64,000 bases of DNA from an uncultured Actinomycetes bacterium. GTDB taxonomy: Bacteria > Actinomycetota > Thermoleophilia > UBA2241. The position numbers were made by a program, and so were the translations under genes. A model generated the notes under the pieces. That model ran no database searches, had not been told where the DNA came from, and was given only the letters and a program-made list of their open reading frames with translations. Below, in pieces: positions 1 to 64,000 of the stretch. Every line of letters starts with the position of its first letter. The first letter of the stretch is position 1. The stretch lies in NCBI GenBank assembly GCA_963725665.1, contig CAVRZA010000011.1:320001-384000 (forward strand), written 5' to 3'.

Positions 1-3000
1 AGGCGCTGTCCGGTCAGGGGATGTTCCCGGATCAGCGCCCACTCGTCTCCGGAGAGGGCCCCGCGTTTGTTGAGGATGTGTTCCGGCACGCTGATCTCGC
101 CGATGTCGCAGAGGCGAGCGGCCTCGACGACAACGGTCGTCTCAGTCTCGGGTAGACCGAGGCCTGTGGCCATCCCGCCGGCCAGGCGCGCCACGGCCTC
201 ACCGCGCTTGGCCGCATACGCGTCCCTGGCCTCGACGACCTCGGCGATGAGAGACAGATACCCGTGCCCCTGAGTGTGGATGACGCGCTCGGAAGCAGTG
301 GCCACCTCTTCGAGGGAGAAGGCCACGACCCTGTTGCGTCCGTGGCGCTTGGCTCTATACATGGACCAGTCGGCCTTGTCGAGGAGCTCCTCCTTGCCGT
401 CGGCGTCGTCGGGGAACGTCGCCGCGCCGATGCTTATGGTGAGGCCGCCCCGTCCGTTCTCGAAGGTCGCATCGGCCACGCCGGCACGGATCCGCTCGGC
501 GACCTCCGATGCCTCCGCCGCGCCGGTCTCTATGAGGACGACGCAGAACTCCTCGCCGCCGTAACGGGCCACCAGGTCGACGCGCCGGATGGAGTCCTCG
601 ATGATGCGCGCCACCGCCCGCAGGGCGCGGTCGCCGGTGCTGTGCCCCAGGAGGTCGTTGTAGTCCTTGAAGTGGTCGAGGTCGCAGAAGAGGAGTGTGA
701 GCTGCGTGCCCTCGCTGCGAGCGCGATCGATCTCCTCGCTCAGGCGGTCGTGGAGGTAGCGGTGGTTGTAGAGGCCGGTTAGGCCGTCGGTGATGGCGTC
801 GATCTCGGCGCGGCTCAGCCGCGAGGCCGCGGTCTCGAGCATCGTGGCCTGCGGCTGCCTCATCTTGCTCGTGAGGCCGACTATGTCGAGAGCGGGGATG
901 TCGACCTCGACCGCCCCGACGATGCGGCCGGCCTCGTCGCGCAGCGGCGCGAGGCCGGCCGCCCAGACACCGTACCCGTCGGCGAAGATGAGGTTCATGT
1001 CGCCCCTCTCGCCGGCGAGCACCAGGGGCAGTTCCTCGTCGGCCTTGACCTCCTCGCCGAGGTGCGAGTGTTCGGGAGACTCCGGCTCCTCGGCGTCGAC
1101 GACGATCATGTGCTTGCCGTCGCGCTCGACCTGGGTCGTCACGTAGCGCACGGGGGGGTTGGCGTCGCGCAGCTCACGCAGCATGCTTGCCATCTTGAGG
1201 TACTCGGGGCGACGCTCGTCGTCTGGCTCACGCAGGAGCGTGTGCTCGGCCGGGTCGATCCTCGCCGCACCCTCCGTGGCGATGCCCGTCGCCCACGCGT
1301 GGCGTTCCGTGAGCCTGGCGAGCACGCGCTCGAACGCCTCGACCATGGCCGGGTCGAACTGGCTGCCCGCGCAGCGGCGCAGCTCCAGCAGGCACTCCGC
1401 GTACGAACGCGCCGCCTTGTAGGGGCGTTGCAGCGACATGGCGTCGTAGGAGTCGACGATGCACATCGCGCGGGCAAGAGGCGGGATCTCTTCGCCGGCG
1501 ATGCCGTCGGGGTAGCCGCCGCCCTCGTAACGTTCGTGATGGTGGCGCACGCCGAGGACTAGCTGCTCGTCGAAGAGAGGACGGATGATATCGGCGCTGA
1601 TGACGGGGTGCTCGCGCATGAGTCCCCACTCCTCCGGGTTCAGCGGTCCCTGCTTCAACAGCACGCGGTCGGAGACGCCGATCTTGCCGATGTCGTGCAG
1701 GTAGGCCGCCTCCTCCACCTCCTCCAGCAGCTCGATCGGCCAGCCCAGCTCGTGGCCGAGCATCACAGCATAGGCGGCGACACGCGCGGCGTGGCCCAGC
1801 GTGTAGTAGTCCTTGGCGGTGAGGGCGGTGCTCAGCCCCTTGAGGTTGCTCAGGTGCAGGCGCTTTATCTCGTCGTAGAGCCGGGCGTTGCGGACGGCGA
1901 GGGAGAGCTGCACTCCGACGCGCTCGAGGAGCTGCAGGTCGGCGGTGCCGAAGGCGTGGGTCGCGGCGGACAGCAGAGCCAGTGCGCCGGCCGGTGTGCC
2001 GTCGCCGTCAAAGACACCCACGACGATGGCCGACGAGGCGTCGCCGAGCAGCGAGCCTGCCTGGGGGATCGGGTCTTCGCGAGGGAGGTCGAGGGCGACG
2101 ACGGGCGCTGCGGTGAGGCGGGCGATGAATGCCGGATCGACGTCGAGGTCGGCTGCCCATTCGATCTCGGAGAGGGGCCGCGGCCAGGTGAAGACGGCGC
2201 GCAGCGCACCGTCTTCGCGCAGCACGAACCCAGCCTTGTCAAAGGAGTACAGCGGAGCGAGCTGCTCCACTACCGCGCGTGCTATGTCGGGCAGCTCGAG
2301 GCTGGCGGTCGTGCTGCTCGCGATCGCGTTCAACAGCGCGTTCTCGCGCGTGCGGAGCTGGGCGCTCTCGAACAAGTCGGCGTTGTGGATGGCGAGGGCG
2401 GCCACGCGGCAGATCGACTGGACGAGCTCGATCTCGGCCTCGCTGAACTCCCGTTCTACGCGCCGGTCGAGCAGTTCCACCGCGCCGATCACGACGTCAT
2501 TGACGATCAAGGGAACGACGAGGAATACCTGCTGGCCGTACTCCCGCAGCGCCGCCGCGGCACGAGGACTCACGCGGGGGTCGCCGCGGCGCAGCACGGC
2601 GGGGCGTCGCGATTCCGCGACGATCTGCATCGGCGACCAGTCGGCTAGTGAGAGCGCCTTTGCCCGCCGCAGCCACGGCTCGTCGAGGGCGCCGTCGACC
2701 ACGCTCGCCAGGCAGTCCAAGTGCTCGTTGCCACGCAGGATGTAGACGTCGCAGTCGGGCACGCCGATGGTCGAGGTGAGGCGCATGGCGGTCGACAGGA
2801 GGACGTCTCGCAAGGCGAGCGTGGAGGAGAGCTCCATGCTGGTCTCGCTCAGCAGCGCGAGCTGCCCGAGGCTCTTTTGCAGCTCTTTGTTGGTATCGCG
2901 CAGGCTCTCGATCAGCTTGCCGTTGTGGATGGCGATCGCGGCCTGTTCGCCCAGTGCGGTCACGACTTCGATCTCGGCCGGCGTGAAGTGGCGCTCCCTG

Positions 3001-5759
3001 TCGAGTTCCAAGAGCTCCATGATCCCGACCGGCTGGCCGGCGAAGTACAGCGGAGCGTTGAGCGAGGTCTTCGCGCCCCAGCGCTCCATCGATGCGCGGC
3101 TGCAGGGGTGGATGGCCGGGTCCGAGAGGGAGTCCTCGACGATCTCACCCTGAGCCAGTTGAGCAACGTGGTTGGGCCACTCTTCGAGCGGGAAGCGCTT
3201 ACCCAGGTACTCGTACTCCTCGCGCCGTGCCGAGAAGAAAGCCCTCGCGGCCTCTTCGCGCCGCTGTTCGTCGACCTCGAAGATCACGCACTCGTCGCAG
3301 TCAAGCGCGGCTACCGCCTCACGCGCGACGATGACGAGCGACTCGTCGAGCTCCGCGGCCGAGGATATCGCCCGGCTGGCATCGAGCAGCGAAGCCAGCT
3401 GCAGCGTCTGTCGTTCCTGGCGCCGGTAGAGCTGGGCGTTGCGGATCGCCGCCGCAGCCTGCTCCCCGAAGGCGCGCGCCATGTCGAGCTCTGCGGGGGA
3501 GAAGTGACGTTCTGCGCCGTGCTCGGCGATCTCCATAAGGCCGACGATCTCGTCGCCGAAGCGCAACGGCACGCTGACGAGAGTCGTCTCGTGCCACTCG
3601 TCCATCTCGGCGCGCGTGCGCTCGTCCAAGTCCGCGTCGGACCGGTGACGCTCGATGATCGCCGACTCGAGCAACAGATCGTACTCGGGCCAGGTGGCGT
3701 AGGGGTACGCGGTGCCGATGTCGGCGCCGCCCGCGTAGGCGGCGTCGCGCTCGTACTCGCAGCGCCAGCGAAAGGCCTCGGCCTGCGCGTCGAGTTCGTA
3801 GATGTAGCAGGCCCCGGTGTCGAGCAGCTCACCGGCACGCTTCGCGACGAGCTGCAGGACATCCTCGAGCACCAGGGTCGAGCTGATGGCGCGGCTGGTG
3901 TCAAGAAGGCTCGAGACCCTGCGCGCCTCCTCCTCGCGCCGGCGCGCGCTGTCCAGGAGCTCTCGGTTGCGGTCGTTCACCTGATCGAGCAGGAAGCGGT
4001 TCTCGAGGGCCCCCGCCACCATCTGCCCGGCGCTGGTGATGAAATCGAGGTACTCGGCGAAATCGCGCTCGCGGTCGTCGAAGACGTCGATTATCCCGAT
4101 CAGGCGCTCGCCGGCGAGCAGGGGGATGCACAGCTCGCTGACGTACCCCCAACGTGCGAAGATGGCGCGCTCCGCCGAGTTCAGCCGCGGGTCGTCGGGG
4201 TTGGTGACGACGAGCACCTCGCCCGCACTGGCGAACCGTCTGGTGAGCGGGTACTCCTCGGTGTCGAGCACCGTGCCCACGCACTCGTCGTCGAAGCCGA
4301 CGTCGCGCTCGTAGCCGGCTCGGCAGCACAGCGTTCCCACATCGTCGGCAAGGTACACTTCGCAATCAGCCGCTTCGATGGTGAGTGTGAGGCGGTGGGT
4401 GACCTCTCGCAGGAAGTCCTCGGCGTCGGGAGACTGCGCCGTCACTGCGCCGAGGTCGACGAGGGCCTTGAGGACCTTGCTCCGGCGCTCCGCGAGCCTG
4501 TAGAGGAGAGCTTTCTCCATCGCGCCGCCGATCACCTGGGCGGCGCCCTTCATGAAGTCGAGGTACTGCCGGAAATCGCGCGGCCGGTCGTCGTAGATCT
4601 CGATGACGCCGACCGCGCGGCGATCGACCATGAGGGGCACGCACAGCTCACTCGCGAACCCGTACTCGTCGTAGACGGCCAGATCCTCGGCGGTGAGGCG
4701 GGGATCCGTGCGATCGTGCACGATGACGGGCTCGCCGCTCTTCACCGCCTCGGCGGCCAAAGGGTAGAGGTCGAGACGCAGCGCCTTGCCCACCACGCTC
4801 TCGTCGTCTCCGGAACGGTCGACGCTGACCAGGCAGGTGAAGACCCCCTTCTCCTGGATCTTGTAGATGTCGCAGTCGGTTGCGCCCAGAGTCGTGAGCA
4901 GGCGCCGCGCAACCGAGCGCAGGAGCTCGTCGACATCGTGCGAATGGGAGACGAGCCTGCCGATGTCGACGAGCTCTCGCAGGGCTGCGTTGTGGCGCTC
5001 GACCTGCTCGAAGAGCCGCGCGTTCTCGATGACGCGGGCGGCGACCTCGGCGAGGCCCCGAATGAGCTCGAGGTCGTCGGCGTAGTCGCGCGGCACCGTG
5101 TCCGAAAGCTCCGCGAGGCCAATGACCTCGTCGTGCGCGACGAGCGGCAGGGAGAGCTGCGACTGGTATCCCCACGAGGCGAGCGACGTGCGCACCTCGG
5201 GCGTCAGGACCGGATCGTCGAGGCTTGCGACCACCCGGACCTGTAGTGACTCGATCGCCTGGCGTGTAGCGGGGTAGTCGGCGATGCGGAAGGTCTTGCC
5301 CTCCCAGCTTGGGTCGAAGGCGCCGTTGTCGTAGCTGACGAGGGCCCTGATGCTCCCGTCCTCTACGGCGTAGATGTCGGCTACGGGCGAGTGAGTCGCA
5401 TCGGCAAGACGGCGGGCGACGGCGCGCAAGACGTCGTCGACGCTGTGGCGCTCGGCGCCTTCGAGGCCGGCCTCGACGATTGCGCCGAGATCAGCCACGC
5501 GACGCCGGAGCTCGGAGACCGTGAGGCGCTCGGGGTCGGGCCGCGCCTTGGATGCGGTAGGCCGCTCCTGGGCGGCGAGAAGCGCCTGGAGGTCTTCGCG
5601 CCGGAAGCGCCGATGCCCTCCGGGGCTGCGATAGCAGGCTATCTTGCCCGTGTCGCTCCAGCGGCGGAGGGTGTTCAAACTGACGCCGAGAAGATCTGCT
5701 GCGTCGTTGACGCGCAGCCAGCCGTTGCGTCGCTTTGAACGTGTGGCGGACAGCCCCAT
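1..5759 (-). CDS. Giant c-di-GMP signalling protein: BldC/excisionase-like HTH + 7 GAF + HD-GYP + Cache/PDC-like + GGEEF + degenerate HD-GYP (3' end outside window)
   Basis: Manual translation from ATG 5759 gives MGLSATRSKRRNGWLRVNDAADLLGVSLNTLRRWSDTGKIACYRSPEGHRRFRREDLQALL. GAF ends ENARLF/MEKALLY/LENRFLL/IRNAQLY/IHNGKLI/IHNADLF/VRNARLY follow, then YLHDIGKI...HHHERYEGGGYPDG (~1700-1500), DLDHFKDYND...RRVDLVARYGGEEF (~690-545) and LCDIGEISVPEHILNKRGAL (~115-55). The checked segments share one frame, and the track lists no closed ORF in it. Confidence 0.9.
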   Translation of the reverse strand, partial: MGLSATRSKRRNGWLRVNDAADLLGVSLNTLRRWSDTGKIACYRSPGGHRRFRREDLQALLAAQERPTASKARPDPERLTVSELRRRVADLGAIVEAGLEGAERHSVDDVLRAVARRLADATHSPVADIYAVEDGSIRALVSYDNGAFDPSWEGKTFRIADYPATRQAIESLQVRVVASLDDPVLTPEVRTSLASWGYQSQLSLPLVAHDEVIGLAELSDTVPRDYADDLELIRGLAEVAARVIENARLFEQVERHNAALRELVDIGRLVSHSHDVDELLRSVARRLLTTLGATDCDIYKIQEKGVFTCLVSVDRSGDDESVVGKALRLDLYPLAAEAVKSGEPVIVHDRTDPRLTAEDLAVYDEYGFASELCVPLMVDRRAVGVIEIYDDRPRDFRQYLDFMKGAAQVIGGAMEKALLYRLAERRSKVLKALVDLGAVTAQSPDAEDFLREVTHRLTLTIEAADCEVYLADDVGTLCCRAGYERDVGFDDECVGTVLDTEEYPLTRRFASAGEVLVVTNPDDPRLNSAERAIFARWGYVSELCIPLLAGERLIGIIDVFDDRERDFAEYLDFITSAGQMVAGALENRFLLDQVNDRNRELLDSARRREEEARRVSSLLDTSRAISSTLVLEDVLQLVAKRAGELLDTGACYIYELDAQAEAFRWRCEYERDAAYAGGADIGTAYPYATWPEYDLLLESAIIERHRSDADLDERTRAEMDEWHETTLVSVPLRFGDEIVGLMEIAEHGAERHFSPAELDMARAFGEQAAAAIRNAQLYRRQERQTLQLASLLDASRAISSAAELDESLVIVAREAVAALDCDECVIFEVDEQRREEAARAFFSARREEYEYLGKRFPLEEWPNHVAQLAQGEIVEDSLSDPAIHPCSRASMERWGAKTSLNAPLYFAGQPVGIMELLELDRERHFTPAEIEVVTALGEQAAIAIHNGKLIESLRDTNKELQKSLGQLALLSETSMELSSTLALRDVLLSTAMRLTSTIGVPDCDVYILRGNEHLDCLASVVDGALDEPWLRRAKALSLADWSPMQIVAESRRPAVLRRGDPRVSPRAAAALREYGQQVFLVVPLIVNDVVIGAVELLDRRVEREFSEAEIELVQSICRVAALAIHNADLFESAQLRTRENALLNAIASSTTASLELPDIARAVVEQLAPLYSFDKAGFVLREDGALRAVFTWPRPLSEIEWAADLDVDPAFIARLTAAPVVALDLPREDPIPQAGSLLGDASSAIVVGVFDGDGTPAGALALLSAATHAFGTADLQLLERVGVQLSLAVRNARLYDEIKRLHLSNLKGLSTALTAKDYYTLGHAARVAAYAVMLGHELGWPIELLEEVEEAAYLHDIGKIGVSDRVLLKQGPLNPEEWGLMREHPVISADIIRPLFDEQLVLGVRHHHERYEGGGYPDGIAGEEIPPLARAMCIVDSYDAMSLQRPYKAARSYAECLLELRRCAGSQFDPAMVEAFERVLARLTERHAWATGIATEGAARIDPAEHTLLREPDDERRPEYLKMASMLRELRDANPPVRYVTTQVERDGKHMIVVDAEEPESPEHSHLGEEVKADEELPLVLAGERGDMNLIFADGYGVWAAGLAPLRDEAGRIVGAVEVDIPALDIVGLTSKMRQPQATMLETAASRLSRAEIDAITDGLTGLYNHRYLHDRLSEEIDRARSEGTQLTLLFCDLDHFKDYNDLLGHSTGDRALRAVARIIEDSIRRVDLVARYGGEEFCVVLIETGAAEASEVAERIRAGVADATFENGRGGLTISIGAATFPDDADGKEELLDKADWSMYRAKRHGRNRVVAFSLEEVATASERVIHTQGHGYLSLIAEVVEARDAYAAKRGEAVARLAGGMATGLGLPETETTVVVEAARLCDIGEISVPEHILNKRGALSGDEWALIREHPLTGQR

Positions 5760-5923
5760 CCCACCCGTTCATCGGCTATCCGCGCTCGGAACTTGACCAA
5801 TCCTACAATCCACGCGTTCCGTGAGAGCGCGCTCGGGGTCGGGTTGGCGGCGCTGCATCGGGTGGGCGGGCTCGAAGGACCACGCGACACCCGCGCGGGA
5901 CCGCCGAGGCGCGGGAAGAGGGG

Positions 5924-7108
5924 TCACTCGATTTCGCTGGGCTCCTCAGGGTGACGCGCGCCATCCGTGCGCGGCGAGCGTGCTGCGGCGCCGACGACGG
6001 ATTGGCCCTTTGATCCGGCGCGCAGCTTCGGAGTGCTCCCGGGGGGAGCGGGGCGATGGGCGAGGACGGCGCGGGCGATGTCCGCGAAAGCCCCGCCGAC
6101 CGCGGTCTCGGGATGAAGGGCCGCCGGGATGCCGGTGTCGCCGCCCTGTCGGGTATCTGGATCGAGCGGGATGCGGCCGAGGAGCCGCGTCTGCATCGTA
6201 TGGGCGATCTCGCAAGCACCGCCGCGACCGAAGAGGTAGTGCTTCTCGCCGCAGCTCGGGCAGAGGAAGTAGGCCATGTTCTCCACGACGCCCAGCAGCG
6301 GGTGGCCAGTCATCTGCGCCATTCGCGCGGCCTTGATGGCGACCTTGGCCGCGGCTTCCTGCGGTGTGGTCACGAGGAGGATCTCGGCCGCCGGCATCGC
6401 TCGCGCCACTGTGAGAGCGACGTCACCGGTCCCGGGGGGCAGGTCGATGAGAAGGATGTCGGGGCTTCCCCACAGCACGTCGGCCAGGAACTGTTCGAGG
6501 GCGCGGCCGAGCATCGGCCCCCGCCACACCACGGGCTCGCCGCCGGCGAGGAAGAGCCCCATCGACACGAACTTGATGCCGTGGCGCTCGGGGGGGACGA
6601 GCTTGCCCTCATGCGCCCCCGGCGGCACGGCCGGCGCCCCGAGCATGAGGGGGACGGTGGGCCCGTAGACGTCTGCGTCGATGACCGCGACCGCCAGGCC
6701 TTCTTGCGCCAGCGCGACCGCGAGATTGACGGCGACGGTCGACTTGCCGACCCCTCCCTTGCCGCTGGCCACGGCGATCGTGCGCGTCTTCGAGCCGGGG
6801 CCGAACAGGTTGCCGGGCGTCGCCGGGCGCGAGGAGGACGAGCGCGCCAGCGCTTCTCTCTCCTCGCGCGTCATGGCCGTGATCGTCACCTCGACGCGAC
6901 GGTCGCCCGCGATGGCGCGCAGGGCGGCTTCGGCCTGACTCCTTATCCTGTCGCGCAGGGGGCAGGCTGACGTCGTCAGGGCCAGGGTCGCACGCACGAC
7001 CTCGTGGCCGGCGTGCACGTCGCCCACCATGCCGAGGTCGACGAGGCTGCGCCCGAGCTCCGGATCCTTAACGGTCGCCAATGCGGCGATGATGTCTCGG
7101 TCGTCCAC
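5924..7108 (-). CDS. mrp: Mrp/NBP35 (ApbC) Fe-S cluster carrier ATPase with N-terminal DUF59 domain
   Basis: KDPELGRSLVDLGMV, SACPL, ASGKGGVGKSTV, DADVYGP, VVWRGPML, DLPPGTGD, ENMAYFLCPSCG. GTG start at 7108 follows GGAGGA. Confidence 0.92.
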   Translation of the reverse strand: MDDRDIIAALATVKDPELGRSLVDLGMVGDVHAGHEVVRATLALTTSACPLRDRIRSQAEAALRAIAGDRRVEVTITAMTREEREALARSSSSRPATPGNLFGPGSKTRTIAVASGKGGVGKSTVAVNLAVALAQEGLAVAVIDADVYGPTVPLMLGAPAVPPGAHEGKLVPPERHGIKFVSMGLFLAGGEPVVWRGPMLGRALEQFLADVLWGSPDILLIDLPPGTGDVALTVARAMPAAEILLVTTPQEAAAKVAIKAARMAQMTGHPLLGVVENMAYFLCPSCGEKHYLFGRGGACEIAHTMQTRLLGRIPLDPDTRQGGDTGIPAALHPETAVGGAFADIARAVLAHRPAPPGSTPKLRAGSKGQSVVGAAARSPRTDGARHPEEPSEIE

Positions 7109-7360
7109 TATCCTCCACTCTCGTTGTGCCATCCGGCGGCGGAGAGGCAAGTCGCGCTCGCCGCGGGCCCCGACAGTGCCCCGAGCCCCGGGGTCTGGCG
7201 GTAACCACTACGTCTCTAGTGTAAATTGCCACGCCGAGGGGAGCAACGCGAGGATGACCTTCGCTCACCGTTACGATGCAGGAAGCCGGAGACGCGGTGC
7301 CGGGGTCGCCGGGCAGCGGTCGTCTCCTGGGCAGCGTAACCGCCTGCCTCGGTGACGGGT

Positions 7361-7415
7361 GTTCATAGGCTTTGCAGACCCAGTTCACACGGTCTTCACA
7401 ACTGTGCCCTACCCT
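7361..7415 (+). promoter_or_regulatory. Four 11-bp-period direct repeats (OmpR/PhoB-type operator) and candidate -10
   Basis: GTTCATAGGCT-TTGCAGACCCA-GTTCACACGGT-CTTCACAACTG (7361-7404), then TACCCT at 7410-7415. Confidence 0.55.
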
Positions 7416-7467
7416 GTGTTCACGAGCAGGAGTCCGAACGGCCGGTCACGGCCGGTCAGGAGGCAGA

Positions 7468-8001
7468 ATGAGACGCTGGAAGGTCTGGATACTCGTGGCA
7501 GGAGTGGCGGCGACCGTCGGGCTCTTACTCTTCACGACAGGCGCGGGCGCCGCGACGCGCAAAGCGGTCCCCAGGCTGTGGGGCGGTGGCGGCGCTTGCC
7601 GCACCCTGATGAGCAACCCCGACGCTCTAAAGGCGATGCAGGCGCTGCGCACCGAGCACCGCCAGGACATGCAGGCGTGGTGGCAGAAGTACGGCGGTGA
7701 TCCTTCCAGTGCTGCGGCGCAGAAGGCGCTGAAGGAGCTGCGCCAGGAGCACTGGAACGACATGCAGCAGCTCTTCAAGAAGTTCGGCATCAAGGTACCC
7801 CAGGGGAGCTCCCCGGGCGGGTACGGCCCCGGGATGATGGGCGGCGCCGGAGGCAACCGAGGAGCGGGTGGAGGCTGCTGGCGGAACGGTACGCCGGCGC
7901 CGAGCGCAACGGCCTCGCCGGGTGCATCCAGCGGCGGGACGTCGTACGGCCCTGGGATGATGGGCGGCGGCTACGGCGGCATGATGGGGCAGAGCCTGTA
8001 G
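7468..8001 (+). CDS. Secreted Spy/CpxP/ZraP-like helical protein with Gly/Met-rich tail
   Basis: AGGAGG RBS then ATG 7468; signal peptide; repeats LRTEHRQDMQ/LRQEHWNDMQ and YGPGMMGG twice. Confidence 0.7.
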   Translation: MRRWKVWILVAGVAATVGLLLFTTGAGAATRKAVPRLWGGGGACRTLMSNPDALKAMQALRTEHRQDMQAWWQKYGGDPSSAAAQKALKELRQEHWNDMQQLFKKFGIKVPQGSSPGGYGPGMMGGAGGNRGAGGGCWRNGTPAPSATASPGASSGGTSYGPGMMGGGYGGMMGQSL

Positions 8002-8068
8002 TAGGCGTCTCTTTTCACAGGCGCCGGCCGGAGCCGCGTGCCACGGCCGGGAGTCCGCATGTGAGGCA

Positions 8069-8113
8069 GTGAAACGGGGCGGGCAGTCCTTCGGGCAGCC
8101 CGCCCCGTTTCAC
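8069..8113. terminator. Hairpin between convergent genes
   Basis: 16-bp inverted repeat GTGAAACGGGGCGGGC / GCCCGCCCCGTTTCAC. Confidence 0.65.
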
Positions 8114-8120
8114 GTGAAAC
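8107..8120. promoter_or_regulatory. parS: parS centromere-like site
   Basis: Perfect palindrome GTTTCACGTGAAAC, the actinobacterial parS consensus; parAB lies 15 kb away. Confidence 0.8.
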
Positions 8121-8185
8121 CGACCCTCGCGGCTGGCTGCCGTCCGGGACAGGCCGCCTGTGCGGGAGCCATGCGGTCGGCACGC

Positions 8186-8209
8186 AGGGGGCGCCCCGCG
8201 GCGCCCCCT
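8186..8209 (-). terminator. GC hairpin downstream of kdd
   Basis: AGGGGGCGCC-ccgc-GGCGCCCCCT, 30 nt after the kdd stop. Confidence 0.45.
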
Positions 8210-8239
8210 CGCAGACCCGGTGGCCGACCGATTCGGTCG

Positions 8240-9322
8240 CTACGCCTCCTCGGCCTTGAGCCCCACCGGCTCGGGGTTACCGGCGCCGGTCGCGTAGGTG
8301 TCCTTGAAGATCTCCATCAGGATCGGGCTCTCACGCACGACTTCGAGGGAGATGACGGCGTGGTCCTTGGTGTAGCCGTTGCCGATGATCATCGTCGTGT
8401 CGGCGCCGATGCCCTCGGCGCCCAGGGCGGCTGAGGTGAAACTGGTCGCCATCGAGAAGAAGTAGACCAGTCCGTCGTCCTTGGTGGCGAGGATCGAGGC
8501 CAACTCGGTGTTCGGGATGTCGACGCAGTTGATGGTGAGATCGGCCATCTTGCCGTCGGTCGCCTTGCTGACCTCTTCCCAGACGAACAGTTGGTCAGTC
8601 GCCGAACCCTGGATGATGACATCGGCGAAGCCGGCCCTCTCGAGGCGCTTCTTGCCGGCGTCGCCGTGGACCAGACAGATGACCTTGCCGGTCGGCTTGA
8701 CGCGCTTGCGCGCCTCGTAGGCGCAGAGCAGTCCGCTCTTGCCGCCGGCGCCGATGATGAACACCGTCTGCCCTGGCTTGCTCAGCTTGGCCGCCTGCGG
8801 CGGAGCGCCGGCCACGTCGAGGATGGCGAGGGCGAGCGGCTCATCCATGTCGCTCGGCATCTTGGCGTAGATGCCGGTCTCGAAGAGGATCGCCTGGCCC
8901 TTGACCTTCACCTGGCAGGTGTCCTTGTTGATGGAAATGATCTCGTCGACCTTGAGCGGCGTCAGCGACAACGAGACGAGGGTGGCGATGCGGTCGCCGA
9001 CCTTGAGGTCGCGGTCCTTGAGCTTCGGGCCGATCTCCTTGACGGTCCCCAGGAGCATCCCGCCGGATCCGGTGTCGGGGTTGTGGTGCTTGCCGCGCTC
9101 GGCGATGATGCCGAGGCTGTGGCGGGCCATCTTCTTGACGTCGCCGCCCTCGGCCTCCTCGATCTGCGTGAAGCTGGCTGCGTCGATGTTGAGCGTGTCG
9201 ACTTCGATGAGGATCTCGTTCTCGTAGATCTCCATCGTGTTGTCGATCTTCCACGCCGGCTGCGGCAGGACGCCCTTGGGCTCGATAACGCGGTGTGCGC
9301 CGTACTTGTTGCCTTCCTTCAT
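8240..9322 (-). CDS. kdd: L-erythro-3,5-diaminohexanoate dehydrogenase
   Basis: Characteristic N-terminus GNKYGAHRVIEPKGVLPQPAWKIDN, NIDAASF, NPDTGSGGMLLG, LVSLSLTPL, GAGGKSG, YFFSMATSF; adjacent to kamDE. Confidence 0.93.
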   Translation of the reverse strand: MKEGNKYGAHRVIEPKGVLPQPAWKIDNTMEIYENEILIEVDTLNIDAASFTQIEEAEGGDVKKMARHSLGIIAERGKHHNPDTGSGGMLLGTVKEIGPKLKDRDLKVGDRIATLVSLSLTPLKVDEIISINKDTCQVKVKGQAILFETGIYAKMPSDMDEPLALAILDVAGAPPQAAKLSKPGQTVFIIGAGGKSGLLCAYEARKRVKPTGKVICLVHGDAGKKRLERAGFADVIIQGSATDQLFVWEEVSKATDGKMADLTINCVDIPNTELASILATKDDGLVYFFSMATSFTSAALGAEGIGADTTMIIGNGYTKDHAVISLEVVRESPILMEIFKDTYATGAGNPEPVGLKAEEA

Positions 9323-9403
9323 CAGCCCCTCCTCACTGTCACCGCTGCTGGCGGTCGCCGCTCTGCGGATAGTCCACGACCGGTCGGAGCGCGCCGATCG
9401 GTG

Positions 9404-10597
9404 CTACGCCTCCACCTTGACGACGGCGCCGGCGCCTTGACCTCCACCCACGCAGGCCCCTGTGAGGCCGATCTCCTGGCCGCGCTTCTGGAGCTCGTGG
9501 ATGAGTGTCACGATCATCCGCGTACCCGTGTTGCCCAGTGGGTGGCCGAGGGCGACGGCGCCGCCGTTGACGTTGACGATGTCCGGGTTGAAGCCGAGCT
9601 CGCGGATCGCCAGGGCCGCCACGCAGGCGAAGGCTTCGTTGAGCTCGGCCAGTTGCACGTCTCTGCTCGAAAGCCCGGCTTTCTCCAGCGCCTTCTGCGC
9701 CGCGACCGTCTCGCCATAGCCCATGATCTCGGGCGCCACAGCCGCCGTGGCGTAGCTCGCGAGATACGCGATGGGTTTGAGCCCGAGCTCAGCGGCCTTG
9801 GCGCGCGAGGTGACGACCACGGCACTGGCGCCGTCGGCGATCGCCGAGGCGTTGCCGGCGGTCACGACGCCGCCGTCCTTGAAGACGGGCTTGAGGCCCT
9901 CGAGCGCCTCCGGGGTGGTCTCCCGCGGGCACTCGTCGGTGTCGACGACCTTGGGGTCGCCCTTGCGCTGGGGGATCACCACGGGCACGATCTCGTCCTT
10001 GAACTTGCCGTCCCTGATCGCTGCGCTGGCGTTGAGCTGGCTCCTGTAGGCGACCTCGTTCTGCTGCTCTTTGCTGATGCCAAACCGCTCGCTCAGGATC
10101 TCGGCCGTCATGCCCATATGGTAGTTGCCGATGGCACACCAGAGACCGTCGAGGACCATGGTGTCGAAGATCTTGTCGCTCGGCAGGCCCATGCGATATC
10201 CACTGCGGCCGTTCTGTAGCGCCCAGGGCGCACGCGTCATGTTCTCGGTGCCGCCGACGAGGTAGATGGCGCCGTCGCCGGCCCTGATCGCCGCCGCGGC
10301 CATGGCGAGCGCCGAGGCGCTCGAGACGCAGACGCGGTTGACGGTGATCGCGGGGACGTTCTCGGGGATGCCGGCCTTGAGCTCGGCCTGCCGGGCCGTG
10401 TTCTGGCCGAGACCGGCCTGGATGACGTTGCCGAAGATGACCTCGTCGAGTTGGTCACCCGTCACGCCGGCTCGATCGAGGGCCTCCTTCATGACTATCG
10501 CTCCGAGCTCGACCGCCGGCGTGGCGACGAAACCGCCCTGGAACTTGCCTTGCGCCGTCCGCACCGCGGACAGGATGACGACGTCGTTGTCAGGCAC
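9404..10597 (-). CDS. Acetyl-CoA C-acyltransferase (thiolase), atypical active-site loops
   Basis: [33 protein letters not shown]; GTG start follows GAGGAG. Confidence 0.92.
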
Positions 10598-10688
10598 TAT
10601 CTCCTCCTCTATCTCGCGCGTGCGTTGCACTGCGCCAGGTGCGCCAATACCGCTCCGGCTGCGCGCTCTGTTTCGCTACGTCGTGCTC

Positions 10689-11432
10689 TCATCGGGCGCT
10701 GGCCGCGGCGAGGCGTCGCTTCATCTCGTGGGCGAGGAACGAGGCCACCTCGACGGGCGTGGTGCGCGGGCCGAAGCCCGCGTCGTAGCCAAGCTCCTTG
10801 GCGAAGGCGTTGTTGATGCGCGGGCCGCCGACGATGAGGACGAACCGCTCGCGCACCCCCTCGGCCTCGAGAAGCTCGATGAGCTTGGTCAGGTTCTGCA
10901 CGTGGATGTTCTTCTGTGTGACGATCTGTGACACGAGGATGGCGTCGGCCTCGCGCTCGAGGGCGGTCTTGAGGAGCTGCTCACAGGGGATCTGCGAACC
11001 CATGTTGAGGGCGTCGATCTCGGGATAGCGCTCGAGACCGTAGTTGCCGGCGGCACCCTTCATGTTGAGGATGGCGTCGATCCCTACGGTGTGGGCGTCA
11101 CTCTCGATGGCCGCGCCCACGACGCTGAGCTTGCGGCCGATCCGCTCCCTTATGTAGGCGTTCACGGAGTAGTAGTCCATCACCTCGACGTCAAGGTAGT
11201 CGCCCTGCACCTCGTCGGGGTCGATCCCCACCTGGGCGCGGCCGTAGGCCACGAAGAAGGTGAACGCGGGGTCGATGCCCCGGGCCTCGGCGACCGCGAC
11301 CTCCCTGAAGCCCAGCTTCTCGAGGAACTGCTTGCCGACGTCGGCCGCCTTGGCGGAGTAGGCGATGGGCAGGGTGAACGAGAACTGCATGATGCCGTCG
11401 TCGCGCGTGTCCCCGTAGGGTTTGACGATCAT
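10689..11432 (-). CDS. kamE: Lysine 5,6-aminomutase beta subunit (B12-binding)
   Basis: KPYGDTRDDGIMQFSFTLP; base-off motif DAHTVGIDAILNMKG; GLERY; SQIVTQKNIH. Confidence 0.95.
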   Translation of the reverse strand: MIVKPYGDTRDDGIMQFSFTLPIAYSAKAADVGKQFLEKLGFREVAVAEARGIDPAFTFFVAYGRAQVGIDPDEVQGDYLDVEVMDYYSVNAYIRERIGRKLSVVGAAIESDAHTVGIDAILNMKGAAGNYGLERYPEIDALNMGSQIPCEQLLKTALEREADAILVSQIVTQKNIHVQNLTKLIELLEAEGVRERFVLIVGGPRINNAFAKELGYDAGFGPRTTPVEVASFLAHEMKRRLAAASAR

Positions 11433-13051
11433 AGCGGTCCCCCCTCGAGAGCGGCCACGGGCTTCCGGTCGACGACGCGCCGCGGAGCTGCGGGCGGGCC
11501 GCTGGGGCGGCCCGCCCGCAGCTCCGCGAAGAACGGGTTACAGTAGTCGGCGGCCTTGACGACGACGCCGTCGCGGCCGCGGCCGCCCTCGGGATCGCGC
11601 CTGACGTCGGCGAACTCGCCTTCTGCGAGCGCTGTGAAGAGCCCGACGGTGGCGACGTGCTCGAGTTGCGCGACGGCGCGCTCGAGCACGTCGTTGGCGC
11701 GCGTTTCGACGATGCCCCCAGGCCTGAAATCGACGTCCCCCATGAGGTGACGGCAACCCTCGAAGAGATACTTGGCGTTGCGTATCGAGAGATAGCGGTC
11801 CTGCAGAAGGGGAGTGTGCAGCGCCTCCGTGAGCATGCCGAGGAGCATGATGTCCTGCCCCGTGACGATGCCGGTGAAGTTGAACATGGCGTCGATGATG
11901 TGCCCCTGAAAGATGTCGCCCGGCATGTACTTGGTGGGCGGCATGTACTTGAGCGGGTACTCGGGGAAGCACTCGCGGACGAGCAGGGCGTCGGCTATCT
12001 GATAGACGACCTGGTCGGGCATGGCGGGGTTGATCTCGAAGGCGTGCCCGAGGCCGATCTGCCAGGGCTCGAGGTCGGCGCGCAGGGCGAACTCCTCGTT
12101 GATGAAGTCCGACGAGACCACCGTGTGCGCCTGCTCGAAAGCGTCGGCGGTGGTGAGGTAGTTGTCCTCTCCGGTGTTGATGATGATGCCGGCGCGCGCG
12201 TTGACCAGCCGCGCCAGATACTGGTCGACGAAGGTGCGCTTCATGTTGATGTTGCGAAAGATGATGCCGTACAGGGAGTCGTTGAGCATCATGTCGAGCC
12301 GCTCCAGCGCGCCCATAGTGGCGATCTCGGGCATGCAGAGGCCGCTGGCGTAGTTGCAGAGGCGGATGTAGCGGCCGACCTCTTCGCCGACCTCGTCGAG
12401 GGCCGCGCGCATGTAGCGGAAGTTCTCCTGCGTGGCGTAGGTGCCGCCGAAGCCCTCGGTGGTGATGCCGTAGGGCACGTAGTCGAGGAGGCTCTGGGCG
12501 GTCGTGCGGATGACGGCCACCACGTCGGCGCCGGCCCTGGCCGCCGCCCTCGCCTGCACCGCATCCTCTTTGATGTTGCCGGTGGCGACGATCACGTAGA
12601 CGTAGGGTCGCTGTGCCTCGCTCGTCTGCGCGACGAGCTCGGCGCGCCTCTCGCGCACGCGGTCTATGCGCGCGATGCCTTCGCGCGCGAGCCGGGTCGC
12701 TCGCTCCTCGACGGCGGCGCGCCGCTCAGCGGGGACGGCCACCAGCTCGAGGTCGCCGGCAGCGACGCCGGCGGCGGCTTCATGCGCGTTCTTGCCGGCG
12801 CGCATCATGAGGTCGACGAACGGCAGCATCACACCGCTGGCGAGAAGCTCGCGCGCGTGCTCGACCACGACGTTGACCAGCGGGACGTCCACCTCATTGA
12901 CGCCCTCGATGCTCAGCAGTCGCAGCGAGGCCCGCTCGACGGAGTCCGTCGTGTGTGCGTCGATGTGCTGCCAGACGTCGTCGGCGATCGCTGAGGCGGC
13001 CTCGCGCGCTCGGCCCAGCATCGCCTCGTTGAGCGAGATCTTGTGCTCCAC
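11429..13051 (-). CDS. kamD: Lysine 5,6-aminomutase alpha subunit
   Basis: YVIVATGNI, IRTTAQSLLDYVPYGITTEGFGGTYATQENF, NYASGLCMPEIA, NTGEDNYLTTADA, KYMPPTKYM. Confidence 0.95.
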   Translation of the reverse strand: MEHKISLNEAMLGRAREAASAIADDVWQHIDAHTTDSVERASLRLLSIEGVNEVDVPLVNVVVEHARELLASGVMLPFVDLMMRAGKNAHEAAAGVAAGDLELVAVPAERRAAVEERATRLAREGIARIDRVRERRAELVAQTSEAQRPYVYVIVATGNIKEDAVQARAAARAGADVVAVIRTTAQSLLDYVPYGITTEGFGGTYATQENFRYMRAALDEVGEEVGRYIRLCNYASGLCMPEIATMGALERLDMMLNDSLYGIIFRNINMKRTFVDQYLARLVNARAGIIINTGEDNYLTTADAFEQAHTVVSSDFINEEFALRADLEPWQIGLGHAFEINPAMPDQVVYQIADALLVRECFPEYPLKYMPPTKYMPGDIFQGHIIDAMFNFTGIVTGQDIMLLGMLTEALHTPLLQDRYLSIRNAKYLFEGCRHLMGDVDFRPGGIVETRANDVLERAVAQLEHVATVGLFTALAEGEFADVRRDPEGGRGRDGVVVKAADYCNPFFAELRAGRPSGPPAAPRRVVDRKPVAALEGGPL

Positions 13052-14203
13052 CTAGACCTTCCTCGTCGCGCGGAGTTGCTCTGCGACATCGCCGGGGATC
13101 CGGGCGAGGCCGTTGACGACGTCGAAGACGGGGGCGCGGTCGCCGACTGCGTCGGCGACCGCGCTGAAGAACAGCTGCGGATCGTACGGCTTGGGCAGCC
13201 GGAACGGGTTGGTGGTCACCGCGAGCAGGCGCAGGGAGGTGAGAACGCGCAGGTCGACGCCGCAGCGGCGGAACCGCGCCACCGTTGCCGGCGGCAGGAT
13301 CAGCACGGTGGCGTCGCGCACGACGACACGTAACGTGTGGCGAGGTGCCAGGACGCGGGTGAAGTCGTCGACAAACTCCTCCGTAAGGGCTCCGCCGACA
13401 AAGAGCGTCGTGGTGCCTAGGCGCGTCACCTCGCGGGCGACCCTCACGCCCTCGCCGACGACCGTATCGAGCTCCAGCGCCGACTGGTGTCCGTGCTCGT
13501 CCACCGAGAGGGCGCGAACCGTGTTCAACGTCCGCGGCGCCACCAGGTCTCGGACCTCACGCGGGGCCTCGGGTATGGTGAGCATCTCCAGCGCGGCGGT
13601 CGTCGTCTCGACGATCTCGTCAAGGGAGTCGGCGACGAGGCCGCCGGTCGCCATGACGAGACCGTCGCTGACGCGCGGCGAGGCGCTGCCGAGGCGGTTG
13701 ATGGCGCCGTCGACCAGCACTTGCTCGGCGCCCCGTGCCTGCAGGCGGTCGACCGTTCCGCGAACCTCCGCCAGCGTCAGCGGACCGCTCACCTCGACCG
13801 CGCCCTCACCGCCGGCCTCGCCGATGACGACGCGTCCGAGCGAGGTGACGTAGGGGAGCTCCTCGACGATGCGCATCCTGTAGTGAGAGCGGGCGAGCGA
13901 CCCTTCCGTCGTCGCCACGAGCGTGCCGGGCGGCGGGGCGATGCGCGGCTTGTCGAGGCCTGTGAGGTGGTCGGTGCGCTCGCCGTCGAGGCCGAGCGAG
14001 GTGAGGCCGAACCGGCGAGCGCAGTTCGCCATCAGGCTGTTGACGACGGTCGTCTTGCCGGCGTTCTTGACCAGCCCGATGACGGCGATGGCGCCAAGGC
14101 CGCTCGTTTCCACGAGATCGTAGAGAGCCCCCGCCCCGCTCTCGTGCTCGCCTGTTCTTGGCGTCGGAGGAGTGATGGAGGTGCGCCCGGGCATGTTCGT
14201 CAC
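13052..14203 (-). CDS. kamB: Lysine 5,6-aminomutase reactivase subunit KamB-like P-loop protein
   Basis: IGLVKNAGKTTVVN, GLTSLGLDGERTDHLTGLDKPRI, DGAINR; immediately upstream of kamD. Confidence 0.75.
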   Translation of the reverse strand: MTNMPGRTSITPPTPRTGEHESGAGALYDLVETSGLGAIAVIGLVKNAGKTTVVNSLMANCARRFGLTSLGLDGERTDHLTGLDKPRIAPPPGTLVATTEGSLARSHYRMRIVEELPYVTSLGRVVIGEAGGEGAVEVSGPLTLAEVRGTVDRLQARGAEQVLVDGAINRLGSASPRVSDGLVMATGGLVADSLDEIVETTTAALEMLTIPEAPREVRDLVAPRTLNTVRALSVDEHGHQSALELDTVVGEGVRVAREVTRLGTTTLFVGGALTEEFVDDFTRVLAPRHTLRVVVRDATVLILPPATVARFRRCGVDLRVLTSLRLLAVTTNPFRLPKPYDPQLFFSAVADAVGDRAPVFDVVNGLARIPGDVAEQLRATRKV

Positions 14204-14898
14204 GCCCTCGATGCCTCGCTCACGAGCGCGCCGGCCTCGGCGACGCCGTCGTGGCGCCGGATCTCCTTCAGATAGCTGAAGATGGTGTAGCGCGAGAGGT
14301 CGAGGGCCTCAGCGACCTGCTCAGCTGAGCGCTTGACGAGGAAGGCACCGCGTTCCTCGAGGCGCTTCACTACCTCGCGCTTGTCGTCGCGGGTCATCGT
14401 CGCCGGAGTCTTGCCCATCTCCGCGAGGATCGCGGCGATCATGCCCGCCACGACTTCGCGGATGTCGTGGGCGAAGATCTCGCGCGTCTCCGGGCCGGTC
14501 TCGCCGCCCGAACGCCCGACGGCGGTGAGCGCGCCGAGCGTGCGCTGTGCCTGGACGATCTCGGAGACGTCGAGGTTCACGCCCAGGATGCCGATCTGCC
14601 GACCGTCGGCGTCGCGCAGCGTGACGGCGAGCGACCTCAGGATCTTGCCGTCCTGAGACGAGACGTAGAGCCTGACGTCGCTGCCGCTCCCCTGCGCGTT
14701 GCGCAGTGAACGCAGCATCAGGTCGGTGGGGACGTCGCCGACGTGGCGGCCGGTGACGTGGCCGTTCTCGATCGCGACGACCGAGTTCGGCATCGCGGCG
14801 AGGTCGTGGAGCACCACCTCACAGTTGGGCCCGAACATCTCCGCGAGGCCGTGCACCAGCGGCACGAAGCCGCGCAACTTGGGATCGACTGGTGCCAT
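14200..14898 (-). CDS. YheO/DauR-family PAS + HTH transcriptional regulator
   Basis: FGPNCEVVLHDL...IENGHVTGR; C-terminal LEERGAFLVKRSAEQVAEALDLSRYTIFSYL. Confidence 0.9.
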   Translation of the reverse strand: MAPVDPKLRGFVPLVHGLAEMFGPNCEVVLHDLAAMPNSVVAIENGHVTGRHVGDVPTDLMLRSLRNAQGSGSDVRLYVSSQDGKILRSLAVTLRDADGRQIGILGVNLDVSEIVQAQRTLGALTAVGRSGGETGPETREIFAHDIREVVAGMIAAILAEMGKTPATMTRDDKREVVKRLEERGAFLVKRSAEQVAEALDLSRYTIFSYLKEIRRHDGVAEAGALVSEASRA

Positions 14899-14948
14899 CG
14901 GACCTCCGCCCTCGACGAAGCCTCGCGGGCTTCGCAGCCTACGGTCTT

Positions 14949-14978
14949 GTTATATCGTTCACGACCTTGGCTTGTCAA
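14949..14978 (-). promoter_or_regulatory. Near-consensus housekeeping sigma promoter of the kam operon
   Basis: Minus strand TTGACA-N18-TATAAC, preceded by a T-tract. Confidence 0.75.
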
Positions 14979-15083
14979 AAAAAGTCAGGCGGCTACCGGT
15001 TTTAGTGGCGCTGGGACGCAGTGCAGCCCCGCTTTCGGTGAGTGCCGAGCGTGATGATGGCCGAAACGGCAAAGTCGCAGGGA

Positions 15084-15122
15084 GCGAGGACGGCGGCGCC
15101 GCAGAGGCGCCGCCGTCCTCGC
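15084..15122 (-). terminator. Hairpin downstream of htrA
   Basis: 17-bp perfect inverted repeat GCGAGGACGGCGGCGCC-gcaga-GGCGCCGCCGTCCTCGC. Confidence 0.65.
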
Positions 15123-15177
15123 GTCAGCAGTGCGCGCCGCGCCCGCCGGACGGCGAGCGCGGCGCACAGACGGAAGA

Positions 15178-16383
15178 TCAGAACCCTACTGGCTTACTGC
15201 CCAGCGTGACCTGGACGTCCTGGGTCTTGCCGTCGCGCACGATGGTCAGCGTGACCTTGTCGCCGGGCTTGTGGCCGGCGATGGTTTTCTGTAGCTGCTG
15301 CATGTCGGCGACCTTCTGGCCGTCGATGGCCGTGACGATGTCGCCGCCGATGGGGAAGGATTGGCCGCCGACGGTTGCGTCGGAGGAGGCTCCCTGCAGG
15401 CCGGCCGCCTCCGCCGGGCCGCCCGACATGACCGTGGCGATCTCGGCGCCCTCTGTGACCGACAGGTTGAGGGCCTGCGCCACCTGCGGGGTGATGCTGA
15501 CGCCGGAGATGCCCAGCCAGGCGGACGGTGTCTGGTTCTCGAGCCGCTTCATCGCCGTGACCGCCGTGTTGATGGGCACCGCGAAGCCCAGCCCGATGCT
15601 GCCGCTGCCCCCGTTCCTCGCCGTGGCGATCTGCTCGTTGATGCCGATGACGCGGCCCGTGGCGTCGATGAGCGGGCCGCCCGAGTTGCCCTCGTTGATG
15701 GCGGCGTCGGTCTGGATGCCGTTCTCGATGGCGGCGCGCGTCGGCGAGCTGAGCGGGCGGTTGATGGCCGACACGATGCCCGAGGTCATGGTGAACTCGA
15801 GGCCGAGGGGATTCCCGATGGCGACCACCTGCTGACCGACCTGGACCTTGCTGGAGTCGCCGAGCGGCAACGGCTTGAGGTTCGGCACCTTACCGGGATC
15901 GACTTTGAGGAGGGCCACATCGCTCGCGCCGTCGACGCCGACCACGGTCGCGTCGACAGTGGTCGTCTTGGTGCCGCTGCCCTTGAAGACGACCTGCACT
16001 TTGGTGGCCGGCTGTGGAGTGCTGAGATAGGCGCCAGTGTCGTCCTGGTACTCCACGACGACGTGAGCGTTGGTGAGGATCTCACCCTTGCTCGACACGA
16101 CGAACCCCGTGCCGATGCCGTGACCTTCCCCTTGCTGGCCGAAAAAGCCCTGGACCGAAGGGAAGGTCGACTGGACTTCGACGACGCTGGGCGTCGCCTG
16201 GCGGTAGATCTGCTCTGGAGTGAGACCGGCGCTCGGGCTCGCGAACGTCGCCGGGGCGCTCTGCACGATCTGCGTCGTCTCGGTCTTCACGAACGGGCTT
16301 CCGAGGAGAAGGAAGACGCCGAAGATGAGGGCGGCGCCGAGTACTCCGCCCACGAGGCCCAATATGAACGCTTTCGTCTTCAC
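15178..16383 (-). CDS. htrA: HtrA/DegP-type serine protease with PDZ domain
   Basis: N-terminal TM; ILTNAHVV, SDVALLKV, IQTDAAINEGNSGGPL; C-terminal PDZ. Confidence 0.93.
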   Translation of the reverse strand: MKTKAFILGLVGGVLGAALIFGVFLLLGSPFVKTETTQIVQSAPATFASPSAGLTPEQIYRQATPSVVEVQSTFPSVQGFFGQQGEGHGIGTGFVVSSKGEILTNAHVVVEYQDDTGAYLSTPQPATKVQVVFKGSGTKTTTVDATVVGVDGASDVALLKVDPGKVPNLKPLPLGDSSKVQVGQQVVAIGNPLGLEFTMTSGIVSAINRPLSSPTRAAIENGIQTDAAINEGNSGGPLIDATGRVIGINEQIATARNGGSGSIGLGFAVPINTAVTAMKRLENQTPSAWLGISGVSITPQVAQALNLSVTEGAEIATVMSGGPAEAAGLQGASSDATVGGQSFPIGGDIVTAIDGQKVADMQQLQKTIAGHKPGDKVTLTIVRDGKTQDVQVTLGSKPVGF

Positions 16384-16696
16384 AGGCGGTCCCTCCCGTC
16401 TCCGCTACTGAGCGCGGCGCCAGTCAGCGTCTACGCCGATGGCGACCTTGCGGCCGGCCGATCATCGGTCGCTCGAGATCAGCCGTGCGCCGAGGCCCGA
16501 TGACCCGCGTCCGCTCTCAGAGTAAGCCCTTCGGCGGTCTCCGTTAACCTCTGTCGATCCCATACTTCCCCCGCGCAGCCCTTAACAAGAGTCGATCCGA
16601 CAGCGGCGCGCCCCTTCTTGCAGGCTCACGCGCGCTCACTGTTGGCCGTGAGAGAGGGTTCCCAGGCCCGTCTGCGAGGGTGCCGAAAGGCCGCCG

Positions 16697-18499
16697 TCAG
16701 CTTTGACGACGCCGAGTCGACGTGTCTTCGGCCGGGCTCAGCGGCAGGGTAAGCGCGAAGGTCGCACCCGAGCCGTTCGTCAGCGTGGCGGCGATCGTGC
16801 CGCCCATGAGCTCGACGAGGTCGCGGGCGATGGAGAGCCCCAGCCCCGTCCCGGACTTGGCGCGGCTCGAGGAGCCGCGGTAGAAGCGGTCGAAGACGCG
16901 GTCGATCTCGCCCGGCGGGATGCCCGGCCCCTCGTCGGAAACGGCGAGCGCGGCGTGCTCGTCCTCCTTCGTCAGCGTGATGGTGATGCGGCCTCCCCGG
17001 GGCGAGAACTTGACGGCGTTGTCGAGCAGGGCGCGCAGCACTTGCGTGAGGCGCTGCTCGTCGCACCAGGCGACCGTCGCGACGCCTGGCGGCTCGACGG
17101 TCGCCGTAAGATCCTTGTCGACGAGGCGGCGCTGGAACTCCGAGAGCACCGAGGCGCTGACCTCGGCCAGGTCGACCGCGGCGGGGTGGATCGGCACCTC
17201 CCCGGAGTCCATCTGCGAGAGGTCGAGCAGGCTCAGCGACAGGTCGGTCAGCCGGTCGACCTGCTCCTTCATCAGCGCCAGGAAGTCGCGCTCGGTCGCC
17301 GGATCGAGGTCGCCCTCGTCCAGGAGCTCCATGAACCCGGAGAGTGAGAAGAGCGGCGTCTTGAGCTCGTGCGATGCGTTGGCGACGAACTCGCGGCGCG
17401 CGCGCTCGAGCTTGACCTGGTTGGTGACATCGCGCAGCACGATGATCGAGGCGACCTCGGCCTCCTCGTTGGTCGGGTAGGCGGTAGCTTCGAGGATGCG
17501 GTCCTTGAGATCGAAGACGACGGTCTGGTCCTGTCCGCCCTCGCGCGAGTCGCGCCACGCCTGCAGCGCGTCGTCGGGGAGCACGTCGGCGAGCGCCGAG
17601 CCGCCCGGCACGCGCCGCGCGAGAAGCTGGGCCGAGCTCGGGTTGGCGATCAGCACCCGGCCTTCGACGCTGACTCCGATGACGCCCTCACTCAGGTCGT
17701 TCAGGAGGATCTCGATCTGCTCCTTCTCGCGCTCAATCTGCGAGAACGCTTCGCGCAGCCTCTCGCCCATCTTGTTGAACGTGAGGCCGAGCTGGCCGAC
17801 CTCGTCGGGAGTGCGCACGCGTACCGTCGCCGCGAGATCGCCGGCGGCGATGGCCTCGGCGCTGCGCTCGATGCGTTTGAGGCGCCGGGCGATGAAGTAG
17901 GAGGCCAGGTAGCCTGTGAGAAGCGCGACGATGAGACCGAGCCCAGTGGCCAGGACGAGCTGCCGCTTCACGATCCCGACCGCCGTCTGCGCGTCGCGCA
18001 GCGAGGTCGTGATGAGCAGCACGGCGCCGAGCCTCTGTTCGTTGCCCCACGGGTAGAAGACGGGCGCCGCGACGGCGGCGTACTCAGTGCCGTTTATGGT
18101 CGTCGTGCCGGCCTGGGGCTGCCGCGTATCGACCACGCTCTTGATCATCGGGTAGTTCGCTGGATTGAAGGGCTGGCTGCGCCGCGAGTCGCCGAGCGCG
18201 TACTTCGTCGACGCGTCGACGAAGATGATGCGGGCGTTGATCTGCTGGTCGAAGAAGGCGGCCGTGTCCTGCAGTGTGATATTGGGGCCGGTCACGATCC
18301 GGCCGGTCTGGTCGATGGGAAGCAGCACGCGCTGGTCGAGGGAGCGCGCGCCCGTCGTCAGCTCGGTGAGCTTGCGGCTGACGAGGCGGTCCTGAAGGGG
18401 CGGCACGATGTAGAGGTAGGCGGTCAGCACGGCGACCGCCACCACGGCGAGGAAGAGGAGGGTCAGCCAGTTTCTGACCGATCGCAGCAGAAAGCCCAT
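16697..18499 (-). CDS. Membrane sensor histidine kinase (2TM-HAMP-PAS-HisKA-HATPase; WalK/PhoR-like)
   Basis: FVANASHELKTPL, LLDNAVKFS, SDEGPGI, FDRFYRG, GTGLGLSI. The real start is ATG 18499; the track extends it into the regulator gene. Confidence 0.92.
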   Translation of the reverse strand: MGFLLRSVRNWLTLLFLAVVAVAVLTAYLYIVPPLQDRLVSRKLTELTTGARSLDQRVLLPIDQTGRIVTGPNITLQDTAAFFDQQINARIIFVDASTKYALGDSRRSQPFNPANYPMIKSVVDTRQPQAGTTTINGTEYAAVAAPVFYPWGNEQRLGAVLLITTSLRDAQTAVGIVKRQLVLATGLGLIVALLTGYLASYFIARRLKRIERSAEAIAAGDLAATVRVRTPDEVGQLGLTFNKMGERLREAFSQIEREKEQIEILLNDLSEGVIGVSVEGRVLIANPSSAQLLARRVPGGSALADVLPDDALQAWRDSREGGQDQTVVFDLKDRILEATAYPTNEEAEVASIIVLRDVTNQVKLERARREFVANASHELKTPLFSLSGFMELLDEGDLDPATERDFLALMKEQVDRLTDLSLSLLDLSQMDSGEVPIHPAAVDLAEVSASVLSEFQRRLVDKDLTATVEPPGVATVAWCDEQRLTQVLRALLDNAVKFSPRGGRITITLTKEDEHAALAVSDEGPGIPPGEIDRVFDRFYRGSSSRAKSGTGLGLSIARDLVELMGGTIAATLTNGSGATFALTLPLSPAEDTSTRRRQS

Positions 18500-18521
18500 G
18501 AGATGCGCCCTTCGTGGACTC

Positions 18522-19226
18522 CTAGAACTCCCTGAACTTGTAGCCGATGTTGCGCACCGTGAAGATGAACTCCGGGTCCTTGGGGTCGCGCTCGATCTTC
18601 TCGCGCAGGTGGCGGATGTGCACGTCGACCGTACGCGCGTCGCGATACTCGGAGTCGCCCCAGACCATCTGCAGGAGCAGCTGCCGGCTGTACACGCGGC
18701 CCGGGTGTGAGATGAGCGTCTTGAGCAGCTCGAACTCCATGTAGGTGAGGTCGACCTTCGTCTCGCGCACGTAGACGTTGCGCTTGAGGACGTCGACCTC
18801 GAGCTCATCGACGCTGACGACCTCCGTCGCCGCCTCGCGGCGACTGCCCATCTCGGCCCGGCGCAGTTGCGCGCGCACCCTGCTCGTGAACTCGCGCACG
18901 CTGAAGCGGTCCTTGGTGATGTAGTCGTCGGCGCCGATCTCGAGCCCCAGCACCTTGTCGAACTCGTCGGCTTTGGCCGTCAGCATGATGATGGGGACCA
19001 CACTCTCGGCGCGCAGGCGGCGGCAGACCTCTATGCCGTCGATCCCGGGGAGCATGAGGTCGAGGATGACGAGGTCGAACTGGTCCTTCGCGAACAGGTC
19101 GAGGGCCTCCTGTCCGTCACGCGCCTGCACGACCTGGTAGCCCTCGCGCTCGAGAGGGAACCTGAGCAGCCTCTGGATAGCCTCCTCGTCGTCAACGACC
19201 AGGATCTTCGCCTTCGATACCGCCAC
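18522..19226 (-). CDS. OmpR/PhoB-family response regulator
   Basis: ILVVDDE, LDLMLPGIDG, GLEIGADDYITK, RTVDVHIRHLREKIE, TVRNIGYKF. Confidence 0.95.
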   Translation of the reverse strand: MAVSKAKILVVDDEEAIQRLLRFPLEREGYQVVQARDGQEALDLFAKDQFDLVILDLMLPGIDGIEVCRRLRAESVVPIIMLTAKADEFDKVLGLEIGADDYITKDRFSVREFTSRVRAQLRRAEMGSRREAATEVVSVDELEVDVLKRNVYVRETKVDLTYMEFELLKTLISHPGRVYSRQLLLQMVWGDSEYRDARTVDVHIRHLREKIERDPKDPEFIFTVRNIGYKFREF

Positions 19227-19869
19227 CCGTCCTCCCTTCGATTGTCTGCGCCCGCCCCGGCGCCACCACCAACTGCCGCGCTCTGAACTGCGCTCCTATC
19301 GCCCGTGCCAGCGCCTCGCAATCGGCCAGGTCGACCCCCGGCTGTTCGACGGCGGTCAGCGTCGTGGCCACGCCTTCTTCGACGCAGCGCTGAGCGAACT
19401 TGATCACCGCCCTGTGTGCTTTTGAGAACATCGGGCGGCAAAGCTCGTCGTACGTCGCCGGGTCCGCGGCGACGAGGCTCACCGTCGCCGCCTCGAGCCC
19501 GGCGGCGGCGAGCTCTGCCGCCACGTCGCGGTCGGGGTTCAGCAGATTCCCGTGTCCGTTGGTGACCAGGCGCGACGGGATGCGTCGCAGGCGCAGCCAC
19601 TCGGTCACCGCCAGCACATCGTCGAGGCGCATGGTCGGCTCGCCCAGACCGCAAAAGACCACTTCGTCGGCCGGCCCGTCGAGGAAGGCGAGCTCGATGG
19701 CTCGCTCGATCTCGTCGACATCGGGCTCGGCCCGCAGCGTGAGGTCGTACCCGAACACCTCGTGGGTGAACTCGGCCAGGCAGAACTCACAAGAACACGA
19801 GCACCGGTCGGTGATGTTCAGGTAGATGTTCTCTTTGCCGCGGTAGGCGATGGTGTCGGGACGGTCCAT
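19192..19869 (-). CDS. TatD-associated-type radical SAM protein
   Basis: IYLNITDRCSCSCEFC (CxxxCxxC), EVVFCGLGEPTMRL, TNGHGNL; ATG 19869. Confidence 0.82.
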   Translation of the reverse strand: MDRPDTIAYRGKENIYLNITDRCSCSCEFCLAEFTHEVFGYDLTLRAEPDVDEIERAIELAFLDGPADEVVFCGLGEPTMRLDDVLAVTEWLRLRRIPSRLVTNGHGNLLNPDRDVAAELAAAGLEAATVSLVAADPATYDELCRPMFSKAHRAVIKFAQRCVEEGVATTLTAVEQPGVDLADCEALARAIGAQFRARQLVVAPGRAQTIEGRTGGGIEGEDPGR

Positions 19870-19897
19870 AAGTGGCGGCGCTCGGAGGCGCGTGACG

Positions 19898-19915
19898 ATT
19901 ATAGCGCGGTAGAAT
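19898..19915. promoter_or_regulatory. Back-to-back divergent -10 elements
   Basis: TATAAT on minus (19898-19903) and TAGAAT on plus (19910-19915) in a GC-rich background. Confidence 0.55.
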
Positions 19916-19968
19916 GGATGACCCGCCACCCTCGTGTCACGGGCGACGCCGCCGAGAGGAAGCCGGCA

Positions 19969-20931
19969 ATGGACGATACCCGCGCCAAGCTCGTCGATCT
20001 GTGCGCCCGCCTGCGTGATGTGGTCGTGCCGTTCCTCGGCCTGCACGGGGCGCGCGAGCACGCCGGTGAAGCGGTCGGTGGCGACGTCACCTTCGACATC
20101 GACGAGCGGGCGGAGCGCTTCCTCGAGGCCTACATGGCCGAGCGCCTGCCCACGTGGGCCTACTATTCCGAGGACCGCGGGCTGCAGGGGGCGACTGAGC
20201 CGGAGCTCGTGCTCATCGTCGATCCCATCGACGGGACTCGCCCGGCCGCCGCCGGTCTGGAATCGGCGTGCGTGAGCGCCGCCGCCGTGCCTCCAGTCGA
20301 AGAGCCGACCATGGGCGACGTGATCGTCGGCGTGGTGCAAGAGATCAAATCGGGTGATCGTTTCACGGCCGAGCTTCGAGCGGGGTTCGAGATGCGGCGC
20401 GCCGACGGCTCTGCCATCCCCTTCCTGCCGACAGGGCGCACCGACATCGAGAGCCTGTTCTGGACGCTTGGCTTCCGCGGCCGCCCGGCACTCGTGCTCG
20501 CGGGGGTCCTCGAAGAGCTGATCGATACCTCGAGCGTGCGCGGCGCCCTGTTCGATCTGGGCTCGGCCACGTACTCGATCACGCGTGTGCTGACGGGGCA
20601 GGTCGATGCCTACGTCGACATCGGACCGGCGATCATCACCGCGCACCCCGAGACCGAGGCGGACTTCAGGCGTGTCGGCTGGGGCGCGGTGCTCAACAAC
20701 TCGCCCTACGACCTCGCTGCCGTCCATCTCATAGCCCGCGAGGCGGGGCTGCCCATTACCGACGCCGATGGGCAGCCCCTCGACGCCTGCCGCCTTCTGG
20801 GCTCCGACGCGAGCTACCAGATGGCCTCCATCGTCTCGGGGAACTCCGAGCTGCAAGCGCGGCTCGTCGAGGTCGTACAACGGGGGCTGCGCGACTACAG
20901 GCCGGGCCGGAGCGGGGAGTTCCCTCGTTGA
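19969..20931 (+). CDS. Inositol monophosphatase / FBPase (FIG) family protein
   Basis: GDVTFDIDERAE, YSED, LIVDPIDGT, YDLAA; GAGAGGA RBS before ATG 19969. Confidence 0.85.
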   Translation: MDDTRAKLVDLCARLRDVVVPFLGLHGAREHAGEAVGGDVTFDIDERAERFLEAYMAERLPTWAYYSEDRGLQGATEPELVLIVDPIDGTRPAAAGLESACVSAAAVPPVEEPTMGDVIVGVVQEIKSGDRFTAELRAGFEMRRADGSAIPFLPTGRTDIESLFWTLGFRGRPALVLAGVLEELIDTSSVRGALFDLGSATYSITRVLTGQVDAYVDIGPAIITAHPETEADFRRVGWGAVLNNSPYDLAAVHLIAREAGLPITDADGQPLDACRLLGSDASYQMASIVSGNSELQARLVEVVQRGLRDYRPGRSGEFPR

Positions 20932-21006
20932 CGGCGTGGGCGCGGCCGGTGGCCGAGGGGCGCGAGAAGCGGCGATGAGGAGACGTGCGGCGATGCGGAG
21001 AGCGGG

Positions 21007-22053
21007 GTGAGCGCGGTGCACGAAGCCATCCTCTACGACAGGCGAGACGACGGCTCAGTCGACTGCCGGGTCTGCCCCAACCGCTGTCACATCGCCATGG
21101 GGCGCTCGGGCACGTGCCGGGCGCGGGTGAACCGTGACGGGGTACTCGATGCCATCATCTACGGGCGCACCTGCTCGGTGGCCGCCGACCCGATCGAGAA
21201 GAAGCCCCTCTTCCACTTCTTCCCCGGCAGCACCGTGCTGTCGCTGGGCACGTTCGGCTGCAACTTCGGCTGCCGCCATTGCCAGAACTGGCAGATCTCG
21301 CAGGCCGATGCCACCTCCCACTTGAGGGATCTGCGTGAGCTGCCGGTGACCAACCTGCCCGTGTTGGCGGAGCACAACGGTTGTGCCGGCGTCGCCTGGA
21401 CCTACAACGAGCCCACCATCTGGATCGAGTACGTCCTCGACGGCGCCCAGGTCGCGCACGACAACGGCCTGTACACCGTGATGGTGACCAACGGGTACAT
21501 CACGGAGGAGGCACTCGACGTGCTCGCGCCGCACATCGATGCCTACCGTGTCGACGTGAAGGGGTTCAGCAACGAGCTCTATCGCGAGCTTTGCCGCATC
21601 AAGGACTTCCACCCCGTCTTGGCTGCGGCGGCCCGCGCCAAACGTGAGCACGACTGTCATGTCGAGATCGTCACCAACGTCATCCCGACGCTCAACGACG
21701 ACGAGCCGACGCTGCGGGCGATCGCCGAGTGGGTGGTCGCCGAGCTCGGGCCGAAGACGCCCTGGCACGTCACACGCTTCATGCCTTACCTGGATCTCTC
21801 GCACCTGCCGGCGACGCCGATCAGGACGCTCGAGCGCGCCAAGGCGATCGGTGAGGAGGCCGGTCTCGAGTTCGTCTACCTTGGCAACGTCCCCGGCCAC
21901 GGCGCCGAGAACACGATCTGCCCGAACTGTCACCGCCTCGTCGCGCGGCGCACGGGGTATGAGGTCGAGGACCTTGCCTTGCGCGGCAGCCACTGTGCGC
22001 TGTGCGGCGAAGAGCTCAACGTCCGCTGGACGGTCAAACCATCGCCGAGCTGA
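21007..22053 (+). CDS. amrS: AmmeMemoRadiSam system radical SAM enzyme
   Basis: CRVCPNRC, DPIEKKPLFHFFPG, GCNFGCRHCQNWQISQ, WTYNEP, FVYLGNV, CPNC. Confidence 0.92.
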   Translation: MSAVHEAILYDRRDDGSVDCRVCPNRCHIAMGRSGTCRARVNRDGVLDAIIYGRTCSVAADPIEKKPLFHFFPGSTVLSLGTFGCNFGCRHCQNWQISQADATSHLRDLRELPVTNLPVLAEHNGCAGVAWTYNEPTIWIEYVLDGAQVAHDNGLYTVMVTNGYITEEALDVLAPHIDAYRVDVKGFSNELYRELCRIKDFHPVLAAAARAKREHDCHVEIVTNVIPTLNDDEPTLRAIAEWVVAELGPKTPWHVTRFMPYLDLSHLPATPIRTLERAKAIGEEAGLEFVYLGNVPGHGAENTICPNCHRLVARRTGYEVEDLALRGSHCALCGEELNVRWTVKPSPS

Positions 22054-22143
22054 CGGGGCGGCGAGCGCCTTCGTCTCCCTCCCCGGCCTCTGCTGGTATC
22101 GATCGTCGCGCTGTGGGAAGAGTATCGGATAGGATGCTGCCTC

Positions 22144-22569
22144 GTGGATGAACTCGTGACATTGGAGATGCCCGCCAAAGCCGAGTATGTCGTGCTCGGA
22201 CGGCTCGCCTTGTCGGGCATGCTGCTCCAGGGTGAGTTCAGCAGCGATGCGGTGGCCGACCTCAAGCTCGCGCTCACCGAGGCTTGCTCGAACTCGATCC
22301 GGCACGCCTACGGCGACGGAGAAGGACAGATCCGTCTGGGCTTCAAGGTCGCCGACCGCTGTCTGGTCCTCACCGTGCGCGACGAGGGCGCCGGCTTCGA
22401 CGACAGCGAGGGGGCGGCGACGACTTACGTGCCGGGGATGGACGAGGCGAGCCTCTCCGAGGGCGGCATGGGCTTCTCGATCATCCGGGCCGTCGTCGAC
22501 GATTTCGCCCTCGAGCGCCTCAGCGAGGGCGGCACCCTTCTCACGCTCACCAAGCGCTTCGACCTCTAG
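22144..22569 (+). CDS. rsbW: Anti-sigma factor / Ser kinase, RsbW-like
   Basis: PAKAEYV, DLKLALTEACSNSIRHAY, RDEGAGF, LSEGGMG. Confidence 0.85.
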   Translation: MDELVTLEMPAKAEYVVLGRLALSGMLLQGEFSSDAVADLKLALTEACSNSIRHAYGDGEGQIRLGFKVADRCLVLTVRDEGAGFDDSEGAATTYVPGMDEASLSEGGMGFSIIRAVVDDFALERLSEGGTLLTLTKRFDL

Positions 22570-22581
22570 TCACCTCTCGGC

Positions 22582-23299
22582 GTGACCCTCGACGCGGTCG
22601 CCCCCACCTTCGGCCTCGAGTCCGAGACCGTACGCGCTCTGGCTCGCTTCGCCGATCTTCTCCGGGGGTACGAGGGCGCCAACGTCACCGGCGCCCGGCG
22701 GCGCGAGGAGATCGTCGGCGCGGCTCGTAGGCGACTCGTTGGCGCTGCTCGACGTCGACGAGCTCGCGCCGGCCGCCGCCGGTGCCGGCCGTTTCGCCGA
22801 CCTGGGGGCCGGCGCCGGGGTCCCCGGCATCCCGCTCGCTCTCGCTGCGCCGTGGCTGTCACTGACTCTGATCGAATCGGTGGGCAAGAAGTGCCGCTTC
22901 CTCGAGCACGCCGTGGCGGTCTGCGACGTGAGCACGCGCGTGAGCGTCGCTTGTGAACGCAGCGAACGCCTCGCGGCCCTCGGTGCGGAGGGCCGCGAGG
23001 CGTTCGCCGGCGTGCTTGCCAAGGCGGTCGGGCCTCTGGCCACCGTCGTCGAGCTCGGCGCGCCCCTGTTGAGAGCGGGTGGGGTGCTTCTGGCGAGCAA
23101 GACGGGGCGAGCGCTCGAAGGGGAGCTGCCGCAGGGCGAGGTCGCAGGCACGGCCTGCGGCCTCGCCCTGCGGCGCGTCGCCCCCCTGCCGCGCTCGCCC
23201 CTCGACGACTCGGTGTGCGTCGTGTTCGAGAAGACGGGGCCGACTCCCGACTGGCTGCCGCGGCGCGAGGGCTTGGCGCGCTCGCGCCCGCTGGGCTAG
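22582..23299 (+). pseudogene. rsmG: 16S rRNA m7G527 methyltransferase, split by a +1 frameshift near 22717 (pseudogene or assembly error)
   Basis: Frame 1 reads ...ANVTGARRREEIV; frame 2 reads ARLVGDSLALL...DLGAGAGVPGIPLA...IESVGKK...PRREG; directly upstream of parA. Confidence 0.85.
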
Positions 23300-23429
23300 C
23301 TGAGACCCGGCGGGGGCCGCTCGGGGGAACGGCGGCACAGGGTGCGACGGCGTGACAGAGGGCCTTGGGCCGCGGTGGCTGGGCTAGCGCGACCCTGAGC
23401 GGTATCATCGCGCCCATGAGGGAGCCAGC

Positions 23430-24191
23430 GTGACGAGGGTCATCGCCGTCGCGAACCAGAAGGGCGGTGTCGGCAAGACGACGACGGCGGTGAACGTCGC
23501 CGCCTGTCTCGCTGAGGCGGGCGCCCCCGTCATCCTCATCGATCTGGACCCCCAGGCGAACGCGACGAGCGGGCTGGGCGTCACGGCACCGTCGGCCGAG
23601 CGCTCCACCTACGGACTCCTCGCCGGCTCGGCAAGCCTCGACGAGGTCGCCGTGCAGAGCCTTATCCCGGCTCTGCGCGTGGTGCCGTCGTGTGCCGACC
23701 TCGCCGGCGCCGTCGTCGAGCTGGCTGCGGCCGACGACAAGGAGTACGCGCTGCGCGACGCGCTGCACGATCGGGTCGGCGCCTACGACTACGTCTTCAT
23801 CGACTGCCCGCCCTCACTCGGCCTGTTGACGGTGAACGCCTTGGCCGCCGCGGGAGAGGTGCTCGTGCCGGTCCAGGCGGAGTACTACGCGCTCGAAGGC
23901 TTGGCCCAGCTCCTCGACACCATCGCCCTGGTGCGCGAGCGGCTGAACCCCGCGCTCGAGGTACTCGGCATCCTAGTGACGATGCTCGACGGGCGCACCA
24001 GACTGGGCAGGGAGGTGACCGTCGAGGTGCGCGCACACCTCGCCGAGAAGGTCTTCGACACGGTGGTGCCGCGCAACGTCCGCCTCGGCGAGGCGCCCAG
24101 CCACGGCGTCCCCATCTCGCGCTACGATCCCCGCTGCGCCGGCTGCGACGCCTACTTCGACCTCGCCCAGGAGGTGGTGGGCCGTGGGTAG
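23430..24191 (+). CDS. parA: Chromosome partitioning ATPase ParA/Soj
   Basis: ANQKGGVGKTTT, DLDPQANATSGLG, DCPPSLGLLT, QAEYYALEGL, PRNVRLGEAPSHG. Confidence 0.96.
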   Translation: MTRVIAVANQKGGVGKTTTAVNVAACLAEAGAPVILIDLDPQANATSGLGVTAPSAERSTYGLLAGSASLDEVAVQSLIPALRVVPSCADLAGAVVELAAADDKEYALRDALHDRVGAYDYVFIDCPPSLGLLTVNALAAAGEVLVPVQAEYYALEGLAQLLDTIALVRERLNPALEVLGILVTMLDGRTRLGREVTVEVRAHLAEKVFDTVVPRNVRLGEAPSHGVPISRYDPRCAGCDAYFDLAQEVVGRG

Positions 24192-25110
24192 CGGCGACGA
24201 GCAGGGCTCCGGCCGGGCGCGCCCGGCGTCGGGGAGCAGGGCGCTCGGGCGCGGGCTCTCCGCACTCATCGGAGAGCGACTCGACGAGAGCCGGCTGCGC
24301 GAGGAGGGTCATCTGCGCGAGCTCCCGCTCGAGCAGATCGACGTCTCGCGGCGGCAGCCGCGGCGGGCCTTCGACGAGGAGGAGCTGCGCGACTTGGCGG
24401 AGTCGGTCCGCAACCTGGGGGTCGTGCAGCCGGTGCTCGTGCGACCGGGCGGCTCGCCGGGACGGTACGAGCTGGTGGCGGGCGAGCGGCGCCTGCGCGC
24501 CGCTCGCCTCGCCGGCCTGAGCACGGTGCCGGCGGTGATCCGCCCGGTCGACGAGGCCGCCTCGCTCGAGATCGCCCTAGCCGAGAACGTCGCCCGCCAG
24601 GACCTCAACCCCATCGAGGAGGCCAATGCCTACGCGGTGCTAAGCGATGAGTTCGGCCTCACGCAGGAGCGCATCGCGGAGCTGGTGGGCAAGAGCCGGG
24701 TGGCGGTGACGAACCTGCTGCGGCTGCTCGAGCTGCCCGACGACGTACAGGCTCTCGTCGAGGAGGGCAGCCTGAGCGAGGGTCACGCACGGGCGCTGCT
24801 CGGCGGGGTCGGCCATGCCGAGCAGCGCCGCCTGGCGCGCGTCGTCGTGCGCGAGGGACTCACCGTGCGCCAGACGGAGGCTTTGGTGCGCAAGCTGGCC
24901 GCGGCGCCGCAGGCGCCGGCCGTGGCCGCCTCGGCCAGCTTCGACGACCCCTACGGCGACATCACCGACGAGCTCTACGGCCTCCTGTCCGCCCCCGTGC
25001 GCATCAAGACGGGCAAGCGCGGGGGGCGGGTCGAGATCCACTTCAAGGACCGGCGCGAGCTGGAACGGCTGATCGAGCTGCTGCGGGGACTGACCGAGAG
25101 GCAGGCCTGA
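24184..25110 (+). CDS. parB: ParB/Spo0J partition protein
   Basis: LGRGLSALI, QPRRAF, VAGERRLRA, ENVARQDLNPIEEA, HTH with KSRVAVTNLLRLL. Confidence 0.96.
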   Translation: MGSGDEQGSGRARPASGSRALGRGLSALIGERLDESRLREEGHLRELPLEQIDVSRRQPRRAFDEEELRDLAESVRNLGVVQPVLVRPGGSPGRYELVAGERRLRAARLAGLSTVPAVIRPVDEAASLEIALAENVARQDLNPIEEANAYAVLSDEFGLTQERIAELVGKSRVAVTNLLRLLELPDDVQALVEEGSLSEGHARALLGGVGHAEQRRLARVVVREGLTVRQTEALVRKLAAAPQAPAVAASASFDDPYGDITDELYGLLSAPVRIKTGKRGGRVEIHFKDRRELERLIELLRGLTERQA

Positions 25111-25134
25111 CGGCTCGAGGCCAGTCGATCGGGG

Positions 25135-25161
25135 GCATCGCGGCGCTTGACGCTGCGATGC
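25135..25161. terminator. Hairpin between convergent parB and the B12 operon
   Basis: GCATCGCGGCG-cttga-CGCTGCGATGC. Confidence 0.5.
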
Positions 25162-25195
25162 GGTTGGTCGAGGGGGCGTCCCTCGCGGGCCGGCG

Positions 25196-25750
25196 CTAGG
25201 GCGTTGCGGTCGGCGTCGGTGTCACGGCGCCGGGGAGGGTGCCCGGCACCGTGCCGGGATTCACCGTTGCGCCTGGTGTCGGGGTCACCCCCGTAACGGG
25301 CGGGGTCGTGGTCCCCGTCGTGGGCACCGAGCCGGTGGGCGCCGTGGCGCCGGTCGGGACGTACACCGTGGTGCCGTCGGCGAGCTGGTAGAACTGGCCG
25401 ATGAGTGTGCCGACGCCGCTGACCTGCTGGCCTGGCTGCAGGTTGAGCTGCATGACCGAATCGCCCTTTTTGACGATCACCTGCATGTCGCTCTGGCCCG
25501 GGTTCTTGACGATCGTCATGTCCTTGCTCGAGAGCACGTCGGTGAGGCCGACGCCGGCCAGGGCGGCGAGAAGGAAGGCCACGGAGAGGATGATGGCTAC
25601 GTCGAAGAGGTTGACCACGCCGTCGAGGGGGTCGCCGTTCTTGTCGGTCTTGCTCACGCGGCGCCGACCCATGTAGCGCAGGCCGCGCCCGGGCTCCTCG
25701 AGAACGGACGGCGGGTAGGACACGACGTTCTCCTGCACGTTTGGGCTCAC
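25196..25750 (-). CDS. DUF2149-family single-TM protein (ExbD/MotB analogue) with Pro/Thr tail
   Basis: DPLDGVVNLFDVAIILSVAFLLA, IVKNPG, G-x-x-YQLADGTTVYVP; GTGA overlap with the upstream gene. Confidence 0.8.
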   Translation of the reverse strand: MSPNVQENVVSYPPSVLEEPGRGLRYMGRRRVSKTDKNGDPLDGVVNLFDVAIILSVAFLLAALAGVGLTDVLSSKDMTIVKNPGQSDMQVIVKKGDSVMQLNLQPGQQVSGVGTLIGQFYQLADGTTVYVPTGATAPTGSVPTTGTTTPPVTGVTPTPGATVNPGTVPGTLPGAVTPTPTATP

Positions 25751-26766
25751 GCCTCGTCGCCTCCCTCGCTCGAGCCGGCGCGAGGCGCGGAGGCCTTCTC
25801 GCCGGGGGAGACGATCTCGAGGGCCTCCGTCTCGGCGCCGACGAGGGCATCTTCGTTCGCGTCGAGCGGCGTCACGGCCGATCCCAGCCCGGGATCCGGC
25901 GTCGCCTCCTCGAGATCGCGGCCGCCGATGACGTCGGCCTGCTCGACGTGCACCATCCGCCGCTCGGCCTCGGCGGCCGCGTCGGGCAGCAGGCCGCCGA
26001 CGTCGGCGACGAGGATATCCTGTTGGGCGGCGATGCCTTCTTCGGCGATCGCCGCCTCGAGCTCCTCGTCCTCGGGCGACTTCGCCTTGCCACCGGCACG
26101 TGCGCCGCCGCCGCTGCGGAGCCGCTGGCCGCTGCCCTCCAACAGCTCGAGCAGGTACTCGAGGTCTGAGATGTCCTGCGAGTAGAGGCGGTCGCGCAGG
26201 ATGCTGATGGTGAAGGCGAGGCCTCCGATGAGGAGGCCGATGACGGTGACAGAGAAGGCGATCTCGAGCTGGTTGGCAAGCGTCGCCGTGTCGTTGTTGG
26301 CCAGCGCCTCGAGTGCCGGCGCCAGCGGGATCAGGGTGCCCATCAGCCCGAGCATGGGGCCGACGCGCACCAGTATGCGCGTCTTCTCGAGCCGCTTGAT
26401 GGTGTAGAACTCGTACTCCTGCAGCAGCTTGAGCGGCTTCTCGGCGAGGCGTTGCCCCTGGTAGTTGCGGATCAGGTCGAAGAGAAAGCGCACCACCACC
26501 ATCGAGTAGTTGTTCTCCTGCAGATAGCGGTACGCCTTGCGCGGCTGTCCATTGCCGAAGGCCTCGCGCGCGCGCAGGGTGCGGATCTCGAGGGCGTCGA
26601 GGTCGCGGTAGCGCACGCGCAGGTAGACCTCGTAGAAGAAGTAACCGAGCTCGACCAGGACCCAGATCAGGCAGACGATGGCCGCGATCAGCACCGGATA
26701 GAGCAGGAGCTTCGCGATGGTGAAGATGACCTGCTCTATGTCGTGCGCGAGCCCGGAGGTGTCCAT
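25747..26766 (-). CDS. MotA/TolQ/ExbB proton channel family protein
   Basis: RVGPMLGLMGTLIPL...IAFSVTVIGLLIG; acidic C-terminal tail. Confidence 0.85.
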   Translation of the reverse strand: MDTSGLAHDIEQVIFTIAKLLLYPVLIAAIVCLIWVLVELGYFFYEVYLRVRYRDLDALEIRTLRAREAFGNGQPRKAYRYLQENNYSMVVVRFLFDLIRNYQGQRLAEKPLKLLQEYEFYTIKRLEKTRILVRVGPMLGLMGTLIPLAPALEALANNDTATLANQLEIAFSVTVIGLLIGGLAFTISILRDRLYSQDISDLEYLLELLEGSGQRLRSGGGARAGGKAKSPEDEELEAAIAEEGIAAQQDILVADVGGLLPDAAAEAERRMVHVEQADVIGGRDLEEATPDPGLGSAVTPLDANEDALVGAETEALEIVSPGEKASAPRAGSSEGGDEA

Positions 26767-26779
26767 CCGCGCGGGGCTC

Positions 26780-28605
26780 CTACCGTTTGAGAGTCAGGGC
26801 GCTGGAGATGCCGAAGACACGCGCCTTGAACTGCTCCCACGGCGTGCCGCCGCCGAGGAGGGCGCGGCCGTTGCCGGCGCCCTCGAGGGCGGCCGCCTGA
26901 CGGCGGTGTGCGACGTACGAGACCAGCGCGCCGAGCGGCAGCAGGGCGACGAGCCCGAGGCCGATCCAGCCGGCTGTGCCGGACCCTCCTCCTTGGCCGT
27001 TGGCCGCTGCCTGCCCCGTCACGCTCGCCGAGGGCGAGGGCTGGGCGCCGGCGGTGAGGGGTGCGCCCGGCGATGCGCTCGGCGAGGGGCTGAGGGGAGT
27101 GCCGGTTACGGTGCCGGGCACGTAGGTTCCGGTGGTGGCGGTGGCGGTCGGAGTCGGCGTCAGAACGCCGGGCGTCGTCGGCGTGGAACCGGTGCCGGTC
27201 CCGCCTGAGCTGCTCGGCGGGCGATAGGTCGGAGTCGACGGTGAGGTCGGCGTCGTGCTTGGAGTCGAAGGCGCCGGCGCGGGCACGTTGACGGTGAACG
27301 AGCGCGTGCGCGAGAGGCTGTTGCCGGCCCGATCGGCGATGCGGATGATGACGGTGTGGGAGCCGTTCTTGAGCCCCGTGAGCCTGAGGGCGAGCGAGCT
27401 CGTCTTGATGGTAGCGGCCTTCGTCTTGTTGACGCCGTCGACGGTGACGCGCACGGCGCTCACCTTGATCCCCGTGCCTCCGACGTTGTCGCCGTAGGTC
27501 GCCTTGACGTCGACGGTGCTGGTCTTGAACGTCGGGTGGCCGCTGGGCGAGATGGAGTCGAAGTGCGGCCTGAAGGCTCTGTTCGTCGGGTTGTTGGAGA
27601 GGCCGAAGGGGAAGGGCTTCTGGGCCAGGGCGATCACGGCTTGCGTCGTCGTCATCAGGGGGTTCGAGATCGCACCCACGCGGTGCGCGAAGAGCCCGGA
27701 AGGCTGCTGCAGGCGGCGCAGGAAGCTGAGTGGGGTGTTGCTGCCCTTGTTCCACGACGACGGCGACTGGCCGCAGGCGACGATGGCCTGGGTGGCCCAG
27801 GCCGTCGACTCGGCGTAGCTGCGCCCGTCGGTCGGCATCGACGGGAAGCCGCCGTCACCGCGCTGTGCCGACTTGAGGTAGGCGAGGGCGTCGACGATCA
27901 CGGGGTTCGACGCGCCCATGCCGGCGCGATTGGAGAACGACGCCCGCAGGGCCATGACGGCCGCCGCCGTGTCGTCGACGTCGCTGGCCGAGCTCGGCTG
28001 GCTGCCGAAGCCTCCGTTGCCGTTCTGTTGCGCGACGAGCCAGGTGATGGCGCCGTTGAGGCCGCCATCGGTCTCACCGGCCGCCTTCAGGGCGAGGATT
28101 GCCCAGATCGTGGTGTTCACGGTCGCGTACGGGTTGGTCGCAGTCGAGCCTGAGGGAGAGAAAGCTCCGGTCGTCGTATTCTGGTAAGAGTGCAGCTTGG
28201 CGACCAAGTCGATGCCCTTGGTACCCGCAGACCAGATGAGGTCGACTCTCCCGGCTGCGATGTACGCGAGCATGACCTTCGCATAGAAAGCGGGTCGGTT
28301 GACCAGGCTCGAAGAGCTGCCCGCGGCGGCCTCGAGATCGAGGCCCTGGAGGTAGTCGATGGGGTCCTTGCCGCCCTGGTTCCACGCGACTTCTGCGGAC
28401 TCTCGCCGGCTGCCGAGATGGCCATGATCGCCCAAGGCGTGATCTGCACGTCGGCGGTCGAGCCCGTGCCGAAGCCGCCCGACGAGAACTGCTTGGCGTG
28501 GAGGTAGTCGAGCGCGCGTGTCTGCGGGCTGGCCTGTGCGCCAGCGGGGAAGACGGCAAAGACAACGAAGGCCAGCAGTAGCGCCGGCCATACTCTCCTG
28601 GTCAC
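26780..28605 (-). CDS. Cell-surface prenyltransferase/squalene-cyclase-repeat (alpha/alpha barrel) protein with Ig-like domain, Pro/Thr stalk and C-terminal TM; frameshift near 28387
   Basis: Signal peptide and ALDYLHAKQFSSGGF in ORF 28117..28605. The protein continues in the other frame with WLVAQQNGNGGFG, DVDDTAAAVMAL, YLKSAQRGDGGF, FLRRLQQPSGLF, and ends WIGLGLVALLPLGALVSYVAHRR. Confidence 0.8.
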
Positions 28606-29426
28606 GACAGGTCCTCCAGTCCCACGAAGGTGACGCGGGTCCGGACGCGGAACCGAGCCACGATTCTAACAGCCTGCACGCCGAAAAGGCCAGCAAAGAC
28701 GGCAGTAGCCGCCACGTGTGCGAGGTCAAACGGCAGGCCCCGCGCGTAGAGCGCGACGAGGGCCGGCCACGAGTGCGCCGTGAAGGCGACGTACATCCAG
28801 AGGGTGACGAACCAGTCGAACGCCAGCGCCAGAGCGGCGCCGGCGGCGACGAGCTCCCAGCGGTGCGGCACGCGCCCGCCGCGGCCGAGCAGACCGCCGG
28901 CGACGCCGACGCCTCCCCAGGCGAGCATCTGCCAGGGCGTCCAGGGGCCCTGGCCGAAGAAGACGTTCGACACCAGCGCCGATGTCGCACCGACCATGAA
29001 GCCGGGGGCCGGTCCGAGGGCGACGCCCGAGACCAGCACGATGAAGGTAACCGGCTTGACGTTGGGCAGAGCCGCGAAGAGTACACGGCTGGCCGTGGCG
29101 AGCGCCGCCAGCGAGGCGACCAGCGAGAGTTCCTGGGCGGAGGCGTCGCGGGCGCCGTAGAGGGCCAGCGCGGTGGCCGCGAGAGCGGCCACCGCGAAGA
29201 ACGATACGGCGCCCCAGTCGACGGAGCCGGGGCTCACAACGGCGTAGACGGCCAGCCCCACGGCGAGCGCGACGAGGCCGGCCAGGACGAGACGGCTGGG
29301 CCGCACGGGCAGCGTGGCGAAGAGGCGCGCGAGCGACGCGCGCAGGCCCGTCGGCGCGACCCCGCCTCGCGGCGCGCCGGCGCCCGGACCAGACGCGGCC
29401 GGCTGCGTCCTGGCGAGCACGTTCAC
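28602..29426 (-). CDS. ECF transporter S component, CbrT-like (cobalamin)
   Basis: SRVLFAALPNVKPVT...GFMVG...SNVFFGQGPWTPWQMLAWG...GLPFDLAH; under a B12 riboswitch. Confidence 0.88.
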   Translation of the reverse strand: MNVLARTQPAASGPGAGAPRGGVAPTGLRASLARLFATLPVRPSRLVLAGLVALAVGLAVYAVVSPGSVDWGAVSFFAVAALAATALALYGARDASAQELSLVASLAALATASRVLFAALPNVKPVTFIVLVSGVALGPAPGFMVGATSALVSNVFFGQGPWTPWQMLAWGGVGVAGGLLGRGGRVPHRWELVAAGAALALAFDWFVTLWMYVAFTAHSWPALVALYARGLPFDLAHVAATAVFAGLFGVQAVRIVARFRVRTRVTFVGLEDLS

Positions 29427-31111
29427 GACATCCTCCAGCGGAGCTGGTCCTCGTGCAGCGCGCCCGGAAGCGAGTGGCGCAGGAGGCGGTTGAGCTGGGT
29501 CGAGAAGAACAGCGACCCGTCGAGCACCTCGGCGGTGGGGCCGTCGGCGAGGACGCGGCCGTCGCCGAGGATCACCACGCGGGTGGCGAAGCGGGCCGCG
29601 AACTCGACGTCGTGCGTGACGACGAGCACGCCATGCCCCTCCTGGGCCAGGCGGCGCAGCCTCCTGCCCAAGTCGGTCTTGTGGCCCGGGTCCATGCCGC
29701 GCGTTGGTTCGTCGAGGACGAGCAGCGCGGGGTCGCCGACGGCCACCGCGGCAAGCGCGACCCGGGTGCGCTCGCCTCCGGAGAGGTCGCGCGGGTTGCG
29801 CGCCAGCAGACCGTCGAGGTCGAAGGCGACGATGGCGCGGGCGAGGAGTGCCTCGCGCTCCTCGCCCGCGCCGACGCCCAAGGCGTCGAGGCTGTAGTCG
29901 AGCTCTTCCGCGACCGTGTCCTTCACGAAGTAGTCGTTCGGGTTCTGTCCCAACAGCGCGCAGGAACGCGCCGCCTCGGCGACGGTCAGGTCGCGCACGT
30001 CGCGTCCCAGGAGCAGCACCCGGCCCTTGCTTGGACGTGAGAGACCGTTGAAGTGTTTCACCAGGGTCGTCTTGCCGGCGCCGTTCTCGCCCATAAGCGC
30101 GATCACCTCGCCGCGGCCGACCTCGAGGTCGATGCCCTCGAGCACGGGCTCATCGCGGTCGTAGCCCGCGACGAGGCCTCTGACGCCCAGGAGCGCGTCG
30201 TGTGGGGAGCCGGGCGATGCGACCAGGCCAGCTTCGTCTGGCTCGACGAAGCTCAGCGGCACCTGTTCGCCGGCCGTCGTCTCCTCGAGTATCCGGCGTG
30301 CGTCTTTGACGGTCATGGGAAGGCGCCCTCCCAGGGGTCCCCGGCCGTTCATCGTCTGGGCGAAGAGACGCGTGACGGGCGGCAGCAGTTCGCGTCGGCG
30401 CCCGGCGGCCCAGAGGGCGAAAGCGTCGGGGTGGTCGTCGCGCACGAGCGCGCCGTCCTCGAGGTAGACCACGCGCGTGGCGAGGTGCAGGCAGCGCTCG
30501 ACTCGGTGCTCGGCGAGGACGATCGTGGCGCCGGTGTCCTCGGAGAGGCGGCGGACGGCGGCGAGCAGCTCCTCTGAGCTCACGGGATCGAGCTGCGATG
30601 TGGGCTCGTCGAGCAACAGGAGGTGCGGCTGGGTCGCGATCACGGCGGCGAGAGCGACCTTCTGCAGCTCGCCTCCCGAGAGGGTGGCGAGCTCGGCGTG
30701 ACGCAGGTGCGAGAGGCCGAGCGAGATCAGGGCCTCTTCGACCAGGCGGGTGACCGCGTGCGGCTCCACGCCGAGGTTCTCGAGGCCGAAGGCGATCTCG
30801 CGCTCGACGGTGGTCATCACGGCCTGGCTCTCGGGATCCTGGAACACCAGGCCGACCTCGCCGGCCAGGTCGCGCGGCTGAGCGTCGCGTGTGTCATGGC
30901 CGCCGACGACGACGCGACCGGCGAACGTGCCGCCGTGGAAGTGGGGCACGAGGCCTGCCAGGGCACGCAGCAGGGTCGACTTGCCGCTGCCCGATCCGCC
31001 GAGCAGCAGCACGACCTCGGCGGGCTCGAGGGTGAGCGAGACATCGCGCAAAGACGGGTGCTCCCGCCCGGGGTAGGTGTACGTGACGCGCTGTAGCTCG
31101 GCCACCCTCAT
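29423..31111 (-). CDS. ECF transporter duplicated ATPase
   Basis: GGSGSGKST, VFQDPESQ, LSGGELQ, LDEPTSQLD; second domain GENGAGKTT, LSGGERTR, LDEPTRGMD. ATG 31111 overlaps the upstream TGA. Confidence 0.93.
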   Translation of the reverse strand: MRVAELQRVTYTYPGREHPSLRDVSLTLEPAEVVLLLGGSGSGKSTLLRALAGLVPHFHGGTFAGRVVVGGHDTRDAQPRDLAGEVGLVFQDPESQAVMTTVEREIAFGLENLGVEPHAVTRLVEEALISLGLSHLRHAELATLSGGELQKVALAAVIATQPHLLLLDEPTSQLDPVSSEELLAAVRRLSEDTGATIVLAEHRVERCLHLATRVVYLEDGALVRDDHPDAFALWAAGRRRELLPPVTRLFAQTMNGRGPLGGRLPMTVKDARRILEETTAGEQVPLSFVEPDEAGLVASPGSPHDALLGVRGLVAGYDRDEPVLEGIDLEVGRGEVIALMGENGAGKTTLVKHFNGLSRPSKGRVLLLGRDVRDLTVAEAARSCALLGQNPNDYFVKDTVAEELDYSLDALGVGAGEEREALLARAIVAFDLDGLLARNPRDLSGGERTRVALAAVAVGDPALLVLDEPTRGMDPGHKTDLGRRLRRLAQEGHGVLVVTHDVEFAARFATRVVILGDGRVLADGPTAEVLDGSLFFSTQLNRLLRHSLPGALHEDQLRWRMS

Positions 31112-32112
31112 CGCCATGGTCCCCGTGCGCGATCCCAGATCGACGGCAGTGACAGCCAGACGACCGGAAGGACGAAGCAGGCGAGCGTGAACAGCCAGAC
31201 GGGGTCGAACAGCCCCGGCCAGGGGTCGTCGAGCAACGGGTAGTAGCCGTAGCGGAACAGGCCGGCCACCAGACCACCGACGAGAGCGCAGCCCGCCAGG
31301 AGCGCGAGCAGGCCGGTGAGGAGGTCGATCGACCGCCGTCGCCGATCGCGGCGCCAAAAGGTGCGGCCGGGGCGGCCGTAGCCGCGCGCCGCCATCGACT
31401 CGGCGATGTCCATAGCGCGCTCGAGACTCTGCGTGGAGAGGGCGGCGAGAAGCGGCAGGCGCGCCGCGATGCGCTCGCGCCTGCCGCCGGCGTCGAGCTC
31501 GATGCCGCGCGAGCGCTGGGCGTCGGCGATGCGCCGTCCGTCGCGGCTCAGCACTGGGAAGAGCCGCGTCGCCAGGGAGACGATGAGGCCCGACCGGAAC
31601 GAGAGGCGCGACAGGAGCTCGAGCTGGTCGTCGGTGTCGAGGACCACAGTGTAGAGGGCGAAGGCGAGCACCACGACCGCGAGGCGCAAGGCCGTGCCGA
31701 GGCCGAAGGCGATGCCCTGGATGGTCACCGTGGGATGCCAGAAACCGAGATCGAACTGCCAGAGCACGTCGAGACCGGCGGGGCTGAAGAGCGGGTTGAG
31801 GATCGCCAGGAAGAGCCCCGTCGTTAGAGCGATCATCAGATATGGAAGGGCGGCGCGCAGGCGGCCGGCCGTGGCGAGGATGACGAGCTCGAGGACGAAG
31901 AGCACGGCGAGCTGCAGCGGATTTCCGATAACCAGGCCGGCCGCCGCCAGCGCCGCCACGTAGGCGAAGCCGGCCACAGGGTGCAGGCGGGCGAGGCCGC
32001 GCCGCGGGCGCGGCCTCGCCCGCCTGCCGACCCGCGCGGATCGCTGCGCGCTCGGGCGAGCTGCAGGCCCGGCGACGCGGGGCGCAGCGACCGCGCTGTC
32101 GAAACCGGTCAC
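31108..32112 (-). CDS. ECF transporter T component (in frame with the upstream lipoprotein as sequenced)
   Basis: LHPV, RLFPVL, IADAQRSRG, SLERAMDIAESMAARGYG; has its own GGAGG + GTG at 32112. Confidence 0.88.
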   Translation of the reverse strand: MTGFDSAVAAPRVAGPAARPSAQRSARVGRRARPRPRRGLARLHPVAGFAYVAALAAAGLVIGNPLQLAVLFVLELVILATAGRLRAALPYLMIALTTGLFLAILNPLFSPAGLDVLWQFDLGFWHPTVTIQGIAFGLGTALRLAVVVLAFALYTVVLDTDDQLELLSRLSFRSGLIVSLATRLFPVLSRDGRRIADAQRSRGIELDAGGRRERIAARLPLLAALSTQSLERAMDIAESMAARGYGRPGRTFWRRDRRRRSIDLLTGLLALLAGCALVGGLVAGLFRYGYYPLLDDPWPGLFDPVWLFTLACFVLPVVWLSLPSIWDRARGPWR

Positions 32113-33102
32113 TTGGCCTCCACCATCGGGAGTGCCGCGAGCGGAAGTCGCTCCGCTGGGCAGGTAGAGGGCCACGTGGTGCGCGAGGCTCTCCGGAGTC
32201 AGGCCGTTCAGAAGCGCCGGCACATCCTGCGGACCGTTGACGAGGAGGACGAGCAGCTTTGCTTCAGGGCGCGCCGGGTTCGCCGTCGCGAACGCCACAC
32301 CCGCTGCCGGCGTCCCGGCGGCCCCGGACGCCGCGAGGGGCAGTATCCGTCCCCCAGCGACCTTGGCGAAGACACCGGACGACGGCCCGTAGTCGAGAAT
32401 GGTGCGCAACCACGGCAGACGCAGTGCGGCGTCGGGTGTGGCGGCGATGACGGCCCAAGTCCGAGGCGGAGACGCGCTCAACGACGATCCATTCGGCGTC
32501 TGTTGGCTTGCGGTGCGCAGGCCCGCCGACTGCAGCCAGGCGACGATGGGCGCGCCGAGACCGGCGGGGTCCGTCGAGGCGACCCGGAGCGGATGTCCGG
32601 CGAAGGGCGCCGGGAAGGCGTCGAGCGAGACGGGGATGAACATCGCCCCGGCCCAGAGGTGGTAGTCCCACCACACCGTCTCACCGCCGCGCAGCCGCCA
32701 GGCGTCGGCGCCCACGTCGGCCATGACGCCGTCGACCCAGTAGAACCAGTCGGCCGCGTTGGCCGAGGAGACCGAGCCAAAGGTCGAGCGCAGGCCATCG
32801 ATGCCGCTGACGAACTGCCCTCCGTAGCCCGTGTCGACGGTCGCGTGCTCGGCCAGCAGGCGCATGACGGTCATGTCCTTCTTCCACGGCGCGACGGTGT
32901 CGACGAGCACCGAGGCGCCGAAGTCGCGCGTGACTACAAGGCGCACCTCGGCGGCCGCGGGCCGGTGGCCCGCGGCCGCCGCAGACGCGGTCTCGGTCGA
33001 TCCGGAGCGCACGCCGGCGCAAGCCGATGCGGCCACGGCGAGCAGGGCCGGCAGCACGACGAGCGCAAAAGCGTTCCGACGTGTCTTCCATCGCGATCTC
33101 AC
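32109..33102 (-). CDS. DUF4430 (transcobalamin beta-domain-like) lipoprotein
   Basis: Lipobox LAVAASAC; VTRDFG; GYGGQFVSGIDG...DWFYWVDGVMADVGA...GETVWWDY. Confidence 0.8.
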
Positions 33103-33145
33103 CTGTCGGCCACCCGGGGCGCTGCTTTCCTCGTGTACCCGGACG

Positions 33146-34228
33146 TCAGCGAGCGGTGACCATCAACGGCACCGTGTCCGAGCGTCCCCAACCGTCGGTT
33201 GCGGTAAGGCGCAGGCGATAAGTGCCAGCAGGGACGAGACGCCCGCCGGAGGTGCGCCCGTTCCATGCGATGACCCGTCTTCCGGCGTTCTTCGCCGCGC
33301 TGACGGCAGCCAGAAGGACACCGGAACGTGAGCGGACTGTGAGCCGCACGTGCGCTGCCTTCGGGAGATCGAATGCGACGTGCACCGCGTCGACGCCAGG
33401 CACGAATGGGTTGGGCCGGGCAACGACGCGAGAGAGCTTGGGTGCCACGGAGACGTTGACGAGGACGCGCGTCGAGCGCACGTACGTGAACTGCGCGTCC
33501 GTGGCCTTCTCCGCCCAGACACCAGTGGTGCCGGCCGGAACGGCGTCGACCGTGATGGTGCCGTCCAGCGCGTCGCCGTCAGCGCCGTCGACGTACACCT
33601 GGTTGCCGATGTGGAGGGTGGCGCCCGTAATGGCCGGGAACGCGGCCGGCGCGACGACGGTACTCGGGGAGACCTTGAAGCGGTCGGCGTCTGCGTTGCT
33701 GTTCGGTGCGCTCAGCGCGTCGCCGACGACGGTGAACGTAGCCGCCTGGCCGGGCAACAGTGCCTTTGAGGGGGCGACGCGCACGACGAGCAGGTAGCTG
33801 TCCGGGGTGAAGACCGGGCTCTGGTAGAAGACGACCTTGTCGCCGGCCAGCAAGGTGAAAGTGAAGGCGCCGACGTCGATGTTGGGGAAGCCGGCGCCGT
33901 TGACGGCGTACATCCAGGAGTCGAGGCCGGCGATGGCCGACACGTAGTCGCCGCCGAAGCCGGTGACGAAGGTAAAGCCCTTGGGCTGAGCCACCTTGGC
34001 CAGGGCCCCCAGGGCGCTCGCATGGGTGACCGGGTAAGTGTTGGCGGGGGTCGCCGAGTCGGTGATGCTGCCCGTGGAGGGCACCGATACGGCCGTCCAA
34101 GGCGCGACCTGGTAGGCGCTGGCCTCGACGCGAATCGAGGCTTTGACCGCCGCCGAGGCGGCGGGGACGATCGTGAGCCCTGCGAGAAGGACCAGGATCG
34201 TCGCTAGAAGAACTGTGCGTGGTGCCAT
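33146..34228 (-). CDS. Secreted protein with DUF4430-like domain and C-terminal FlgD-Ig-like domain
   Basis: AAAGGAG + ATG 34228; signal peptide; YVSAIAGLDSWMYAVNG...VGA...LLAGDKVVFY; PNPF...WNGRTSGGRLVPAGTY. Confidence 0.8.
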   Translation of the reverse strand: MAPRTVLLATILVLLAGLTIVPAASAAVKASIRVEASAYQVAPWTAVSVPSTGSITDSATPANTYPVTHASALGALAKVAQPKGFTFVTGFGGDYVSAIAGLDSWMYAVNGAGFPNIDVGAFTFTLLAGDKVVFYQSPVFTPDSYLLVVRVAPSKALLPGQAATFTVVGDALSAPNSNADADRFKVSPSTVVAPAAFPAITGATLHIGNQVYVDGADGDALDGTITVDAVPAGTTGVWAEKATDAQFTYVRSTRVLVNVSVAPKLSRVVARPNPFVPGVDAVHVAFDLPKAAHVRLTVRSRSGVLLAAVSAAKNAGRRVIAWNGRTSGGRLVPAGTYRLRLTATDGWGRSDTVPLMVTAR

Positions 34229-34380
34229 GTGAGCTCCTTTCCGGGCGCGGGATGTCTCCCTCTCCTCCGTACGAAGCTCCCCTGGAACCGCAAAGACCCC
34301 GCCGCTCTCGCGACGGGGTCCTCCATCTCGTACCTGCCGTGCGCTCGAGAACCCATCCGCGTGGGGAGCAGCTTCGCATG

Positions 34381-34578
34381 GCGGCTTGGCAGGTTTTCTG
34401 GCTCCCGGTCGCACCTGAGACTCAACAGCCCCCGGCGTCGGCCGTCGCTACCTTCCCGGGCGCTACGGCCCAGTGGCTCCTCTACAGAGGACTAGCGACG
34501 GACGCGACCGGTCACAGCGGCGGGACCGCGCCGGATTCGCACCGGCTTCCCTTTTGTCCGAAGGGCACCGTAGCCGCG
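34381..34578 (-). ncRNA. Cobalamin (AdoCbl) riboswitch
   Basis: Minus strand AGGGAAGCCGGTGCGAATCCGGCGCGGTCCCGCCGCTGTGA...GCCACTGG...GGGAAGG...B12 box GAGCCAGAAAACCTGCC; candidate -10 TAGCAT at 34601-34606. Confidence 0.93.
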
Positions 34579-34994
34579 CGCCTGTTCGCATTACGCCGCG
34601 ATGCTACAGCAGCGGCGGGCCCCAGTCCAACACTGTGCCGTTGCCCTCTTGCCGCGCTCTAGACGCTTGTTCCAGAAAGCCTGTGCCTCCCACTGACGAT
34701 AGCTGGAGACGAAGGGTCCGGCAGGAGAGGGACGAGGACCACAACCGACACCGCGTCATGCGGTGTCGGTGGGCAAGCGTCGAGAGCCCGCCGACGGTGG
34801 CGCTGCAAAAGGACGGCGACGCCGACGAGGGCTGGGCGGGACGTGCGGAGGACGAAGGGGCTCCTCGAGGCGGAGGATCCTGGGGAGGACGAGGCGCTCA
34901 TCTCGCGCCTCCGCGCGGTAAGGCAGCCGCACCTGGGGTGCGGTGTGGGGGGCCGGGGCCGGCCACCGAACGGCGGCCGGCCCCGGTGATGCGA

Positions 34995-35034
34995 CCGGCG
35001 CGGCCCCGGCTCCAAGGAGCCGGGGCCGCGCCGG
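34995..35034. repeat. 19-bp perfect inverted repeat
   Basis: CCGGCGCGGCCCCGGCTCC-aa-GGAGCCGGGGCCGCGCCGG. Confidence 0.7.
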
Positions 35035-35204
35035 CTCCCGGTCCTGTCCTAGAGGATCTATGAGGATCGCGGCCTCCCGGCGGCGATGCGGGTTGAACTG
35101 CGTCGCAAGGGCCTCGCCGACACCCGACCGAAACAGTGCTTTGCAGGGGCGGACGCGCGTCCGGAGAAAGCGTTACTCGGACGGCGTTGTATCCTAGACG
35201 CGCC

Positions 35205-36308
35205 ATGCCCGGACTGATATCGCTCGTCATACCGGTCTACAACGAAGCCGGCAGCCTTGAGCCTCTCATGGAGGAGATCGCCGCGGCTCTGCCGCCGACG
35301 GGTCACCCGTTCGAGGTGGTCTTTGTCGACGACGGCTCGACCGACGGCTCGTTCGCCGTCATGGAGAAGCTCGCCGCGGCGAATCCCACCGTGCGCGCGC
35401 TCAAGCTGCGGCGCAACTTCGGCAAGGCCGCGGCTCTAGCGCACGGCTTCACCGATGCGAGGGGCGAGATCATCGTCACGCTCGACGGCGACCGCCAGGA
35501 CGACCCCGCCGAGATCCCCAAGCTGCTCGCCAAGCTCGACGAGGGCTACGACCTCGTCTCGGGGTGGAAGCAGCGCCGCCAGGACCCGCCGACCAAGACG
35601 ATCCCCTCGCGCTTCTTCAACTGGACGGTGCGCAAGACGACTGGGATCCCGCTGCACGACTTCAACTGCGGCCTCAAGGCGTGCCGCCGCGAGGTGGTGC
35701 AGAACATCAACGTCTACGGCGAGCTGCACCGCTACATCCCCGTGGTCGCCAGCGACCGCGGCTTCAGGGTGGGCGAAGTCAAGGTGGCCCACCGGCGACG
35801 CTCGGCGGGACGCTCCAAGTACGGCGCGCGACGGTACTTGCGCGGCTACCTCGACCTTTTGACTGTACTCTTCCTCGGTCGTTACCAGCACCGGCCGTTG
35901 CACCTGTTCGGCGGCCTCGGCACCCTGGTCTTAGTGATCGGCGTGCTCATTGACATCTACCTCACCGTCGACAAGCTGGCCTTCGGGCACGCCATCGGCC
36001 AGCGGCCGCTCTTCGTGCTCGGCAATCTGCTCATCGTGGTCGGCGTGCAGTTGCTCTCCCTCGGCCTGCTCAGTGAGCTCATCACGAGCGGGCGCGCGCG
36101 CTCCGGGCGCGAGCGCTACGAGGTCGCGCGCGAGGTCGACTTCCGCACCGTCTTCGAGGACACGACCGGCGTGCATAGCACGCCGGCGCAGCTCCCGTCG
36201 GGCAGCACGCTGGCGGAGGGCGGCGTGACGCCGCCGACGGCGAAGCCGGCGTCGGCGGCGTCACAGCCGGGCGACGCGCCGCGGGCGAGGCGCTCCGGCG
36301 GCGCCTGA
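35205..36308 (+). CDS. GT2 polyprenol-phosphate glycosyltransferase (ArnC/GtrB-like)
   Basis: SLVIPVYNE, VDDGSTDGS, RRNFGKAAAL, LDGDRQDDP, HDFNCGLK, GELHRYIP; two C-terminal TMs. Confidence 0.92.
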   Translation: MPGLISLVIPVYNEAGSLEPLMEEIAAALPPTGHPFEVVFVDDGSTDGSFAVMEKLAAANPTVRALKLRRNFGKAAALAHGFTDARGEIIVTLDGDRQDDPAEIPKLLAKLDEGYDLVSGWKQRRQDPPTKTIPSRFFNWTVRKTTGIPLHDFNCGLKACRREVVQNINVYGELHRYIPVVASDRGFRVGEVKVAHRRRSAGRSKYGARRYLRGYLDLLTVLFLGRYQHRPLHLFGGLGTLVLVIGVLIDIYLTVDKLAFGHAIGQRPLFVLGNLLIVVGVQLLSLGLLSELITSGRARSGRERYEVAREVDFRTVFEDTTGVHSTPAQLPSGSTLAEGGVTPPTAKPASAASQPGDAPRARRSGGA

Positions 36309-36401
36309 CGGTGGCGTTGCGCGCCGCCAGGCTTTTCGACGCCGGTCCCCGGCACACGGTCTGACGATGTCCGCCGTGACCTCTCGCGGCGCCACCTGAC
36401 G

Positions 36402-37574
36402 ATGCCCGTCAGCGTCGCCTACTTCGGCACCTACGACCCCGCCTACCCGCGCAACCGCGTGCTCATCGAGGGACTGCGCGCCGCCGGCGCCACGGTGACC
36501 GAGTACGACGCGCCGCTGTCGGCGGAACTGACGGCGGCGCGTCTCGCGAGCGTCGCGGGCGCGGGCGAGCTCGCCGTCGAGCTCGGCCGCGCCCACCTGC
36601 GTCTGGCGCGCATGCACCCCGACTGGGCGTCGGCCGACGTGGTGCTCGTCGGCTATCCCGGCCACCTTGTGGTGCCCTTCGCTTGGGCGGTGGCGCGTGT
36701 GCGCCGCGCCCGACTCGTCTTCGACCCGCTCGTCTCGTTGCACGACACGTTCGTCGGCGATCGACGGCTGGTCGGCGGCGCCGGCTTGGCGGCGGGCGCC
36801 GCGAGCGCCGTCGATCGCCTCGCCTTCGCTCTCCCGGACCTGGTGCTCGCCGACACGGCGGCGCACGCGCGTTTCTACGCCGGCGCCTTCGGGCGGGCGG
36901 AGCGTGGGCTCGCCGTGGCGCCGGTCGGGGCGCTGCCGGTGGCCGGGGCCACCGGCAGCGCCCGCGACCTCGGGCCCGACGAGCCCCTCGTCGTGTTCCA
37001 GTACGGCAAGTGGAGCCCCTTGCACGGCGCCGGCGTCGTGGTCGGAGCCGCCGAGCTGTTGCGCGACGAGCCGTTCCGCTTCGTGCTCGCCGGCGAGGGA
37101 CAGCTCTCCTCGGAGTTGCGTGCGCGCATCGGCGGTGCGGGGCTCGAGAACGTCGAGTGGACGGGCATGCTCCCCGCCGACGAGCTGCGCGCGCGCACGC
37201 TCGCCGCGGACGTCTGCATCGGCGTGCTCGGCGCCACGGAGAAGGCGGCGCGCGTCGTGCCCAACAAGGTCTACGACGCGTTGGCAGCCGGCCGCCCGAT
37301 CGTGACCGCCGACTCGCCGGCGGCGCGCGAGGCGCTCGTCGGCGGCGAGTCGGCGCTGCTCGTGCCGGCCGGCTCGGCGGAGGCGCTCGCCGCGGTGCTG
37401 AGGCGCCTGCGCGCCCGCGGTGAGCGCCTCTATCTGGGCCGCAACGCCTTGGCTCTCTACCGCGAGCGCTTCACGCCGGAGGCGATCGGCGGCGACCTCC
37501 TGACGCGCCTGGAGCAGCTCGTCGTCGGCTCGCCCGCCGCCGCGCGTCCCACGGCGGCGGAGGATCCCCGGTGA
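36402..37574 (+). CDS. GT4 family glycosyltransferase
   Basis: YPRNRVL, PLHG, ADVCIGVLG, VPNKVYDALAAGRPIVT. Confidence 0.88.
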   Translation: MPVSVAYFGTYDPAYPRNRVLIEGLRAAGATVTEYDAPLSAELTAARLASVAGAGELAVELGRAHLRLARMHPDWASADVVLVGYPGHLVVPFAWAVARVRRARLVFDPLVSLHDTFVGDRRLVGGAGLAAGAASAVDRLAFALPDLVLADTAAHARFYAGAFGRAERGLAVAPVGALPVAGATGSARDLGPDEPLVVFQYGKWSPLHGAGVVVGAAELLRDEPFRFVLAGEGQLSSELRARIGGAGLENVEWTGMLPADELRARTLAADVCIGVLGATEKAARVVPNKVYDALAAGRPIVTADSPAAREALVGGESALLVPAGSAEALAAVLRRLRARGERLYLGRNALALYRERFTPEAIGGDLLTRLEQLVVGSPAAARPTAAEDPR

Positions 37575-38524
37575 ACAGGCGATTCCTCCTCCGGCTCGCC
37601 CAGGCCGCCGTCTTCGCGGTGGTCGCGGCCTTCATCGTCGCGCGGCTGGCGAGCTCGTGGGACACCGTCACCACCTACTCGTGGCGCCTGAGCGCCGCGC
37701 CTCTGGCGGCCTCCGTCGCGTTGTTCCTCGTCTTCTACTGGCTCAACGGGCTCGCCTGGTGGCTGCTCGTGCGCGGCTTCCGCCTGCGCGCCGGCCTGCA
37801 CGACAGCGTCGCCGTGTGGGGACAGTCGATCCTGGCGCGCTACGTACCCGGCAACGTCTTCATGTTCGTCGGCCGTGCCCTGCTCGCCCAGCGTCGCGGT
37901 CTCGCTCTGGAGCCGATCGGCGCCGCCATGATCTACGAGCAGGCGCTCGCCTTCGCGGCCGCGCTTGTGACCGCGGCCGCGCTCTTCCCCTTCGCCCACG
38001 ATGAACCGGCGGCGGCACTCTGGGGACTCGTGGGCATCCCGGTGATCCTCGTGGCGTTGCACCCGCGCGTCTTCTCGCCGGTCGTCGGCCGTGTGCTGCG
38101 CATGCTGCGCCGCCCCGCGCTCGAGGTCGTGCTGCCCTATGGCACCGTGCTTGCGCTGCTCTGTCTCTACATCGTCGTCTGGCTCGTCGCCGGCGCCGCG
38201 GCGTACGCGTTCGCGGCGGGGGTGACGGACGCGGGGCGCGACGCTCTCGTGCCGGTGACGGCCGGGTACGCGCTGGGGTTCGTGGCCGGCATGGTGGCCT
38301 TCGTCTTTCCCAGCGGACTCGGGGTGCGCGAGGCGGTGCTGGCCGCGACCCTGGCGGGCTCGCTGCCGGCCGGGGTAGCCTTGGCGTGGGCGCTGCTCCT
38401 GCGTCTCTGGCAGACCGTCGTCGAGCTCGTCTTCGTGGCGCTGGCGACCGGTCTTGCGCGCTTCAAGGACGGGACGACGCCCGAGGAGCAGACGCTCGTC
38501 GAACCCGGGGGACGCGAGACGTGA
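37571..38524 (+). CDS. LPG-synthase TM / UPF0104 flippase-like membrane protein
   Basis: ARYVPG, PSGLGVRE, multiple TMs. Confidence 0.82.
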   Translation: MNRRFLLRLAQAAVFAVVAAFIVARLASSWDTVTTYSWRLSAAPLAASVALFLVFYWLNGLAWWLLVRGFRLRAGLHDSVAVWGQSILARYVPGNVFMFVGRALLAQRRGLALEPIGAAMIYEQALAFAAALVTAAALFPFAHDEPAAALWGLVGIPVILVALHPRVFSPVVGRVLRMLRRPALEVVLPYGTVLALLCLYIVVWLVAGAAAYAFAAGVTDAGRDALVPVTAGYALGFVAGMVAFVFPSGLGVREAVLAATLAGSLPAGVALAWALLLRLWQTVVELVFVALATGLARFKDGTTPEEQTLVEPGGRET

Positions 38525-38546
38525 CGCAACGGCGAGAGGACTCGGC

Positions 38547-40145
38547 GTGACGAAGAGGACGGGGGCGATGGCGGCGCGGCGCGTCGGCGGCGCGCCCGCC
38601 GCCATCGCCCCCTCCGGCACCGCGGCGGTCGCCGACGACGCGCCCGACGGCGCCGCTCTCGACTCCGCCGAGGTGCGCCGTTTCGGCTGGTGCGTGCTCG
38701 CGTTCGCTCTCGCGGTCGCCGCCGTCCTGAGCCTGCTCTCGATCCAGCTCTACAACGGCTTCGCCTTCGGCCGCTACGACATGGGCAACATGGTGCAGGC
38801 GGTCTACAACACGGCGCACGGGCACGTGCTCGAGGTCACCGGTGCCGACGGCAAGCAGTTCACGCGCCTGGGCGCCCACGTCGACCCGATCCTCGCTTTC
38901 TTCGCCCTGCCCTGGCTCGTCTGGCCGAGCCCCAAGATGCTGCTCGTGCTGCAGGCCGTGATCGTCGCTGCTAGCGCGTGGCCGGCGTACCGTCTGGGGC
39001 TGCGCTTCTTGAAGGACGTGAGGGCGGCGGCGCTCTGCGCCGCCGCCCTCCTCCTCTACCCGCCCCTGCAGTTCACTGTGCTCAACGAGTTCCACCCCAT
39101 CACGCTGGTCATCCCACTGCTTCTCTTCGCCTTCCTCTACCTCGAGGAGGACCGGGTGTGGCGTGCGCTGCCCTTCCTCGTGCTCGCGGCGATCTGCAAG
39201 GAGGACGTGCCCCTCGTCATCGTCCTCATGGGCGGCTACTTCGCGCTGCGCAAACGTGCCTGGTGGCCGCTCCTCATCAGCGCGGCGGCGGCCGCCTACT
39301 TCCTCCTCGCGGTACTGGTCGTGATCCCCCACTACAACCCCGGGGGGAGTCCGTTCATCAACCGCTACACGCCGACGGGCTCGACCCCGGGCGACGTGGT
39401 GCGCGAGCTGCTGGGCCACCCCACGACGACGGCGGGCAAGCTCTTCGGCTGGTCGAACGTCCACTACCTGCTGCAGCTCCTCTGGCCGTTCGCCTTCATG
39501 CCGGTGCTGAGCCCTCTCACGGCGCTGATCGCGCTGCCGGAGTACCTCCTGAACGGACTCTCCACGGTCACCTACCAGCGCTCGATCGCCTTCCACTACG
39601 TGGCCGCCGAGGTGCCCTTCCTCTACGCGGCCGCGGTGCTCGGCATCGCCCGCCTGCACCGCTGGCTCGTGCGCGGTGTGGGCCCGTGGAAGGTCAAGGA
39701 GCGGGACGGCAAGAGCCCAGAGCAGCGGCGGTCCCTGATCGGCGTCGAAGGCCTCGCCCTCGTCGTCCTTGTGGTCTCGGTGGCCGCCAACTACTTCATG
39801 GGACCGCTGCCGCTCTCGCTCCCGGGGGCGAGGTATTCGGGCGCCGCCTACCGCGTGCCAAGCCACGCGAAGGCCCTCACCGGAGCCGTGCGCATGATCC
39901 CAAGGGGAGTGACGGTGAGCGCGGAGAACGACGCCGGCTCGCAGCTCTCCGACCGGCGCGTCATCTACGTCTTCCCCTACATGGACGAGGCGAAGTACAT
40001 CGTCGTCGACGACAGGAAGCCCTTCTGGTTCGACAAGCCGAACGCCGCGCTGCACAGCCAGGCGCTGGGGCAGTTGGTGCTCAACCAGGCTTACCAGTCG
40101 GTGTACGCGCTTGACGGCGTCTACGTCTTCAAGCGCGTAAAGTAG
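38547..40145 (+). CDS. DUF2079 membrane protein (probable GT-C fold)
   Basis: YDMGNMVQAVYN, LGAHVDPIL, LLVLQA, EFHP, CKED, FHY. Confidence 0.8.
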   Translation: MTKRTGAMAARRVGGAPAAIAPSGTAAVADDAPDGAALDSAEVRRFGWCVLAFALAVAAVLSLLSIQLYNGFAFGRYDMGNMVQAVYNTAHGHVLEVTGADGKQFTRLGAHVDPILAFFALPWLVWPSPKMLLVLQAVIVAASAWPAYRLGLRFLKDVRAAALCAAALLLYPPLQFTVLNEFHPITLVIPLLLFAFLYLEEDRVWRALPFLVLAAICKEDVPLVIVLMGGYFALRKRAWWPLLISAAAAAYFLLAVLVVIPHYNPGGSPFINRYTPTGSTPGDVVRELLGHPTTTAGKLFGWSNVHYLLQLLWPFAFMPVLSPLTALIALPEYLLNGLSTVTYQRSIAFHYVAAEVPFLYAAAVLGIARLHRWLVRGVGPWKVKERDGKSPEQRRSLIGVEGLALVVLVVSVAANYFMGPLPLSLPGARYSGAAYRVPSHAKALTGAVRMIPRGVTVSAENDAGSQLSDRRVIYVFPYMDEAKYIVVDDRKPFWFDKPNAALHSQALGQLVLNQAYQSVYALDGVYVFKRVK

Positions 40146-40262
40146 CGCTCGCCCCCGCCCGCTGTTCTCCAGCTTGCGACGCCCCTCCAGTCGCCCCACT
40201 ACCCGTGTAGAACTCGTGGGTGCGGGGAGAATCTAGGCCAAACCACCTGAAAGGACCTTGGC

Positions 40263-41282
40263 ATGGAACTCGGGATGATGGGTCTCGGCCGCATGGGCGC
40301 CAACATGGCCTTGCGGCTTACGCGCGCCGGCCACGGCATCGTCGGCTACGCGCGTCATTGGGAGACGGTGCAGCGCGTCTTGGATGAAGGGGCCATCGGG
40401 CGCGGGGCGCACTCGCCCGAAGAGCTCGTCTCCATGCTCACGCCGCCGCGCGTGGTGTGGTTGATGGTGCCGGCCGCCTCCGTCGACGCGACGCTCGACC
40501 TGCTCACGCCGCTCCTCTCGGAGGGCGACACCGTGATCGACGGGGGCAACTCCTACTATCGCGACGACATCCGGCGCGCCAAAGAGCTCAAAGCGAAGGG
40601 CCTGCATTACCTCGACGTCGGCACCAGCGGCGGGGTGTGGGGCCTCGAACGGGGCTACTGCCAGATGATCGGCGGCGAGCCCGAGGTGGCCCGGCGTCTC
40701 GACCCCGTGTTCGCGGCTCTCGCCCCCGGCGCCGCCGCGGCGCCGCGCACCCCCGGCCGCGAGCAGGCAGGCGGGACGGCCGAGCAGGGCTACCTGCTCT
40801 GCGGTCCCAACGGCGCCGGGCACTTCGTGAAGATGGTGCACAACGGCATCGAGTACGGTCTCATGGCCGCCTACGCGGAGGGCTTCAACATCCTGCGTCA
40901 CGCCAACATCGGCAAAGAGGAGGCCGTCGTCGACGCCGAGACGGCACCGCTCTCCGACCCCGACGCTTATCGCTACGATCTCGACCTTAAGGACATCGCC
41001 GAGGCCTGGAGGCGCGGCAGCGTGGTCGCCTCGTGGCTCCTCGACTTGAGCGCCGCCGCCTTCCTCAAGAGCCCGCAGCTCGAGGAGTTCGGCGGGCGTG
41101 TGGCCGACTCGGGCGAGGGGCGCTGGACGATGCACGCCGCCATCGACGAGGGCGTGCCGGCGCCGGTTCTGGCCACCGCGCTCTTCGAGCGGTTCTCGTC
41201 GCGCGGGCACGCCGAGTTCGCCGACAAGCTGCTCTCGGCCATGCGCCTCGAGTTCGGGGGGCACGTCGAGAAGAAGGGCTAG
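40263..41282 (+). CDS. gnd: 6-phosphogluconate dehydrogenase, decarboxylating (short type)
   Basis: [47 protein letters not shown]. Confidence 0.95.
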
Positions 41283-41316
41283 GGGAGTAGGTCGGGCGGC
41301 CGGCCGGAGGGGAGGG

Positions 41317-42141
41317 ATGGACGCTGCGATGGCCGAGGTGGAGGTCTTCGCCGAGCCGGCGGCGGTGATGCTCGCGGCGGCGGAGCAGGTGGTCGAGGCG
41401 GCCACGACAGCGGTCGCGGCGCGCGGACGGTTTGCGGTCGCCCTGTCGGGCGGCTCGACGCCGAAGGCGCTCTACGAGCTGCTGGCGACCGACGAGTACG
41501 CGCGCCGCATCGACTGGCCTCGCGTGCACGTCTTCTTCGGCGACGAGCGCTGCGTGCCGGCGTCGGATCCGCAGAGCAACGAGCGCATGGCGCGCGTCGC
41601 CCTGCTCGACCGGGCGGCGCTGCCGCAAGAGAACATCCACCCCATGCGTTGCGCCGACGATGCGACGGGGGCGGCCGCCGCGTACGAGCGCGAGCTGCGC
41701 TCGTTCTTCGCGGCGGCCGCCCCCGTCGGCGGCGCTGCCGCCGACCCAAATGCGCAGAGCGGCGGCACCACCGCAGACGTCGAACCGCCCCGCACCTTCG
41801 ACCTCGTCTTGCTGGGCTTGGGCACCAACGGCCACACCGCCTCCCTGTTCCCCGGCCTCTGCGCGGTGCGGGAGACGAGGCGCTGGGTCGTCGCGGAGTA
41901 CGTGGCCGAGGTGGGCCAGTGGCGGATGACACTGACGGCGCCGGCCATCAACGCCGCGGCTGCCATCACCTTCATCGTGACGGGGGCCGAGAAGGCGGCC
42001 GTGCTGCGGCGCGTGCTCGAGGGCCGGCGCGACGTGAACGTCACGCCGGCCCAGGCCATCGCGCCGCATGCCGGCGGTCGCCTGCGCTGGCTCGTTGATG
42101 CCGCCGCGGCCGCAGGCCTGAAGGAGGCGGTGTCGCCGTGA
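41317..42141 (+). CDS. pgl: 6-phosphogluconolactonase
   Basis: ALSGGSTP, FFGDERCV, SN, DLVLLGLGTNGHTASLFP, RMTLT. Confidence 0.94.
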   Translation: MDAAMAEVEVFAEPAAVMLAAAEQVVEAATTAVAARGRFAVALSGGSTPKALYELLATDEYARRIDWPRVHVFFGDERCVPASDPQSNERMARVALLDRAALPQENIHPMRCADDATGAAAAYERELRSFFAAAAPVGGAAADPNAQSGGTTADVEPPRTFDLVLLGLGTNGHTASLFPGLCAVRETRRWVVAEYVAEVGQWRMTLTAPAINAAAAITFIVTGAEKAAVLRRVLEGRRDVNVTPAQAIAPHAGGRLRWLVDAAAAAGLKEAVSP

Positions 42142-42887
42142 GCGATCAGAACGGTATCGGTGCAGGTGGCCGTGGCCCGGCGGCCGACCCTGCCGAGGTC
42201 GAGCGCCTTAAGCAGGCCGCCGCCGAGGCCGGCGCCGAGCTTGTCGAGTCCGCCACCGTCGTCGGCCTCGGCGGCGGCACGACGGTGCTCTACGCGGTGC
42301 GCCGCCTTGCGGAGCGGCTGCACTCGGGCGAGCTCCACGATGTGCTCTGCGTGTCTTCGTCGCGCGTCACGACCGACGAGGCCCTGCATCTCGGGCTGGC
42401 GCTGACGACGCTCGAGCAGCGCCCGCGGGTCGACCTCAGCATCGACGGCGCCGACGAGGTCGATCCGCGCCTCGACCTGGTGAAGGGAGGCGGGGGAGCG
42501 CTGCTGCGGGAGAAGGTCCTCGCCCAGGCGAGCCGGCGCGAGGTGATCGTCGTCGACGGCGGCAAGCTGGTCGAGCGGCTGGGCTCGACACGTCCGGTGC
42601 CGGTTGAGGTGGCGACCTTCGGCTGGCGCGCGCAGGCTCTCTTTTTGGAGTCACTAGGGGCGCGCGTGACGCTGCGCGAGAACCGCGACCGCTCCCCGTT
42701 CCTTACCGAGCAGGGCAACCTGATCCTCGACGCGCGGTTCGGGCCGATCGACGATCCCCGCGCGCTCGCCGCCGAGCTCGAGCGGCGCGCGGGGATCGTC
42801 GAGCACGGTCTCTTCCTCGACCTCACCGACGAGGTGATCGTCGCCGACGCGGCCGGACTGCGCACGCTGACACGCAAAGAGAGCTGA
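42138..42887 (+). CDS. rpiA: Ribose-5-phosphate isomerase A
   Basis: IDGADEVD, KGGGGALLREKV, PVEV, GIVEHGLF. Confidence 0.95.
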   Translation: MSDQNGIGAGGRGPAADPAEVERLKQAAAEAGAELVESATVVGLGGGTTVLYAVRRLAERLHSGELHDVLCVSSSRVTTDEALHLGLALTTLEQRPRVDLSIDGADEVDPRLDLVKGGGGALLREKVLAQASRREVIVVDGGKLVERLGSTRPVPVEVATFGWRAQALFLESLGARVTLRENRDRSPFLTEQGNLILDARFGPIDDPRALAAELERRAGIVEHGLFLDLTDEVIVADAAGLRTLTRKES

Positions 42888-43006
42888 GGCCGGCCCTTTC
42901 AGCGGAGAACGAAGGGCTCGCCCAGCCACGTCGTCCCGACCGGGAGCGGCCTACCTCGCGCACGTTGGGTCATCGTCTTCCGCGCACCTTCGCCCGCGCC
43001 GAACAC

Positions 43007-44296
43007 CTACGCCACCCAGCTGAACATGCCGAACTTCGCCGCCAGCAGGATCGAGCCGGCGATGAAGATGCCCGTCACCCAAGCGTGTGCCCGGGGCCGG
43101 TCGCGCGTGAGTAGCGCCAAGGTGATGAACAGCGGGAAGGCGGCGAGGACGAAGCGCGGCATCGACATCAGCGGCTGGTAGTGAGCGGGGAAGAAGAGCG
43201 GAAAGACGACCATCGCCAGGGCGAACGCCGTGTACGGCACGGGCAGGCGCGTGGTGCCCTTCCAGAGGAGGAAGATGGCGAAGGCCACGGCGCCCAGGGC
43301 GACGAGGTTCGCCACCGCGAGCGGTACCTCCGCCCCCGGGTTCGGCGCCGGCCAGAGAAGGGGCGCGCCTGGCCCCCACAGCAGCCTGATCACGCCCCGG
43401 AAGCTTGCCTCGGCGCCCTGCCAGAGGGCGAAGTTGGGCGGCGCGATGAAGCGCCGCCACTGGTCCTGGACGCGCGCGAACAGCAGCGGGCTGTGGAAGC
43501 CAAGGCTCAGGTAGGCCATCCATACCATGAGGCCCTCGGGGATCATGAGCAGCGACGCTGCCTTGGCGTCGGTCCCCCGTAGGCTGTAGCCGCGGCCGCG
43601 GAAGTAGTAGAGGGCCATGGGGATCAGCAGCATCACTCCGGTGCTGCGCGTCAGCGTGGCGGCCAGACCGGCGAGACCGGCGAGCCTCCAGCGGCCGGAG
43701 CGCGACCAGGTGAAGCAGGCGAGTCCCAGCAGCAGGAACAGCGACTCGCTGTAGACGGCCTGGAAGAAGAAGGCGGTCGGGAAGAGGGAGATGTAGAAGA
43801 CCGACAGGTACGCCGTTCTGTGGTCGAACTCCGCTTCGACGAGCCTGTAGAGAAGCACCATGGCACCCACGTAGCACGCCAGCGAGAAGACGATGCCGGC
43901 GATAACGAGGTTGTTGTTGAACGCCACGCCGACCCAGCGCAGCAGGAGGGGGAAGAGGGGAAAGAAGGCGACGCTGCCGTCGTTGCTCGCGTAGCCGTTG
44001 ACCGCGATCTTGATGAACCAGACGCCGTCCCAGTGCGCCCAGGGGTTGAGGAAGTCGCCCAGGATGCCGTGGAACACCTCGGCCCGGCGCGGATAGCGCA
44101 GCGCCCAGGAGGCGGGGTTGACGCCAAGGAGGGTGACGGCGACGCCTGCGGCCGCGAAGGTGAGCAGGCGCGCGAGGCCGGCGACCACCAGGGCACGTTT
44201 GAGCGAGTAGGGCGAGGCGGCCACGACGGCGATCTCGCGATCGCCGGCGGCCGCCTCGGCGTGCGCGCTCTCGGACTCGATGGAGCCGTCGGTCAT
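43007..44296 (-). CDS. PIG-V-like (GT-C) mannosyltransferase family protein
   Basis: WDGVWFIKIAVNGY, AFFPLFP, YSESLF, TRSTG, SMPRF; GAGGAG + ATG 44296. Confidence 0.87.
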   Translation of the reverse strand: MTDGSIESESAHAEAAAGDREIAVVAASPYSLKRALVVAGLARLLTFAAAGVAVTLLGVNPASWALRYPRRAEVFHGILGDFLNPWAHWDGVWFIKIAVNGYASNDGSVAFFPLFPLLLRWVGVAFNNNLVIAGIVFSLACYVGAMVLLYRLVEAEFDHRTAYLSVFYISLFPTAFFFQAVYSESLFLLLGLACFTWSRSGRWRLAGLAGLAATLTRSTGVMLLIPMALYYFRGRGYSLRGTDAKAASLLMIPEGLMVWMAYLSLGFHSPLLFARVQDQWRRFIAPPNFALWQGAEASFRGVIRLLWGPGAPLLWPAPNPGAEVPLAVANLVALGAVAFAIFLLWKGTTRLPVPYTAFALAMVVFPLFFPAHYQPLMSMPRFVLAAFPLFITLALLTRDRPRAHAWVTGIFIAGSILLAAKFGMFSWVA

Positions 44297-44478
44297 GAAC
44301 TCCTCGTCCTCTTCGCGTCGGTCCTCAGGCCGGTCAATCCTATAGGTGCGATGACGCAGGCCGTGAGCGGCAAGGCAGGCCGTGAGCGGCACGCTGGGGC
44401 AACCTTCAGGAGTCGGGCCGACCCCTCCTCCACCCACCTTTGGGCAGCGAGGCGCTCACCGGCACGGTGATGTCGGCT

Positions 44479-45012
44479 CTAGGGCGACGAGGACTGTGAC
44501 GGAGTGGGCTCCGCTGAGGGCTCGCCGCCGCCACCCCCCGGGATGTCGTCTCGCACGTCGTAGAGGACTTCGCCGCTGTGGTAGTCGAGCATGGCGACGA
44601 TCGTCGTCTGGTTGGGGTCCGGCTTGTCGATGCTGCCCGAGACCTGCCAGACGAAACGGTACGGAGGCGTGATGGTGGTCGTGACCGACTGCGAGCCGAC
44701 GTCGTGGGTGAATGTGTACGGCTTGCCCTTGGGAAGGAAGAGCAGGCGCACCTCGTGGGGGTCGACCCCGGATCCGGCGAAGAGCGAGATGGCGCTGCGC
44801 AGGGCCTGGCCCGATGTCTTGAGCTGTGAATCGCCGGGCACGGTGAGCGCCGTGTAGATGAAGGCCCAGCTCCGCCATGGATGGGTGAGGAAGGAGCGGT
44901 TCTGGCTCGCGGCCGTGTAGCGGAAGGCGACCAGGGAGGGCAGGTAGAAGACGATCGCCGCCACGACGACTATGACGAGCACCCAGAACGCGCGGCTGCG
45001 GCTTCGGAACAT
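44479..45012 (-). CDS. Hypothetical membrane-anchored protein
   Basis: N-terminal hydrophobic segment, GGAGGAG RBS, plausible composition. Confidence 0.6.
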   Translation of the reverse strand: MFRSRSRAFWVLVIVVVAAIVFYLPSLVAFRYTAASQNRSFLTHPWRSWAFIYTALTVPGDSQLKTSGQALRSAISLFAGSGVDPHEVRLLFLPKGKPYTFTHDVGSQSVTTTITPPYRFVWQVSGSIDKPDPNQTTIVAMLDYHSGEVLYDVRDDIPGGGGGEPSAEPTPSQSSSP

Positions 45013-45063
45013 ACGCGGCTCCTCCCGACCGGAGTATTCGTCATCGCTTCGGAACGTGTCAAA

Positions 45064-45115
45064 CGAGGGGCGCGCGGCGGGGCTGCCGTGTGGCAGCCCC
45101 GCCGCGCGCCCCTCG
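45064..45115 (-). terminator. 24-bp perfect hairpin after the MBL hydrolase gene
   Basis: CGAGGGGCGCGCGGCGGGGCTGCC-gtgt-GGCAGCCCCGCCGCGCGCCCCTCG. Confidence 0.7.
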
Positions 45116-45135
45116 AGGCAGCGCTCCGACGTCCC

Positions 45136-45927
45136 TCAGAGCTCCCGCCAGTAGAGGTCGGGTACGACCGAGGCTCCCGCGAAGGTCTCGCGCGCCGACG
45201 CCTGCTGCTGCTGGTAGTAGGCCTCGTCCATGAGCGGGTTCAGGTGGATGAGGAAGAGCTCGCCTGCTCCGGCATCGGCAGCGACCTGCGCCGCCTGGCG
45301 AGCCGAGCTGTGCGCCTTGTAGGCGCGCGCCACGAACTCCTCCTTGCCCGGCTGCTTGTCCTCCACGCCGTCGATCCAGGTCTCGTGCAGGAGAAGGCGG
45401 ACGCCCTTGGCGAACTCGGCCGTGGCGGGGTCGTAGACGGTGTCGGTGGCGAGCACGAAGGCGTCGTCGACGCGGTAGGCGACCGTCGTGTCGGGGTGGC
45501 ACTGCTGGCGCACGCGGACCTCGTGGCCGGCGACGTCGTTGGCGCCCTCTTTCAGGGAGTCGAGCGTGAGACCCGGAAGATCCAAGGAGCCAGGGTTGTA
45601 GGGATGCCGGATGAGCTCTCCGACGCCCTTCTCGATGTCGACGCCGTTGACGGACGCCTCGGGAGCGTGGATGTGCAGGACTCGTCCGGCGAAGAGCGCC
45701 GGCAGGTAGGCGAGGCCGCAGACGTGGTCGAGGTGGTAGTGGGTGAGGAAGAGGTGGAACTCCTTGGCGCGCTGCAGCATCGCCGAGGCAGGCGGCTCGA
45801 CCAGGCGACCGAGGCCGGTGCCGGCGTCGAAGATGAGTAGTCGCTCGCCATCCTCGACCGCGATGCTGGTCGTCTCGCGGCGCTGTGTGGGGATCCACCC
45901 TTGCGTGCCCAGCATGGTCAGTCTCAC
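45136..45927 (-). CDS. MBL-fold metallo-hydrolase (RNase Z/BN-like)
   Basis: LGTQG, FDAGTG, THYHLDH, TDT, LLHE, HSS, LIH; AGGAGG + GTG 45927. Confidence 0.85.
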   Translation of the reverse strand: MRLTMLGTQGWIPTQRRETTSIAVEDGERLLIFDAGTGLGRLVEPPASAMLQRAKEFHLFLTHYHLDHVCGLAYLPALFAGRVLHIHAPEASVNGVDIEKGVGELIRHPYNPGSLDLPGLTLDSLKEGANDVAGHEVRVRQQCHPDTTVAYRVDDAFVLATDTVYDPATAEFAKGVRLLLHETWIDGVEDKQPGKEEFVARAYKAHSSARQAAQVAADAGAGELFLIHLNPLMDEAYYQQQQASARETFAGASVVPDLYWREL

Positions 45928-46312
45928 GTGGTGCGCCTCCTGGGTCATGGTATTTCGTAGCAGGAACTGCATGCCTATACCCTCTGCGGCTGCCGTGAAC
46001 GCACGGACCGCATCCTGCCCAGTCATCGGCCCAGCGCATGCTCGACGTCGATGAACTAGTTGGGCGCCGATCTCTGGAAGCTCCCGGCACGCTGGCCTCA
46101 AGTGAGAACCTTGGTCATGAGGTCCGCGGCGGTCAGGCTTCGGCTCACGGCATTGGGCACACCCGGGGGCCGTAAGTCGGGGCTCTAGGCCGTTCTGTGC
46201 CCGAGTTTCTAGCGACGGCTTCAGCCGGGCTTCCGTTTGGCTCACGCAGGTCTACGAGTCAGCATAGCCGCGAACGGGGCGGGGAAGCTCTTTTGTCACG
46301 TCCTCGGCTTGC

Positions 46313-49186
46313 CTACATCCCTACGGCGCCCCCCATGTCGTCGGTGATCGTCTGGCGGACCTCGTTGAAACCCTGCCAGGGATCAGTCTCCAGGTTGGCG
46401 AGCCGACGGCGCATGTTGCCCACGGTGTACTGGTCGGGGCGCAGCTTCGGTGAAAGCTCCTCCCAGCGCAGGGGGGTCGAGACCGGCGCGCCCGGCCGGC
46501 GTCTGGTCGAAAACGCGGTGACGTAGGTGGCGCCGCGGCCATTGCGCAGGTAGTCGATGAAGATCTTGCCTGTGCGCTTCTTGAGCGCCATGGTGGAGAC
46601 GTAGTGCTCGGGGTCGGCGCTCACGATCGCCTCGGCGAGCGCCTTGGCAAACGCCTTGACCTCGTCCGTGGGGAGCGTCGGCTCGATGGGCGCGACCACG
46701 TGCAGCCCCTTGCCGCCCGTCGTCTTGAGGAAGCTCCGCAAGCCGAGGCCGCCGAGCAGACTGCGCAGCAAGCGCGCCCCTTCGGCGACGCGCGCGAAGG
46801 GCAGCTCGGGGTCGGGGTCGAGGTCGAAGCAGAGCTGGTCGGGAGATTCCACCGCCTCGATGCGCGAGCCCCAGATGTGGAACTCGAGCGCTCCCATCTG
46901 CACCAGCGACAACAGGCCCGCGAGCGAGTCGATGGCGAGGTACTCGACGAGCTCGCCGCCCTCACGGATCGGCAGGCGCATGATCGTCTCCGGGAAGCTT
47001 GGTGCGGCGTGCTTCTGGAAGAAGCACGCCTCGGCACGGCCCTCGGGGCAGCGCACGATCGTCAGCGGCCGGCGCGCAACGTAGGGGAGCATGAACTCGG
47101 CCACGTCATCGTAGTAGCGCGCTACCTCCAGCTTGGTGAGGCCGATGTCGGGATACATCACGCGCTCGGGGTTGGTTATGGCCACGCCACCGACGACCTC
47201 GTAGCGCTCGCCCTTCTTAAGCCTGCGTGTGCGGATGGGCTCGCCGGCGGGAGCGCCCGGCTCGGCCGTCTTGCGCGACTCCCCCGCCGGGGGACGTTCC
47301 CCGGGCGTCCTCTTGCCGGCCGGCGCCTCTCTCGCGGCCGCTCGCGGCCGCTCTTTCTGCGCCGGCCGCTTCTTGCCCGTCGCCTGGGGAGCGCGTCGCC
47401 CTGCGCTCTCGACGGCCGTCGCCTCTGCCCTCGGCAACGCGTCGGGCGGCGGCGCGAACGGCTGCAGGGCAGCCGTTCGCGCCGCCGCCCTCTCGGGCAC
47501 AACGTCGCTGGCGGGCTTGTCGAGACGCAGACCCTCGAACGACGGGTGGCGGAACATGCCGCGGCCGTTCCACGAGAGGTACTCGATCTCGGCCACGAGG
47601 TCGGGACGCACCCACTGCACGCCGGCGACCTCGCGGCCCTGCGGCGCGTCGATGAACGGCGTCTCGTCGCGCTGCAGCTGGTCGAGCCGCGCGCGCAGCT
47701 CGCGCATCGACTTCTCGTCCCAACCCGTGCCTACGCGCCCGGCGTAGCGCAGCGGCCCGGCCGCCTCCTCGTGGAAGCCGAGCAGGAGCGCGCCGACGCC
47801 GCCGGTCGTCTGGGCGCGTTCGGTGAAGCCGCCTATCACGAACTCCTGGCGCTGCAGGCACTTCACCTTGAGCCAGTCGCGCCCGCGGCCGGGCCGATAC
47901 GGCGCGTCGCGGCGCTTGGCGATCGAACCCTCGAGGGCAAACTGGCACGCCTGCGCGAAGAACTCGTCCCCGCGCCCTTCGACGTGATCGACATAGCGCA
48001 CGCGACCAGTCTCGCCGAAGCGCGCAAGGAGGCGCCTGAGCGCCTCCTTGCGCGCGTACAGCGGGCTCTTGGTCAGGTCGTAGCCGTCGAGGTGGAGCAG
48101 ATCGAAGACATAGTAGACGATGCGCCCTTCGGGGTCGGTGCCGCTCTGCAGCGCGCTGGCCAGCTTGAGGAAGCTCGTGCGCCCGTCGGGCTTCACGTAC
48201 ACGACCTCGCCGTCGAGCAGCGCGCGCCTGGCGGGCACCTCCTCGACGGCGTCGATCAGTGTCGGGAAGTGATCGGTCCAGTTCGCCCCGCGGCGCGTGA
48301 ACAGCGTGGCCTTGGCCCCCTCGAGGCGGCTCATCACGCGGTAGCCGTCGAACTTGATCTCGTGGATCCAGCCGTCGCCGACGGGCGCCTCGGGGACCAG
48401 AGTGGCGAGCTGGGGCTCGACGCGGTCGGGGAGCGGCGCCCTGCGCGCGCCGGGGATCTTCGCCGGATCGAGGAGCGCCTCGAGGCGCCGCCTCTTGGGC
48501 GCCGGCCGTGCGGCCTGCGCCTGCTGCGCCTTGAGGCGCGCCACGACCTCCGGCGGCTGCTCGCCGGGCGCGTCGCCGTCCGTCCTCCACACGCGGTCGG
48601 CCTCGGCGGCGATCTCCTCCATCGATCGGCCGCTCTTGACGCTCTCGGGACGCCGCCCGGCGACGTCAGCTTCGCCTGCTTCGCGCGCCTCGTCGTCGCG
48701 CTCCTTGAAGAGCAGCCAGCTCTTCTTGTCGTCCTCCTCGCCGCGCCGGGGGCGCAGGCGGACGAGCATCCAGCGGCCGCGCAGCTTCTCCCCCTCGAGA
48801 CGGAACTTGAGCTGCCCCTCACGGCAGGACTTCTCGGGGTCGGCCGCCGACTCAGCCTCGGGGTACCAGTGACCGTGGTCCCAGACCATGACGGTGCCGC
48901 CGCCGTACTCGCCTTTCGGGATCACGCCCTCGAAGTCGGCGTAGTCGAGCGGATGATCCTCGACCTGCATGGCGAGGCGCTTCACCTCGGGATCGAGGCT
49001 CGGCCCCTTCGGCACGGCCCAGCTCTTGAGCACGCCGTCGAGCTCGAGCCTGAAGTCGTAGTGCAAGGCGCGAGCGGCGTGCTTTTGGATTACGAAGAGG
49101 TTGCCCTCGCCGCTCGACTTGACCTGGGGTCCGGGCTCGGGCGTCTCAGTGAAGTCGCGCTTCTTGCGGTACTCCTCGAGCGCCAT
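46313..49186 (-). CDS. ligD: NHEJ DNA ligase D (phosphoesterase-ligase-polymerase)
   Basis: LEEYRKKRDF, QKHAARALHYDFRLE, EIKFDGYR, WLKVKC, FDLDP, KTTGGKGLH, FIDYLRN. Confidence 0.96.
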   Translation of the reverse strand: MALEEYRKKRDFTETPEPGPQVKSSGEGNLFVIQKHAARALHYDFRLELDGVLKSWAVPKGPSLDPEVKRLAMQVEDHPLDYADFEGVIPKGEYGGGTVMVWDHGHWYPEAESAADPEKSCREGQLKFRLEGEKLRGRWMLVRLRPRRGEEDDKKSWLLFKERDDEAREAGEADVAGRRPESVKSGRSMEEIAAEADRVWRTDGDAPGEQPPEVVARLKAQQAQAARPAPKRRRLEALLDPAKIPGARRAPLPDRVEPQLATLVPEAPVGDGWIHEIKFDGYRVMSRLEGAKATLFTRRGANWTDHFPTLIDAVEEVPARRALLDGEVVYVKPDGRTSFLKLASALQSGTDPEGRIVYYVFDLLHLDGYDLTKSPLYARKEALRRLLARFGETGRVRYVDHVEGRGDEFFAQACQFALEGSIAKRRDAPYRPGRGRDWLKVKCLQRQEFVIGGFTERAQTTGGVGALLLGFHEEAAGPLRYAGRVGTGWDEKSMRELRARLDQLQRDETPFIDAPQGREVAGVQWVRPDLVAEIEYLSWNGRGMFRHPSFEGLRLDKPASDVVPERAAARTAALQPFAPPPDALPRAEATAVESAGRRAPQATGKKRPAQKERPRAAAREAPAGKRTPGERPPAGESRKTAEPGAPAGEPIRTRRLKKGERYEVVGGVAITNPERVMYPDIGLTKLEVARYYDDVAEFMLPYVARRPLTIVRCPEGRAEACFFQKHAAPSFPETIMRLPIREGGELVEYLAIDSLAGLLSLVQMGALEFHIWGSRIEAVESPDQLCFDLDPDPELPFARVAEGARLLRSLLGGLGLRSFLKTTGGKGLHVVAPIEPTLPTDEVKAFAKALAEAIVSADPEHYVSTMALKKRTGKIFIDYLRNGRGATYVTAFSTRRRPGAPVSTPLRWEELSPKLRPDQYTVGNMRRRLANLETDPWQGFNEVRQTITDDMGGAVGM

Positions 49187-49202
49187 GCCGCCGTCCGCGC
49201 GG

Positions 49203-50147
49203 TTACGCGCTCTTGCTTCGCTTGCGCGCCGGAGTGTTGCGCGCCGCCGGCTTCCTCGCGGCGGGCTTCGCCGCCGCCCGGGACGCCTTGCCGTCGGTGC
49301 CCGTCGCGGCCTCCTCGGCCTCGGCTGCGACCTCGTCGGTCCCCTGCGGCCCGTGCGCCTCGGCGATGCTGCGCTTGAGCAGCGCCATGATGTCGACGAC
49401 CTTGCCCTCGCCGGGTGCCGGCACCTCGGCGACCGGTGCCGTCGCTGCGGGCGCGCCCGATGCAGCCTTCTCATCGATGAGGCGCAGAACGTCGTCGCGG
49501 AAGGTGTCGCGGTACTGCTGCGGCTCCCAGGTCTCGGTCATGGCGTCGACGAGCTGCTGGGCCATGGCGATCTCGGGCTTCTTGAGGCCGAGCGCGGCGA
49601 GGTCGTCGCCGGGCACGTCGATGTCGGCAGGGTCGCGCAGCTCGTAGGCGTAACGCAGGACCTCGAGCACCATCACCGGCCCTCTCGCGAACACGGCCGC
49701 CAGGTACTGCTTGGTGCGGATCACCACCGTCGCGATCGCCACGCGCTCGGTCGCCCGCAGCACGTCGCGCAAGAGTGCGTAGCCCTTCTTGCCCGAACCG
49801 ATCGGCCCCAGGTAGTAAGGCTTGTCGAAGTAGGCGACGTCGATCTCGTCGGCCTTGACGAAGCCGAGAATGTCGACCGTCTGGCTCGCCTTGGGGTTGG
49901 CGCTCGCGATGTCGTCGTCGCTCAGGATCACGTAGTGGCCATCCCCCATGTCGTAGCCGCGGACGATGTCCTGCCAGTCCACCTCCTGGCCCGTCTCCTC
50001 GTCGACGCGGTGCATGCGCACGCGGTGGCCGGTGGACTTGTCGAGTTGGTTGAAGCGCAGTTCCTGGCGGCTCTCGGCCGCGTACAGCGCGACGGGAATG
50101 TTGACCAGCCCGAAGCTGATAGCGCCCTTCCAGATCGATCTCGGCAT
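49203..50147 (-). CDS. ku: NHEJ Ku protein
   Basis: MPRSIWKGAISFGLVNIPV, YFDKPYYL, VVDIMALLKRS; basic tail. Confidence 0.96.
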   Translation of the reverse strand: MPRSIWKGAISFGLVNIPVALYAAESRQELRFNQLDKSTGHRVRMHRVDEETGQEVDWQDIVRGYDMGDGHYVILSDDDIASANPKASQTVDILGFVKADEIDVAYFDKPYYLGPIGSGKKGYALLRDVLRATERVAIATVVIRTKQYLAAVFARGPVMVLEVLRYAYELRDPADIDVPGDDLAALGLKKPEIAMAQQLVDAMTETWEPQQYRDTFRDDVLRLIDEKAASGAPAATAPVAEVPAPGEGKVVDIMALLKRSIAEAHGPQGTDEVAAEAEEAATGTDGKASRAAAKPAARKPAARNTPARKRSKSA

Positions 50148-50306
50148 GGTGTTCTCCAGATGTTCGGTGAGGCTCCCGCTGCTTTTCGTCGCGAATAGCC
50201 GCTATACGGCAGAAGCATCCCTCGAATTGCTAAAATGCTAACGACGGTGGCCGTCGCCGACGGGCCGCCTCGGGAGCCGTCGCCCTGAGCGGCCGGAGGG
50301 GATCCG

Positions 50307-51161
50307 ATGGATTCACTGCTCGCAGACGCAGCCCGCACCGTGACGCTCGACGAACCGTACCGCACCCTCTGGGAACCGCTCCTCGACCCCCTTGTGCCCG
50401 CTGTGGAGGCACGCGAGCCGGCCGGCTTCCTCGCCGCCGTCGAAGCGCAATCGCGGCTCCTTGGGCAAGCCGGCGACGTCGGCCTGCGCGACGTCTTCGA
50501 GGGCCTGGAGGGCGGCATCGAGGCCCTGCGCAGCGCCGTGCTCTCACGGGAGCAGACGGCGCGCGCCGAGGAGATCGCCGGCAGCCTCCTGCGCCTCGAG
50601 GGCGAGTCGATGGTCCGCGCTGGCGTCGGCTACGCCGAGGGCCTCGAAGAACGTGTCGATGCCCTCTCGCAGCAGATCGAGAGCCTGTCGCCGGTCGACG
50701 TGCTCACGGGGACCATGAAGCCGGTCGAGCTCGAGAGCCAGCTCGTGCTCGAGATCAACCGCTGCCAGCGTATGGACCTCTCGCTGGGCGTGGCCGCGCT
50801 CGTGGTCGACGGCCACGCCGACCTCGCCAAGCGCGACGGGCGCGAGGCGGCCGATGCCGAGCTGCGGCGTGTGGGAGCCGTCTTGCGCGAGAGCCTGCGC
50901 CGCTACGACAGCATCGGCCGCCTCGAGGTCAACGAGTTCATCGCCGTGCTCCCCGACGTCAGCCGTAGCGGACTCGCCAGCGCCATGGAGCGCCTGCGTC
51001 GACAGCTCGAGGACAAGGACGGGCGGCCCGACATCGTGCGCTTCCTCTTCGCTCTGCTGCACCTCGACGTCGTCGACGTCGCGCCGCCCGACATCCTCGA
51101 CCAGCTCCGGCGCGGCGCGCGCAAGGTGCGCTCGGGCGAGCGCTACGTGCTCTGGTTGTAG
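50307..51161 (+). CDS. Degenerate GGDEF-domain protein
   Basis: DVLTG...LRRYDSIGRLEVNEFIAVLP: RxxD kept, GGDEF replaced by EVNEF. Confidence 0.75.
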   Translation: MDSLLADAARTVTLDEPYRTLWEPLLDPLVPAVEAREPAGFLAAVEAQSRLLGQAGDVGLRDVFEGLEGGIEALRSAVLSREQTARAEEIAGSLLRLEGESMVRAGVGYAEGLEERVDALSQQIESLSPVDVLTGTMKPVELESQLVLEINRCQRMDLSLGVAALVVDGHADLAKRDGREAADAELRRVGAVLRESLRRYDSIGRLEVNEFIAVLPDVSRSGLASAMERLRRQLEDKDGRPDIVRFLFALLHLDVVDVAPPDILDQLRRGARKVRSGERYVLWL

Positions 51162-51200
51162 CGGATGCGGTTTGCGGCCAGCGTAGATCTGAGGTAGCCG

Positions 51201-51398
51201 GTGGCGTACCTGGGACTCGCCCTCCTAGGGGCGATTATGGCTGGCGCGGTCTTCCTCTGGGTGTATACGGTGCGAGACCTTTACCGCCGCCACGATCTGA
51301 CGGTGTTCCAGCGTGTGCTCTGGGTCGTCGTGGTCATAGTCGCGCCGTTTCTGGGCGTCTTCGTCTACTGGGTGTTGAAGCCACGGCAGGTCCGCTAG
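51201..51398 (+). CDS. Small PLDc_N-type two-TM membrane protein
   Basis: DLYRR...RVLWVVVVIVAPFLGVFVYW. Confidence 0.75.
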   Translation: MAYLGLALLGAIMAGAVFLWVYTVRDLYRRHDLTVFQRVLWVVVVIVAPFLGVFVYWVLKPRQVR

Positions 51399-51445
51399 CC
51401 GAGCGTCCGGGTGCGGCCCCGGGTTTCCCGTCTCGCCCCGGGTGT

Positions 51446-51880
51446 CTAGGCGCGGTTCTCGAGGATCATGAGCGCGCGCCGCACGATCTCGCGCTCGTTG
51501 GGGTAGGTCATCACGTCGAGGGCGCGCTCGACGGGGAGCCAGCGCGCCTCGGCGACCTCGTGATCGTGGTCGGCGGTGTCGCCGCCCGTGTACCGCATGA
51601 GAAAGAAGTGCACCATCTTGTGCACGCGCACCTCCTCCTCCCGCGAGTAGAACCAGTACTCGATCGTGCCCAGCTCGGCCTCGATCACGCCGTCGAGCCC
51701 GGTTTCCTCGCGCACCTCGCGTAGCGCGGCGGTCTCGGGCGTCTCGCCAGGCTCGATCCAGCCCTTCGGCAGAGCCCAGGTGCCCCGCCCGCTGGGGTTG
51801 ATGAGACAGATCTCCAGGCCGCCGTCGCGACGCACGACGACGCCTCCCGAGGATGTCCGGTGTCTGACCTCGGTGCTCAC
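51446..51880 (-). CDS. NUDIX hydrolase
   Basis: Nudix box LPKGWIEPGETPETAALREVREETG. Confidence 0.92.
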   Translation of the reverse strand: MSTEVRHRTSSGGVVVRRDGGLEICLINPSGRGTWALPKGWIEPGETPETAALREVREETGLDGVIEAELGTIEYWFYSREEEVRVHKMVHFFLMRYTGGDTADHDHEVAEARWLPVERALDVMTYPNEREIVRRALMILENRA

Positions 51881-51931
51881 GGTATAAGGTTTACCCCGCC
51901 CGTCCCCGTTTCCTTGTTGGAGGTCTCTCGC

Positions 51932-54241
51932 GTGTTCGCAGCGATCGGCCGCTTCTCGTACCGCTACCGGTGGCCCGTCGTGATCGTCTGGGTTCTAGCC
52001 TTCCTCGTCGGGCTTCTCCTGACGACGAGATTGTCGTCGGAGCTCAAGGGCGGCGGCTTCTCGGACCCGAACTCTCCGGCGCAGCAGGCTCTCGACCTCA
52101 TGAACGCCAAGCTGCAGACGGGTCTCGCCACGGTGTCGGTCGTCTTTGCGAGCCCCTCTTCCGGCGCGGCGGGTGAGGGCGCGCGCGGGGCCGCCTTCCA
52201 GGCGGCCGAGGCGCGCGCCCTCGGCCGCATCACGCCGGAGTCGCTGCCCGGACTGCAGACCGTGCAGACCTACGCGACCACGGGCGACGGGACGCTGATT
52301 TCGAAGGACGGCAAGGCATCGGTGGCCGTCCTTGTGTTCGACGTGCCGCTCGAAGAGGCGCAGAAGCAGGTGCCGCGTATCCGCTCGCTGTTGCAGCCCG
52401 CGGGCCTGAACGCCTATGTGACCGGCGAGCCGGCCGTCTACGCCGATCTGGAGAACCTCTCCTCCGAGGACCTGCGCCGCGCCGAGTCGTACGCGCTCCC
52501 CTTCGCCCTGATCGTGCTGCTGCTGGTCTTCGGCAGCGTCGTCGCCGCGGCGTTGCCCGTGATCGGTGGAGGCATGGCGGTGACCATCACACTGGGCGTC
52601 GTCTACTTCTTCGCCCAGCGCTTCGACATGTCGATCTTCGTCATGAACACCGCGTCGATGCTCGGCCTCGCCGTCGGCATCGACTACTCGCTCTTCATAG
52701 TGGGCCGCTTCCGAGAGGAGCTGGCCGGCGGGGCGACGGTGGCGAAAGCTGTCGAGACCACCGTCGCCCGGGCCGGCCGCTCGATCTTCTTCAGCGGCAT
52801 CGCGGTCGTGATCGGCCTGTTCGGCCTGGTGACCTTCCAGTACATGTCACTGCGCTCCATCGGCTGGGGCGGGGCGATCGTGGTCTTCTTCTCGGTGGCC
52901 TCGGCGCTGACCCTGCTGCCGGCCCTCCTGGGCATCCTCGGCCCGCGCGTGGACGCGCTGCGCATCCTGGGCCGACGGCGACGCGAGGGCCACTTCTGGC
53001 AACGCTGGTCGGACGGCGTCATGCGCCACCCGTGGCTTGTGATGGCGGCGACCGTGGCTGTGATCCTGATCTTCGCCGGGCCCTTCCTGCACATCGTTGT
53101 CAACGTGCCGACGGCGACTTCGCTGCCCGAGAGCCAGGAGTCGCGCAAGGGCTACGACATCCTGCAGTCGCGCTTCGATCGGGGCGCGCTGCAGCCGGTC
53201 GCCGTGATGCTCACGTGGGAGGCCGGCGACCAGGATGCGCTCAGCCCCGCCAATCTCGCCTCCCTGTACGCGTACGGGCAGGAGCTGGCGAGGCTACCGG
53301 GGGCCGCCTCGGTGTCCTCCATCGTCAATCAGCCGGGCCTCGACTCGGCGCAGACGGCGATCGGCTTCTGGCAAGCGGTGCAGGCCGCTTCGCGGCCCGG
53401 CGTTCAGACGCCTGCTTCACCCCTGACCTTGCCCGCGCGGCCAACCGTGCCCCCCGCTCAGCTGAAAGCCGCCGCGGAGCTGGCCAAGGCCACGACCGGC
53501 CCCGGCGCCGTCATGTTCTCGGTCGCGCCGGCGAGCGACCCGACTTCGTCGGCGGCCCAGGACCTGACCGTCGCCGTCCGGGGCCTGCAGCCGCCGCCGG
53601 GCATGGCCGCGCACGTGGCCGGCCTCTCCGCCGGCGTGCACGACTTCCTCAACGCCCTCTACAGTCGCTTCCCCTGGGTCGTCCTCTACATCTTCGTCGT
53701 CTCGTACATCGTGCTGCTGATCCTGCTGCGCAGCGTGGTGCTGCCGCTCAAGGCCGTGCTCATGAACACGCTCTCGATCCTGGCCAGCTTCGGCGCTCTC
53801 GTGTTCGTGTTCCAGGAGGGCCATTTGGAGGGGGTCCTGCAATTCACCGGCACCGGCTCGATCGACGCCACGCTGCCCATCATCATGTTCTGCACCATCT
53901 TCGGCGTCTCGATGGACTACGAGGTCTTCCTGCTCACGCGCATGCGCGAGTCGTGGCTCGAGACGCACGACAACCGACGGGCCGTGGCCTTCGGACTCAC
54001 CAAGACGGGGCGGATCATCACCAGCGCCGCGCTCATCATCGTCATCGTCGCCGGCTCGTTCGCCTTCACCAGCATCCTCATCACCAAGGCCATCGGCGTC
54101 GGTCTTGCCGTCGCCATCGCTCTCGACGCGACGATCATCCGCATCCTGCTCGTGCCGGCCACCATGCGCATCCTCGGCCGGGCGAACTGGTGGATGCCGA
54201 AGTGGCTCGACCGCGTGCTGCCGACGATCGGGGAGGGCTAG
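51932..54241 (+). CDS. MMPL (RND) family transporter
   Basis: GLAVGIDYSLFIVGRFREE, FGVSMDYEVFLLTRMRE, DATIIRILLVPA, NWWMPKWL; GGAGG + GTG 51932. Confidence 0.94.
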   Translation: MFAAIGRFSYRYRWPVVIVWVLAFLVGLLLTTRLSSELKGGGFSDPNSPAQQALDLMNAKLQTGLATVSVVFASPSSGAAGEGARGAAFQAAEARALGRITPESLPGLQTVQTYATTGDGTLISKDGKASVAVLVFDVPLEEAQKQVPRIRSLLQPAGLNAYVTGEPAVYADLENLSSEDLRRAESYALPFALIVLLLVFGSVVAAALPVIGGGMAVTITLGVVYFFAQRFDMSIFVMNTASMLGLAVGIDYSLFIVGRFREELAGGATVAKAVETTVARAGRSIFFSGIAVVIGLFGLVTFQYMSLRSIGWGGAIVVFFSVASALTLLPALLGILGPRVDALRILGRRRREGHFWQRWSDGVMRHPWLVMAATVAVILIFAGPFLHIVVNVPTATSLPESQESRKGYDILQSRFDRGALQPVAVMLTWEAGDQDALSPANLASLYAYGQELARLPGAASVSSIVNQPGLDSAQTAIGFWQAVQAASRPGVQTPASPLTLPARPTVPPAQLKAAAELAKATTGPGAVMFSVAPASDPTSSAAQDLTVAVRGLQPPPGMAAHVAGLSAGVHDFLNALYSRFPWVVLYIFVVSYIVLLILLRSVVLPLKAVLMNTLSILASFGALVFVFQEGHLEGVLQFTGTGSIDATLPIIMFCTIFGVSMDYEVFLLTRMRESWLETHDNRRAVAFGLTKTGRIITSAALIIVIVAGSFAFTSILITKAIGVGLAVAIALDATIIRILLVPATMRILGRANWWMPKWLDRVLPTIGEG

Positions 54242-54329
54242 CGGGCCATCTCGCTCCGTTCCGCCGGGGCCTGGCTCCCCCCGCGGCGCCAGGCTCGTCG
54301 GGCCGCGGGCCGCAACGTAGACTGTGGTC

Positions 54330-54962
54330 ATGGCCGACCGGGGCTGGACGGAGGTGTTCGGCGCCTTGCGGGAGCGCGAGTTCGAAAGGCTCCTGACGGG
54401 TCAGGTCGTCTCGACGACCGGCGAGGCGATGATCCCCGTGGCGCTCGCGTTCGCCGTCCTCGACATGACCGACTCGCCCACCGACGTGGGCATCGTGCTC
54501 GCGGCCGGCGTCGTGCCCGTCGTGCTCTTCTTGCTGTTGGGGGGCATCTGGGCGGACCGACTGCCGCGCCAGCGAGTCATGATGGGCGCCGATCTCGCGC
54601 GCGCCGCCGCGCAGGCGGTCTTGGCGCTGCTGCTGTTGAGCGGTCGCGCGACCGTGCCGGAGATCGTTCTGCTGCAGGCGGCGCGCGGCACGGCCTGGAA
54701 TTGGCTCGGCCTGCTCGTCTTCTTCCCACTCGGGCTCGTTTTGGCCGGCCCGGTCTCGCGCTTGATCGGCGTCTCTGAGACGCTGTGGGTCTCGGCCGCG
54801 ACCATACTCCTGCTGGCCCTGATCGGGTTGGCGGTGCCCAGTATGCGCAACCTGCCAAGTCGGGCGGCGATGGAGGAGGCGGCGCGAGCAGCTAGGGCGG
54901 CGCGAGCGGGAGAGGCCGAGCGATCGGCCGAGCCGGTCGTCCGGCAGAAGAGGGACGCCTAG
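54330..54962 (+). pseudogene. Internally deleted MFS transporter paralog
   Basis: The first ~4 TMs (GGIWADRLPRQRVM) join directly to the last 2 TMs (LGLLVFFPLGLVLAGPVSR), compared with the full neighbour. Confidence 0.75.
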
Positions 54963-56261
54963 ATGGTACTCGAACAGGGCACACGTGGCGCCGCTCTCGG
55001 GGTTTTGGGCGAACCGGAGTACCGCAAGCTCTTCGTCGGCCAGGCGGTGTCGGTCGTGGGGACGGTCTTCACCATGGTGGCGCTGCCGTTCGCCGTGCTC
55101 GATCTCGGTGGTTCGGCGACCGACATCGGGCTCGTCGCCGCCGCCAATCTCGTGCCGCTGCTCGTGTTCCTGCTCGTGGGAGGGGTATGGGCCGACCGGC
55201 TGCCGCGGCAACGCGTGATGCTCGTGGCGGACCTCTGCCGGGCCGCGCTCCAGGTCGTCGCCGCGACGCTGCTGGTGAGCGGGACGGCCCACATCTGGCA
55301 CCTGGTCCTTCTGCAGATCGCCCTGGGCACGTGCGAGGCCTTCTTCCGCCCCGCGCACACCGGTCTGGTGCCGCAGACCGTCTCACCCGAGCGCCTGCAG
55401 CAGGCCAACGGGCTACTGAGCGTCGCAAACAACCTATCGCTCACGGTGGGCGCCGCACTCGGCGGGGTGATCGTGGCCGCCGTCGGCGCCGGCTGGGCCA
55501 TCGGGCTCGACGGCCTCACGTTTCTGGTCAGCGCGGCGTTCCTGTGGCGGCTGCGGCCGCGGCCGCGGGCCGCGGCCGCAGCCGCCACGTCCGGCCAGAG
55601 CTTCGCGCGCGATCTGGCCGCCGGCTGGCGCGAGTTCGTGAGCCACACCTGGCTGTGGGTCATGGTCGCCGGGGCCTCGGCCTTCCTCTTCTTCGTCGAT
55701 GCCCCGGCGGGGGTGCTGGGGCCGGTCGTCGCGAAGGCCTCCTACAACGGCCCCAGCACCTTCGGCTTCATCATGGCCGCGATGGGTCTCGGGCAGATCA
55801 CGGGCGCCGTGACGGCTATGCGCTGGCGCCCGGTGCGGCCCTTGCTCATCGTCGCGGCCGGCATGTCGTTGACGGCGATCCCTCTGGCACTCCTCGCCGT
55901 GCGCGCTCCGGTCGCGCCTCTCTTCGTCGCCTTCGCCCTCATGGGCATCGAGTGGGGCCTGTTCGACACGTTCTGGATGACGTGCGTGCAGCAGCACGTC
56001 GCCCCCGAGGCTCTCTCGCGCGTGTCGTCCTACGACTACCTGGGGTCCCTCGCCTTCTACCCCGCCGGCCTCGTGCTGGCCGGTCCCCTCTCGAGAGTGC
56101 TCGGCATATCGGGGGTGTTGTGGCTTGGTGCGGCGATGGCCGTCGTGATCAGTGTCGGGCAGCTTCTGGTGCGCGACGTGCGGCGGCTGACGTGGGGCAC
56201 GCCCGCGCCGGAGAGAGGCGACGAGCCCTCGCCGCCGGCGGCGGACTCGGCCGACGCCTAG
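54963..56261 (+). CDS. MFS transporter (DHA3/macrolide-efflux-like)
   Basis: GGVWADRLPRQRVML, AFFRPA, LQQANGL, SRVSSYD; about 12 TMs. Confidence 0.92.
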   Translation: MVLEQGTRGAALGVLGEPEYRKLFVGQAVSVVGTVFTMVALPFAVLDLGGSATDIGLVAAANLVPLLVFLLVGGVWADRLPRQRVMLVADLCRAALQVVAATLLVSGTAHIWHLVLLQIALGTCEAFFRPAHTGLVPQTVSPERLQQANGLLSVANNLSLTVGAALGGVIVAAVGAGWAIGLDGLTFLVSAAFLWRLRPRPRAAAAAATSGQSFARDLAAGWREFVSHTWLWVMVAGASAFLFFVDAPAGVLGPVVAKASYNGPSTFGFIMAAMGLGQITGAVTAMRWRPVRPLLIVAAGMSLTAIPLALLAVRAPVAPLFVAFALMGIEWGLFDTFWMTCVQQHVAPEALSRVSSYDYLGSLAFYPAGLVLAGPLSRVLGISGVLWLGAAMAVVISVGQLLVRDVRRLTWGTPAPERGDEPSPPAADSADA

Positions 56262-58206
56262 AGCGGCAGCCCCGTCTCCTCCCACTCGCGGTAGAGCTCC
56301 CAGTAGCGTCCGCGCAGCGACATGAGCTCGTCGTGCGTGCCGCGCTCGACGATGCGCCCGTCGTCGACGACCAGGATCTGATCGGCGTGGCGCACCGTGC
56401 TCAAGCGGTGGGCGACGATGACGGAGGTGCGGCCGCTGAAGAGCACGTTCATGGCGTGCTCGATGCGCCGCTCACTCTCGGCGTCGACGCTCGAGGTGGC
56501 CTCGTCGAGGATCAGGATGCGCGGGTCGGCGAGCAGGGCGCGCGCGAAACTGATGAGCTGGCGCTGCCCGGTCGAGAGACCGCCGCCACGCTCCTGCACG
56601 TCGGTCTCATAGCCGTCGGGCAGCGCCGCGATGAAGTCGTGCGCGCCCACGATGCGCGCCACGCGCTGGACCTCCTCGAGAGATGCGTCCGGCCGTGGAA
56701 AGCGCACGTTCTCGAGCACCGACCCCGAGAAGAGGAACGCCTCCTGCGGCACGACGGCCAGCTGCTCGCGCAGCGAACGGGTCGTGACGTCGCGCAGGTC
56801 GTGGCCGTCGATGAGCACGCGGCCCGCGCGAGGGTCGTAGAAGCGCGCCAGCAGCTTCACGATCGTCGACTTGCCGGCTCCCGTCGGCCCGACCAACGCG
56901 AGGGTCTGCCCCGGCGCGATCTCGAAGTCGACGTCGTGGAGCACGTCGTGCGCCGCCCGCTCGGCGCCGCCGGCTCGGCGGACGCTGGCGCGCTCGCCTT
57001 TGACCCGGCAGCCGCGGCTCGCGGGCGGCCCGGCAGCTGCCGCTCGCCCGGGACAACGAGGGGCGTCGCGTCCCTCCCTTGCCCGTAGGCGAAGTCCACG
57101 TGCTCGAAGCGCACCTCGCCCAGCGCCTCGGGCAAGGGGTGCGCGTGGGGCGCATCGGTCATGTCGGGCTCCGTGTCGAGCACGGTGTAGACCTTGCGCA
57201 CCGCTGCCATCGAGGCCTGGAACGTGTTGTAGAGCTGCGAGAGCTGCTGGATCGGGTCGAAGAAGCTCGCCAGGTAGCCGACGAACGCGACCAGGACGCC
57301 GATCTCGAGGGCGGCGTGCGACTGCAGCACGCCGCCGTACCAAAGCACGATGACGATGCCGACGGCCGACATGAACTCGACGAAGGGGAAGTAGAAGCCG
57401 CTCTGCACGACGGTCTCCCAGTTCGCCTGCCGATAGGCGGCGTTGGCCTCGGCGAAGCGCTCGTAGTCCGACTGCTCGCGCCTGAACGCCTGCACCACGC
57501 GCACCCCGGCGATCGACTCCTGCAGGTGCGCGCTGACCCCGGCTATCTTGTCCCTCACCTTGGCGTATGAGCGGGCCGACTTGGAGCGGAAGACGACCGT
57601 CGCGAGGATGACCGGCGGCAGGATGACCATCGTCGCCAGCGCCAGGCGCCAGTCGAGCACGAAGAGGAGGATGACGGCGCCGATCAGCGTCAGGCTGCTG
57701 GTGACGAGGGTGGTCACGCCGTCGGTCACGAGCTGGTCGAGGGCGTCGATGTCGTTGGTGAGGCGCGAGACGATCCAGCCCGTCTTCTGCTGGCTGAAGA
57801 AGTCGAGGGAGAGCTTCTGGATGTGCGCGAACAGCGCGCGCCGCAGGTCGAGGATGACGCGCTCGCCGACCCAGTTGACGAGGTAGGTCTCGAGGTAGCT
57901 CGCGGCCAGGTTGAGGCCGGCCAGGGCCAGGAAGGCCACGATGACCACCTCGACGACACGCATGTCCTTCACGGCGATGCCGGAGTCGATGGCGATCTTG
58001 ACCAGGTAGGGCACCGCCAGGGCCGTGAGCGTGACGACGACCATGGCGACGAGGCTGGCCGCGGCCTGCGCCCGGTACGGGCGCACGAACGCGGCCAGCC
58101 GCACGAGCTGCAGCTCGTGCACGGGATGGAGCAGCACGCGCCAGCCCTGGATGTCCTCGAGGGCCGGTCCCTCCCCGTGCGGCCCGCGCACTCTAGCGGC
58201 TGCCAT
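56258..58206 (-). CDS. ABC exporter TMD-NBD subunit, frameshifted in the linker near 56957
   Basis: TMD and VRFEHVDFAYG in ORF 56857..58206; HDVLHDVDF, GPTGAGKST, LSTGQRQ, LDEATSSVD in ORF 56258..57343. Confidence 0.88.
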
Positions 58207-60151
58207 CGCCCACCCCCCGCTGGACGTCCGATTGTGACGAGAGGAGCTCGGCGCCGTTCCCCCGTCCGTCCCCGTCCGCGCCGAGGCCGGCCACGTCGAG
58301 CGTGCGTCCTTCGGCCTCGGCGGCGCCGAACATGCGCGCGTAGAGGCCGCCGGCGGCCATGAGCTCCTCGTGGCTGCCGCGCTCCACGATGCGGCCCTCG
58401 TCGAGGACGATCACCTCCTTGGCCAGGGCGATCGTCGACGGACGGTGGGCGATGATGAAGGTCGTGCGTCCGCGCATCACTTCGATCAGCGCCTCGCGGA
58501 TCCTGAACTCCGTGGCGGTGTCGACGCTCGAGGTGGCGTCGTCGAGGATCAGGATGCGCGGGTTCATGACCAGGGCGCGCGCGATGGCGATGCGCTGCCG
58601 CTGTCCTCCCGAGAGTGTGTAGCCGCGCTCGCCGATGACAGTGTCGTAGCCGTTGGGCAGTGCGCTGATGAACTCGTCGGCCTGGGCGCGGCGGGCAGCG
58701 TCGCGCACCTCGTCGTCGCTCGCCTCGGGGCGTCCAAGGCGGATGTTCTCGGCGACGGTCGTCGAGAAGAGGTAGGGGTCCTGGTTGACGATGCCGATGT
58801 GCTCGCGCAGGCTCTCGCGGGTCACGGCGCGCACGTCGTGGCCGTCGACCAATACCGCTCCGGCCGTGACGTCGTAGAAGCGCGGGATGAGGTTGGTGAG
58901 CGTGGTCTTACCGCATCCGGTGTGGCCGACGAGAGCGACGGTCGCGCCGCAGGGCACGTCGAGGTCGATGCCGCCCAAGACCTGGCGCTCTGACGGGGGC
59001 CTTTGGCCGGCCAGGACGGGCGCGCTGGGTGGGCCTGCCACCTTGCTTGGGCCGGGACCCGGTGCCGCTGGGGCACCGGCTCCGCTGGACGTCCCATCGG
59101 GCGCCTCGCCGCCGACGCCGTAGGCGAAGCGCACACCCTCGAAGCGGACCTCGCCGCAGACGTCGGCTAGACGCTCGGCGTCGGGTGCATCGGTCATCTG
59201 CAGCGGCGTGTCCAGGATCTCGTAGACGCGCTCCCCCGAGGCGATGGCGCGCTGCATGAGCCCGGTCAGCCAGCCGAGCACCTGAGCCGGGTAGATGAGC
59301 ATCATGAGGTAGGTGTAGAAGGCGACCAGCGACCCCAGGCTGAGCGTACCGGCGATCACCTCGCGCGCTCCCCAGTAGAGCAGCACGGCGACGGCGATGT
59401 TGGGCAGGAAGCCGATGAGCGGCACGTAGAACGCGCGCAGCCGGGCGGCGCTGATGCTGGCGTCGAACACCGCCCGGCTGCGCGCGCTGAACTTCTCCAG
59501 CTCGTCGTCTTCCCTGGCGAAGATCTTCACGATGCGCGAGCCCGTCACGTTCTCCTCGGCGACAGTGGTCACGTCGGCGATCTTCTGCTGCACGTCGCGC
59601 AGCACGGGGTGGAGCTTGCGGCTGAAGCGCAGCGCCACGATGAGGAGCAGCGGCAAAAAAGCCAGCGAGAGCAGTGCCAGCGACCAGTTGAGGACGAAGA
59701 GCAGCACCGTGACCGCGACGAGGGTGAACACGTTGGCGGTGAAGAACACGAGCCCGTAGCCGAGGAACATGCGCACGTTCTGGATGTCGCTCATGGCCCG
59801 GCTCATCAGCTGGCCGGTCTGCCAGCGGTCGAAGTAGCCGGCCGGCTGTTGCAGCAGGTGCCAGTACATGCGGTTGCGCAGCGCGTACTCGATATCGAGG
59901 CTCATGTGGCCGGTCGCGAGGCGCCGCACGACGGCGAGCACGAAGCGCGCCGCGCCGACCCCGAGGATGGCGAGACCGAGCGGCACGAGCAGCTCGTAGT
60001 GCTGCGCCACCAGCGCGTCGTTGATCACCGCGCGCGTGAACAGTGGGATCGTGAGGCTGAGCGCCATCTGCCCCAGCGCCGTGCCGAAAGCGACGGCGAC
60101 GAGGAGCTTGTAGTCGGCGAGAAAGGCCGTGATGCGCCAGAATGTTTTCAT
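58193..60151 (-). CDS. ABC exporter TMD-NBD subunit (heterodimer partner)
   Basis: GHTGCGKTT, LSGGQRQ, degenerate Walker B LDDATS; ATG 60151. Confidence 0.93.
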   Translation of the reverse strand: MKTFWRITAFLADYKLLVAVAFGTALGQMALSLTIPLFTRAVINDALVAQHYELLVPLGLAILGVGAARFVLAVVRRLATGHMSLDIEYALRNRMYWHLLQQPAGYFDRWQTGQLMSRAMSDIQNVRMFLGYGLVFFTANVFTLVAVTVLLFVLNWSLALLSLAFLPLLLIVALRFSRKLHPVLRDVQQKIADVTTVAEENVTGSRIVKIFAREDDELEKFSARSRAVFDASISAARLRAFYVPLIGFLPNIAVAVLLYWGAREVIAGTLSLGSLVAFYTYLMMLIYPAQVLGWLTGLMQRAIASGERVYEILDTPLQMTDAPDAERLADVCGEVRFEGVRFAYGVGGEAPDGTSSGAGAPAAPGPGPSKVAGPPSAPVLAGQRPPSERQVLGGIDLDVPCGATVALVGHTGCGKTTLTNLIPRFYDVTAGAVLVDGHDVRAVTRESLREHIGIVNQDPYLFSTTVAENIRLGRPEASDDEVRDAARRAQADEFISALPNGYDTVIGERGYTLSGGQRQRIAIARALVMNPRILILDDATSSVDTATEFRIREALIEVMRGRTTFIIAHRPSTIALAKEVIVLDEGRIVERGSHEELMAAGGLYARMFGAAEAEGRTLDVAGLGADGDGRGNGAELLSSQSDVQRGVGDGSR

Positions 60152-60589
60152 CGCGACTGAGCATACCCGGCTGCCACGCAAGCGAAAGAGACCGCGGCGG
60201 CGATGGGGTATTCACGACGTGTTGGGTCACAGGAAACAGACGGGGGCAGGCACTTCCAAGGCTGTTCAAACCGGCTACCGACGGGACTCCCGGTCAGCGG
60301 GCGGCGGACGTCACGAGCGTCGCCCGGCCCGGAGCAGCGGCAGCCATGGTCCGACCAGCAAGGCTGGCTGCTCACCGGGCACCGAGGAGGTCTCGATGCC
60401 CGCGGCGGCACATAGTGCACACAGGTTAAGGAAACACACGGCAGGCGTGACTGCCTATCGCCGGCGATGCGCGATTGTGCTGCACAGTCCAAGGTTCTGC
60501 GCGGGCTCTGCGCTCGGCCGTGCTCAGGCGTGATGGGCCGTGACCCAGCGTCTCGTCGGCAATCCGTCGGCAGACACCTCGCGCGCGTT

Positions 60590-63500
60590 CTAGTGGACGC
60601 CTCTCCTCGACGCCATCAGCCGCTCGGCCTCGGCAAGCGCTGGTTTGGCGCCCAGACGCTCGAAGATCTCTCGCGCCTGCTCGAGTACAGGCGCCGCCTC
60701 GGCAGCTCTGCCAAGCGCCACCAGGCAGCGGCCCTGACCGAGCAGCGCGTGCGCCTCCTCGTAGGGCAGCTCGAACTCGTGCCAGCGGGCGGCGGTGTCG
60801 GCGAAGCCGACCGTCGCCGCCTCGTGCTCGCCGCGCGCCTCAGTTGCGAACGCTTGGGCGGTGGCGACGGCGTGCCGGGTGATGGGCTGCAGCGGCTCAT
60901 CGATGCTCTCGGCCAGCCTCTGTACGAGCGCACCGTCACCCGCCGCCGCTGCCGTCCGCACCGCCAAGGGTAGCGCGCCGCACCACCAGAACCCCCCTGG
61001 CCTCCGATAGGCTGCGTCGGCTAGGACGAGAAGCTCCAGCGCGCCATCGCGCTCTCCCGCCGCCAACCGTGCCGCTGCCGCCGCAGTGGCACACGCAGCG
61101 GCCATGTGCCCCGACTCGCGATGGGCGTCTCTTGCGACCAACGAAGCCAGCTGCTCGGCCTCGGCCGCGCGGCCACGCTGCACGAGGACCTGCAGGTGGG
61201 TAAATCGTACAACGGCAAGCATCCAGATGGATGATGCCGCCTCGAGCAGGGGTTCCACGGCGAGAGCCTCGCTGAGTACCGCGTCCCACTCGCCCAACGG
61301 CTCCCAGGACGAGAGGAGCAAACCGCGCAGCTGCAGCTCCGTATCAACGTCGCCGCGACGCCGCGCATACTCGAGCCCCTCCCGGAGGGTCTCCAGCGTA
61401 GACCGAAAGCCTTCGCACATGTAGACCTCGGCGCCCACGGCCCAATAGACGGTGCCAGCCTCCTCCCACGCACCCTTGATGCGAACCATCTCTAGAGCGA
61501 GTCTCAGGTCGTCGAGGCCGCCCGCATCACCCATGTCACAGCGCGCGCAGCCGCGATAGGCGATGGCCCGAGGATCCGGAGGCAGGCCGAGCCGCTCGGC
61601 GACGGCGACGGCACGCTCCGCTGTGCCGAGCGTGACCCGCGGGTCCGCCTGGCCCCAAGTGCTGCCCACCAGGTCGTTCAACGCAACGAGAAGCTCTGGT
61701 GAGGGTCCCTCCGCCTCGAGTGACGCAACCGCTTCGGTCTGCAGCCGATGCCAACGCTCCGCGTCGACGTCGGCGAGCGCATACCCGAGCTCCATCTGTG
61801 CGAGCGCAGCTGCGCGGGTCTCACCAGCAGCTCGCAGCCCGCGGATCGCCTCCTCCAGAGCAGCCAGAGCTTCCATGGGCCGCCCACGCTGGATGACCGC
61901 CTTCCCCCATCGCACGAGGAGGACGGGCCTCTCGGGGCCGTCCGCGCCGGCCAGTTGCAGAGCGCGAGCGTACTGGCTCTCGGCCGCCGCGACGTCCAAC
62001 GCCCGGTCTCCGGCGAGCGTCAGGAGGCGGACGGCGGGCCTGAGGACGGAGTCGGCGAGCTCATCATCGCCGGCGGCGCGGGCCAGATCGTGCGCCGTCC
62101 CGTAATGGTGGGCGAGTATCTCGGCGAGATCCTCGGCGCGCTCTCCGGCCTTGCCCTCGATCCACGCCGCCGCGGCGGCATGCTTCCTGGCACGCACGAC
62201 GCGTGGCAGCTGGCCGTACGCGACGTCGCGGGCGAGAGCGTGCCCGAAGGCGAACTCGCTCTCGCCCTGCATCGACGACTCCCGGACGCGATGCACCAGC
62301 TGCTTGGCAATCAGGTCGCGCAACGCCTCATCGACCTCACCCGGCTCACTTTCGCCCAGGGCGGCCACGGCGCCGCTCCAGAAGACGCTCCCGATGACGG
62401 CCGCATCGGCGATGACGGCCTTGTGCTGCGGCGGGAGCGTGTCGAGACGCGCCGCGATGACGGCCTGGACCGAGCCCGGCATCGGCGCCGTCTCCCCCTC
62501 CCGTGAGCGCCGTTCTGCACCCACGCTGTCGAGCAGGTGCGACGCCTCGGCGACCGCCCGGTCCCTGAGCAGGCGCACCGACTCCTCGGCGTAGAAGGGG
62601 TTGCCCTCCGAGCGCGCCACGACCGTGTCCCGCACCTCGCCGGGGATGCGTGCCGTCTCGAGCAGACCCGCGACCAGGCGCTCCGTCTCGGCAGAAGAGA
62701 GAGGCTCGAGGGCGATGCGGTTCACGCGGCCGATCGCGGCTGCGAACGACGGCTGTCTCTCGAAGAGCTCGGGTCGCGCCGTGGCGATGACGAGCAAGGG
62801 GACCTCCGCAACGTTGCCCGCGACGTACTCGATGAAGGCCAGCAGGGCCTCGTCGGCCCAGTGCAGGTCCTCGATCGCGACGATCGCCGGGCCGGCCGCG
62901 GCCAGCTCCTCGAGCAGCCTCAGCCAGGCGGTGGAGTTCTCCTCACGGCTCGCCGCCGGCGCCTCGAGGCCGAGCAGGGCGCGCAGACGGTTGCGCAGCC
63001 ACTCACGGTCCGGCCCCTCGGGCACGATGGCGCCCAGCTTGGCCTCCACCGTCGCGAGGTCGTCGGTCTCGAGGATGCCGGCCTGCGCCTTGAAGACCTC
63101 GCCCAGGGCCCAATAGGTCACGCCCTCGCCGTAGGGCAGGCAGCGGCCTTGGCACCAGGTTACCCTGTCGCCGCGCGACTGCACATGACCGAAGAGCTCG
63201 GCCACGAGGCGCGACTTGCCGATGCCCGGCTCGCCGACGATGAGGGCGACCTGAGGCGACGACGAGCCGGCCGCCTTCTCGAAGAGCGCCTCAAGGAAGG
63301 AGAGCTCGGTCTCGCGGCCGACCAGGGGCGTCAGGTATGTGCGTTCCGGTCGGCCGCCTGTGTGCCGGCGGGGGGCCTTGGCGAGCCACACAGGGAGAGC
63401 GGGCGCGACGCCGGCCGGTGCGGCCGTCTCGAGCGCCTCGTACTGGAAGGACTCCGCGGTGAGCTCGTGGGTCGACTCACTCACGACGACGCCGGTGGCC

Positions 63501-63830
63501 GGTGCCAGCGACTGCAGGCGAGCCGCCACGGTCAGCACGTCGCCGGTAAGGAGACCCTCGCCGGAGGCGGGCTCGATGTCCAGGCTCACGAGCGCCTCGC
63601 CACTATGCACGCCGACACGAACGTCGCTCGCGCCTCCTGCCGGCCCGGCGAACGCGCCGGCCTGCTCTACGAGCCTTAGGCCGGCGCGCACGGCCCGCTC
63701 GGCGTCGTCCTCGTGCAGGGCGGGCACCCCAAACACCGCCGTCACGGCATCCCCCACGAACTTCTGAACCACCCCTCCATGAGTCTCGACGACGTGGCGC
63801 GCCGCGGCATCGAATGCGCGCAGAGCGCAT
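60590..63830 (-). pseudogene. Class III cyclase-like + AAA_16 (STAND) ATPase + TPR protein, 5'-truncated
   Basis: GGVVQKFVGDAVTAVFG, HEDDAERAVRA, RVGVHSGE, LVGRETEL, GEPGIGKSRL, EDLHWAD, SEGNPFY. The cyclase beta1 strand with the first Asp and a credible start are absent. Confidence 0.78.
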
Positions 63831-64000
63831 AACCACTTGTGACGCTGCGCACCTGTCGCAGCTGTAGCGTGCCGCACTCACCAAACCTCAGCGGCTACGG
63901 GCGCTCTGCCGCAGGTCTTCAAAACCCGTGCGAGCCTTGGAAGGCGATAGCTAGCTGGTCTCCTCTGCGCCCAGCCGACTGGGAACCGACGGGCTTCCCG

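Follow-up and report, generated by a model that had tools for sequence, protein, structure and literature searches.

The importer ECF-CbrT of Lactobacillus delbrueckii (6FNP), which transports cobalamin and cobinamide, draws on a shared ECF module, its S component has 182 residues, and the parts of the report drawn on here describe no extracytoplasmic helper (PMC5997447). Burroughs et al. (2007; PMC1796856), in the sections of their paper considered here, reported that transcobalamin-like SLBB domains of bacteria occur in fusion with alpha/alpha toroids and as paralogous pairs, and described their CbiO/CbiQ operons; for these systems they predicted B12 scavenging and a cooperation of toroid and SLBB domain in B12 binding. 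In animals, transcobalamin and intrinsic factor join an alpha/alpha toroid to a beta-domain, DUF4430, which is the C-terminal domain of transcobalamins (PMC4350170, in part), and one B12 is clamped between the two (according to the same sections of PMC1796856). Another type of system, represented by ExbB-ExbD-TonB and TolQ-TolR-TolA, consists of a three-TM MotA/ExbB protein, a single-TM partner with a conserved membrane aspartate and a third, singly anchored protein in which an extended, Pro-rich linker leads to a globular outer domain. Additionally, the Hmu heme operon (HmuY-R-S-T-U-V) of Porphyromonas and Bacteroides, a tetrapyrrole-acquisition operon, contains a MotA/TolQ/ExbB and DUF2149 pair, according to the passages used from PMC10434189 and PMC12094164, and its hosts are diderms with a TonB-dependent receptor and a CobN-type dechelatase.

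Within the window, the whole stretch of 64,000 nucleotides analysed here, an operon on the minus strand (25196-34593) shares parts with each of these systems. It belongs to a Thermoleophilia MAG (12 contigs, completeness 97.5%) of an uncultured soil or sediment actinobacterium and reads from a cobalamin riboswitch through seven genes, G1 to G7. A sequence-only reading had listed the elements of this operon and described them as tightly coupled; all of them are present according to Rfam, Pfam and the sequence, on the minus strand, with GTGA overlaps at the G3/G4, G4/G5 and G6/G7 junctions and an ATGA overlap at G2/G3, and the profiles of DUF4430, Prenyltrans, DUF2149 and MotA_ExbB all matched in operon proteins. 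The explanation that we consider fairly probable, if well short of certain, is that of a B12-riboswitch uptake operon in which three surface proteins feed a CbrT-type ECF importer and the toroid protein is energised by a motor pair.

The riboswitch aptamer (RF00174; 34593-34371, minus strand) covers the full model (1-189) with 83.1 bits and an E value of 5.6e-19, the gathering score being 31.5 bits. It is the sole Rfam match within the window and also the sole cobalamin riboswitch in the whole host genome (1 match); it is placed 143 nt upstream of the G1 start, and its 5' end lies 15 nt past the limit drawn by the earlier reading. A terminator-like hairpin read from the sequence between the aptamer and G1 (34286-34318, minus strand), with a 9-bp GC-rich stem, a GAGA loop and a T-rich tail, is likely the expression platform, a role worded here as a likelihood because a consensus terminator scan did not flag the hairpin. 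The B12-binding domain PF02310 has 27 matches across the host genome, and searches for CbiB, CobS and CobN gave no match in this nearly complete MAG.

The importer resembles ECF-CbrT in its S component, its EcfT and its two ATPase domains (PMC5997447, in part). G4 (29426-28602, minus strand), a CbrT-like ECF S component of 274 aa with six TM or hydrophobic segments, matches the Pfam families ECF-ribofla_trS (35 bits) and DUF6580 (32 bits), and its only PDB match is chain A of 6FNP (E 3.5e-14; query residues 97-261 against chain residues 9-174), which spans most of both proteins and supports the likeness to CbrT at the level of sequence similarity. Binding and transport of cobalamin or cobinamide by G4 is suggested by the context, namely the riboswitch and the missing late genes of B12 synthesis. 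The fused EcfA-A' double ATPase G3 (31117-29423, minus strand; 564 aa) has two ABC_tran stretches (202 bits in Pfam) and exceeds the NCBIfam cut-offs of both ECF_ATPase_1 (344.5 bits; cut-off 315) and ECF_ATPase_2 (337.2 bits; cut-off 330). Upstream of it, G2 is a single in-frame ORF of 664 codons (33102-31108, minus strand) with matches to DUF4430 (46 bits) and CbiQ/EcfT (61 bits), and no stop codon lies between the lipoprotein and the EcfT that the sequence-only reading had listed one after the other. The C-terminal EcfT transmembrane part of the CbiQ family (32112-31108, minus strand; CbiQ match at residues 373-577) likely has its own start, a GTG at 32112 with GGAGG before it (GGTGGAGG upstream). 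The lipoprotein and EcfT are encoded by separate genes in different frames in four related loci (L013, L017, L019, L024), and share one stop-free frame in the window and in L020. EcfT was also considered as the T component of a cobalt system; this was rejected because its score against the cobalt CbiQ equivalog TIGR02454, 43.6, is below the cut-off of 111.8. EcfT, two EcfA ATPase domains and the S component are thus encoded together, and unlike the L. delbrueckii transporter with its shared module, the importer of the window is a dedicated, riboswitch-controlled module with fused ATPases that is accompanied by three surface proteins and a motor pair.

Two of the surface proteins carry the DUF4430/SLBB domain. 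G1 (34228-33146, minus strand; 360 aa) is a secreted protein with an ATG start preceded by AAGGAG, a signal peptide (the single TM/signal segment, residues 6-24), DUF4430 and a C-terminal FlgD-type Ig domain (FlgD_ig, 35 bits); its DUF4430 score of 22.8 bits is just below the cut-off of 23.8, and its orthologues reach 32-37 bits. The N-terminal lipoprotein part of G2 (33102-32083, minus strand) consists of a signal peptide ending in a lipobox cysteine, with residue 28 as the predicted mature cysteine, followed by DUF4430 (residues 78-148) and a second domain, and its homologues (n = 93) bear the PF14478 annotation in all but one case. The C-terminal beta-domain of the transcobalamin family is therefore found above cut-off in G2 itself and, for G1, in the orthologues.

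The third surface protein, G5 (28605-26780, minus strand; Prenyltrans/SQHop_cyclase), is a secreted protein made up of a signal peptide, an (alpha/alpha)6 toroid of about 300 residues, a Big_13 Ig domain, a 108-residue stalk rich in Thr, Pro, Gly and Ser, a C-terminal TM helix and a conserved cytoplasmic tail of about 42 residues. The parts of the membrane-anchored barrel protein on a Pro/Thr stalk that had been proposed for this gene are thus present, but a one-base frameshift near 28396-28400 interrupts the gene, and the segment for the signal peptide and the first pair of helices (28605 to about 28400) is in another frame than the remainder (28396-26780). If the frameshift is real, the toroid protein is not made in this host, and uptake would depend on the DUF4430 proteins and ECF-CbrT alone. 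Such a pseudogene is possible, if on the unlikely side: no stop-free reading across both pieces exists under the standard code, and the toroid genes of relatives are unbroken, with both pieces located in 14 relatives and lying within one ORF in 13 of these; on the other hand, both pieces have kept a high third-position GC and the conserved residues, and the genome is a MAG. An assembly indel is at least as likely as a true mutation, because similar split matches occur in other MAG loci (EcfAA' in L061, L063 and L064; the toroid in L023).

The fold was predicted from an intact orthologue (L017) as an (alpha/alpha)6 toroid with a pLDDT of 96.3 and a pTM of 0.93; it superposes on squalene-hopene cyclase with a Z score of 26.2 and an rmsd of 3.3 over 273 residues, and the 50 best structural matches (all with Z of at least 21) are terpene cyclases, prenyltransferases and epimerases. 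Transcobalamin is neither among these 50 matches nor among the 60 best PDB profile matches of the toroid, and PF01122 (Cobalamin_bind) did not match the window toroid at E values up to 0.01, so that among these matches the toroid is not closest to transcobalamin; terpene cyclases, with Z of about 26, are the nearest solved folds. Some database names suggest that the toroid acts as an enzyme, either a class II terpene cyclase or a prenyltransferase (one source calls P0005 a 'terpene cyclase/mutase family protein'). This appears highly improbable even though squalene-hopene cyclase and drimenyl diphosphate synthase are the best sequence and fold matches and DVDD stands in the window copy where cyclases have their acid motif. 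The DxDD general-acid motif is not conserved in the family, being retained in just 15 of 77 aligned homologues and absent from the modelled L017 orthologue; members of the family are fused to ECF S components and to DUF4430; and all 14 intact orthologues have a signal peptide, which places the toroid domain outside the cell.

The association of the toroid with B12 uptake comes from gene order and from fusions. The order riboswitch, DUF4430, DUF4430, EcfT, EcfAA', S component and toroid recurs, in addition to the window, at 16 related loci (6 of 17, 4 of 19 and 6 of 6, the last set being from other families or genera), which answers the earlier question of conserved linkage: toroid, DUF4430 and ECF-CbrT form one conserved riboswitch-controlled unit. 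When the S component was used as query, 1643 longer proteins matched, and toroid Pfam domains were present in 115 of the best 120, an S::toroid fusion thus being the main architecture of this S subfamily; the proteins P0032 and P0039 share 69% identity over 218 residues and 45% over 154 residues with the S component of the window. Natural fusions of toroid and DUF4430 also exist (P0037, P0047 and P0091), and P0091 is the only homologue that matches Cobalamin_bind as well (34 bits over 44 residues). Judged by these sequences, the tightest partner of the toroid is the S component rather than DUF4430. Because the unit recurs, S::toroid fusions dominate and toroid-DUF4430 fusions exist, the toroid is assigned to the apparatus for B12 capture, largely in line with the prediction of Burroughs et al. 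(2007). A single operon with two paralogous secreted SLBB/DUF4430 proteins, a toroid and CbiQ/CbiO-type genes, and the lack of late B12 synthesis, are common to their systems and the window, and a toroid and SLBB trap for B12, earlier taken to be undescribed, had thus already been predicted in the sections considered of PMC1796856. The difference is that fusions were reported there, whereas a separate, stalked toroid stands beside a motor pair here; ExbB and MotA do not occur in the text of that paper, and the sections of it drawn on here describe no S-component fusions.

Compared with transcobalamin, in which both domains lie on one chain, toroid and DUF4430 are encoded by separate genes in the window, and their assembly in trans had been proposed. 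Complex prediction of toroid and lipoprotein gave a score of 0.56 against 0.35 for the best control, and three runs gave 0.56, 0.01 and 0.60, with a contact agreement of at least 1% and a partner pLDDT of at least 78. Of 157 solved complexes, 116 reach the mark used, compared with 2 of 215 mismatched pairs, and passing scores of 0.60 or less were obtained by just 18 of the 157 solved complexes and by both passing mismatches. The pass may also reflect likeness only, because these two domains share a single chain in solved transcobalamin. The score above the control favours binding and the run at 0.01 speaks against it; the models hint weakly at toroid-DUF4430 binding in trans.

The last two genes encode the putative motor. 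G6 (26766-25747, minus strand; 339 aa) belongs to the ExbB/TolQ/MotA family (MotA_ExbB, PF01618, 34.9 bits; cut-off 22.9) and has three TM segments (20-38, 131-149 and 163-181), an acidic C-terminal tail and a stretch, GP.xGLMGTLIPL, that is invariant or nearly so across 19 sequences; its PDB profile matches are weak (MotA, E 0.0095; ExbB, E 0.36), and it is the only MotA_ExbB match of the host genome. G7 (25750-25196, minus strand; 184 aa) is a DUF2149 protein (80.3 bits) with one TM helix (51-69), a small beta-rich outer domain and a Pro/Thr tail. At the start of its TM helix, the family has an NLFD motif in which N24 and F26 are invariant and D27 is found in at least 90% of 36 bacterial and archaeal sequences, which is also the place of the key aspartate in ExbD. 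The single N-terminal TM helix, the conserved acidic residue and the ExbB-type neighbouring gene correspond to an ExbD/TolR-type layout; however, DUF2149 is not detectably ExbD by sequence, since PF02472 (ExbD/TolR) gave no match at E values up to 10, where only DUF2149 itself and a noise match appeared, and ExbD, TolR and MotB are absent from its PDB profile matches (the best, at E 0.59, being noise). G5 has the anchor, extended linker and globular outer domain of the third Ton/Tol protein in reversed orientation relative to TonB, the globular domain being N-terminal and the anchor C-terminal. The motor had been called TonB-less, and rightly so: neither TonB_C (PF03544) nor TonB-dependent-receptor (PF00593) matches were found in the host genome, positive controls having matched in 3 diderm genomes, and a search for outer-membrane genes there also found none.

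Its connection with the B12 system is looser than had been assumed. Toroid, ExbB-like and DUF2149 genes lie side by side in 15 of 17 loci and in 18 of 19, and the motor pair is missing from all 6 B12-ECF operons of other families or genera; conversely, 9 of 17 relatives have toroid and motor with none of ECF, DUF4430 and riboswitch at the locus. Likewise, 9 of 24 family genomes have DUF2149 and no DUF4430 match. In 5 such genomes no S component was found with the window protein as query, so the trio of toroid and motor genes operates there independently of the B12 importer in the form described here; the cobalamin riboswitches of those genomes govern cobU-cobT-cobS-cobC instead. The motor is thus not a fixed part of the B12 system as first described; by its distribution, the ExbB-like/DUF2149 pair appears to be a separable, family-specific add-on. 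One could go further and regard the toroid, ExbB-like and DUF2149 genes as an older envelope module, unrelated to corrinoids, that adjoins the uptake operon and is read through from it. In the nine trio-only loci the trio occupies the same chromosomal place, between parB and a GT2-GT1-LPG_synthase_TM-DUF2079 cluster, with the flanks that the window has too and a riboswitch nearby in none; elsewhere, the motor pair lies beside PKD, CARDB and FG-GAP surface proteins without a B12 link. Yet the toroid follows the S component in all 6 motor-less B12-ECF operons, its start overlaps the S-component stop by GTGA, and it is fused to S components and to DUF4430 as described above. Taken together, operons, fusions and overlap make the toroid a part of the B12-ECF system, so that only the motor could be foreign, and two unrelated modules are improbable.

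It has also to be considered that the motor energises a step not involving the toroid, such as turnover of the S component, release from the DUF4430 proteins or the secretion or anchoring of surface proteins through the wall, and that it travels with whichever surface protein needs this step. Its two genes are neighbours in all 16 distant actinobacterial loci of one set and in 57 of 61 distant loci of another, and the large surface protein beside them differs each time (among these are giant CobN with DUF2162, PKD, DUF3344/SLH and CARDB/PQQ proteins); in Solirubrobacterales loci, an ABC permease and ATPase come next. Against this, the toroid is the only constant neighbour in the family of the window, and the motor stays with it where all ECF and DUF4430 genes are absent. 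Moreover, Ig domain, stalk, TM helix and conserved tail are present in all 14 motor-linked toroid orthologues, whereas 3 of the 6 motor-less toroids end straight after the toroid domain and the other 3 continue for no more than 75-132 residues, which include a TM helix. A motor serving such another step seems about as improbable as the two unrelated modules.

In the favoured explanation, B12 scarcity would lead the riboswitch to permit transcription of the whole operon; the secreted DUF4430/SLBB protein, the DUF4430/SLBB lipoprotein and the stalked toroid would collect corrinoid at the cell surface and hand it to the CbrT-type S component, and import would be driven by EcfT and EcfA-A' with ATP. 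In the family of the window, the toroid would have detached from the S component, with which most relatives have it fused, and gained an Ig domain, a stalk, a membrane anchor and a conserved cytoplasmic tail. The ExbB-like and DUF2149 proteins would form a putative proton-driven stator that works on the anchored toroid in the way ExbB-ExbD works on TonB, and might serve to release tightly held corrinoid or to bring it to the S component. Such a pair is also present inside an ECF and CobN operon of a Firmicutes MAG (L090) and in Hmu heme operons (PMC10434189). Riboswitch, family assignments, gene linkage, domain fusions and toroid fold are shown by the analysis, whereas corrinoid binding by the toroid and SLBB proteins, its transfer and the action of the motor are inferred. 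The importer is of a known type; the unusual part is the small putative proton-motor pair, which had no earlier link to B12 uptake among bacteria that lack an outer membrane. As part of the same fairly probable explanation, this would be the only corrinoid-uptake operon of a host that depends on B12 and is unable to finish cobamides itself.

A scan using the ExbB-like alignment gave uncultured Thermoleophilia (Actinomycetota) MAGs as the closest named relatives of the window. The G+C content of the window is 69.5%, and the host genome (G000; 3.73 Mb in 12 contigs) is rated 97.5% complete. Third-position GC, ORF maps and Pfam delimit seven reading units on the minus strand, headed by a full-length cobalamin riboswitch (34593–34371, minus strand; Rfam, 83.1 bits, E = 5.6e-19) that is the sole Rfam family detected anywhere in the window. 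Read from the sequence 3' of the riboswitch (34318–34286, minus strand), a GC-rich hairpin followed by a T-rich tail is taken as its putative expression platform; the scan for consensus terminators did not call it. The genes that follow, all on the minus strand and assigned by Pfam, encode a protein with a signal peptide, a DUF4430 domain and a FlgD-type Ig domain (G1, 34228–33146), a DUF4430 lipoprotein plus CbiQ/EcfT (G2, 33102–31108), EcfA-A' (G3, 31117–29423), the S component (G4, 29426–28602), the alpha/alpha-toroid protein (G5, 28605–26780), a member of the MotA_ExbB family (G6, 26766–25747) and a DUF2149 protein (G7, 25750–25196). The tight coupling claimed in the sequence-only reading was confirmed, with three GTGA overlaps and one ATGA among the junctions. 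A ParB gene converges on the 3' end of the operon, and GT2 and GT1 glycosyltransferase genes diverge from its 5' end.

The importer is of a known type. The sole match of the S component among solved structures is 6FNP chain A (E = 3.5e-14), the entry of ECF-CbrT, for which cobalamin and cobinamide import was demonstrated according to PMC5997447. The G3 ATPase lies above the threshold of both NCBI ECF ATPase models. The B12-binding domain PF02310 has 27 matches in the host genome, one of them inside the window (10749–11126, minus strand), and many of them fall in open frames of 170–300 residues, a size fitting small corrinoid proteins. CbiB, CobS and CobN gave no match in this nearly complete MAG, where a missing match is not proof of absence, and the riboswitch of the operon is the only cobalamin riboswitch found in G000. 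Judged by gene content, the host looks like an unusually heavy corrinoid user, dependent on uptake and unable to finish the cofactor by itself.

The gene linkage was followed into other genomes, as had been proposed, and the order riboswitch, DUF4430, ECF, S component and toroid recurs in 6 of 17 loci around DUF2149, in 4 of the 19 closest loci of a wider survey and in all six of a set of further riboswitch loci. DUF2149 was found in 20 of 24 genomes of the window's family versus 17 of 401 genomes sampled from the phylum. The 17 DUF2149 loci were fetched and compared using the window's proteins; toroid, ExbB-like and DUF2149 genes (the trio) are adjacent in 15. Six loci carry the full eight-part set, each with a cobalamin riboswitch directly upstream of G1, and nine carry the trio without ECF or DUF4430 genes and without a nearby riboswitch, the trio being flanked directly by parB on one side and, on the other, by the glycosyltransferase cluster that is also found at the window. 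Across the 24 family genomes, DUF2149 and DUF4430 occur together in 11, DUF2149 only in nine, DUF4430 only in three and neither in one. The window S component used as query found no match in five genomes with DUF2149 but without a DUF4430 match (four trio-only genomes and G007, which is without a toroid match). Cobalamin riboswitches precede cobU-cobT-cobS-cobC in four of these five, and in two of the four one also precedes an amino-acid-permease-family gene. At L127:251–1993 (genome G019) and L130:288–1919 (genome G022) the riboswitch lies directly 5' of this gene (544–581 residues), followed 3' in L130 by a gene for an 816-residue protein without a Pfam match; by its position, the permease could be another B12-regulated transporter.

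The wider survey used the ExbB-like alignment, thus being centred on the motor and not on the toroid, and returned 80 loci; a toroid stands beside ExbB-like in 18 of the 19 closest. One contig labelled Deltaproteobacteria (L050) carries the trio with an ExbB-like protein 76% identical to that of the window, and this label or the MAG binning is probably wrong. The six further riboswitch loci, which belong to other families within the class and to the one genus of the window's family that is without DUF2149, all read riboswitch, DUF4430, DUF4430, EcfT, EcfAA', S component and toroid, with S component and toroid in one open frame in two; none of the six has a match to ExbB-like or DUF2149. The family loci and these six motor-less loci together indicate, at the level of gene order, that the system is built in two layers: a toroid-containing B12-ECF unit widespread in the class, and an ExbB-like/DUF2149 pair joined to the toroid in one family.

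Two of the window's reading units departed from the expected layout. The DUF4430 lipoprotein and EcfT were both found, but not as separate ORFs, as they share one 664-codon ORF (31108–33102, minus strand) with no stop between them. They are in frame in the window and in locus L020, whereas in loci L013, L017, L019 and L024 they are separate genes in different frames. These four relatives, together with a GTG at 32112 inside the ORF that is preceded by GGAGG and is a possible independent EcfT start, led us to drop the reading of the ORF as a certain fusion protein, and G2 may yield either one fusion protein or two proteins. The toroid gene, likewise, is present but not intact: a one-base frameshift near 28396–28400 (minus strand) parts the signal peptide and first helix pair, in one frame, from the remaining toroid gene in the other. 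Of the 14 relatives in which both pieces were found, 13 have them within one ORF, and the toroid gene of L023 is broken at another site than that of the window. The frameshift may be either an assembly error or a real mutation; public contigs of four runs over 27800–29000 leave 28386–28466 uncovered, and a search for read runs covering the window returned no run with more than 0.25 of the sampled words. Split matches in two frames were also seen in EcfAA' of L061, L063 and L064 and in the toroid of L023; frame breaks are thus common in these MAG assemblies, which bears on the frameshift in the window.

In all 14 intact orthologues of the toroid protein, a signal peptide leads into a toroid of roughly 300 residues, which is followed by an Ig domain, a stalk of low complexity, one TM helix and a conserved cytoplasmic tail; the stalk of the window protein comprises 108 residues (T24, P20, G18, S16). 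The model of the orthologue from L017 (pLDDT 96.3, pTM 0.93) was compared with solved structures by Foldseek and VIA-align, and class II terpene cyclases rank first (squalene-hopene cyclase, Z 26.2, rmsd 3.3 over 273 residues), followed by prenyltransferase beta subunits, epimerases and complement thioester domains. The likeness to transcobalamin put forward in the sequence-only reading therefore stands as a common fold class but not as closest kinship, since the nearest matches are terpene cyclases. Transcobalamin is absent among the structural matches listed and among the best 60 of 111 matches of the toroid profile in the PDB up to E 10. The window toroid has no match to Cobalamin_bind (PF01122), and phmmer searches of the PDB with the window lipoprotein and with P0091, a toroid homologue that includes DUF4430, gave no match to transcobalamin or intrinsic factor. 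The modelled toroid belongs to the fold class of the transcobalamin alpha-domain, close kinship being unsupported by the matches listed. An enzymatic role is unlikely, since just 15 of 77 toroid homologues retain DxDD, the acid motif of the cyclases, and the domain is extracellular.

DUF4430 is described as the C-terminal domain of transcobalamins (PMC4350170), and Burroughs et al. (2007) argued that bacterial toroid and SLBB domains cooperate in B12 binding and placed them in CbiO/CbiQ operons of organisms without B12 synthesis (PMC1796856). Assembly of such a pair in trans gained weak support from complex prediction between the L017 toroid (residues 1–305 of the toroid alignment) and its mature DUF4430 lipoprotein: the pair reached the mark, with 0.56 against 0.35 for the best control, at least 1% of contacts in agreement between runs and a partner pLDDT of at least 78, the three runs scoring 0.56, 0.01 and 0.60. 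Of 157 solved complexes 116 reach the mark, as against 2 of 215 mismatched pairs, and the passes at 0.60 or under comprise 18 of the 157 solved complexes and both passing mismatches. The predicted pairing may also reflect mere likeness to transcobalamin, because solved transcobalamin has both domains in one chain.

Natural fusions connect the same parts. ECF S-component Pfam domains occur in nine of the 113 toroid homologues found at E up to 1e-5, and DUF4430 occurs in three (P0037, P0047 and P0091), layouts that were confirmed by Pfam scans; P0091 additionally matches Cobalamin_bind (34 bits over 44 residues). Conversely, the S component is matched by 1643 proteins of 481–2000 residues, with toroid domains in 115 of the best 120, so that by sequence S component and toroid in a single chain is the usual state of this S subfamily and the split is a feature of the window's family. 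Two homologues, P0032 and P0039, are respectively 69% identical over 218 residues and 45% identical over 154 residues to the window S component. ECF transporters are usually described as operating without extracytoplasmic binding proteins; in this B12-type S subfamily, a large outer toroid and two transcobalamin-like proteins with a beta-domain are part of the S protein or encoded alongside it. The papers found by the open-access literature search describe no test of any of these proteins.

In the motor pair, G6 lies above the PF01618 cut-off and has three TM segments; its GP.xGLMGTLIPL stretch shows little or no variation across 19 sequences. G7 has a single TM helix. Among 36 sequences from bacteria and archaea, N24 and F26 do not vary and D27 is conserved in at least 90%; we presume D27 to be comparable to the essential membrane Asp of ExbD/TolR. 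By sequence, DUF2149 has no match to PF02472 or to solved ExbD, TolR or MotB, and it is a small family (909 representative clusters at E up to 0.001 among 1.84 billion). A search of the protein atlas yielded no DUF2149 match that could be used. The host genome shows no TonB_C, no TonB-dependent receptor and no further MotA/ExbB match. All 16 distant actinobacterial loci, and 57 of 61 distant loci of the ExbB-like survey, have ExbB-like and DUF2149 side by side, with neighbours that vary between lineages. The pair stands beside another toroid in L045 and beside CARDB/PQQ giants in ANME and Methanosarcinales archaea, with CobQ next in L101. The Hmu heme operon of Bacteroidota ends in this same Pfam pair, whose role there is described as still unclear (PMC10434189, PMC12094164, PMC12583661).

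Several side observations concern these neighbourhoods. In L032, L033 and L034 (low-GC Actinomycetota), giant CobN-family proteins of 1642–1810 residues are followed by DUF2162, ExbB-like and DUF2149, a layout that resembles Hmu but is missing the receptor gene. Solirubrobacterales-type loci (L029, L039, L043 and many of L065–L125) have a PKD-domain protein 5' of the pair and often, as a recurrent arrangement, an ABC permease (BPD_transp_1) and ATPase within about 2 kb 3' of it. L090:2285–19421, from a Firmicutes MAG, starts with three DUF3344 proteins (two with SLH, one of these also with CARDB) and continues with ExbB-like, DUF2149, EcfT, DUF3344, an ABC_cobalt-family membrane protein, EcfAA' and CobN, being a second, independent case of the motor pair in an ECF operon, here with a chelatase. 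An HTH and PBP_like (PF12727) regulator lies a few genes upstream of the pair in L030, L072 and L099, which are of different lineages.

Family assignments, conserved gene order and fusions make the following scheme quite likely: at low B12 the riboswitch would open, the two SLBB proteins and the toroid would gather corrinoid outside the membrane and feed it to CbrT, and EcfT with EcfAA' would then import it. Taken separately, it is likely that the toroid forms part of this capture apparatus. By analogy with ExbB-ExbD and TonB, ExbB-like/DUF2149 might act on the toroid anchor, a tentative and somewhat doubtful proposal. It draws on constant gene neighbours, on the motor staying with the toroid when all else is gone, and on architecture, as Ig domain, stalk, TM helix and conserved tail are found in 14 of 14 motor-linked toroids, whereas three of six motor-less toroids end directly after the toroid and three have just a short tail and TM helix. 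The trio also occurs in relatives with CobUTSC and without a CbrT match. A bolder view, unlikely as a whole, would cast the stalked toroid as the effector arm of a machine driven by protons in a bacterium that has no outer membrane. The ExbB-like/DUF2149 stator would grip its C-terminal anchor and conserved tail, and the proton gradient would pull or twist the long stalk, so that very tightly bound corrinoid would be stripped from a transcobalamin-like clamp of toroid and DUF4430 protein and passed to the ECF S component. The pair, which also stands beside CobN, PKD, DUF3344 and CARDB proteins, would then be a general power unit for surface-protein-assisted tetrapyrrole and metal uptake in monoderm bacteria and archaea, a counterpart of Ton in diderms.

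The riboswitch, ECF-CbrT and B12 scavenging by SLBB plus toroid have already been published, whether as experiment or as prediction. The open-access literature search found no description of prevailing S::toroid fusions, of a stalked toroid split from the S component, or of a toroid coupled to ExbB-like/DUF2149 in an organism without a match to TonB or a TonB-dependent receptor. By title or abstract, none of the open-access DUF2149 papers concerns ECF or B12; no paper on DUF6580 was found, and none of the papers listed on cobalamin-riboswitch ECF transporters with prenyltransferase, or on ExbB with CobN and ECF in archaea, describes this linkage. Should the toroid and DUF4430 proteins bind corrinoid, they would represent the animal B12 carriers in bacteria and might even be their origin, a proposal made in 2007. 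Coupling of a Ton-like proton motor to a monoderm ligand-capture protein would, if true, put the 5:2 motor family to a novel use. It would also provide a function that can be tested for DUF2149, a family equally unexplained in the Hmu heme system of gut and oral Bacteroidota. For the host itself, the operon is probably essential, because this organism appears to be a heavy B12 user without its own B12 synthesis, a point of relevance to how soil and sediment communities exchange B12.
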